NCBI GenBank assembly: GCA_934162555.1
Contig: CAKPJE010000001.1
Span: forward strand, 1 to 37,259
From: an uncultured Bacilli bacterium
GTDB lineage: Bacteria; Bacillota_I; Bacilli_A; RF39; UBA660
Reading direction: 5' to 3'
Length of the DNA: 37,259 nt
The position numbers were made by a program, and so were the translations under genes. Shown piece by piece: positions 1-37,259 of the stretch (position 1 is the stretch's first letter; the number at the start of each line of letters is the position of its first letter). The notes beneath the pieces are model-generated. The model made no database searches and had not been told where the DNA came from. It saw nothing but the letters and a program-made list of their open reading frames with translations.

Positions 1-1076
1 ATATAGATCTCCATTAATTCTAAAGAAACACATAATTTTTCTTCTAAAGTATTAGAATTACTAAGTAAATACTCACCAGTTATTAATTCGTTTGTTAAAG
101 AAAAAAGTTCATTAGCCGTGCTAGCAAAACTATCTCTATTATTTTTTAATTTTATATCATGATCAACCATATGACCAAGTTCATGAGAAAGAGTCAAAAC
201 AGATTCAATATCTTCATTATAATTAATACTAACAAAAGCATTATGTTTTTTAATAGGAAAAGTAACATTTGCATTTGATTTATTTTTTCTTAATTTATAA
301 TCAATACGATTACTATTAAAAGCATCCTTTACTAAATTTAAATATTCATCACCAAATATTTTATAAGATTTTAAATTTCTTTCCTTCGCACTTTCATAAC
401 TAATTTTTGGAAACATTAAATCTTCGTTTTCAAGTAATATGTCACAATAATTTAAGTTTAAATGACTATTTTGTCCCAATATTTTAAAAAGTCTTCTTAA
501 ATCACTTTTTTCAATTTCTAAATGATTTGAAAAAACAATATCCTCATAAGAATCATCATCTAAAAAACTTGCAAAATAATTATTTATAATTTCCAAAAAT
601 GAATGTTTAAATTTTTCAGGTTCTAAATTAAGTGAAGTAACATCATTATTAAGTGCATTAAAAGTATTAATATGTCTTATAGTTTCACACTCTAAACTTC
701 CAACATAATTATCAAAAATTTTCTTATACTCATCTTCTACATTATAAAGTTCAAGTAAATTATCATCATTTATCTTTTCAAAAGCAGAATTAAAAAAACT
801 AGCTAAAGAAGTACTGATTTTTTTAAGTCTTCCTCTATATTCAGTTAAATTAGGATTTTCATAATTTTCTATTTCTAATAAATCAAAATACGCCAAAAAT
901 TCATATTCTAATTCACTATAAGTTTTATATAACTTTAAAAATTTAATAACATCAGATTTACTTTTTAAATCAGACTTATCATAAATTAAAATCTTTTCAC
1001 TTATTTTTTTAAGCCTTTCAATACTATTTAAACAATCCCTTTTATCTTTAAAAAATTCTTCTAAATTCCAAGCCAT
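1..1076 (-). CDS. pepF: M3-family oligoendopeptidase F-like metallopeptidase (N-terminal ~358 aa; the gene runs off the left edge)
   Basis: Absent from the ORF track because it is open at position 1. Minus-strand ATG at 1076 follows a GGAG (complement of 1084-1087). My translation begins MAWNLEEFFKDKRDCLNSIERLKK and reaches the zinc motif LTLSHELGHMVDHD (HExxH) near the edge, as in PepF/M3B peptidases. Confidence 0.75.
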   Translation of the reverse strand, partial: MAWNLEEFFKDKRDCLNSIERLKKISEKILIYDKSDLKSKSDVIKFLKLYKTYSELEYEFLAYFDLLEIENYENPNLTEYRGRLKKISTSLASFFNSAFEKINDDNLLELYNVEDEYKKIFDNYVGSLECETIRHINTFNALNNDVTSLNLEPEKFKHSFLEIINNYFASFLDDDSYEDIVFSNHLEIEKSDLRRLFKILGQNSHLNLNYCDILLENEDLMFPKISYESAKERNLKSYKIFGDEYLNLVKDAFNSNRIDYKLRKNKSNANVTFPIKKHNAFVSINYNEDIESVLTLSHELGHMVDHDIKLKNNRDSFASTANELFSLTNELITGEYLLSNSNTLEEKLCVSLELMEIY

Positions 1077-1166
1077 ACAAATACTCCATATGACCTTATT
1101 TTATCATTTATAAAGATTTATGACAATATAATTTTTTATTTTCATAAAATTTATTGGTGATACAAA

Positions 1167-2453
1167 ATGAGTAAATTTATTAAATCAACTCTTATATTAT
1201 TAATAGGCGGATTTATTACCAAAATAATTGGTATGTTTATTAGAATTATTATGTCAAGAAAACTAGGACCTGAGGGTATGGGAATATATAGTCTAATGAT
1301 GCCAACATTTAGTTTACTCATAGCTCTATCACAATTTGGTTTTCCCATTTCAATTAGTAAATTAATAAGTGAGAAAAAAAGAAACAATTTTAAATTAATG
1401 GTATCTGTAATTCCAATTAGTATTATAATAAATTCAGTCTTAATTATATTTATGTTTATTTTTTCTAAACCTATTTCTATTTATTTGTTACATGAAAAAA
1501 GATGTTTTTTAGGTCTAATATGTATGGGATTAACCCTTCCATTTATTAGTACTTCTAGTATATTAAGGGGCTATTTTTTTGGTAAAGAAAAAATGATTCC
1601 TCATGTTCTTTCAAATATTATTGAAGATATTAGTAGAATGCTACTTTTATTTTATGGAATACCTTATTTTTTAAGTCAAGGATTTGATAAATGTATGGCA
1701 TTTATGATTCTAACAAATGTTGTAAGTGAATCAATATCAATTATTGTTTTATTAATATTTTTACCTAAAAAAATAGATTTAAGCAATGTATCATTAAAAG
1801 CTGATAAACATAATATTAAAGATTTAGTTAGAATTGGATCATCAAGTACAAGTTCAAGAATAATTGGTAATATCGGCTATTTTTTAGAACCAATTATTTT
1901 AACATCGCTTCTTTTATATTCGGGTTACAATAAAGATTATATTATTACTGAATACGGTATTATTAATGGTTTTGTTATGCCAATTGTTTTATTGCCTTCA
2001 TTTTTTACAAGTGCAATTAGTCATGCTCTACTTCCAAATATTAGTTATGCATATTCTAATGGTATGATAAAGGTAGTAAAAAAGAAATTAAAGCAATCAA
2101 TTTTAATTTCTTTATTAGTTGGTATTCCTTCAACAATTATTTTTATGATTTTTCCAGAAAAATTACTTTTGTTTATTTATAATACTGATAAAGGAATTAA
2201 ATATATTAGGTTTCTTGCCCTTCCATTTATTTTACACTACATCCAAGCACCTATATCTGCTTCACTTCAAGCAATGGGTAAAATGAAAGATTTACTTATT
2301 GGTACAATTCTAGGAATTGTTATAAAATTACTTACTTTAAGTATATTTTCATTAGTTCATATAAATTTATATGGTTTATTAATTAGTATAATATCATCTA
2401 TAACTTTTACAACTTTATATGATTATCATAATTTAAAAAAATATATAAAATAA
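1167..2453 (+). CDS. spoVB: SpoVB/MurJ-type (MOP superfamily) flippase, stage V sporulation protein B-like
   Basis: GGTGA lies 7 nt upstream of the ATG. The polytopic N-terminus MSKFIKSTLILLIGGFITKIIGMFIRIIMSRKLGPEGMGIYSLMMPTF...LSQFGFPISISKLISE closely parallels the SpoVB N-terminus. At 428 aa it is shorter than B. subtilis SpoVB. Confidence 0.7.
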   Translation: MSKFIKSTLILLIGGFITKIIGMFIRIIMSRKLGPEGMGIYSLMMPTFSLLIALSQFGFPISISKLISEKKRNNFKLMVSVIPISIIINSVLIIFMFIFSKPISIYLLHEKRCFLGLICMGLTLPFISTSSILRGYFFGKEKMIPHVLSNIIEDISRMLLLFYGIPYFLSQGFDKCMAFMILTNVVSESISIIVLLIFLPKKIDLSNVSLKADKHNIKDLVRIGSSSTSSRIIGNIGYFLEPIILTSLLLYSGYNKDYIITEYGIINGFVMPIVLLPSFFTSAISHALLPNISYAYSNGMIKVVKKKLKQSILISLLVGIPSTIIFMIFPEKLLLFIYNTDKGIKYIRFLALPFILHYIQAPISASLQAMGKMKDLLIGTILGIVIKLLTLSIFSLVHINLYGLLISIISSITFTTLYDYHNLKKYIK

Positions 2454-2460
2454 AGGTACA

Positions 2461-4053
2461 TTAAATTTGTGTACCTTTTATAATATTACTGTTACTTGAT
2501 TTGGTTGCAATCATATTATCTACAATACTAGAAGTACTAGAAGTATAATTAACTGTAACTTTAGCTCCATCCACTGTAGAGCAACCACTAAACATACTTG
2601 TATAACTAGAAATACTTGCATTTTTTATTGTTATTTCAGTTAAAAGATTAGAACAGTTATAAAACATACCGGTCATATTAGTAGCGCTACTAGTATCAAA
2701 TATTCCTAAATTTAAGTTTTTTAATTTTGTACAACCATTAAAGGTAGAATACATATTAGTTACTTTAGATGTATCAAAACTACTTAAGTCTAAATTTACT
2801 AAAGATGAACAGTTTAGAAACATAAAACGCATATAGGTTAAACTCGAAGTATTGAATTTTTTTAAATTTAAATCTACTAAAGATGCACAACCAGAGAATG
2901 TCCCAAACATTAGTGTTACTTTCGATGTATTAAAGCTACTTAAGTCTAATTTTTTTAAAGATGTACAGTCTGCGAATAAGTGGGTCATATCTGTTATTTT
3001 AGATGTATTAAAATTAGTTATATCAAGACTTTCAATAGCATTTAAATTCATAAACATTTCTTTCATATTTTCTACGTTTAATGTATTAAAACTACTTAAA
3101 TTTAAATTGGTTAAAGATGTACAACCATAAAACATTTGAGCCATTGTTGTAACGTTTTGCGTACTAAAATTACTTAAATCTAAATTTGTTAAAGATGTAC
3201 AATTAGTAAACATATTTTCCATATTGTATACTTTAGTGGTATTAAAGTTATTATTAAAATCAATCGTTTTTAAATTAGTAAAATCTCTAAATATACCGTA
3301 ACAATTATCGGGAGCATATATTTCATAACTACTTGCTATATATAAATTATATAAAGTTTTGCCATTACTATCTTTTAATCCACTGTCCACTAAATAAGAG
3401 TATACTTTTTTAGTTCCATTTCCAGTTATATCGAAACATAAATTAGTTTCATCACATGTACTTGGTACATTACTTAAATCATTTACAAATTTAATACTTC
3501 TTATGTATGGTTTATAAGTATCACTCCAAAATTCAGTTCCACTATTTCCATTTTTCATATAGGCAGCATTAGTAGTTCTACTTTTAATTATAATTTTAGC
3601 ATTTATTTCTTTATTGATAAAATTGTTATCTTCATTATCACTTATTTTACCATCCCAATACCAATATATAGTAACTGTATCACTTTTTGTATCGGTTGAA
3701 TTAAAGTATTTAGTATAGGTAGAAAATGGACTTATGTTATCATCTTGAGATAAAAATTTAAATCCTTTAGGTAAATTGGTTCTTTCAATACTTATACTAT
3801 AAATTGCATCACTTTCTGTATTGTCTAAATTAACTGTTAGATTAAAGTTTCCTTTATCGTATGGTTTTAAACTATCACCTAAATTTATTTCTTTAGTACT
3901 AGTAGAACCACTGCTAACGTTAAATGTATAATTAGCAGATGTAGCAACTATACTTCCATCTACTGCATATCTATAATAAGCAACTGTGCCTGTTGTAAAA
4001 AAGAGTAATCCTAGTGTAAGACTTAAAACAATTAAAAACTTTCTTATTCTCAT
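2461..4053 (-). CDS. Secreted BspA/DUF285-type leucine-rich-repeat protein with SipW-type signal peptide and TasA/camelysin-like N-terminal module (paralog 1, subfamily A)
   Basis: 530-aa ORF. The N-terminus ...LLFFTTGTVAYYRY resembles TasA/CalY-class signal peptides. It is followed by a beta-rich module (LKPYDKGNFNLTV...TNLPKGFKF...TIYWYWDG), then 8 x 25-aa repeats of type LTNLDLSxFNTSxVTxMxxMFxxCxS. There is no LPXTG, SLH or other anchor. Confidence 0.85.
   Translation of the reverse strand: MRIRKFLIVLSLTLGLLFFTTGTVAYYRYAVDGSIVATSANYTFNVSSGSTSTKEINLGDSLKPYDKGNFNLTVNLDNTESDAIYSISIERTNLPKGFKFLSQDDNISPFSTYTKYFNSTDTKSDTVTIYWYWDGKISDNEDNNFINKEINAKIIIKSRTTNAAYMKNGNSGTEFWSDTYKPYIRSIKFVNDLSNVPSTCDETNLCFDITGNGTKKVYSYLVDSGLKDSNGKTLYNLYIASSYEIYAPDNCYGIFRDFTNLKTIDFNNNFNTTKVYNMENMFTNCTSLTNLDLSNFSTQNVTTMAQMFYGCTSLTNLNLSSFNTLNVENMKEMFMNLNAIESLDITNFNTSKITDMTHLFADCTSLKKLDLSSFNTSKVTLMFGTFSGCASLVDLNLKKFNTSSLTYMRFMFLNCSSLVNLDLSSFDTSKVTNMYSTFNGCTKLKNLNLGIFDTSSATNMTGMFYNCSNLLTEITIKNASISSYTSMFSGCSTVDGAKVTVNYTSSTSSIVDNMIATKSSNSNIIKGTQI
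2645..3264 (-). repeat. 75-bp-period coding repeat array (8 LRR units) inside paralog 1 (approximate bounds)
   Basis: Repeated ttaaa(a/g)ctacttaa(g/a)tctaaa... / acaaccat(a/t)aaacat blocks every 75 nt, translating to the 25-aa LRR unit. Confidence 0.7.
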
Positions 4054-4139
4054 ATCTATTCCTTTACTTTCATTATAATGATACCATAAATGGTCTTAAA
4101 AAACAATATAGTTTTATCAAAAAAGATAGTTAAACTACC

Positions 4140-5768
4140 TTATGATATTAAACTACCTTTTACAACATTACTATTAGATGATTTTGTTGCAATCATACTA
4201 TCCACTAAAGAACTTGTAGCTGATGTATAATTAACTGTTATTTTGACTCCTGAAGCAGTTGCAGCACCTTGAAACATATACATATAATAAGTAGTATTAG
4301 CACTCATTATATTGATTGTTGTTGTAAGTTTCGAACAAGAATAAAACATCCAACCCATATATGTTACATTTGATGTATTAAAACTACTCAAATCTAGCCT
4401 TGTTAAAGATGAACAGTTTCGAAACATACCATCCATACCTGTTACATTCGAGGTATTAAAACTACTTAAATCAAGGGTTGTCAAGGATGAACAATTAGTA
4501 AACATACCACCCATTTCTGTTACCTTTGAAGTGTTAAAATTACTTAAGTCTAAACTTGTTAAAGATGTACAACCAGCAAACGCACCACCCATTTCTGTTA
4601 CATTTGAAGTGTTAAAATTACTTAAGTCTAAACTTGTTAAAGATGTACAACCATAAAACATATTAACCACCTCTGTTACTTTTGATGTGTTAAAATTACT
4701 TAAATCTAAACTTGTTAATGATGAACATTCATAAAACATATAATTCATACTTGTTACTTTTGAGGTATTAAAAACATTGGAGTCCAAACTTGTTAAGGAT
4801 GAACACTTAAAAAACATGCTACTCATATCTATTATTTTTGAAGTATTAAAGCCACTTAAATCTAAACTTGTTAAGAATGAACAGCCAGCAAACATATTTT
4901 TCATATTAGTTACATTTGAAGTATTAAAGTTATCATTAAAATTAATTTGAATTAAATTTGAAAGATATTTGTTATTTTCATATTTAGAAAAATAAAATAT
5001 GCTACCACAATTAGCTGGCGCAATTATTTCAACTTCACTAGCAATATACAAATTATATAAAACCTTTGTATTATCTGTACTATCTTTTAAACCACTATCC
5101 ACTAAATAAGCATACACTTTCTTAGTTCCACTTTCAGTTACATCCCAACATAAATTAGCTTCATCACAAGTACTCGGTACATTACTTATATTTTTAACAA
5201 AACTAACAGTTCTTATATAAGTTCTATAAGTATCACTCCAAAATTCACTTTTAGCACTATACCCATTCTTCATATAGGCCCCATTCATTTGTTTACTATC
5301 TATAACAATATCAGCACTCAAACTCTTCCCAACAAAACTAGTATCATTCTCATCATCAACATTACCATCCCAATACCAATATACAGTTACTGTATCGCTC
5401 TTAGTATCAGTTGATTTAAAAGTTTTACTATAAGTAGAAAAAGGACTTATATTATCATCCTGAGCAAGAAATTTAAAACCCTTAGGTAAATTAGTTCTCT
5501 CAATCTTAACAGAAAAATATGCATCACTATCAGTATTATTTAAATTAACCGTTAAATTAAAACTCCCCTTATCAAAAGGTTTTAAATTAGAACCCAAATT
5601 TATCTCTTTGGTAGTAGTAGAACCACTACTAACATTAAAAGTATAATTACCTACACTAGCTTTTATTAATCCACTAACCCCATACCTATAATAAGCAACC
5701 GTACCAGTAGTTATAACAGAAACAAAAAATACAATCGCCGAAAATATTAATATTTTTTTCTTATTCAT
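4140..5768 (-). CDS. Secreted BspA/DUF285-type LRR protein with SipW-type signal and TasA-like N-module (paralog 2, subfamily A)
   Basis: 542 aa, MNKKKILIFSAIVFFVSVITTGTVAYYRY..., with 8 LRR units. The N-terminal ~240 codons are nearly identical at DNA level to paralog 3. It has its own small hairpin plus T-run and a TATAAT-like box in the 87-bp spacer upstream. Confidence 0.85.
   Translation of the reverse strand: MNKKKILIFSAIVFFVSVITTGTVAYYRYGVSGLIKASVGNYTFNVSSGSTTTKEINLGSNLKPFDKGSFNLTVNLNNTDSDAYFSVKIERTNLPKGFKFLAQDDNISPFSTYSKTFKSTDTKSDTVTVYWYWDGNVDDENDTSFVGKSLSADIVIDSKQMNGAYMKNGYSAKSEFWSDTYRTYIRTVSFVKNISNVPSTCDEANLCWDVTESGTKKVYAYLVDSGLKDSTDNTKVLYNLYIASEVEIIAPANCGSIFYFSKYENNKYLSNLIQINFNDNFNTSNVTNMKNMFAGCSFLTSLDLSGFNTSKIIDMSSMFFKCSSLTSLDSNVFNTSKVTSMNYMFYECSSLTSLDLSNFNTSKVTEVVNMFYGCTSLTSLDLSNFNTSNVTEMGGAFAGCTSLTSLDLSNFNTSKVTEMGGMFTNCSSLTTLDLSSFNTSNVTGMDGMFRNCSSLTRLDLSSFNTSNVTYMGWMFYSCSKLTTTINIMSANTTYYMYMFQGAATASGVKITVNYTSATSSLVDSMIATKSSNSNVVKGSLIS
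4329..4946 (-). repeat. 75-bp-period coding repeat array (8 LRR units) inside paralog 2 (approximate bounds)
   Basis: Units translate to LTSLDLSNFNTSKVTEMGGMFxxCSS. Neighbouring units are near-identical in places (e.g. 4540-4690). Confidence 0.7.
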
Positions 5769-5855
5769 ACGTATCTTCCTTTACTATCATAATAATGATA
5801 TCATAAATGACCTTAAAAAACAATACGGTTTAGCAAAAAAGATAGTTAAACTACC

Positions 5856-7538
5856 TTATGATATTAAACTACCTTTTACAACATTACTACTAGATGATTT
5901 GGTTGCAATCATACTATCAACTAAAGAACTTGTAGCTGATGTATAATTAACAGTTATTTTTGCTCCCGAATCAGTTGCAGCATTAAAAAACATATATGAA
6001 TAACTAGTTGTGCCAGTATTTATTATACCGATTGTTGCAGTAAGTTTAAAACATTTACAAAACATGGATTGCATATTTGTTGCTTGTGATGTGTTAAAGC
6101 TACTCAAATCCAAACTGGTTAATGACGAACAGCCATAAAACATATAACCCATGTCTGATACCTTTATTGTATTAAATGTACCTAATTTTAAAATTGCCAA
6201 GGAGGAACAATTCTGAAACATAGCATGTATATCAGTTACACTGGCAGTATTGAAACTACTTAAATCTAAACTTGTTAAAGACGAACATTTATTAAACATA
6301 TAAGCCATATTCGTCACATTTAATGTGTTAAAATTGTTCAATTCTAAATTTGTCAATGATGAACATTTTTGAAACATACCAGTCATATCTGTTACATTTA
6401 ATGTATTAAAACCATTTAAATCTAAACTGGTTAAAATATTGCATGTAACAAACATACCTTGCATATTTGTCACGTTTGATGTATTAAAACCACCTAAATC
6501 TAAACTTGTTAAAGATGAGCATTCAGCAAACATCATGTTCATATCAGTCACATTTAAAGTATTAAAATTACTTAAATCCAAGCTTATCAAAGATGAGCAA
6601 GTACAAAACATATATGCAGAATTTGTTACATTAGATGTATTGAAGTTACTTAAATCTAAACTTGTTAATGATAAGCATTCATAAAACATCCCTCTCATAT
6701 TCGTGGTATTAAATGTATAAAACATATTATTGAAATTAATTTTTATTAAATTAGTAAAATTTCGGAACATAAACTCACAAATAATTGGCGCAAATATTTC
6801 AACCTCACTAGCAATATATAAATTATATAAAGCCTTTGTATTATCTGTACTATCTTTTAAACCACTATCCACTAAATAAGCATACACTTTCTTAGTTTCA
6901 CTTTCAGTTACATCCCAGCACAAATTAGTTTCATCACAAGTACTCGGTACATTACTTATATTTTTAACAAAACTAACAGTTCTTATATAAGTTCTATAAG
7001 TATCACTCCAAAATTCACTTTTAGCACTATACCCATTCTTCATATAGGCCCCATTCATTTGTTTACTATCTATAACAATATCAGCACTCAAACTCTTCCC
7101 AACAAAACTAGTATCATTCTCATCATCAACATTACCATCCCAATACCAATATACAGTTACTGTATCGCTCTTAGTATCAGTTGATTTAAAAGTTTTACTA
7201 TAAGTAGAAAAAGGACTTATATTATCATCCTGAGCAAGAAATTTAAAACCCTTAGGTAAATTAGTTCTCTCAATCTTAACAGAAAAATATGCATCACTAT
7301 CAGTATTATTTAAATTAACCGTTAAATTAAAACTCCCCTTATCAAAAGGTTTTAAATTAGAACCCAAATTTATCTCTTTGGTAGTAGTAGAACCACTACT
7401 AACATTAAAAGTATAATTACCTACACTAGCTTTTATTAATCCACTAACCCCATACCTATAATAAGCAACCGTACCAGTAGTTATAACAGAAACAAAAAAT
7501 ACAATCGCCGAAAATATTAATATTTTTTTATTATTCAT
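5856..7538 (-). CDS. Secreted BspA/DUF285-type LRR protein with SipW-type signal and TasA-like N-module (paralog 3, subfamily A)
   Basis: 560 aa with 9 LRR units. The N-terminal and C-terminal ends match paralog 2, while the central repeats differ. Confidence 0.85.
   Translation of the reverse strand: MNNKKILIFSAIVFFVSVITTGTVAYYRYGVSGLIKASVGNYTFNVSSGSTTTKEINLGSNLKPFDKGSFNLTVNLNNTDSDAYFSVKIERTNLPKGFKFLAQDDNISPFSTYSKTFKSTDTKSDTVTVYWYWDGNVDDENDTSFVGKSLSADIVIDSKQMNGAYMKNGYSAKSEFWSDTYRTYIRTVSFVKNISNVPSTCDETNLCWDVTESETKKVYAYLVDSGLKDSTDNTKALYNLYIASEVEIFAPIICEFMFRNFTNLIKINFNNMFYTFNTTNMRGMFYECLSLTSLDLSNFNTSNVTNSAYMFCTCSSLISLDLSNFNTLNVTDMNMMFAECSSLTSLDLGGFNTSNVTNMQGMFVTCNILTSLDLNGFNTLNVTDMTGMFQKCSSLTNLELNNFNTLNVTNMAYMFNKCSSLTSLDLSSFNTASVTDIHAMFQNCSSLAILKLGTFNTIKVSDMGYMFYGCSSLTSLDLSSFNTSQATNMQSMFCKCFKLTATIGIINTGTTSYSYMFFNAATDSGAKITVNYTSATSSLVDSMIATKSSSSNVVKGSLIS
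6045..6740 (-). repeat. 75-bp-period coding repeat array (9 LRR units) inside paralog 3 (approximate bounds)
   Basis: Same 25-aa unit, but the variable positions differ from paralog 2. Confidence 0.7.
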
Positions 7539-7623
7539 ACGTATCTTCCTTTACTTTCTATTCAATGATACCATATTTTCATCTTTTATTCAATCGCAAT
7601 TACAAAAAATAGGATAATAAAAA

Positions 7624-10014
7624 TTATCCTACTACAATATTAACTAATTTTTTAGGTATAACTATTACCTTAATAATTTCCTTACCCTGAATATTAGCAT
7701 TTACATTTGGTATACCTAAAGCAATATCAACCATTTCTTCCCCAGAAGTATTAGAAGAAATCTCAATCTTACCCCTTACCTTACCATTTACCTGAACAAC
7801 CATCTCATAACTATCATCCTTTATCTTACTCTCATCATAAGTTGGCCATTTTTCATAAGCAATAGTATTACTCTCTCCTAACATACTCCATAATTCTTCA
7901 GTAACATGAGGAATAATAGGATTTATTAATTTCAAGAAATTCTTAGCATACTCTAAAGGAAATACATTTTCTTTATATACAGCATTTATAAATATCATCA
8001 TCTGGGAAATAGCAGTATTTATATTTAAACTCTCATAATCCTCTGTTACCTTCTTAACAGTTTGATTATATACCTTATCTAAATTAGTATTTTTTTCATC
8101 TTTTATTTTATTTTCAGTTGTATATAACCTATAAATTCTTTCAATAAACTTTCTAGATGCCTCAATTCCCTTAGCATCCCATGGTTTAGAAGCCTCAATC
8201 GGTCCCATAAACATCTCATATAACCTTAAACTATCAGCACCATATATTCTAACCATATCATCTGGATTTACAACATTACCCCTTGATTTAGACATTTTTT
8301 CATTATTCTCACCCAAAATCATACCTTGATGTATTAGTCTTTTAAAAGGTTCATCATTAGTTATATAACCCTCATTATATAGAAAACGATTCCAAAACCT
8401 TGAATATAATAAATGACCAACAGCATGTTCAGCACCACCCATATATAAATCAACTGGCATCCAGTGATCAGCTAAAGTTTTATCAACAAATTCTTTATCA
8501 TTATCAGGATCAATATATCTTAAATAATACCAACTAGATCCAGCAGATCCGGGCATTGTACAAGTTTCTCTTACACCTTTAACACCATCTATTACAACAT
8601 TTTTCCAATCCTCAGCGTTATCAAGTGGTGGATTACCATTTTTACCCTTATAATCATCCATAACAGGTAAAACTAAAGGAAGTTCACTATCATCCAAAAC
8701 ATATTCTTTACCATTTTCTAAATGAACTATCGGTACAGGTTCACCCCAATATCTTTGGCGCGCAAATATCCAGTCCCTTAAACGATAATTTATTTTTTTA
8801 GTTCCAATATTATTTTCTTCAATAAATTCAAACATTTTATTTAAAGCATCTTCTTTATTTAAACCATTTAGAAATTCAGAATTAATATGTAAACCATCTC
8901 CAGTAAAAGCCTCTTCTAAAACATTTCCACCCTCTAAAACTGGTATTATTTCTAGATTAAATTTTTTGGCAAATGCATAGTCTCTTTCATCATGAGCTGG
9001 TACTGCCATAATTGCGCCTGTTCCGTATGATACTAATACATAATCACTAATCCATATTGGTAATTCTTTACCATTTACTGGATTTATTGCATAAGCACCT
9101 GTAAATACTCCTGTTTTATCTTTATTTAAATCTGTTCTTTCTAATTCAGACTTTAATGAGCACATATTTTTATAATTTGTTACTTCTTCTTTTTTATCTT
9201 CTGTTACTATTTTATCAATTAATTCATGTTCTGGTGATAATACACAATATGTTGCACCAAATAAAGTATCACACCTTGTTGTAAATACTGTAAAATCATA
9301 ATCAGTATCTTTTACTTTAAATTTTATTTCAGCTCCAACAGATTTACCAATCCAGTTTCTTTGCATTTCTTTAGTTGATTCTGGCCAGTTTAATTCATTT
9401 AAACCATCTAATAGTATTTCTGCATATTTTGGCATTTTCATTACCCATTGTCTCATATTTTTACGAACAACTGGATAACCACCTCTTTCAGATTTACCAT
9501 CAATTATTTCATCATTAGCAAGTACTGTACCTAATTCTTCACACCAATTTACTGGCATATATGTACATTCTGCTAAACCCTTTAAATACATTTGTTTAAA
9601 TATCCATTGCGTCCATTTATAAAATGATGGATCACTTGTTGATATAGCACGATCCCAATCATATGAAAAACCTAGTTCTTTCATTTGTCTTGTAAAGTTT
9701 GCTATATTTTTTTCAGTAAATCCTCCTGGATGATTACCTGTTTTTATAGCATATTGTTCAGCTGGTAAGCCAAATGAATCAAACCCCATTGGATGAAGGA
9801 CATTAAACCCTTGCATTCTTTTCATACGCGCTACTATATCAGTTGCTGTATAGCCTTCTGGATGACCAACATGTAAACCTTCTCCAGATGGATATGGGAA
9901 CATATCTAAACAATAATATTTTGGTTTTGAAAAATCATAAATATCTGTTTTGAAAGTTTTGTTTTTGTCCCAATATTCTTGCCATTTTTTTTCAATTTTC
10001 TCATGATTATACAT
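7624..10014 (-). CDS. leuS: Leucyl-tRNA synthetase
   Basis: 796 aa. Class I HIGH motif ([16 protein letters not shown]) and KMSKS (EKMSKSRGN). N-terminus [21 protein letters not shown] is typical of LeuS. Preceded by GGAGG and a T-box leader. Confidence 0.97.
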
Positions 10015-10226
10015 AATTTCCTCCTAAAAAAACACTATAAATATAAGGACGATCATTACCGCGGTACCACCTTATTTCATAATGTTATGCTTCTTTATAA
10101 TTTTTAACGCGATTAAGCGATTCAATCTAGAAAATAAGTTCATAAGTAATATTTATTAATTTCCATCAACCATTAACTTTCTATAAAATATTATTTTATT
10201 ACTACTTTTTCCGTCTTTTTGAATAT
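10015..10226 (-). promoter_or_regulatory. T-box riboswitch leader (Leu specifier) controlling leuS
   Basis: On the minus strand the conserved T-box sequence AAGGTGGTACCGCGG lies at ~10060-10073, followed by CGTCCTTATATTT...GTGTTTTTTT and the GGAGG RBS. An AGAAAG / GGTTGATGGAA stem-I-like region lies upstream. Two CUU (Leu) triplets, each followed by A, sit at 10146-10144 and 10138-10136 next to GA/GAA and are candidate specifiers. Confidence 0.85.
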
Positions 10227-10232
10227 ATACAT

Positions 10233-10261
10233 ATATTAGCATATTTTTTTTAGATAAGCAA
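10233..10261 (-). promoter_or_regulatory. Sigma-A-type promoter for the leuS T-box leader
   Basis: Minus strand reads TTGCTT, 17 nt, TAATAT. Confidence 0.6.
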
Positions 10262-10569
10262 GTATTTAAGAAAAAGTTTTAGATATATAAGGAAATGTAT
10301 AGTACTTTTTTAAGTTCATTCTTATCTTATTTTGTAAAGGATTATAAGAGTCTTATACAAGTCTTAAAAATAAAAATCATTTCGCAAAAGTCAATTTTTT
10401 TCATTTTTGCGAAATGGTTTAAAAAAAAACAATTCTAAAGTGCAAATTTTGCACTTTGAAACTCACCATTTGCACTTTGCCATTCCCATTATTTAAGCAT
10501 TAACATCAAATAAATCCATAAATCAGAATTAATTATATTATTCAAACATATAATTAACTAGGTGAAAAA

Positions 10570-10929
10570 ATGAATTATTTAAAAAAAATAAGTATTGCTT
10601 TAGGCATAAGTCTTGGTATAACTCTCATATTAACATTTCTAAACACCCTATTCAATTACATAGAACTATATAGTTATAATGTATACACAATCATAGAATT
10701 CATAATTGTATTAATCGCATCACTTGTGTCAGGATTCATAAACGGCAAAAAATCAAACAAAAAAGGATGGTTAGAAGGACTAAAACTAAGCTTTATAATT
10801 ATAGCTTTATTAATAATATTCAATTTAATATTTGGATTTGTATTTAACACAAAACTAATAATATTCTATTTAATCATTATAACCTCAAATATTATAGGAA
10901 GTATGTTTGGTATCCAAAAAAAAGACTAA
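10570..10929 (+). CDS. Small polytopic membrane protein (about 4 TM), function unknown
   Basis: 119 aa, AGGTGA RBS, strongly hydrophobic segments separated by a KKSNKKGW loop. Its stop overlaps the stop of convergent sigE. Confidence 0.6.
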   Translation: MNYLKKISIALGISLGITLILTFLNTLFNYIELYSYNVYTIIEFIIVLIASLVSGFINGKKSNKKGWLEGLKLSFIIIALLIIFNLIFGFVFNTKLIIFYLIIITSNIIGSMFGIQKKD

Positions 10930-10956
10930 ATTTTACTAATAACTTTTAGTCTTTTT
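10919..10956. terminator. Putative bidirectional hairpin covering the overlapping stop codons of the membrane gene and sigE
   Basis: aaaaagactaaa (10919-10930) pairs with tttagtcttttt (10945-10956): a 12-bp AT-rich stem with a 14-nt loop and T-runs on both strands. Confidence 0.45.
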
Positions 10957-11615
10957 ATTATCTTCTTTTCTATCCTTGAAATATATGACTGACTTATATT
11001 AAGTAGCTCAGCAACATCCTTTTGTGTCATCTCCTTATTACCATACAATCCATACCTTAAAACCATTATTTTCTTATCTCTACCCTTTAACTTAGAAATT
11101 TCCTCGTACAAAGCTTTTCTATCATTCTCATCCTCAATACCCTTTGTTACAATATCATCATCCGTACCAAGTATATCCTCTAAATGAAGTTCGTTTCCCT
11201 CGGAATCATAACTCAAACTATCCTCTAAACTAATTTCCCCTTTTCTTCTCTTATTCTTTCTCAAAAACATTAAAATCTCATTATCAATACACCTTGAAGC
11301 ATAAGTAGCAAGCTTAATATTTTTATCAAGCTTATATGTATTAACACCCTTTATCAAACCAATTGTACCAATACTTACTAAATCTTCTAAATCAACACCT
11401 GTGTTTTCATATTTTTTTGACAAAAATACCACTAATCTTAAGTTGTGCTCAATTAATTTACTCTTAGCATCATTATCCCCATCCATATTCAGTAAAACAA
11501 GTCTTTCTTCCTCATCTCTTTTTAAAGGCTCTGGCAATTTATCAGTGCTACCGATAAAATATATTCCTTCACTTTTAAAAACTTTTAGTATAATTCTTAT
11601 TATTTTTTTTAGCAT
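10926..11615 (-). CDS. sigE: Sporulation sigma factor E precursor (pro-sigma-E)
   Basis: 229 aa. ...IYFIGSTDKLPEPLKRDEEERLV..., NLRLVVFLSKKYENTGVDLEDLVSIGTIGLIKGVNTY, KLATYASRCIDNEILMFLR and ISQSYISRIEKKIIKRL are nearly collinear with B. subtilis SigE. It lies directly downstream of, and overlaps, spoIIGA. GGAGGG RBS. Confidence 0.9.
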   Translation of the reverse strand: MLKKIIRIILKVFKSEGIYFIGSTDKLPEPLKRDEEERLVLLNMDGDNDAKSKLIEHNLRLVVFLSKKYENTGVDLEDLVSIGTIGLIKGVNTYKLDKNIKLATYASRCIDNEILMFLRKNKRRKGEISLEDSLSYDSEGNELHLEDILGTDDDIVTKGIEDENDRKALYEEISKLKGRDKKIMVLRYGLYGNKEMTQKDVAELLNISQSYISRIEKKIIKRLKVISKI

Positions 11616-12373
11616 ATTCCCTCCAATTTATTATTTAATAAGCAATCTACACCATCTATATTAATCTTAAAACATGTTCCAACATACACATCATATGTTC
11701 TATTTTTGTATATTAATTTACCCTTAACACAATTTAAACTACCACTTCCAAGTGCGACTGAACAAGGAACAATGATATTTTTTTTTGAATTTATTTTTTT
11801 ATTTATCAAAATGATTGGTTTATAAAAATATGGATCAACTAAATTGTTCCCTGTATCCATAAAACCATTTAATTCATAAATCTTATTTTCTACTTCTAAT
11901 TTTACTCTATATATATTGTTATGTATTCTCTTAAACATTTTGGATTCTTTAATATATATATAAAGTATAATTGGTGATGAAATAAATAAAAATATATAAT
12001 TGATACTTAGTCCCTTAAAATAAAATACTAAACCTGTATTTTTATAAGAAAATGTAATACTCAAAAAATATAAAAATCCTCCTAATATAATACTAACTGT
12101 ATATAAAAATAACATATTTTTTAAGAAATATTTTATATTTTTATACCCAAACCCTATTAGTAGCATTAATATACTTATTAATATTTTTAATAAAAATAAT
12201 TGAAAACTTGTTATTTTAATAAACAAAAATAGAATACTTAAACTACCTACAAATGCTCCTAACATCAATTTATAAAATTTGGCATTTCTTTTTAAAATTA
12301 TTGATGTTGTTAAAAGAATTAGTAAATCAAAAGAAAAGTTAATAAATAAAACTACATCTATATATATCTTCAT
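11609..12373 (-). CDS. spoIIGA: Sigma-E processing aspartic peptidase SpoIIGA
   Basis: Five N-terminal TM segments and a C-terminal domain with GFMDTGNNLVDP (the DxGN aspartic protease motif of SpoIIGA). Paired with sigE. I place the start at the ATG (MKIYIDVVLF) behind GGTGA rather than at the track's upstream TTG (12385). Confidence 0.85.
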   Translation of the reverse strand: MKIYIDVVLFINFSFDLLILLTTSIILKRNAKFYKLMLGAFVGSLSILFLFIKITSFQLFLLKILISILMLLIGFGYKNIKYFLKNMLFLYTVSIILGGFLYFLSITFSYKNTGLVFYFKGLSINYIFLFISSPIILYIYIKESKMFKRIHNNIYRVKLEVENKIYELNGFMDTGNNLVDPYFYKPIILINKKINSKKNIIVPCSVALGSGSLNCVKGKLIYKNRTYDVYVGTCFKINIDGVDCLLNNKLEGIC

Positions 12374-12492
12374 TTTCATCACCAAAATGATTATATACTA
12401 TAAATAATAAAAAAAATGTCATTTTAAAAGAAAGCCGTAACCATACGAGCTTTCATGTACTTATGTACATTATATTATATTCTTTTACAATA

Positions 12493-12513
12493 GAAAAAGT
12501 CCTAAAAAGGACT
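12493..12513 (-). terminator. Rho-independent terminator after recD2 and the small ORF
   Basis: Minus strand AGTCCT-TTTT-AGGACT followed by TTTTTC. Confidence 0.6.
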
Positions 12514-12517
12514 CTTC

Positions 12518-12628
12518 TTACATTTTTTCATTTAACATTGTATTAACTTTTTCCATAATTGGTGCCTTATATTTTTGATAAGCAAGTACTGCTCCAGCAC
12601 CCATTCCCATTAATACTAAACCTTTCAT
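12518..12628 (-). CDS. Possible 36-aa small membrane peptide (39 aa if the TTG at 12637 is used)
   Basis: Hand translation gives MKGLVLMGMGAGAVLAYQKYKAPIMEKVNTMLNEKM. GAGGTGG lies upstream, 5 nt from the TTG and 14 nt from the ATG. A terminator follows immediately. Below the ORF-track cutoff. Confidence 0.3.
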   Translation of the reverse strand: MKGLVLMGMGAGAVLAYQKYKAPIMEKVNTMLNEKM

Positions 12629-12695
12629 CGCTTTCAAATTATCCACCTCACAAAAAAATGTAGTACCAGTACATTATTTATTTTAACCACTTTAT

Positions 12696-14900
12696 TTAAA
12701 AACATTCAATAATTAAATTCTTTAAATTAGTTTTTCTCTCTGTACTATAATTTGATGAAACAGCCATTTTAAAAGCTTCTTCTTCACCTAATAAAATTAA
12801 TTTTTTCTTAGCTCGTGTAACTCCTGTATATATTAGTTTTCTATATAACATTCTACTATATGATTTAGCAATTGGTATTATAACAAATTCAAATTCGCCA
12901 CCTTGTGATTTATGAATTGATATTGCAAATCCATGTTTTATTTTTACGAGGTCTTTGGGCAAATATTTTACTATATTACCATCATAATCAACATATATTT
13001 CTGTTTTACCTGATTCACTAAATGGTGGATGGATTATATCACATAATATTCCAATATCACCGTTAAATACATTTTCTTCTGGCATATTTACAAGTTCTAG
13101 TATTTTATCATTTACTCTATATGTTATATTTGATAATGTTACCTCTTTTTTATTTTCATCTTTAGGATTAAAAATATTTTGTAAAATAATATTTAAATTA
13201 TCAATTCCATTTTCGCCTTTATACATTGGTGCCATAATTTGAACTCTTTTATAATCATAACCATGTTTTATAAGATCATTACAAATATTTTTTATTGATG
13301 TTCTTATACAACTAGCAGGACATTTTAAAAATCTATAATCCATATAATCTTTAAATGAGTTTTCGGTTATATTATTTTCCTTTATTTCTTTTGCTAGTAA
13401 ATTGATGTATGAATCAGAATTTTGCCTGTACAGATATTCTAATTTTATTGTTTTTATTTTTTCACTTTCTATTAAATCTTTTAATACTAATCCTGGACCA
13501 ACTGATGGTAGTTGATCATAATCTCCAACTAGTATTAATTTTATATTATCTGTTAAACCACTTAATAAACTACTGAATAAATTAATATCAATCATACTTG
13601 TTTCATCTACTATTATTAATTTACTTTTATCTTTGTTGCTCTCACATATACCAAATGTATTATTTTCTTTATTCCATTTTAAGAATCTATGAATTGTTGA
13701 TGCTGGATAAAGTGTTGTTTCACACATTCTTTTACTTGCTCTTCCAGTAGGTGCAAGTAAAGCTAAATCACGCACCAATTCATCATATGATAGTTTATTT
13801 AATCTTTTGTATAGGGTGACTATTGCTTTTATGATAGTTGTTTTTCCTGTTCCTGGTCCACCTGTTATAATGGTTAAATTTTCTATTAAAGCATTTTTTA
13901 TTGCTTCTTTTTGTAAATCATTGTATTCTATACCATTTTCAATTTCCAAATATTCTATTTCTTTATCTATTTTTTTATATACATTTTTTTCTTTTTTGCT
14001 GATTCTTTTTAATTTTCTTACTATATTTTCTTCATTTATATACATATCTTTTAAGTAATATTTATCATCTACTATTTCTATATAGTTTTCTTCTTCTAAT
14101 TCTTCAAATATACTATCAAATATATCTATACCTAAATCTATTTTTAAGTAATTAAATACACACTCGATTATTTCATCTTTATCTAAATAGGTATCTCCAC
14201 TTGTATATATTAAATTATTCATTATATAGTATGTACAAGCTTTGATTCTTCTTTCATCATCTTCTTTTATTTTTAGTTTTTCTCTTAAATAATCTACTTT
14301 TTGAAAACTTATTTCTTCATCTATTATACTATATATATTGTTTTCTATTATTGGTATTGTGTTTGTTTTATATTTGTTATATATACTTAGAGCATCTTTC
14401 ATACTAAACCCCAGATCACATAAATATACAATATCTTCATGTGATTCAGTATTATTTTTTAGTATTTCATATATTTTATCTGCTTTTGTTTTGGATATTT
14501 TGGGTATATCATATAATACTTCTTTATTGTTTAATATTTTATTTATAGCATCTAATCCTAATTTTTCTACTATTAGGGTTGCTAATTTTTCTCCTACTCC
14601 TACAAACATATCTCCTGATAAAAATGCAATTACTCCTTCTTTATCATTTGGCATAATTTTTTCATATTTTTTTACATCAAATTGAAATCCATATTTAGGA
14701 TGCTCTAATGAATCACCATACATTATATAGTTTTCATCTTCTTTTAAATCATCAAAATAACCTGTTACGGTTATTGTTTTTCCTATATATTCTTCTACTT
14801 CTTCATCATTTGTTTCTTTTACTTTAAATAAACCTATTGTATAACCTTTTTCTGATTTATAGAATGCTTTTTTAAATATTCCTTTGATATAATTATTCAT
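12696..14900 (-). CDS. recD2: RecD2-type SF1B ATP-dependent DNA helicase
   Basis: Walker A ITGGPGTGKTT, Walker B LIIVDETSMID, LVGDYDQLPSVGPG, and C-terminal AISIHKSQGGEF...YTGVTRAKKKLILLG. The N-terminal MNNYIKGIFKK...GYTIGLFKV OB-like region resembles RecD2/YrrC. The ATG at 14900 overlaps the mtaB stop (ATGAATAA); the track's TTG at 14912 is less likely. Confidence 0.9.
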   Translation of the reverse strand: MNNYIKGIFKKAFYKSEKGYTIGLFKVKETNDEEVEEYIGKTITVTGYFDDLKEDENYIMYGDSLEHPKYGFQFDVKKYEKIMPNDKEGVIAFLSGDMFVGVGEKLATLIVEKLGLDAINKILNNKEVLYDIPKISKTKADKIYEILKNNTESHEDIVYLCDLGFSMKDALSIYNKYKTNTIPIIENNIYSIIDEEISFQKVDYLREKLKIKEDDERRIKACTYYIMNNLIYTSGDTYLDKDEIIECVFNYLKIDLGIDIFDSIFEELEEENYIEIVDDKYYLKDMYINEENIVRKLKRISKKEKNVYKKIDKEIEYLEIENGIEYNDLQKEAIKNALIENLTIITGGPGTGKTTIIKAIVTLYKRLNKLSYDELVRDLALLAPTGRASKRMCETTLYPASTIHRFLKWNKENNTFGICESNKDKSKLIIVDETSMIDINLFSSLLSGLTDNIKLILVGDYDQLPSVGPGLVLKDLIESEKIKTIKLEYLYRQNSDSYINLLAKEIKENNITENSFKDYMDYRFLKCPASCIRTSIKNICNDLIKHGYDYKRVQIMAPMYKGENGIDNLNIILQNIFNPKDENKKEVTLSNITYRVNDKILELVNMPEENVFNGDIGILCDIIHPPFSESGKTEIYVDYDGNIVKYLPKDLVKIKHGFAISIHKSQGGEFEFVIIPIAKSYSRMLYRKLIYTGVTRAKKKLILLGEEEAFKMAVSSNYSTERKTNLKNLIIECF

Positions 14901-16155
14901 AATTTTCACCAATACAATATGGATATTTTATATCGGTTATTTTTGTTTTTATTATTTTATGTAAATTACTTTCTTTTCCTTTACATTTTACTAATGCATA
15001 ATCCCCTGTATGACCTATTAAATAGTTATCTTTATATACTTCTGGTAAAAATTCTACTTCTTTATTTAGGTGTTTATTTAAAAATTTGTTTTCTAGTTTT
15101 AATGATAAATATAATAATTTATGGACTCTTTCTTTTTTTATGTTATTATCTAAATCTTTTAATTGAGCAGCTGGTGTTCCTTCTCTTTTTGAATATGGGA
15201 ATACATGTACTTTTCCAAATTCTAATTTTTCGATATTCATTAGTGTTTCTTTAAAGTTTTCTTCTGTTTCTGTTGGATATCCTACTATTACATCGGTTGT
15301 TATATTCATGTTTGGTCTTATTTTTTTGATTTCTTTTATTTTATTAAAGTAATATTCCATATCATATTTTCTATTCATATCTTTTAAAACTTTATCACAT
15401 CCAGTTTGTAAGGGTATGTGTATATGATCAACTATTTTTTTATTATTTTTTAATGTATTCATAAATTCTTCATCTAATTCTGTTATTTCTATAGACGATA
15501 TTCTAACTCTTTCAACTTCTTTTATTTCACATATTAGATTTAATAGATATGATAATCTTTTTTCTTCATAGTTATAGTGTCCTGTATGTATTCCTGTTAA
15601 GACTATTTCTTTATGTCCTTTGTTTACTAGATGTTTTACTTCTTCTAGTACATCTTCAATACTTCTTGATCTTACTTTTCCTCTTGTGTATGGTATTATG
15701 CAGTATGAGCAAAAGTTTTCACAGCCATCTTCTACTTTTACGAATGCTCTTGTTTGGTTAAAATTTTCAAGCATCATATTTTCAAATTCTATATTGTTTA
15801 CATCTTTTATATCTATTATTTGTTTTTTATATTTTAAGTATTCTTCTATGTATAAGTCTATTTTACTTTTTCCATTATTACCTAATATTATTTTAACGTT
15901 TTCTAAATCTTTTATTAGATCACTTTTTAATTGACTCATACATCCTACTACAACTGTTATTTTATCTTTATATCTTCTTACCATTTTTAATGATTTTTTT
16001 AAAGCTACATCTGTTACACAACATGTATTTATTATTACTATATCAGCTTCTTCTTCAGTTGTTTCTTTATAACCTTTCCTTTTTAAGGTTTCACTCATTA
16101 TATTTGATTCGTAAGTATTTACTTTACATCCTAAATTGCATATATAAAAATTCAT
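14893..16155 (-). CDS. mtaB: Radical-SAM methylthiotransferase, MtaB-like (tRNA ms2t6A)
   Basis: 420 aa. N-terminal MTTase domain (NLGCKVNTYES), radical SAM CENFCSYCIIPYTRG, C-terminal TRAM-like region. Sits near rsmE as in the Bacillus yqeU-yqeV arrangement. Confidence 0.8.
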   Translation of the reverse strand: MNFYICNLGCKVNTYESNIMSETLKRKGYKETTEEEADIVIINTCCVTDVALKKSLKMVRRYKDKITVVVGCMSQLKSDLIKDLENVKIILGNNGKSKIDLYIEEYLKYKKQIIDIKDVNNIEFENMMLENFNQTRAFVKVEDGCENFCSYCIIPYTRGKVRSRSIEDVLEEVKHLVNKGHKEIVLTGIHTGHYNYEEKRLSYLLNLICEIKEVERVRISSIEITELDEEFMNTLKNNKKIVDHIHIPLQTGCDKVLKDMNRKYDMEYYFNKIKEIKKIRPNMNITTDVIVGYPTETEENFKETLMNIEKLEFGKVHVFPYSKREGTPAAQLKDLDNNIKKERVHKLLYLSLKLENKFLNKHLNKEVEFLPEVYKDNYLIGHTGDYALVKCKGKESNLHKIIKTKITDIKYPYCIGENYE

Positions 16156-16193
16156 AGTTTACCTCCTAACACTTATAATAGTATAACACAAAT

Positions 16194-16213
16194 AAACCTA
16201 TAAAAATAGGTTT
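16194..16213 (-). terminator. Terminator hairpin of LRR paralog 4 (overlaps its stop codon)
   Basis: Minus strand AAACCTAT-TTTT-ATAGGTTT followed by ATTTGTGTT. Confidence 0.55.
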
Positions 16214-18008
16214 ACATTGCTTTTAAAGTTATTTTAGTTTGATTAGCTGTTGATGCGGTTGCTTTCATAGCTTCAGCTATTGTTTGTGTATCTGTAGTAT
16301 AACCAAGTATAACATATGCAGCAGGATCTGTCAAAGCAGAAGTAAACATCTTGGAATAGTCAGTTCCAGTATTCATTATATTTATCTCTGTTTGGAGTTT
16401 TTCACAACTACGAAACATATCACTCATATCTGTAACCTTAGACGTATTAAAACTACTTAAGTCTAAACTTGTTAATGAAGAACAACCAGAAAACATACCA
16501 CTCATCTTTGTTACTTGTGATGTATTAAAATTACTTAAATCTAAGTTAGTCAAGAATGAACAGCCATAAAACATATTCCACATACTTGTTACATTCGAAG
16601 TATTAAAACTGCTTAAGTCCAAACTTGTTAATGATGAACAACCCAAAAACATTTGACCCATAGATGTTACTTTTGATGTATTAAAACTGCTTAAATTCAA
16701 ACTTGTTAATGATGAACAATTTTCAAACATACCACCCATCTTTGTTACATTCGATGTATTAAAACCGCTTAAATTTAAACTTGTTAATGATGAACTTTTA
16801 CAAAACATATAGCTCATGTCTATTACTTTTGATGTATTAAAATTACTTAAATCTAATTTTGCTAAGGATGAACAATCCATAAACATTTGAGACATTCTGG
16901 TTACTTTAGATGTATTAAAACTACTTAAGTCTAAACTTGTTAAGGATGAACAATTCACAAACATCTGTGAAAAATTAGTTACTTTTGATGTATTAAAATT
17001 ACTTAAATCTAAGTTAGTCAAGGATGAACAGCCATAAAACATATACCCCATATCTGTTACATTCAATGTATTAAAATTACTTAAATTTAATGTTATCAAT
17101 GATGAACAATTTTCAAACATACAATACATATCTGCTACATTTGAGGTATTAAAATTATTATTAAAATTAATTTGAGTTAAATTTTTAAAATTACTAAACA
17201 TATCATTACAATTAGATACCGCAAATATTGGTGCTTCACTTACCACATATAAGTTATATAATGTCTTTTCTACTGTTGTACTTGTACTACTATCCGTTTC
17301 AGATACTGTTAATCCACTATCTATTAGATAACCATATACCTTTTTCTTTTGACCTGCCCAATATGATATATCCCAACATAAATTTTCTTCTGTACAACTA
17401 CTAGGTAAATTACTCAAATCATTACCAAATGTTATTGTTCTTATATATGGTTTATATGTATTATTCCAAAATGCTTTTGAATACCTAGACCCATTCGTCA
17501 TTATTGCATATTCACTTATCTGAACCGCACTTACCCTAACATTTGCTTCTAAATTACTTACATTTATAAACTTACTATCCTCTATATCATCTATATATGG
17601 ATTCCAATACCAATATATAGTTAATGTTTCTGTTTGATTTGTTGTTTCTAAGAAACTATAGTACTTGTGTAATTCACTCTTATGATCTGATGTTGCATAA
17701 AACTTTAAATTAGTTGGTAAATTTGTCCTTTCTATCTCTAAAGTTGCATACATATCTACACTTGATCCACTAGCATCCATGGTAACAGTAAACTCTCCAC
17801 TATCTCCAGGATTTATTTTACCTAAATCTATTACCTTATTATTCCATACACTATTATCACTATCTCTTAATACAAATACGGCATTACCAGTACTACCTTT
17901 TATACTTCCATTTACAACTATTCTATAATAAGCAATTGATCCAACTAATAAAGCTATCAAACCCATTATAGATAAAATCACTAAAATTATTTTTTTACTA
18001 TTCTTCAT
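16212..18008 (-). CDS. Secreted BspA/DUF285-type LRR protein with SipW-type signal and TasA-like N-module (paralog 4, subfamily B)
   Basis: 598 aa. MKNSKKIILVILSIMGLIALLVGSIAYYRIVVNGS..., KINPGDSGEFTVTMDASGSSVDMY...TNLPTNLKFY...LTIYWYWNPY, then 10 LRR units. The C-terminal end ...ILGYTTDTQTIAEAMKATASTANQTKITLKAM is shared with paralog 5. Confidence 0.85.
   Translation of the reverse strand: MKNSKKIILVILSIMGLIALLVGSIAYYRIVVNGSIKGSTGNAVFVLRDSDNSVWNNKVIDLGKINPGDSGEFTVTMDASGSSVDMYATLEIERTNLPTNLKFYATSDHKSELHKYYSFLETTNQTETLTIYWYWNPYIDDIEDSKFINVSNLEANVRVSAVQISEYAIMTNGSRYSKAFWNNTYKPYIRTITFGNDLSNLPSSCTEENLCWDISYWAGQKKKVYGYLIDSGLTVSETDSSTSTTVEKTLYNLYVVSEAPIFAVSNCNDMFSNFKNLTQINFNNNFNTSNVADMYCMFENCSSLITLNLSNFNTLNVTDMGYMFYGCSSLTNLDLSNFNTSKVTNFSQMFVNCSSLTSLDLSSFNTSKVTRMSQMFMDCSSLAKLDLSNFNTSKVIDMSYMFCKSSSLTSLNLSGFNTSNVTKMGGMFENCSSLTSLNLSSFNTSKVTSMGQMFLGCSSLTSLDLSSFNTSNVTSMWNMFYGCSFLTNLDLSNFNTSQVTKMSGMFSGCSSLTSLDLSSFNTSKVTDMSDMFRSCEKLQTEINIMNTGTDYSKMFTSALTDPAAYVILGYTTDTQTIAEAMKATASTANQTKITLKAM
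16398..17171 (-). repeat. 75-bp-period coding repeat array (10 LRR units) inside paralog 4 (approximate bounds)
   Basis: Units translate to LTSLDLSSFNTSKVTxMxxMFxxCSS. Confidence 0.7.
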
Positions 18009-18106
18009 ATACTTTTTCCTTTCATATTTTTTAAACTAATAGAAAGAGGACGAGTATCTATATATTCCCTGTTCCCAATATAGTTATCAACAAACCTTTC
18101 CTTATC

Positions 18107-18742
18107 TCACAAATTATCCCTAAAATCCTTTAGCGATTTCAAAAACTCCTCATCATGCATATCAGCAGGCTTCACATTACTCTTATAACTATCACTAGAA
18201 ACTTGCTTATTTATTCTACCAAGAGGAGAAATAGCCTCCGAAGAACGAAATTTCTTTGAACCATCATAAGGTTTTTCTTCCCTAACAACAGGCTCCTCAA
18301 ACTTTTTTACTTCCTCCTTAGGACTCTCAAAACTCAATTCCTCTTGAACATCTTTTTTATTCTTAACAGCATTCAATAACTCAGTATAACTAATAATAGC
18401 ATTCTCTTCTTGCTCATCCTCATAATCAGCTACCCTCTCAGTCAAATCTTTAGCTTTCTCTTGCATAGAAGAAATAATCTCAATTACCTCAGTCTGCTCT
18501 CTAGTTCTATCTAAGTCATCATCAAGTTGAACATTCAAATCAATAACAGGCTCCTCTTTAACAATCTCAACAGTCTCAGGCTCAGAAGTAATATTCTCTA
18601 TAACCTCTGGTTCCTTAACAATATCAATTTCTTCACACTTTTCTTCCTTAATTTTTTTCTTCCTCTTAGGTCTTGTAATAAAAAATAATGCAATAATTGC
18701 TAATCCCAATAAAACTATTAAAATAATCAAAACTTTATCCAT
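18107..18742 (-). CDS. Single-pass membrane protein with acidic low-complexity region, function unknown
   Basis: I place the start at ATG 18742 (MDKVLIILIVLLGLAIIALFFI...), 8 nt after a GGAG that lies within the end of rsmE. One TM, a KRKKKIKEEK stop-transfer, then E/V/I-rich acidic sequence. I recognise no motif. Confidence 0.55.
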   Translation of the reverse strand: MDKVLIILIVLLGLAIIALFFITRPKRKKKIKEEKCEEIDIVKEPEVIENITSEPETVEIVKEEPVIDLNVQLDDDLDRTREQTEVIEIISSMQEKAKDLTERVADYEDEQEENAIISYTELLNAVKNKKDVQEELSFESPKEEVKKFEEPVVREEKPYDGSKKFRSSEAISPLGRINKQVSSDSYKSNVKPADMHDEEFLKSLKDFRDNL

Positions 18743-18746
18743 ACAC

Positions 18747-19454
18747 TCACTCCATAAACTCATAATTTATATAGCTTAGGACACATAAAGGGGCTGTTTC
18801 AACACGCAAAACATTAGGTCCTAAACTAACTCTCAAATAATCAAAAGAAACAAGTTTTTCTTCTTCTTTCGGATCAAGTCCTCCCTCAGGACCGACTACT
18901 ATATTAATTTTATCACAATTTAGATTCTTTTTCAAAATATTTTTAAAATTTTCGACATTATTTGTCGAACAAACAATTTTTAAACCACTACAATTCTTTA
19001 AATCGCTTAATTTATATATTCCCTTTATCAAAGGAATATCCACTCTATGTGATTGTTCACTAGCTTCTTTACAAATCTTTGACCATCTATTTACTTTTTT
19101 TAAATACTTCTCATTATCTAATTTTATTTTACTCCTAACAGCATCATAAATATAAAACTCTGAAACACCAAGTTCTGTCCCCTTTTGTAAAATATAATCC
19201 ATCTTCTGTTCAATAACTAAAGGTATTATCATAATAACATCTGGTTTATTAATTTTATTACCCTTTACCTCTTCAATAGTATTAACAATCAAAGGATCCA
19301 AACACTCAATAGAAGCCCTATAAACTAAATTATTAAAAACAACCTCAACAACATCATTAACATTCATTCGCATAACATTTTTAATATGGTGAATATCACT
19401 ATCTTCAAAAATAACTCTCTTATCATTTATATTCTTAACAAAATATCTCTGCAC
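18747..19454 (-). CDS. rsmE: 16S rRNA (uracil1498-N3)-methyltransferase RsmE
   Basis: GTG start behind GGGGTGA. MQRYFV... N-terminal PUA-like region. C-terminal IVVGPEGGLDPKEEEKL...VSLGPNVLRVETAP is the SPOUT/RsmE signature. Confidence 0.85.
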   Translation of the reverse strand: MQRYFVKNINDKRVIFEDSDIHHIKNVMRMNVNDVVEVVFNNLVYRASIECLDPLIVNTIEEVKGNKINKPDVIMIIPLVIEQKMDYILQKGTELGVSEFYIYDAVRSKIKLDNEKYLKKVNRWSKICKEASEQSHRVDIPLIKGIYKLSDLKNCSGLKIVCSTNNVENFKNILKKNLNCDKINIVVGPEGGLDPKEEEKLVSFDYLRVSLGPNVLRVETAPLCVLSYINYEFME

Positions 19455-19496
19455 CTATATCACCCCTACAATTGTAGCAAATAAAAATTAAAAAGT

Positions 19497-19802
19497 CTAT
19501 CCTAAGATAAAACTTTTTAATTCTTCTTTTTCCATATAACCAGTGTTTCTTTTCTTTAGCTCTCCATTTTTAAACACCATAATAGTGGGAATACTCATAA
19601 CATCAAATTCTCTCGGTAAACTCTCTAATTCATCAATATCAACCTTTATAAATTTAACATTATCCATTTCCTCAGAAACACTATCTAAAATTGGTCCAAG
19701 CATTCTACAAGGTCCACACCAACTAGCAAAAAAATCAACAACAACCTTCCCACTAGATACCTCTTCATTAAATTCTTCAACTGTTTTTACTATTTTTATC
19801 AT
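19497..19802 (-). CDS. trxA: Thioredoxin
   Basis: 101 aa with the WCGPC active site and the thioredoxin fold pattern (VDFFASWCGPCRMLGPIL...IPTIMVFKNGE). Confidence 0.92.
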   Translation of the reverse strand: MIKIVKTVEEFNEEVSSGKVVVDFFASWCGPCRMLGPILDSVSEEMDNVKFIKVDIDELESLPREFDVMSIPTIMVFKNGELKKRNTGYMEKEELKSFILG

Positions 19803-19805
19803 AAA

Positions 19806-20516
19806 TCACCTATAATCACTTAATATTTCCTCAATATCATTAATTTTTATTTTATTCCTTTCTACCAATTTATCAACCGATTTAACATCTATTACCTTAT
19901 ATTCTAATAATACTTTTAAAGCATCCTTATTAAATTCCTCTGAATTTGTAGAAGACTTATATTTATCCTTTAAATCAGTAAAATCATTTAAAACTTTAGT
20001 AACATCTTCTGTATAACTAGATAATACTGGTGTTTTATCAAGAATACTAACTGCAAACTTAGAATCTCTTATTGTCTTTATATTAAATATTGGTAGTGTA
20101 ACTACATAAAGTAAAACAAAAACAATCAAATAATACTCTAATGCTCCAACTAACAAACCAAGGATCTTAGAAGGAATACCTAGTATTATCGTAAATTCTA
20201 ATACCTTTTCAATTATCTTTGCAGCAAATAATATAATTCTTAATATTACCGTAAAAACTGCAAGTAAAATTAAAAACGCAAGTACTTCATATAAAAGTAT
20301 ATTAATTACCGTTACACCCTTTAAAATACCCCAAAAACTAAAAAATGGTAAATGTTCATACATCCATAAAGAAAGTGGATTTTTTAAAGTAAAAGCAAGT
20401 ATTACAACTAATAAAAAACCAACCAATGAAACAGTTTGTCTAATAACACCATTTTTAAAACCAACAACTGCTCCCATCAAAATAACTAAAAAAATAATTG
20501 CATCAATTATATTCAT
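19806..20516 (-). CDS. cvpA: CvpA-family membrane protein
   Basis: MNIIDAIIFLVILMGAVVGFKNGVIRQ... is the typical CvpA N-terminus. Four TM segments followed by a soluble C-terminal tail. Confidence 0.7.
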   Translation of the reverse strand: MNIIDAIIFLVILMGAVVGFKNGVIRQTVSLVGFLLVVILAFTLKNPLSLWMYEHLPFFSFWGILKGVTVINILLYEVLAFLILLAVFTVILRIILFAAKIIEKVLEFTIILGIPSKILGLLVGALEYYLIVFVLLYVVTLPIFNIKTIRDSKFAVSILDKTPVLSSYTEDVTKVLNDFTDLKDKYKSSTNSEEFNKDALKVLLEYKVIDVKSVDKLVERNKIKINDIEEILSDYR

Positions 20517-20608
20517 ATTAATATCATGCCCTTCTTTATTTATTATATTATATTTTTTAATAAAAATAAATGAATTTTTGCGAAAATTGTAAAATTATGT
20601 ATAAGAAA

Positions 20609-20628
20609 AAAAGTACAAATGTACTTTT
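20609..20628 (-). terminator. tsf terminator hairpin
   Basis: Minus strand AAAAGTAC-ATTT-GTACTTTT followed by TTTCTT; overlaps the tsf stop. Confidence 0.6.
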
Positions 20629-21496
20629 AACCCTTAATTTGTTTTGCTACTTCTTCAGCAAAGTTTTCTTCTCTTTTTTCCATTCCTTCGCCTACTTCAT
20701 AGCGTACCATTTCTTTAATAGTGCCACCATTGTTTTTAACATATGTTTTAACATTGATATCACCATCTAAAATGAATTCTTGTTCTTCTAAACAAATTTC
20801 TTTATAAAACTTTTGAAGTCTTCCTTGAACCATCTTTTCAGCAATTTCTGCAGGTTTTCCTTCATTCATTGCTTGTTCTTTTAATACTTCTGCTTCACGT
20901 GCTACTACATCTTCAGGAACATCAGATACTCTAACATATTGTGGTCTCATAGATGCTGCTTGCATTGAAACATGTTTTGCTACTTCTTCATTAGCGCCTT
21001 CAATAACTGTAAGAACAGCTATTCTGCCACCATGAATATAACTACCAAATGTTTCATTATCATTTTTTGTTAATTTAGCAAATCTTCTTAAAGATAATTT
21101 TTCACCAATCTTAGCAGTTTTATTAATTATTAAATCTTCAATTGTTTCACCATTAACAGATAGTTTTAAAACATCTTCTACACTCTTAGGATCATTATTC
21201 ATGATACTATTTAAAATATCTTCTACTAATCCAGTAAATTCTGCGTTTTTAGCAACAAAATCTGTTTCTGAATTTACTTCAACGATTACTGCATTATTAC
21301 CATTAATTAGTATATCAGCTCTTCCTTCAGCAGCAATACGATTTGCCTTTTTAGCAGCTTTTGATATTCCTTTTTCACGTAACCAATCAACTGCTTTTTC
21401 TTTATCGCCATCACATGCTTCTAAAGCTTTTTTACAGTCAAGCATTCCTGCTCCAGTTAGTTCACGCAATTCTTTTACTAAACTTGCACTTATCAT
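20627..21496 (-). CDS. tsf: Translation elongation factor Ts
   Basis: 289 aa. N-terminal UBA-like MISASLVKELRELTGAGMLDCKKALEACDGDKEKAVDWLREKG. Immediately downstream of rpsB, the conserved rpsB-tsf pair. Confidence 0.96.
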   Translation of the reverse strand: MISASLVKELRELTGAGMLDCKKALEACDGDKEKAVDWLREKGISKAAKKANRIAAEGRADILINGNNAVIVEVNSETDFVAKNAEFTGLVEDILNSIMNNDPKSVEDVLKLSVNGETIEDLIINKTAKIGEKLSLRRFAKLTKNDNETFGSYIHGGRIAVLTVIEGANEEVAKHVSMQAASMRPQYVRVSDVPEDVVAREAEVLKEQAMNEGKPAEIAEKMVQGRLQKFYKEICLEEQEFILDGDINVKTYVKNNGGTIKEMVRYEVGEGMEKREENFAEEVAKQIKG

Positions 21497-21507
21497 GAAT
21501 TTTCCTC

Positions 21508-22551
21508 CTATTTTAATGCATCGATTAATTCAGACTTCTTCATAGTTGAATAACCTTTGATTTCTTTTTCTTTTGCCATTTCACGAAGTTCACCAACTGT
21601 CTTTGAATCTAAATCATTGGCTTTTTCTTCTTTTACAGATTCTTCTTCTTTTACAGTTTTTTCTTCTTTTACAGTTTTTTCTTCCTTCTTTTCTTCTTTG
21701 GCTTTAGTTTCTTTTTCTTCCTTTTTTACTGGTTTAAAATTCTTTTTCTCGCGTTTAAATTTTCTATTTGCATTATTTAATTCTCTATCACTTCTAAGTG
21801 ATTCTTCCATTGCTTCTTTAGCATCTTTTTCTGCTTCTTCTTTTGAAGGAACAACAAATTCTACAACCTCAAGTCCTTGAGCTTCGCAGATAGCATTTGC
21901 AAAAATACTAACGATTAATTTTACTGCTCTGATTGCATCATCATTAGCAGGTATTACATAATCAACCATATCAGGATCACAATTTGTATCAACAATACCA
22001 AATACTGGGATATTTAATCTTCTTGCTTCATTTATTGCATTGAATTCTTTTGAAGGATCAACAATAAATATAGCATTTGGTAATTTGTTCATTTCTCTAA
22101 TACCACATAATAATTTATTTAACTTATCATATTCTTTTTTAAGTTTAATAACTTCTTTTTTAGGTAGTATTTCAAATGTACCATTCTTTTCCATTTCTTC
22201 AATTTGTTCTAAACGTTTTACTCTGTTTCTGATAGTTTTGAAGTTAGTTAAAGTACCTCCTAACCATCTTTCAGTTACATAGTAAGAATTAGATCTAATT
22301 GCTTCATCATGTACTGCTTCACTAGCTTGTTTTCTTGTTCCAACAAATAAAACTTTTCCGTCATTTGCAGCAATTGCTTTCATTGCTTCATATGCTTCCT
22401 CAATTTTTTTTGCTGTTTTTTGCAAATCGATAATATAAATACCATCACGAGAAGTAAAGATATATTCTTTCATTTTTGGATTCCATCTTTTTGTTTGATG
22501 TCCAAAATGAACTCCAGCTTCTAATAATAAATTAGTTGAAACTACTGACAT
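21508..22551 (-). CDS. rpsB: 30S ribosomal protein S2 with an unusual ~100-aa K/E-rich C-terminal extension ending in a Rho-N/SAP-like motif
   Basis: The ATG at 22551 sits behind AAAGGAGG (the track's upstream TTG extension is unlikely). [27 protein letters not shown] is the canonical S2 start. The S2 core ends around ...GLEVVEFVV. The protein then continues [12 protein letters not shown]...[59 protein letters not shown]. Confidence 0.95.
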
Positions 22552-23001
22552 ATTCTTTCCTCCTTTTGTTTTTCTTCCGACTATCTCATCTTTAAATACC
22601 ACCCATTTGGGCACTAGGCATTTAAATCAATAAATCGTGCTTATTTGAAAAAGCCATATAAATAATACCATAATTTAATTTAGTTGTAAAGAAGAAATAA
22701 AGAAAAAATCAGGTCAACATTAATTCTTATTTGAAATTTCGTTTTAGGTCAAAACTGAAATAAATTTAATAAATAGTATTTACAATAGTTCACAACGATT
22801 TTGTACAGCATTTTTGACATATGGTATTCAGTATTTCATCATTATTAACTTAAAATAAACGAATGATGAAATAAAGTAGAATATGAAATAATAAAATGCA
22901 GATGCATTTATTAATGATTTTATTTTTTTTGACAAGATTAGTACCTTTTTCATATGTTCTTTTGTATTCTTTCATTTATATCTCTATAATAAATCAAGTA
23001 A

Positions 23002-23088
23002 ATTCGGTAATTTGTAGCATTTTCATTCGGTAATTTGTAGCATTTTCATTCGGTAATTTGTAGCATTTCTATTCGGTGATTTATATAC
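23002..23088. repeat. Intergenic 23-bp tandem repeat, ~3.7 copies
   Basis: attcggtaatttgtagcattttc at 23002-23024 and 23025-23047; a variant (..tttct) at 23048-23070; a degenerate partial copy attcggtgatttatatac from 23071. Confidence 0.9.
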
Positions 23089-23091
23089 AAT

Positions 23092-23117
23092 CAAAAAACC
23101 ACTATTTACATAGTGAT
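23092..23117 (-). terminator. ileS terminator
   Basis: Minus strand ATCACTAT-GTAA-ATAGTGGT followed by TTTTTTGA, 10 nt after the ileS stop. Confidence 0.7.
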
Positions 23118-23126
23118 TTATATTTT

Positions 23127-26100
23127 TTATTTATCTTTACTAGTTTCTATTTCTAAGTATACATTATGACCATTTATATCATAACTATCAGACAAATTAT
23201 CTTTTTCAATTATATCTAATGATAAAGTTTCATTCATTATATAATCCTTATATTCTGTAATAGCATTCTTTATCTCATCATCAGAATTATAATATAAATT
23301 TATTCTCTCAACAATATCCAAATTTTGATTCTTTCTTTCCTGTTGAACCTTAGAAACTATCTCTCTAGCATAACCCTCATTTATCAAATCATTAGTTAAA
23401 GTTGTATTAAGTATAATATACTTATTATCTTCAGAAGAAACATCAAATCCTTCCTTAGAAATTACCTTTACCTCAACCAAATCTTTTGTTACCGTATATT
23501 CAGTTCCATTTAAGATAATTTTTTTATTATCAATATCATTTACACTAAAATTAGATAACATATTAGCAAATTCCTTAATATTTGGACCAAATATTGGACC
23601 TGCAACCTTAAAATTAGGTTTTATTACATAATTCATATAACTACTAGCATCATTAATAAATTTAACATTTTTAACATTTAGTTCTTCCTCAATTAAACCA
23701 ACCATATCACCAATTAAATTCTCATAAGATGCATCAATTAATACCTCACTTATAGGTTGTCTTACCTTTATTTTAGCATTCTCTCTTGCTTCTCTTCCAA
23801 GACCAACAAGTGTTCTTACTAAATCCATTCTCTCTTCAATATGATTATTTATTAACTCAAGATTACATTTTGGGAAATCTTCTAAATGAACAGATTTTTT
23901 ACCAGTTAAATTTCTAAATATTTCCTCACTTGTAAAAGGTGCGATTGGCGCAAGTAATTTGGTTAAACCAAGTAAAACTTCATATGTAGTTTTATATACA
24001 GCTTTCTTATCAAGATCAAATGTACTACTCCAAAATCTTCTTCTATTTCTTCTAATATACCAATTTGATAAATCTTCACTTACAAAATCAGTTAAAGCCC
24101 TTGTTACTTTATTTAAATCATATGCCTCATAACTATCAGTTACGTATTTTACTAATTTCTCATATTTAGATAATAGCCATTTATCTATTTCTGTTCTATC
24201 TTCATATTTTACATCAAAATCTCTTGGATCAATTTTATCAGCTTCCGCATAAATAGCAAAGAAATTATAAGTATTCTTTAAAGTATTAAAGAATTTTGAT
24301 ATTACCTCAACTATTCCTTTATAATCAAATTTTAAAGGAGTCCATGTAGGAGAAGCATAAGGTATATAAAATCTTACAGCATCAGCGCCATATTTTTCAA
24401 TAGTACTAAATGGTTCAACTATATTACCTTTTGATTTACTCATTTTAACACCATTAGCATCAAGTAATAATTCATTTACTAAAACATTTTTATATGGTGC
24501 TTTTCCCATAACAAATGTCGAAATTACTAATAAAACATAGAACCAACCTCTTGTTTGATCTATTCCCTCTGCTATAAAATCAGCTGGGAATTGTTCTTCA
24601 AATAATTCCAAATTTTCAAATGGATAATGATATTGTGCGAATGGCATTGAACCAGAATCAAACCAACAATCAATTACTTCAGGTGTTCTACTCATTGTCA
24701 TGCCACACTTAGGACATTTAATATGGATTTCATCAACAAATGGTCTATGAAGTTCAATCTTATCTAACTTTTCGATTGCTAATTCTTTTAATTCTTCTCT
24801 TGAACCAATCATATGTGTATGACCACAAGAACATTTCCATAAAGGAAGTGGTGTACCCCAATATCTTGTTCTTGATATTGCCCAATCATTCATATTTTCT
24901 AACCAATTGCCAAATCTCTTTTCACCAACAAACTTAGGATACCAATTTACTTTATTATTTTCTTCAATTATTTTATCCTTTAATGCAGTTACTTTTAAAT
25001 AATAACTTGGTTTAGCGTAATATAATAATGGTGTTGAACATCTCCAACAATGTGGATAATTATGAGTCATTTTAATCTTTTTAAATAATTTATCATTAGC
25101 TTTTAAATATTTAATTATTTCTATATCAGCATCAAATACTCTTAAATCTTTCCAAGGACCTTCTATATATTTACCATCTTCACCAACTGAACACATTACA
25201 GGTAGGTTATATTTTTTACCAACATTATAATCATCTTGTCCAAAAGCTGGAGCGATGTGAACAATACCTGTACCATCACTCATTGTTACATAATCATCAC
25301 ATGTAACAAAGAAAGCTTTTTTATCAGTTTCAACAAAAGGTAATAACTGTTCATACTCAATATATTCCAAATCAGTCCCCTTGTATTCCTCTAAAATTTT
25401 ATAATCTTCACCTAATACATTATTAGCAAGCTCTTTAGCAAGTATAAATTTATAACCCATACTTTCTACTTTTATATATGTTTCATTTGGATTTACGCAA
25501 AGTGCGACATTGTTCATAAGTGTCCAAGGAGTAGTTGTCCAAACTAGAAAATAAACATCTTCATCTTTTTTCTTAAATGGTACAATTACTGTATCAACTT
25601 GTATATCTTTATAACCTTGCGCAACTTCATGGCTAGCAAGTCCAGTACCACATCTAGGACAATATGGTAATATCTTATGACCCTCATAAAATAATCCTTC
25701 ATCAAAGAATTTTTTTAAGATCCACCATTCTGTTTCTATATAATCATTGTTATAAGTTACATAAGGATTTTTTGTATCAATAAATTGCCCCATCTTATCA
25801 GTTAAATCAGTAAATGCTTTTTCATTAGCTCTTACTGCTTCCCTACATTTTTCATTAAATTCTTTGATACCATATTTTTCAATATCTTTTTTACCACTAA
25901 ATCCAAGTTCTTTTTCGACTTGTAACTCTACTGGCAAACCATGAGTATCCCAGCCAACTTTTCTTACTACTCTATATCCTTGCATATTTTTATATTTACA
26001 GAATGTATCTTTTATAAATTTTCCAATCATATGATGCAAACCAGGAAAACCATTTGCAGTTGCTGGGCCATCATAAAATACAAAATTCTCACAATTTTCT

Positions 26101-26207
26101 CTTTCTTTCATACATTCATCTAAAATATTTATTTTTTGCCAGTATTCAAGTATTTCTTTTTCTTCATCTTTTACATCTTGTTTTTTTAATTCATTAAATT
26201 TTTTCAT
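23127..26207 (-). CDS. ileS: Isoleucyl-tRNA synthetase
   Basis: ATG at 26207 follows GGAGG (the track's TTG at 26219 lies inside the RBS). HIGH-type motif PATANGFPGLHHMIG, KMSKS (VKMSKSKGN), and Zn-type CPRCG / CWRC / CPKCG motifs. 1026 aa. Confidence 0.97.
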   Translation of the reverse strand: MKKFNELKKQDVKDEEKEILEYWQKINILDECMKERENCENFVFYDGPATANGFPGLHHMIGKFIKDTFCKYKNMQGYRVVRKVGWDTHGLPVELQVEKELGFSGKKDIEKYGIKEFNEKCREAVRANEKAFTDLTDKMGQFIDTKNPYVTYNNDYIETEWWILKKFFDEGLFYEGHKILPYCPRCGTGLASHEVAQGYKDIQVDTVIVPFKKKDEDVYFLVWTTTPWTLMNNVALCVNPNETYIKVESMGYKFILAKELANNVLGEDYKILEEYKGTDLEYIEYEQLLPFVETDKKAFFVTCDDYVTMSDGTGIVHIAPAFGQDDYNVGKKYNLPVMCSVGEDGKYIEGPWKDLRVFDADIEIIKYLKANDKLFKKIKMTHNYPHCWRCSTPLLYYAKPSYYLKVTALKDKIIEENNKVNWYPKFVGEKRFGNWLENMNDWAISRTRYWGTPLPLWKCSCGHTHMIGSREELKELAIEKLDKIELHRPFVDEIHIKCPKCGMTMSRTPEVIDCWFDSGSMPFAQYHYPFENLELFEEQFPADFIAEGIDQTRGWFYVLLVISTFVMGKAPYKNVLVNELLLDANGVKMSKSKGNIVEPFSTIEKYGADAVRFYIPYASPTWTPLKFDYKGIVEVISKFFNTLKNTYNFFAIYAEADKIDPRDFDVKYEDRTEIDKWLLSKYEKLVKYVTDSYEAYDLNKVTRALTDFVSEDLSNWYIRRNRRRFWSSTFDLDKKAVYKTTYEVLLGLTKLLAPIAPFTSEEIFRNLTGKKSVHLEDFPKCNLELINNHIEERMDLVRTLVGLGREARENAKIKVRQPISEVLIDASYENLIGDMVGLIEEELNVKNVKFINDASSYMNYVIKPNFKVAGPIFGPNIKEFANMLSNFSVNDIDNKKIILNGTEYTVTKDLVEVKVISKEGFDVSSEDNKYIILNTTLTNDLINEGYAREIVSKVQQERKNQNLDIVERINLYYNSDDEIKNAITEYKDYIMNETLSLDIIEKDNLSDSYDINGHNVYLEIETSKDK

Positions 26208-26400
26208 TTTTACCTCCAAAAAAAGGATAGTACAAGGAGTCTATAAGACGGTACCATCCTTTATTTATCTTAATTTTATAACGCATTTCACGGCTTAAAG
26301 CTCATCCAAAGTGATTCTTATTAGATTTAAACATTAATTTCCACCAATCATTAATTCTCTTTGCTTTAATTATCTAATAACGTCTTTTTCATCTGATTTA
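26208..26400 (-). promoter_or_regulatory. T-box riboswitch leader (Ile specifier) controlling ileS
   Basis: Minus strand shows AGAGA and GGTGGAA stem-I elements; a candidate specifier AUC followed by A (26315-26313, context AAGAAUCAC); and a T-box core AAAGGATGGTACCGTC (26247-26262). A terminator AGGATGGTAC...GTACTATCCT plus T7 (26218-26260) abuts the RBS. Confidence 0.85.
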
Positions 26401-26405
26401 ACAAT

Positions 26406-26434
26406 ATTATAGAAAGTTTTTGTTTTATTGTCAA
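26406..26434 (-). promoter_or_regulatory. Consensus sigma-A promoter for the ileS leader
   Basis: Minus strand reads TTGACA (26434-26429), exactly 17 nt, then TATAAT (26411-26406). Confidence 0.75.
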
Positions 26435-26441
26435 TAGCAAA

Positions 26442-26960
26442 TTATCTATTTGGTATTTGATTACCACTAGCAGTAATATTTAATATAATACCTTGGTTTA
26501 TAAAATTTATATCATCAGTACTTTCACCAAAATAAGGCCATACCCAATGTATTGTATAAGATTTTGTCATACTGGTTGCATCACAATTTAAAATACCACT
26601 CAAAGTATAATTTTTTAAATCAACATTTGTATCATCTAAATAAAATTCCATATTAGTAGGAACATTTGTTCCTGTAAAAACAACATTATAACCAACATCA
26701 ACATCACTACCAGTTGCAACAACATCAAAAGTAAAATTACCTTTATCACCAGGATTAATTTTACCAGCAACTGCTTGATCTGTTACTGTGTCATTTAAAT
26801 CAATACTAGTCAAAGTAGAACCTTTATATTTAATATCAAAAGCAAATTTTCCTGCATTAAATATAACCATACCTTCTATATCTTTACTATAATAAGCATA
26901 TGTACCAATATAGATAAATACTAAACCCAATAAAAAGAATAAACTTGATATTTTTTTCAT
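26442..26960 (-). CDS. Stand-alone TasA/camelysin-like secreted protein with SipW-type signal peptide
   Basis: 172 aa. MKKISSLFFLLGLVFIYIGTYAYYSKD (G-T-x-A-Y-Y, as in the TasA/CalY class). KINPGDKGNFTFDVVATGSDVDVGY...TNVPTNMEFY...TIHWVWPY aligns block for block with the first ~165 aa of the five LRR paralogs. Confidence 0.8.
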   Translation of the reverse strand: MKKISSLFFLLGLVFIYIGTYAYYSKDIEGMVIFNAGKFAFDIKYKGSTLTSIDLNDTVTDQAVAGKINPGDKGNFTFDVVATGSDVDVGYNVVFTGTNVPTNMEFYLDDTNVDLKNYTLSGILNCDATSMTKSYTIHWVWPYFGESTDDINFINQGIILNITASGNQIPNR

Positions 26961-26968
26961 AAAACCAC

Positions 26969-27931
26969 CTAATTAAATATTACATAACTATAATATAATA
27001 CAAACAGCATTATCATAGCAATACCTTCTATTCTTGATATATTCCTGTCTGTTTTAGAAAAGAAGTATAAAATAATTGTTGAAAGTACAAGTACGCCCAT
27101 ATCTATAAGTCCGAATCCATAAGCTGCTATATCTCCGAATATAAGAACTGGTAAACCAAGTACTACACATATATTAAATATATTGGTACCAACTATGTTT
27201 TCAATCGTAAAATCAAAATCACCTTTTTTAACTGTAATAATAGAAGTTACAAGTTCTGGTAAAGATGTTCCTATACCAATTATAACCATACCAATTATTT
27301 TATCTGATATACCAATTGTACGCGCTAGCAAACTAGATATATCAACAACTTGATTAGCATTTACAAGCAAAACAACTAAACTAATAATTCCATATACAAT
27401 AGTTAAAGGTTTTGAAAATTTAGGAACCGAACATTCTGTATCTTTTAATCTGTGTGTACTTATTACTTCCTTCAAATAATAAACAAATAACAAGAACAAT
27501 AAAATTAAAATAATTCCATCACTTCTAGAAATTGTATTTACATTTGCATAATCTGATAAATAGAGATCACAAAATAAAACAGCAAATGTCATAGTAATTA
27601 AAATTAACATAGGAATCTCTTTTTTAGTTGTTGTGCCTTTTATTCTAATTGGATGAACAGTTGCTGCTATTCCAAGTACTAACAAAACATTTACTATATT
27701 CGCACCTACTACATTTGAAAGAGTTAAAACACCATTACCGGATATTAAACTAGAAAAAGATATTGCAAGTTCAGGAGAACTTGTACCAAAGGCAACAACA
27801 GTTAAAGCAATTATAAAAGTTGGGACCTTCAAGTAGCTAGCAAGTGATGACATTGCATCAACAAATAGATCAGCACTTTTTACAACACCATAAAGGGCAG
27901 CTGCAAGTAAAATTATCAATAATATTACCAT
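26969..27931 (-). CDS. CaCA-family sodium/calcium (cation) antiporter, YrbG-like
   Basis: 320 aa, about 10 TM. Two alpha-repeat signatures: GTSSPELAIS...NVVGANIVNVLLVLG and GTSLPELVTS...NIVGTNIFNICVVLG. Confidence 0.8.
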   Translation of the reverse strand: MVILLIILLAAALYGVVKSADLFVDAMSSLASYLKVPTFIIALTVVAFGTSSPELAISFSSLISGNGVLTLSNVVGANIVNVLLVLGIAATVHPIRIKGTTTKKEIPMLILITMTFAVLFCDLYLSDYANVNTISRSDGIILILLFLLFVYYLKEVISTHRLKDTECSVPKFSKPLTIVYGIISLVVLLVNANQVVDISSLLARTIGISDKIIGMVIIGIGTSLPELVTSIITVKKGDFDFTIENIVGTNIFNICVVLGLPVLIFGDIAAYGFGLIDMGVLVLSTIILYFFSKTDRNISRIEGIAMIMLFVLYYSYVIFN

Positions 27932-27939
27932 AACTACTC

Positions 27940-28470
27940 CTATAATTCTATTCTCTCAATGTCGTTTACAACATCAAGTTGTGTTTCTAGTATATCTTTT
28001 AGTCTTCGTTTAAAAACATTAACATTTCTTCTAATTGTAGCAGCATCTCTTTCGGCTTTTTCAGCTTCAAGTAAAGCCTCATTTATAATTCTATTGGCAT
28101 TCTTCTTTGCTTCTTCGATTATTATTTCTCTTTCATTATAAGCAGATGCTTTCATTTGATCACATGTTTTTTGACTCATCAAAATAGCATTTTGCAATGT
28201 TTCTTCCATCTTTTCATAATGCTCTAGTTTTGTTTTTAATACAAGTAAATCTTCTCTAGAACCAATACTTTCATATTCTTTCAATTTTTTATTTGCATCA
28301 TCAATTTCATCACGATTAAAGTTACTAAGTTCTTTTTGTAGTTCCATAATTTTGAGTTCTTTATTATTATTTTCACTCATCATTTCTTCTACTTTTCTTA
28401 TAACTTGATCTAAAAACCTATTTACTTCTTCTATATTATAACCATTAGTAGCGTGACTAAATCCCTTCAT
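27940..28470 (-). CDS. divIVA: DivIVA-domain cell-division/septum-site protein
   Basis: F..ATNGYNIEEVNRFLDQV N-terminal DivIVA motif followed by coiled coil. Position between sepF and ileS matches Bacillus. Confidence 0.85.
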   Translation of the reverse strand: MKGFSHATNGYNIEEVNRFLDQVIRKVEEMMSENNNKELKIMELQKELSNFNRDEIDDANKKLKEYESIGSREDLLVLKTKLEHYEKMEETLQNAILMSQKTCDQMKASAYNEREIIIEEAKKNANRIINEALLEAEKAERDAATIRRNVNVFKRRLKDILETQLDVVNDIERIEL

Positions 28471-28482
28471 GCTTTTATCACC

Positions 28483-28878
28483 TTACCATTCAGCTTCTAT
28501 ACCATCTTTATCTTTTTCTTCAGTTATTTTTCCTTCAACATTCATATTTTTAGGTGTACACAAAAATATACCATTTCCTATTTTTTGCATATCGCCACCT
28601 ATTGCATATATAGTTCCACTCAAAAAGTCAACAATTCTTTTTCCTTGATCTGCTGTAACTCTTTGTAAATTAACAACTACACTATTTCTTGCTTTTAAAT
28701 AATCACTTATTTGGACAGATTCAGAATATGCACGAGGTTCAACTAGAATCATTTTAGTTTTTCCATCATTGCCTTCTAAAGCTTCCTCCTCAGTTACATT
28801 GTAATATTCATCAACAGAAGATGAACTTATATTATTATCTTCACTTGTTGAAAAAATTTTCTTTATATTAAGCCCCAT
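28483..28878 (-). CDS. sepF: Cell division protein SepF
   Basis: 131 aa. [67 protein letters not shown] is the SepF/YlmF core. Confidence 0.88.
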
Positions 28879-28955
28879 ATGTATCCTCCTAATTTCTCTA
28901 TAATAATTTTAGCACATTTCTTTTTAAAATACAAACAATTTTTCACTAAATACGC

Positions 28956-28986
28956 CAAAAAGATGTTAATTGAATTTTAACATCTT
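28956..28986 (-). terminator. Terminator closing the bacteriocin-type operon
   Basis: Minus strand AAGATGTTAA-aattcaa-TTAACATCTT followed by TTTTGG: a 10-bp stem. A weaker hairpin GTAGA-ctaaaaa-TCTAC plus TTTT overlaps the 121-aa ORF stop at ~29078-29096. Confidence 0.65.

Positions 28987-37259: not shown

Follow-up and report, generated by a model that had tools for sequence, protein, structure and literature searches.

How do tandem paralogs come to share nearly identical ends around repeat arrays that have long diverged? The question is raised by a locus in a window of 37,259 nucleotides (the whole stretch of DNA analysed) from the metagenome-assembled genome (MAG; 1.08 Mb, 69.5% complete) of an uncultured human-gut Bacilli bacterium with a small genome, ~25% GC and sporulation genes. 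Here, the interval between leuS and a murJ-like gene is the site of a small tandem gene family, and this site is kept across species of the genus. As the first-pass annotation had described, three co-oriented genes are separated by spacers of ~86 bp; they are minus-strand ORFs with spacers of 86 and 87 bp:

2461-4053 (minus strand): g1, ORF of 530 aa, the murJ-proximal paralog, 8 units; DUF285 E=2e-62
4140-5768 (minus strand): g2, ORF of 542 aa, the middle paralog, 8 units, architecture as in g3; DUF285 E=3e-58, TIGR02167 E=2e-83
5856-7538 (minus strand): g3, ORF of 560 aa, the leuS-proximal paralog; DUF285 E=8e-50, TIGR02167 E=1e-68

All three ORFs are full length. In each case a promoter-like site and a ribosome-binding site precede the ATG, a weak hairpin with T-run follows the ORF, and the gene, to judge from the sequence, appears to form a unit of its own. 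The intergenic regions are as follows:

5769-5855 (minus strand): spacer g3-g2, with hairpin GGTAGTTTAACTATC at 5855-5841 and T6 at 5840-5835
4054-4139 (minus strand): spacer g2-g1, with hairpin GGTAGTTTAACTATC at 4139-4125 and T6 at 4124-4119
7539-7623 (minus strand): upstream of g3, with the leuS terminator hairpin and T-run, then TTGAAT-17-TGgTATCAT (7593-7565)

The two internal spacers are indeed alike (75/88 positions identical, 85%), and the hairpin, T-run and TATAAT-like box previously noted in each are present. The hairpins are weak, with folding energies of -11.8 kcal/mol (z = -1.7) for spacer g3-g2 and -14.4 kcal/mol (z = -2.9) for spacer g2-g1, and a consensus terminator scan of the locus found no site because they contain too few G-C pairs for the rule of the scan. 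Both spacers carry a promoter-like TTGTTT-17-TGnTATCAT and a TATAAT/TATTAT box. In spacer g3-g2, TTGTTT at 5823-5818 is followed after 17 nt by TGaTATCAT at 5803-5795, and the ribosome-binding site reads AAGGAAG; in spacer g2-g1, TTGTTT at 4106-4101 is followed after 17 nt by TGgTATCAT at 4086-4078, and a TATAAT box at 4077-4072, listed by the promoter scan as TTAAGA-16-TATAAT, overlaps this site. The region upstream of g3, which gave a promoter scan match with TG and a fold z of -2.6, is unrelated to the internal spacers up to ~27 nt before the ATG.

The products are PARCEL/DUF285 (BspA-type) leucine-rich-repeat proteins: g1-g3 score 168-209 bits against PF03382 (DUF285; cut-off 25) and 190-273 bits against TIGR02167 (cut-off 30), with 7-8 repeats per protein. 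The g3 protein opens with a signal/anchor helix and a beta-rich N-terminal module; an LRR N-cap then leads into 9 FNT-anchored units, and a C-cap and tail close the chain. The N-terminus is of the membrane-targeting type, its Lys-rich start leading into a hydrophobic helix that the model places at residues 2-22, and contains no Cys lipobox; TGTVAYYRY and a beta-rich module of ~140 aa follow (AlphaFold2 model of the g2 protein: pLDDT 87, pTM 0.84). We infer that these proteins are secreted or surface-exposed, and they may bind ligands. Close homologs are named 'BspA family leucine-rich repeat surface protein' in the sources. The MAG contains 33 open reading frames with a match to g2 (E < 1e-60 for ~25); this expansion is genus-specific and makes up ~4% of the MAG.

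The g2/g3 mosaic is real, with near-identical ends surrounding diverged arrays. The shared blocks are:

5035-5785 (minus strand): 5' identity block, g2 copy; 7 mismatches in 751 positions against 6805-7555 (99.1% identity)
6805-7555 (minus strand): 5' identity block, g3 copy; counterpart of 5035-5785 at an offset of 1770
4118-4266 (minus strand): 3' identity block, g2 copy; end of the C-cap, tail ...VVKGSLIS, stop codon and hairpin
5834-5982 (minus strand): 3' identity block, g3 copy; offset 1716 from the g2 copy

The 5' block reaches from 17 nt upstream of the ATG, ribosome-binding site included, to ~codon 245 and thus covers the whole N-terminal module. Positions 5160-5759 are exact over 600 bp, the longest exact repeat that a genome-wide exact-match scan found in the MAG, an exactness that may be overstated since bubble popping may erase isolated SNPs between copies of long repeats (contigs of this MAG overlap at k=77). 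The sole mismatch near the start, at position 5760, gives the reported MNKKK versus MNNKK. The 3' blocks, also described as highly similar, differ at 8 of 149 positions (94.6% identity). By comparison, g1 is diverged throughout, as had been stated: it is 57-88% identical to g2 per 60-nt window, g1-type and g2-type N-blocks share only ~75% identity, and the N-domain dS between g1 and g2 is 0.91. Chance is excluded as the source of the 5' block because 600 bases are identical in a pair that is only ~70% identical in its arrays. Purifying selection alone was rejected as its cause, synonymous sites being identical too.

The arrays themselves were delimited by tandem-repeat detection (TRF) and by their FNT anchors:

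4305-4928 (minus strand): g2 array, 8 units of 78 bp; TRF period 78 with 7.5 copies at 4343-4928; anchors every 26 aa
6021-6713 (minus strand): g3 array, 8 in-register 78-bp units plus an irregular first unit; TRF period 78 at 6052-6723
2623-3246 (minus strand): g1 array, 8 units by anchors; TRF detects only 3052-3246

Counting anchors returns the 8 units of g2 and 9 of g3 given before, but TRF and anchor spacing correct the unit from 75 bp and 25 aa to 78 bp and 26 aa. Nor do g2 and g3 contain the reshuffled cassettes that the first-pass annotation had seen in them: no pair of units exceeds 65/78 identities (83%) in any register, the unit-by-unit matrix lacks a diagonal, and similarity between the two arrays is only 64-83%. 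What the window holds is therefore old, diverged sets of units and not reshuffled copies, and gain, loss and sharing of units become visible only when other strains are compared. The unit follows the consensus FNTSNVTNMxxMFxxCSSLTSLDLSS, with positions 10, 11, 14 and 15 exposed; entropy is below 1 bit at F1, T3, M9, F13, C16 and L19 and reaches 3.4-3.8 bits at positions 10, 11 and 14.

Synonymous divergence separates ends from arrays most clearly. Between g2 and g3, dS amounts to 0.79 for array scaffold codons but is ~28-fold lower, at 0.028, across the N-block. Against the sister species, dS is 0.56 for leuS, 0.81 for murJ and 0.47 for the orthologous N-block, so the array dS equals the split from that species, which carries two genes at the same site that are ~79% identical throughout and show no mosaic. 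This discordance leads us to reject a simple old duplication with uniform divergence, the outcome that had been named beforehand as contradicting recombination. With regard to selection, omega is ~1-4 at hypervariable positions, where dN is saturated and each comparison involves 28-44 codons (32 for between-gene pairs), and 0.17-0.35 at scaffold positions. The four exposed positions evolve either unconstrained or under diversifying selection, and these values do not establish positive selection.

Eight conspecific loci from independent gut metagenomes, all short-read assemblies and with flanks 95-99.7% identical to the window, provided the strain comparison of copy and unit number that had been proposed. 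Each locus holds 2 or 3 genes (L033 has 2), with arrays of 4-12 in-register units and protein lengths of 560-540-530, 566-540-530, 542-530, 560-620-539, 664-542-530, ?-558-533 and 430-430-539 per locus. An in-register deletion removed five units (unit string 24 25 26 32, with 27-31 deleted), other strings have 00-03 in common and then continue with unrelated units, and units 55 and 58 are neighbours in one strain and two units apart in another. There is a perfect whole-gene duplicate (L037.0 = L037.1), and there are chimeric genes (L030.1/P0017, L034.2 and L036.2/P0025). P0017 combines a g2/g3-type N-block with a g1-type array and a g2/g3-type tail, and its array also occurs in a g1-type frame in L034 and L037. 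In L036.2, a g1-type gene, ~480 bp are 100% identical to the neighbouring gene, this being among the loci whose mosaics rest on one low-coverage contig (L036, coverage 5.6). Over N-block nt 1-510, the stretch to which this comparison was limited (an ungapped 600 nt is distorted by an 18-nt indel), paralogs within a strain show 0-1 differences, a closeness that may be overstated by the same bubble popping, versus 4-12 between strains (six strains). One N-block (at least 94% identity) is found on 8 distinct arrays (90%-identity clusters), after which identity drops to 87% and 78%. Some orthologous arrays are stable at 93-100% between strains; examples are that of g1 in six strains and that of g2 in the window compared with L035.1.

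Recombination among paralogs and alleles would account for the mosaic, for the dS discordance and for the polymorphism in copies, units and chimeras seen between samples, and we think it probable that such exchange shapes the locus, homogenising the frames while genes and units are gained and lost. The frames, a 0.75-kb N-terminal block on one side and the tail plus spacer on the other, would be long enough to serve as substrates of RecA-type homologous recombination, with neighbouring paralogs and alleles as partners. Gene conversion could keep the frames of g2 and g3 nearly identical, its tracts ending where identity falls to ~70%, so that the arrays would persist as old lineages. Unequal crossover between frames could add or remove whole genes (2 versus 3 copies, one perfect duplicate), and unequal crossover between 78-bp units could alter unit number. 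As a net effect, strains would differ in how many of these proteins they have, how long the proteins are and what binding surface they present. The strain loci and the dS contrast thus support the earlier proposal that surface variation could arise by duplication combined with gene conversion or unequal crossover. A diversity-generating retroelement was set aside, as array differences include synonymous scaffold sites and entire units.

The near-identical ends might instead be young and not converted, if a recent tandem duplication was followed by replacement of one copy's array with a foreign one through homologous recombination with DNA of another strain or family member, the N-block and tail acting as homology arms. 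With only two genes at this site in the sister species, the g2/g3 pair is species-specific, the perfect duplicate in L037 indicates that fresh duplications do occur, and array types are combinatorial over positions and strains on near-identical flanks, with eight different arrays on one N-block. We nevertheless judge this sequence of events unlikely: N-block variants are common to the two paralogs of a strain and differ between strains, so that a single old duplication would need ongoing homogenisation, and patchy tracts, such as an 18-nt insertion present in L031.0 and not in L030.0 or the 480-bp tract in L036.2, suit conversion. In addition, arrays of other strains were sought in the window's genome at a threshold of 90% identity over 100 bp, and outside the locus only tails matched; as this genome is 69.5% complete, the lack of a donor leaves conversion of the ends and replacement of the array inseparable.

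Two further explanations concern the assemblies and the mode of variation. Short-read de Bruijn assemblers could have collapsed or mis-joined the family and so produced near-identical ends, copy numbers and chimeras; assemblies do break within members of the family, where many contigs end, contig ends overlap by 77 bp, and g2/g3 differences occur only in chains joined to unique flanks, as bubble popping would leave them. However, the region contains zero Ns, the junction of tail, spacer and N-block is unique sequence that requires two N-blocks in tandem, and L035, from a separate sample, was independently assembled in the same order of g3-type, g2-type and g1-type arrays as the window. Moreover, 4 contigs carry P0017 in identical form, and three of these come from different samples; N-blocks of the g1 and g2 types are too different (~75% identity) for shared 77-mers to yield chimeras between them, and the assemblers retained an internal 18-nt indel patch that distinguishes the two paralogs of L030, all of which makes an artefact very improbable. 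We give equally little credence to programmed, high-frequency antigenic variation, in which cassettes would be switched in a clonal population rather than recombined slowly at the level of strains. Variable cassettes within conserved frames, the very large family of g2-matching reading frames and an A7 run at codons 4-6 of g2 and g3 would fit such a system, but none of the three genes is a silent cassette, each being complete and having a promoter-like site, a ribosome-binding site and a start codon of its own; arrays of other strains lack copies elsewhere in this genome (69.5% complete), and orthologous arrays can be stable between strains.

Recombination between conserved ends of repeat-protein paralogs is already well known as a mechanism, and as a familiar bacterial route to surface variation it probably finds another instance in this locus. 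What the locus offers is a clean, calibrated natural example of surface diversification in a tiny-genome uncultured gut bacterium, a fixed leuS-murJ site that could serve strain typing, a 26-aa unit with a defined set of hypervariable, putatively ligand-facing positions, and a caution that genes of this kind are fragmented, and may be collapsed, in short-read MAGs.

How, then, does the locus compare with known systems? According to Roske et al. (2010; PMC2996958), PARCEL proteins, such as the Mycoplasma mycoides cluster lipoproteins LppQ and LppC, are made of amphipathic units of 25-26 residues in tandem, whose hydrophobic positions are conserved and whose hydrophilic ones vary. They differ in repeat number, carry an N-terminal membrane-targeting sequence, and form multigene families that are shuffled within genomes and whose variants are not the same in close relatives. 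The proteins of g1-g3 resemble them in exceeding both HMM cut-offs, in their 26-aa units and varying unit number, in their membrane-targeting N-terminus and in belonging to a multigene family whose parts are shuffled and whose variants differ from strain to strain. In contrast to the PARCEL lipoproteins, they have a hydrophobic helix, TGTVAYYRY and the beta-rich module in place of a lipobox, their host is a gut Bacilli bacterium with sporulation genes and not a mollicute, and no mobile element adjoins the locus. For the name-giving dyad symmetry, a crude test that differs from the MEME palindromes of the PARCEL paper gave at best 42/78 matches of the 78-bp consensus to its reverse complement, which is not above shuffled controls (40.5 +/- 2.5).

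The N-module recalls TasA and CalY (camelysin), in that the signal region ends in GT[VF]AYY, reminiscent of their cleavage region, the module is beta-rich, and signal peptidase I of the archaeal (SipW-like) type is encoded in the genome (TIGR02228, cut-off 51.85 bits):

C46:4364-4834: TIGR02228 match, 68.1 bits
C37:2315-2761: TIGR02228 match, 65.6 bits, with an in-frame TAA

However, these peptidase genes are not adjacent to the locus, a Pfam search with the N-module alone gave no meaningful match and none to the camelysin family, a profile search against PDB sequences returned nothing meaningful, TasA being absent, and Foldseek with the full model found nothing in the PDB at E < 1e-3, its TasA match (5of2) ranking 31 with E=0.18, a probability of 0.89 and a TM of 0.34 on the target. 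We consider it unlikely that the module is a TasA-like, SipW-processed fibre subunit whose homogenisation lets paralogs with different arrays co-polymerise into a mixed fibre. If it were, strains would each come to have a differently tuned version of a combinatorial adhesive fibre that needs no sortase, through recombination here and among the ~25 paralogs.

BspA-like LRR adhesins, including Tannerella BspA, Treponema LrrA and the Trichomonas BspA family, are built on a 23-aa BspA LRR. They share with g1-g3 an LRR-type solenoid of short repeats, expanded families and, presumably, a role in adhesion; the repeats here differ in being of the DUF285 subtype, with 26 aa, one Cys and N-x-S/T sequons. 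Programmed antigenic variation by cassette switching, as in vlsE, pilE/pilS and the mycoplasma MgPa repeats, relies in the vlsE and pilE/pilS type on one expression site and promoterless silent cassettes, whereas the present locus holds three full-length genes and no silent-cassette arrangement.

Concerted evolution and gene conversion are established for surface-protein families such as Listeria internalins, Neisseria opa and the mycoplasma Vlp/Vsa size variants. With these our locus has in common conserved ends, divergent or length-variable centres, mosaic alleles and repeat numbers that would change by unequal crossover, and the signatures by which gene conversion is recognised are found here: segment-wise discordant dS, paralogs within a genome that are closer than orthologs between strains, and chimeras together with copy variants. 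It differs in that homogenisation extends over an entire N-terminal module of 245 aa together with the regulatory spacer, and in its fixed housekeeping site, leuS-murJ, which species of the genus have in common.

Three neighbouring minus-strand genes, g1, g2 and g3, lie between leuS and a convergent murJ-like gene:

7624-10014, minus: leuS, upstream of g3-g2-g1
5856-7538, minus: g3, ORF of 560 aa
4140-5768, minus: g2, ORF of 542 aa
2461-4053, minus: g1, ORF of 530 aa
1167-2453, plus: murJ/Polysacc_synt-like gene, convergent with g1-g3

Searches against Pfam and NCBIfam assign all three products to DUF285 (E 1e-50 to 1e-62) and to TIGR02167, the 'PARCEL repeat-containing surface protein' family, with 190-273 bits and 7-8 repeats. 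Each has a Lys-rich start, a hydrophobic helix and the motif TGTVAYYRY, a beta-rich module of ~140 aa, a conserved ~90-aa region ahead of the repeats, an array of 8-9 repeat units of exactly 26 aa, and a C-cap with a short tail in which no anchor was recognisable. For g2, AlphaFold2 gives a confident model (pLDDT 87, pTM 0.84). Elsewhere in the window, a stand-alone 172-aa protein (26442-26960, minus) aligns with the LRR proteins' N-terminal module (25% identity, alignment A2) and has the alignment's invariant G..YY, PxDxGxF and W.W positions.

The first-pass annotation had read these genes as a mosaic triplet in which conserved ends enclose reshuffled 75-bp cassettes, and our analysis shows that the mosaic is real while the unit length and the reshuffling are not. 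The measured period is 78 bp (26 aa), and an 8x8 matrix of g2 against g3 units has no diagonal (best pair 65/78), so that the two arrays are not rearrangements of a common set. The ends, on the other hand, behave as described. The 5' blocks of g2 and g3, hereafter the N-block, differ at 7 of 751 positions (5035-5785 versus 6805-7555, offset 1770 bp), the sole difference near the start codon being at 5760 (MNKKK versus MNNKK), and contain a match that is exact over 600 bp as assembled (5160-5759), the longest exact repeat of the whole 1.08-Mb, 138-contig MAG. Since the block starts 17 nt before the ATG, it includes the ribosome-binding site and leaves out the g3 promoter. The 3' blocks differ at 8 of 149 positions (4118-4266 versus 5834-5982, offset 1716 bp), and between the two blocks identity falls to 28-78% per 50 columns. 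The claim that g1 is diverged throughout also holds, as it is 57-88% identical to g2.

The two internal spacers are indeed alike (86 and 87 bp, 75/88 identical). Each opens with GGTAGTTTAACTATC followed by T6, the predicted hairpin plus T-run, although the hairpin is weak (z = -1.7 and -2.9) and a consensus terminator scan did not call either. Both carry a promoter-like TTGTTT-17-TGnTATCAT, and a similar TTGAAT-17-TGgTATCAT lies upstream of g3. Within the N-block, g2 and g3 each contain an A7 run at nt 10-16, codons 4-6 (window bases 5753-5759 and 7523-7529), at which slipped-strand frameshifting could in principle occur, but with a GC content of 25% runs of this kind are frequent.

Synonymous divergence separates the ages of frame (the conserved ends) and array. 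Between g2 and g3, dS is 0.028 in the N-blocks and 0.79 in the scaffold codons of the array, which makes the ends ~28-fold younger by this measure. For calibration we used a sister species of the same genus (locus L041, from a Hadza MAG; LeuRS protein 91% identical), against which dS is 0.56 for leuS, 0.81 for murJ and 0.47 for the orthologous N-block; on this scale the arrays are of the same age as the species split. The N-blocks of g2 and g1 are separated by a dS of 0.91. Purifying selection as the cause of the shared g2/g3 block is ruled out, because synonymous sites are identical too. At the same leuS-murJ site the sister species has two genes, ~79% identical along the whole N-block, without a mosaic.

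A protein search returned sequences that match g2 at 94-100% over their first 245 residues but have other arrays and other lengths (430-664 aa). With g2 residues 1-245 as query, the N-block was recovered in 8 separate clusters (defined at 90% identity), after which there is a gap down to matches at 87% and then 78%. The contigs that encode these proteins carry this locus as assembled from other human-gut metagenomes, further Hadza samples among them, and we refer to them as L030-L037, with.0,.1 and.2 giving gene order. Their flanking genes are 97.8-98.7% (leuS), 97.4-99.6% (murJ) and 95.0-99.7% (downstream gene) identical to the window, which identifies them as conspecific strains.

Protein lengths (aa) of the genes between leuS and murJ; '?' denotes a gene truncated at the end of its contig
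Window: 560-542-530
L030: 560-540-530
L031: 566-540-530
L032: ?-540-530
L033: 542-530 (two genes)
L034: 560-620-539
L035: 664-542-530
L036: ?-558-533
L037: 430-430-539

To compare the arrays we sorted all 210 in-register units of 78 bp into 71 types (clustering at >=95% identity) and spelled out the arrays in these types. The g3 array consists of units 00-07; L035.0 begins 00 01 02 03 and continues with eight different units, and L036.0 begins 00-04 and continues with six. Units 55 and 58 are neighbours in L036.0 and two units apart in L035.0, unit 43 is penultimate in three otherwise different arrays, and L037.0 (24 25 26 32) equals the L030.0 array less five units, in register. The gene and unit content of these strains thus supports the mechanism suggested initially, duplication followed by gene conversion or unequal crossover.

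Identity profiles reveal chimeric genes. L030.1 (protein P0017), found on four contigs, three of them shown to be from different samples, begins with an N-block of the g2/g3 type that matches its neighbour at 100% over ~540 nt, continues with an array variant of the g1 type and ends in a tail of the g2/g3 type; L034.2 and L037.2 carry this array variant within a g1-type frame. Both ends of L036.2 (P0025) are g1-type and enclose ~480 nt that are 100% identical to the neighbour's N-block; over this tract the g1 ortholog reaches only 62-88% identity. An 18-nt insertion patch sets L031.0 apart from L030.0 and is present in the middle gene of both strains. Over nt 1-510 of the N-block, g2/g3-type paralogs within a strain show 0-1 differences, whereas same-position genes of different strains show 4-12, which is, as read from the assembled sequences, the signature of concerted evolution. 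L037.0 and L037.1 match at 100% across the full 1.29-kb gene (L037 1358-2650 and 2738-4030) and both carry the five-unit deletion, reflecting either a very recent whole-gene duplication or a loop traversed twice by the assembler.

All loci are short-read assemblies, and the window's own MAG has 77-bp contig-end overlaps. Because assemblers can pop isolated SNP bubbles in repeats, the 600-bp exactness and the 0-1 within-strain differences are upper bounds on similarity. However, the three-gene topology is forced by unique junction sequence, the three-gene region of the window has no Ns, and its array order is reproduced in the independent sample L035. Moreover, the N-blocks joined in the chimeras are only 75% identical, so shared k-mers cannot produce them, and assembly preserved an internal indel patch by which the two L030 paralogs differ.

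Variation within the unit (FNTSNVTNMxxMFxxCSSLTSLDLSS) is concentrated at positions 10, 11 and 14 (entropy 3.4-3.8 bits) and 15 (2.7 bits), while F1, T3, M9, F13, C16 and L19 form a nearly invariant scaffold. At positions 10, 11, 14 and 15 omega is ~1-4 or dN is saturated, compared with 0.17-0.35 at the remaining positions. This pattern is compatible with a putative ligand-facing surface that is either free of constraint or diversifying; with just 28-44 codons per comparison (32 for between-gene pairs), it does not demonstrate positive selection.

The locus belongs to a large family. In the MAG, 33 open reading frames match g2, ~25 of them at E < 1e-60, an estimated ~4% of 1.08 Mb at ~1.7 kb per gene. 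Two further members lie in the window (16365-18002 and 35321-37093) and others on contigs C2, C3, C6, C10, C15, C18, C24, C35, C62-64, C88, C94, C97, C106 and elsewhere, many at contig ends, so the assembly is broken up by the family itself. Matches occur in each of the five other genomes from the genus (27-58 each) but in only 2 of the 13 other genomes of the taxonomic family (few each); the expansion is genus-specific. A second tandem pair, on C2, shares exact blocks of 424 bp (3068-3491 and 5214-5637) and 133 bp (3819-3951 and 5986-6118), the same mosaic pattern as g2/g3. A separate strain-variable site adjoins the locus beside leuS: between the gene for a 119-aa membrane protein and leuS, L030 (1696-3343), L031 and L033 carry a ~1.65-kb insert with genes for a Fic/HTH protein and a GNAT acetyltransferase; the insert is absent from the window (10015-10569) and has no copy in its genome. 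At this spot L033 has AAA_14/DUF4143 and Peptidase_S51 genes in addition.

A TasA-like nature of the N-module is unproven. A Pfam search with the module gave no match and a profile search against PDB sequences did not find TasA; in the Foldseek ranking TasA (5of2) comes 31st (E 0.18, probability 0.89). The MAG has two genes for SipW-type (archaeal-type) signal peptidase I, both above the TIGR02228 cut-off (C46:4364-4834 and C37:2315-2761), the latter containing an in-frame TAA. Contig C46 also bears a g2-family fragment at its end (C46:9-329).

PARCELs are defined as amphipathic repeats, variable in number, that occur in proteins targeted to the membrane, have spread through horizontal transfer and shuffling within genomes, and are encoded by DNA with dyad symmetry (Roske et al., 2010; PMC2996958). 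By HMM and by repeat content g1-g3 are PARCEL genes; in a crude test the dyad symmetry of their repeat DNA was not above that of shuffled controls. Antisense ORFs, also mentioned for PARCEL repeats (Roske et al., 2010), are open across the arrays here (…KLLKSKLVKD…; 92 and 81 aa; 2852-3130 and 6439-6684, both plus); they are a side effect of a regular repeat rich in AT, and the consensus unit read antisense has stops in 3/3 frames. The locus is a well-documented new case in which a known evolutionary mechanism acts on a known protein family.

Follow-up and report, generated by a model that had tools for sequence, protein, structure and literature searches.

Does the short secreted protein encoded at this locus build a fibre, and could the large LRR proteins encoded around it be held at the cell surface by joining that fibre? 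The window (the whole stretch of DNA that was analysed, 37,259 nucleotides) belongs to an uncultured, very low-GC, spore-forming (spoIIGA-sigE) lineage of human-gut Bacilli that is present in Hadza and other metagenomes, and it carries a stand-alone 172-aa ORF together with five LRR genes. TasA-type donor-strand fibres have been a cross-domain biofilm theme since 2022, and the members known to us are plain matrix subunits with an occasional accessory protein. A previous reading made from the letters alone (the sequence-only reading) had proposed that the 172-aa protein is a TasA/camelysin-like fibre subunit and that the LRR proteins, which begin with a similar module, are adhesin-bearing subunits of the same fibre.

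The similarity on which this proposal was built, that between the 172-aa protein and residues 1-165 of the five large paralogs, held up and extends along the entire short protein. BLASTP aligned the short protein with the 598-aa paralog over 171 residues at 32% identity and with the 530-aa paralog over 153 residues at 29% identity (E-values in Table 1). The alignment of the six modules contains 25 invariant columns, including G-x-x-A-Y-Y, P-x-D-x-G-x-F, T-N-x-P and W-x-W, and the sequence blocks originally quoted for the resemblance proved to be invariant. In addition, a profile made from sequences outside the window matched exactly six ORFs inside it, the short one and the five LRR genes. These comparisons point to homology of the N-modules far beyond chance. 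The features of the six genes are collected in Table 1.

Table 1. Positions in the window of the 172-aa gene, the five LRR paralogs and the parts of their products.
Feature	Coordinates	Strand	Evidence
Stand-alone 172-aa SipW-associated beta-sandwich family member	26442..26960	(-)	ORF and RBS; SipW-adjacent-gene profile; AlphaFold2
Signal peptide (residues 1-22, G-T-Y-A at its end), cleavage predicted after A22	26895..26960	(-)	AlphaFold2 helix 2-20; T-x-A then x-Y in 93 relatives; TasA/CalY alignment
Candidate donor strand: conserved extension at the mature N-terminus, residues 23-41 YYSKDIEGMVIFNAGKFAF	26838..26894	(-)	AlphaFold2 coil; conservation
Beta-sandwich core, residues 42-169, with I-N-P-G-D-x-G-x-F, T-N-x-P-x-N-x-x-F-Y, W-x-W-x-Y and G-x-Q	26454..26837	(-)	AlphaFold2 strands mostly pLDDT >90; family consensus
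598-aa LRR paralog, whole gene	16212..18008	(-)	
N-module (residues 1-165), 598-aa LRR paralog	17514..18008	(-)	BLASTP E 3e-19; SipW-adjacent profile E 2e-17; AlphaFold2 sandwich 46-164
Cap domain and DUF285/PARCEL LRR array, 598-aa paralog	16212..17513	(-)	PF03382 E 3.6e-90; TIGR02167 E 1.3e-103; AlphaFold2 pLDDT >90
603-aa LRR paralog, whole gene	35288..37099	(-)	
N-module, 603-aa LRR paralog	36605..37099	(-)	Alignment; SipW-adjacent profile E 1.1e-16
Cap domain and DUF285 LRR array, 603-aa paralog	35288..36604	(-)	PF03382 E 4.4e-82
530-aa LRR paralog, whole gene	2461..4053	(-)	
N-module, 530-aa LRR paralog	3559..4053	(-)	BLASTP E 3e-15; SipW-adjacent profile E 1e-12
Cap domain and DUF285 LRR array, 530-aa paralog	2461..3558	(-)	PF03382 E 1.7e-62
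542-aa LRR paralog, whole gene	4140..5768	(-)	
N-module, 542-aa LRR paralog	5274..5768	(-)	Alignment; SipW-adjacent profile E 1.1e-12
Cap domain and DUF285 LRR array, 542-aa paralog	4140..5273	(-)	PF03382 E 3e-58
560-aa LRR paralog, whole gene	5856..7538	(-)	
N-module, 560-aa LRR paralog	7044..7538	(-)	Alignment; SipW-adjacent profile E 1.6e-12
Cap domain and DUF285 LRR array, 560-aa paralog	5856..7043	(-)	PF03382 E 8.3e-50

The C-terminal two thirds of the large paralogs are typical PARCEL arrays, like those of the DUF285/PARCEL (BspA-like) proteins of Mollicutes, Listeria and lactococci. The HMM check bore out their assignment to DUF285-type LRR arrays, since on all five proteins both PF03382 (E 1e-50 to 1e-90, 168-298 bits, cutoff 25) and TIGR02167 (E 1e-57 to 1e-103, 190-338 bits, cutoff 30) scored far above the cutoffs; none of these repeats was found in the short protein. 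It had also been claimed that the large paralogs have no LPXTG or lipobox anchor. In agreement with that, a regular-expression search and a check of the tails found no LPXTG-like motif and no C-terminal hydrophobic/charged tail in any of the six proteins and no lipobox cysteine in the large paralogs, and a lipoprotein reading was rejected from the sequence. Known DUF285/PARCEL proteins are lipoproteins or are anchored by LPXTG or otherwise, whereas the window paralogs have the SipW-family N-module in place of such an anchor.

The LRR paralogs are mosaic. Two pairs have N-modules that are 99% and 91% identical and LRR parts that are 71% identical, and between the two groups of paralogs the identity is 35-38% for the N-modules and 54-60% for the LRR parts. 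The tandem array at 2461-7538 contains one to three genes, depending on the strain, and relatives carry at least 8 paralog loci per MAG. Such mosaicism and change in copy number fit an arrangement in which binding heads that change fast are attached to a module for assembly or display that stays conserved.

How widespread is the module? No Pfam or NCBIfam family matched the short protein above threshold, or any of the N-modules, even when matches up to E 1 were considered, and sequence and profile searches of the PDB (with the single protein, a 7-sequence profile and a 93-sequence profile) gave only noise. A full HMMER scan of 1.84 billion cluster representatives with the six-module profile gave 1081 matches with E<=1e-3, of which 288 had E<=1e-10, the 1081 being clusters at 50% identity. 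The module is thus part of a large, unnamed and uncurated family without a Pfam or NCBIfam model. About half of the best 150 members are stand-alone proteins of 150-260 aa; the remainder of the 150 carry C-terminal DUF285 (15), Flg_new (7), Big_2, CBM_4_9, LamG or other modules. In its first part the family consensus comprises the signal, G-T-x-A-x-Y, A-x-W-x-F-x-V-N, I-A-P-G-T-x-G-x-F and D-x-T-G-S, followed by N-x-P-x-N-L-K-F-Y, T-I-Y-W-x-W-x-Y, D-x-x-D and I-x-V-x-G-x-Q. A homologue search with a word index recovered mostly fragments of close relatives, and a scan of genome contigs with a narrower alignment retrieved MAG relatives only, none of them of the same species.

The main result, and the strongest evidence we have, is that homologues of the module sit next to SipW-type genes. 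Scanning metagenomes with the family pattern yielded 80 loci, and in 33 of them a SipW-like ORF lies <=3 kb from the family gene, mostly with a gap of <100 bp. The order that recurs is SipW (~200 aa), major subunit (~197 aa), a ~250-aa paralog, a second SipW (~150-165 aa) and a ~165-aa paralog; GC content among the loci runs from 25 to 57%, and at 50% identity the adjacent major genes fall into 7 clusters. The smaller paralogs of these cassettes are themselves homologous to the family (hhalign probability 99.4%). The adjacent peptidases score 70-99 bits (cutoff 51.85) with TIGR02228, the archaeal-type signal peptidase I family to which SipW belongs, and the Bacillus SipW model is their best match. 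One family member, P0201, shares 34% identity with the short protein. The cassette to which it belongs starts with a 202-aa peptidase (motifs SGSMEP and GDANN) and a 275-aa paralog, continues with a second peptidase, of 160 aa, and a paralog of 166-177 aa, and ends with P0201 and a 680-aa DUF285/Flg_new protein.

The link between these cassettes and the window was made with a profile of 27 SipW-adjacent genes alone, in which no sequence from the window was included. Its E-value was 7e-28 for the short protein and between 2e-17 and 1.6e-12 for the LRR N-modules, and it matched nothing in the window besides these six. Judged by genome context, the family thus seems to be functionally tied to SipW-type (archaeal/ER-type) signal peptidases, and the placement of the module in the SipW-processed class, made at the outset from motifs, gains support from the neighbours of its homologues, the processing itself being predicted.

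Membership of the TasA/camelysin family proper, which the sequence-only reading had also proposed, did not stand. PF12389 reached its gathering threshold on neither the short protein nor the N-modules, and among 149 relatives it gave two sub-threshold matches, the best at E 0.0037 and 17.6 bits against a cutoff of 22.5. With the full signal included, the hhalign probability was 22% for TasA as a single sequence and 87% for a TasA/CalY profile of five sequences, namely TasA and four plasmid-borne Bacillus TasA-family genes (shallow, Neff ~2). When the signals were stripped, the mature family scored 0.25% (E 0.24) against this shallow profile (Neff ~2), which equals the reversed control. The 87% therefore came from the signal peptide, and we claim no homology of the mature domains. 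Sequence and profile searches of the PDB retrieved neither 5of1 nor 8aur, and in Foldseek TasA did no better than FimG or integrin. Given the lack of a Pfam match (none at E<=1), the null mature-domain hhalign and the weak Foldseek scores, the module is not a detectable member of PF12389. Of the motif parallels to TasA that had been pointed out, P-G-D early in the protein and F/V-x-A/G-x-Q at its end recur in a forced alignment, without statistical support.

All sub-threshold matches of family members were to SipW-substrate families (PF12389, TIGR04087, TIGR04088, TIGR04089 and TIGR04090), with scores below cutoff for each of the NCBIfam models TIGR04087 to TIGR04090. The module behaves like a family of its own, one that has a SipW-type signal and a genomic logic in common with the TasA superfamily. 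Like TasA/CalY (Bacillus tapA-sipW-tasA), it has a signal with G-T-x-A then x-F/Y, a small, predicted secreted sandwich of ~150-230 aa, an early P-G-D/T and a terminal F/V-x-A/G-x-Q, a conserved mature N-terminal stretch outside the monomer core, and homologues beside a SipW-type gene. Unlike TasA/CalY, it has the family motifs W-x-W-x-Y and N-x-P-x-N-L-K-F-Y and frequent large C-terminal fusions of adhesin type, and no tapA homologue was recognised here.

The signal of the module had been read as SipW-type, and the relatives agree: the T-x-A then x-Y/F pattern is conserved in 93 of them, with T/S/A at -3 in 82, A/S at -1 in 91 and Y/F at +2 in 91. In the hhalign alignments, G-T-Y-A-Y-Y of the short protein lies over G-T-W-A-A-F of TasA, the mature N-terminus of which is A28 (8aur chain), and over G-T-Y-A-Y-F of CalY and of the Bacillus cereus-group TasA-family proteins. 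Cleavage after A22 is predicted because the motif aligns with the TasA/CalY site, and the T-x-A site would be compatible with ordinary SPase I as well. The extension that follows has an information content of 1.82 bits/column in the 93 relatives, compared with 1.70 for the folded core, and its residues Y24, W/F39 and F41 belong to the 14 columns with the highest conservation. Conservation of a segment without a role in the predicted monomer fold would be expected of a donor strand. [quoted passage not shown]

AlphaFold2, used with the 93-sequence alignment, gave a confident model of the short protein (mean pLDDT 89.7, pTM 0.74), in line with the original view that the N-module folds as a beta-sandwich. 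In this model a helix (residues 2-20) is followed by coil (21-41, pLDDT 65-77) and by a sandwich of about ten strands (42-169). In the model of the 598-aa paralog (pLDDT 88) the LRR solenoid exceeds 90, the N-sandwich, spanning 46-164, lies at 66-80, and residues 23-40 fall below 50.

Compared with the PDB by Foldseek, the predicted fold matched nothing at E<=1e-3, with TM values of 0.33-0.45. The best matches were FimG (E 1.3e-3) and the TasA fibre (8aur_A, E 4.2e-3, TM 0.45/0.35), and further down came the PapG pilin domain, the Pyrobaculum bundling pilus AbpA (7ueg_A, E 5.5e-3), CS17 and CfaB. Integrin, BcsB and CBM domains and generic Ig-like domains scored in the same range as TasA and the pilins, and searching with the full-length model added no information. 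That donor-strand pilins are enriched among the top matches is suggestive but unspecific. The chaperone-usher pilins (FimG, FimA, the PapG pilin domain and CfaB), which as Ig-like sandwiches give the best Foldseek matches, resemble the module at the level of the fold only (TM 0.33-0.39). Chaperone-usher pilins are Gram-negative, depend on a chaperone in the periplasm and an usher in the outer membrane, and have their sandwich completed by a donor strand; no chaperone or usher genes are present here.

By analogy with TasA, BsaA and the archaeal AbpA/AbpX proteins, cleavage after the conserved T-x-A would free the short protein of its signal and expose the conserved N-terminal stretch of ~20 residues. 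The exposed stretch would then enter the sandwich of a neighbour as a donor strand and so give rise to a non-covalent surface fibre, with the stand-alone short protein as the plain spacer subunit. Since signal, extension and sandwich all recur at the N-terminus of the LRR paralogs, these could enter or cap this fibre, where they would display their variable LRR binding surfaces. A TasA-like, SipW-associated system is plausible; SipW-type cleavage in this organism, donor-strand polymerisation and hetero-assembly are what we infer. Our best reading of the whole, that is, secretion, cleavage at T-x-A by a SipW-type or possibly a generic peptidase, donor-strand polymerisation, and incorporation or capping by the LRR paralogs, seems to us evenly poised between right and wrong.

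The N-module could instead be a passive stalk or spacer, with its helix either left uncleaved as a membrane tether or cut by SPase I for release, the short protein being a monomeric paralog, secreted or tethered to the membrane, and no fibre being formed. We consider this, the main rival, a real possibility, if short of a probable one. In the AlphaFold2 model of the 598-aa paralog a single long helix runs over residues 4-30, and the predicted fold resembles many Ig-like domains that do not polymerise. An N-terminal anchor alone would explain how the large proteins are retained at the surface without LPXTG, and the LRR paralogs are dispersed among housekeeping genes and not gathered in a cassette.

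The peptidase genes bear on the same question. The window contains no signal peptidase gene, as the sequence-only reading had observed of sipW-type genes, and the wider search for sipW that it had called for was negative as well: there is none in the 10 kb past either end or at five other paralog loci, and the SipW profile gave nothing at E<=10 in the 467 kb (redundant) that is accessible from this lineage and close relatives. At the ftsQ-adjacent site, which in L023 is occupied by a cassette, a close relative has no more than a DUF285 gene and an ORF of 134 aa. However, the plasmid-borne Bacillus TasA-family genes have no adjoining sipW either; adjacency is therefore not required, and its absence from the window is not disqualifying. 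Moreover, the small-residue rule at -3 and -1 is kept in ~90% of the 93 relatives, which points to cleavage, and an uncleaved anchor is hard to square with dedicated peptidase genes at 33 of 80 loci. The 20 residues after the cleavage site, too, are conserved like the core and yet lie outside the monomer fold, which also counts against a stalk.

The short gene has housekeeping genes as its neighbours, in the order sepF, divIVA, Na/Ca exchanger, short gene and ileS, and is not part of a fibre operon. A gap of 8 nt separates it from the stop of the exchanger gene, and directly 3' of it lie a consensus promoter and the T-box leader of ileS. The ORF has an RBS, AGGTGG, 7 nt 5' of its ATG, and its product appears to be a secreted beta-sandwich protein of ~150 aa in its mature form, secretion being predicted from the signal.

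In another, rather improbable explanation the family would be SipW-processed and form fibres in other organisms, the cassette having been lost in this lineage, and the N-module would remain only as an export and display domain on the LRR adhesins, with the short ORF relaxed and possibly decaying. No cassette was seen in the lineage, truncated N-module fragments exist in relatives (P0172, and remnants in L029 and L030), and the syntenic ortholog comparison gives a dN/dS of 0.48 for the short gene versus 0.04-0.08 for its neighbours. Nevertheless, this ratio is still below 1, and a raised dN/dS is usual for surface proteins. The syntenic ortholog is intact and unchanged in length, with 88% aa identity, in two sub-lineages; the gene is present on at least 30 contigs, and the protein ends at the G-x-Q motif that is the natural C-terminus of the family. 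The short gene thus looks constrained yet fast-evolving, as surface proteins often are, and with an intact ortholog and a dN/dS of this size we give low weight to the ORF being a pseudogene.

An N_methyl pilin gene lies 1.5 kb past the window end and sortase genes occur in relatives, but the module can hardly be a type IV pilin-like or sortase-assembled pilin subunit, both being excluded by the sequences, which show no G-then-F/M-x-x-x-E prepilin motif and no LPXTG-like signal or C-terminal membrane tail. The modelled fold is an all-beta sandwich with no alpha-1 helix past the cleavage site.

Returning to the donor-strand fibre, its closest parallels are found among systems that have been described in other organisms. 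BsaA and BsaB of Clostridium perfringens (TIGR04090; sipW-bsaA-bsaB-bsaC; PMC11580942) also have a SipW-dependent-type signal, several paralogs per operon, a predicted N-terminal donor-strand exchange, and no LPXTG despite sortase genes nearby. In contrast, the match of our family to TIGR04090 is sub-threshold and covers the signal only (P0001 residues 3-44, E 0.0014), and the BsaA proteins, unlike those of the window, have no LRR fusions. The occurrence of BsaA/TasA paralogs in operons with signal peptidases has been taken to suggest heteropolymers (PMC11580942), and for the AbpX loci tip and minor components have been predicted (10.64898/2026.01.04.697558). Three of the cassettes (L023, L031 and L106) resemble such archaeal AbpA (7ueg)/AbpX/Tafi loci in combining a peptidase I with a major subunit, minor subunits and a larger tip or adhesin protein with a donor region, and in the fold the likeness to AbpA consists of the weak Foldseek match to 7ueg. 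Unlike the archaeal filaments, the proteins studied here come from low-GC gut Firmicutes, and no sequence link was detected; unlike the archaeal tip proteins, the adhesin-bearing proteins of the window are many and dispersed, each with a complete sandwich.

Because the TasA superfamily, its dedicated signal peptidases, multi-paralog operons and predicted tip or minor subunits have already been described (PMC9245690, PMC9674648, PMC11580942, 10.64898/2026.01.04.697558), the kind of system is known. What is new is the unnamed family, its frequent fusion to adhesin modules, especially that of the N-module to a PARCEL-LRR array, and its expansion in a gut lineage; a search of the accessible literature found no paper connecting SipW or TasA with DUF285 or LRR proteins.

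The broadest form of the proposal would be a modular Gram-positive fibre, made by a previously unrecognised TasA-superfamily-related clade from plain subunits and interchangeable ones with LRR, Flg_new, Big_2 or CBM heads, all joined by donor strands after SipW-type processing. We regard this as somewhat unlikely. If it were true, the adhesive and antigenic surface of an uncultured human-gut Bacilli lineage would be reshuffled as its LRR genes recombine into mosaics and change in copy number. The donor-strand model, if correct, would explain how the abundant BspA/PARCEL-type LRR proteins are retained without an anchor in gut Firmicutes, and would provide monoderms with adhesin-bearing fibre subunits that need neither sortase nor chaperone-usher. 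A family model could then annotate thousands of hypothetical proteins. Should the donor-strand model fail, the definition of the new family would still be useful, with the N-module as an export and display domain. Even a member from a cultured organism, WP_021637876.1 of Clostridium sp. KLE 1755 / Eisenbergiella, carries no annotation beyond "hypothetical protein".

The LRR paralogs are DUF285/PARCEL proteins whose N-module is homologous to the product of the short gene. Their tandem array at the left of the window varies in gene count among strains, as a comparison with three related contigs (L028, L029 and L030) shows. The N-modules and LRR parts of these proteins also differ in how far they have diverged. 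The N-modules of the paralogs at 4140 and 5856 share 99% identity and those at 16212 and 35288 share 91%, against 71% for the LRR parts in both pairs; between the two paralog groups, identity is 35-38% for the N-modules and 54-60% for the LRR parts. The paralogs of the array (2461-7538), together with those at 16212-18008 and 35288-37099, are thus mosaic, and the suggested cause is gene conversion or a shuffling of domains. Just past the right end of the window, L027 carries a sixth paralog of the DUF285 type (611 aa) along with a type IV pilin-like gene.

L111, a locus from a close relative, encodes a sortase together with a repeat protein whose sorting signal is of the PPDTG type, and sortase anchoring is therefore present in the lineage; the LRR paralogs make no use of it. 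A truncated N-module fragment (P0172) adjoins these two L111 genes.

Among the 80 metagenomic family loci (L031-L110), a five-gene cassette recurs in which two distinct SipW-type peptidases, of ~200 aa and ~150-165 aa, are interleaved with three family paralogs, the middle one of which, ~250-550 aa long, is distinguished by its N-terminus, P-T-G-N-V-D-V-F-D-I-D. Directly behind the SipW cassette of another locus, L023, is encoded a DUF285/Flg_new protein that has the family signal and a short strand (TFSKYTKTLSKSLMLNI) and from which the sandwich is absent. This protein may serve as a strand-only subunit forming a tip or cap, a role recalling that proposed for TapA. Four consecutive family-like genes, the last with Flg_new-type repeats, are preceded by an LPXTG protein gene in a sheep rumen contig labelled Candidatus Saccharibacteria (L022), and no peptidase was found within 10 kb of them.

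Features of the window and of related or metagenomic loci
Feature	Locus	Position	Strand	Details
LRR tandem array	window	2461-7538	-	3 genes
LRR tandem array	L028			3 genes
LRR tandem array	L029			2 genes + 338-aa remnant
LRR tandem array	L030			1 gene + 303-aa remnant
spoIIGA-sigE	window	10926-12385		adjacent pair
T-box leader	window	26232-26401	-	upstream of ileS; 59.2 bits; E 1.2e-12 in a local search
Promoter	window	26406-26434	-	TTGACA-17-TATAAT, perfect; ahead of T-box leader
C39-peptidase ABC exporter	window	29788-32206	-	690 aa, with overlapping downstream 127-aa ORF
575-aa ORF	window	32900-34627	+	several hydrophobic segments, proline-rich stretch
N_methyl (type IV pilin-like)	L027	5586-5957		123 aa; ~1.5 kb past right end of window
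PPDTG-type repeat protein + sortase	L111	3-2744		close relative
DUF285/Flg_new protein	L023	10731-12773		680 aa; extra C-terminal domain
Five-gene cassette	L044	9154-12225		example
Five-gene cassette	L106	9200-14299		example
Family-like genes	L022	8120-13796		195, 252, 170, 637 aa

Right behind the stop codon of the short gene lies the promoter that precedes the ileS T-box leader; the leader was missed by the default scan because it falls short of the Rfam gathering score (93). Elsewhere in the window, the C39-peptidase exporter region, where a 48-aa ORF is called after the 127-aa ORF in relatives, is a possible export unit for a bacteriocin or peptide. The 575-aa ORF has no Pfam match and is kept in all related contigs. 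YlbD/YlbE coat genes lie close to spoIIGA-sigE in relatives, and this gene content marks the very low-GC gut lineage as a spore-former.
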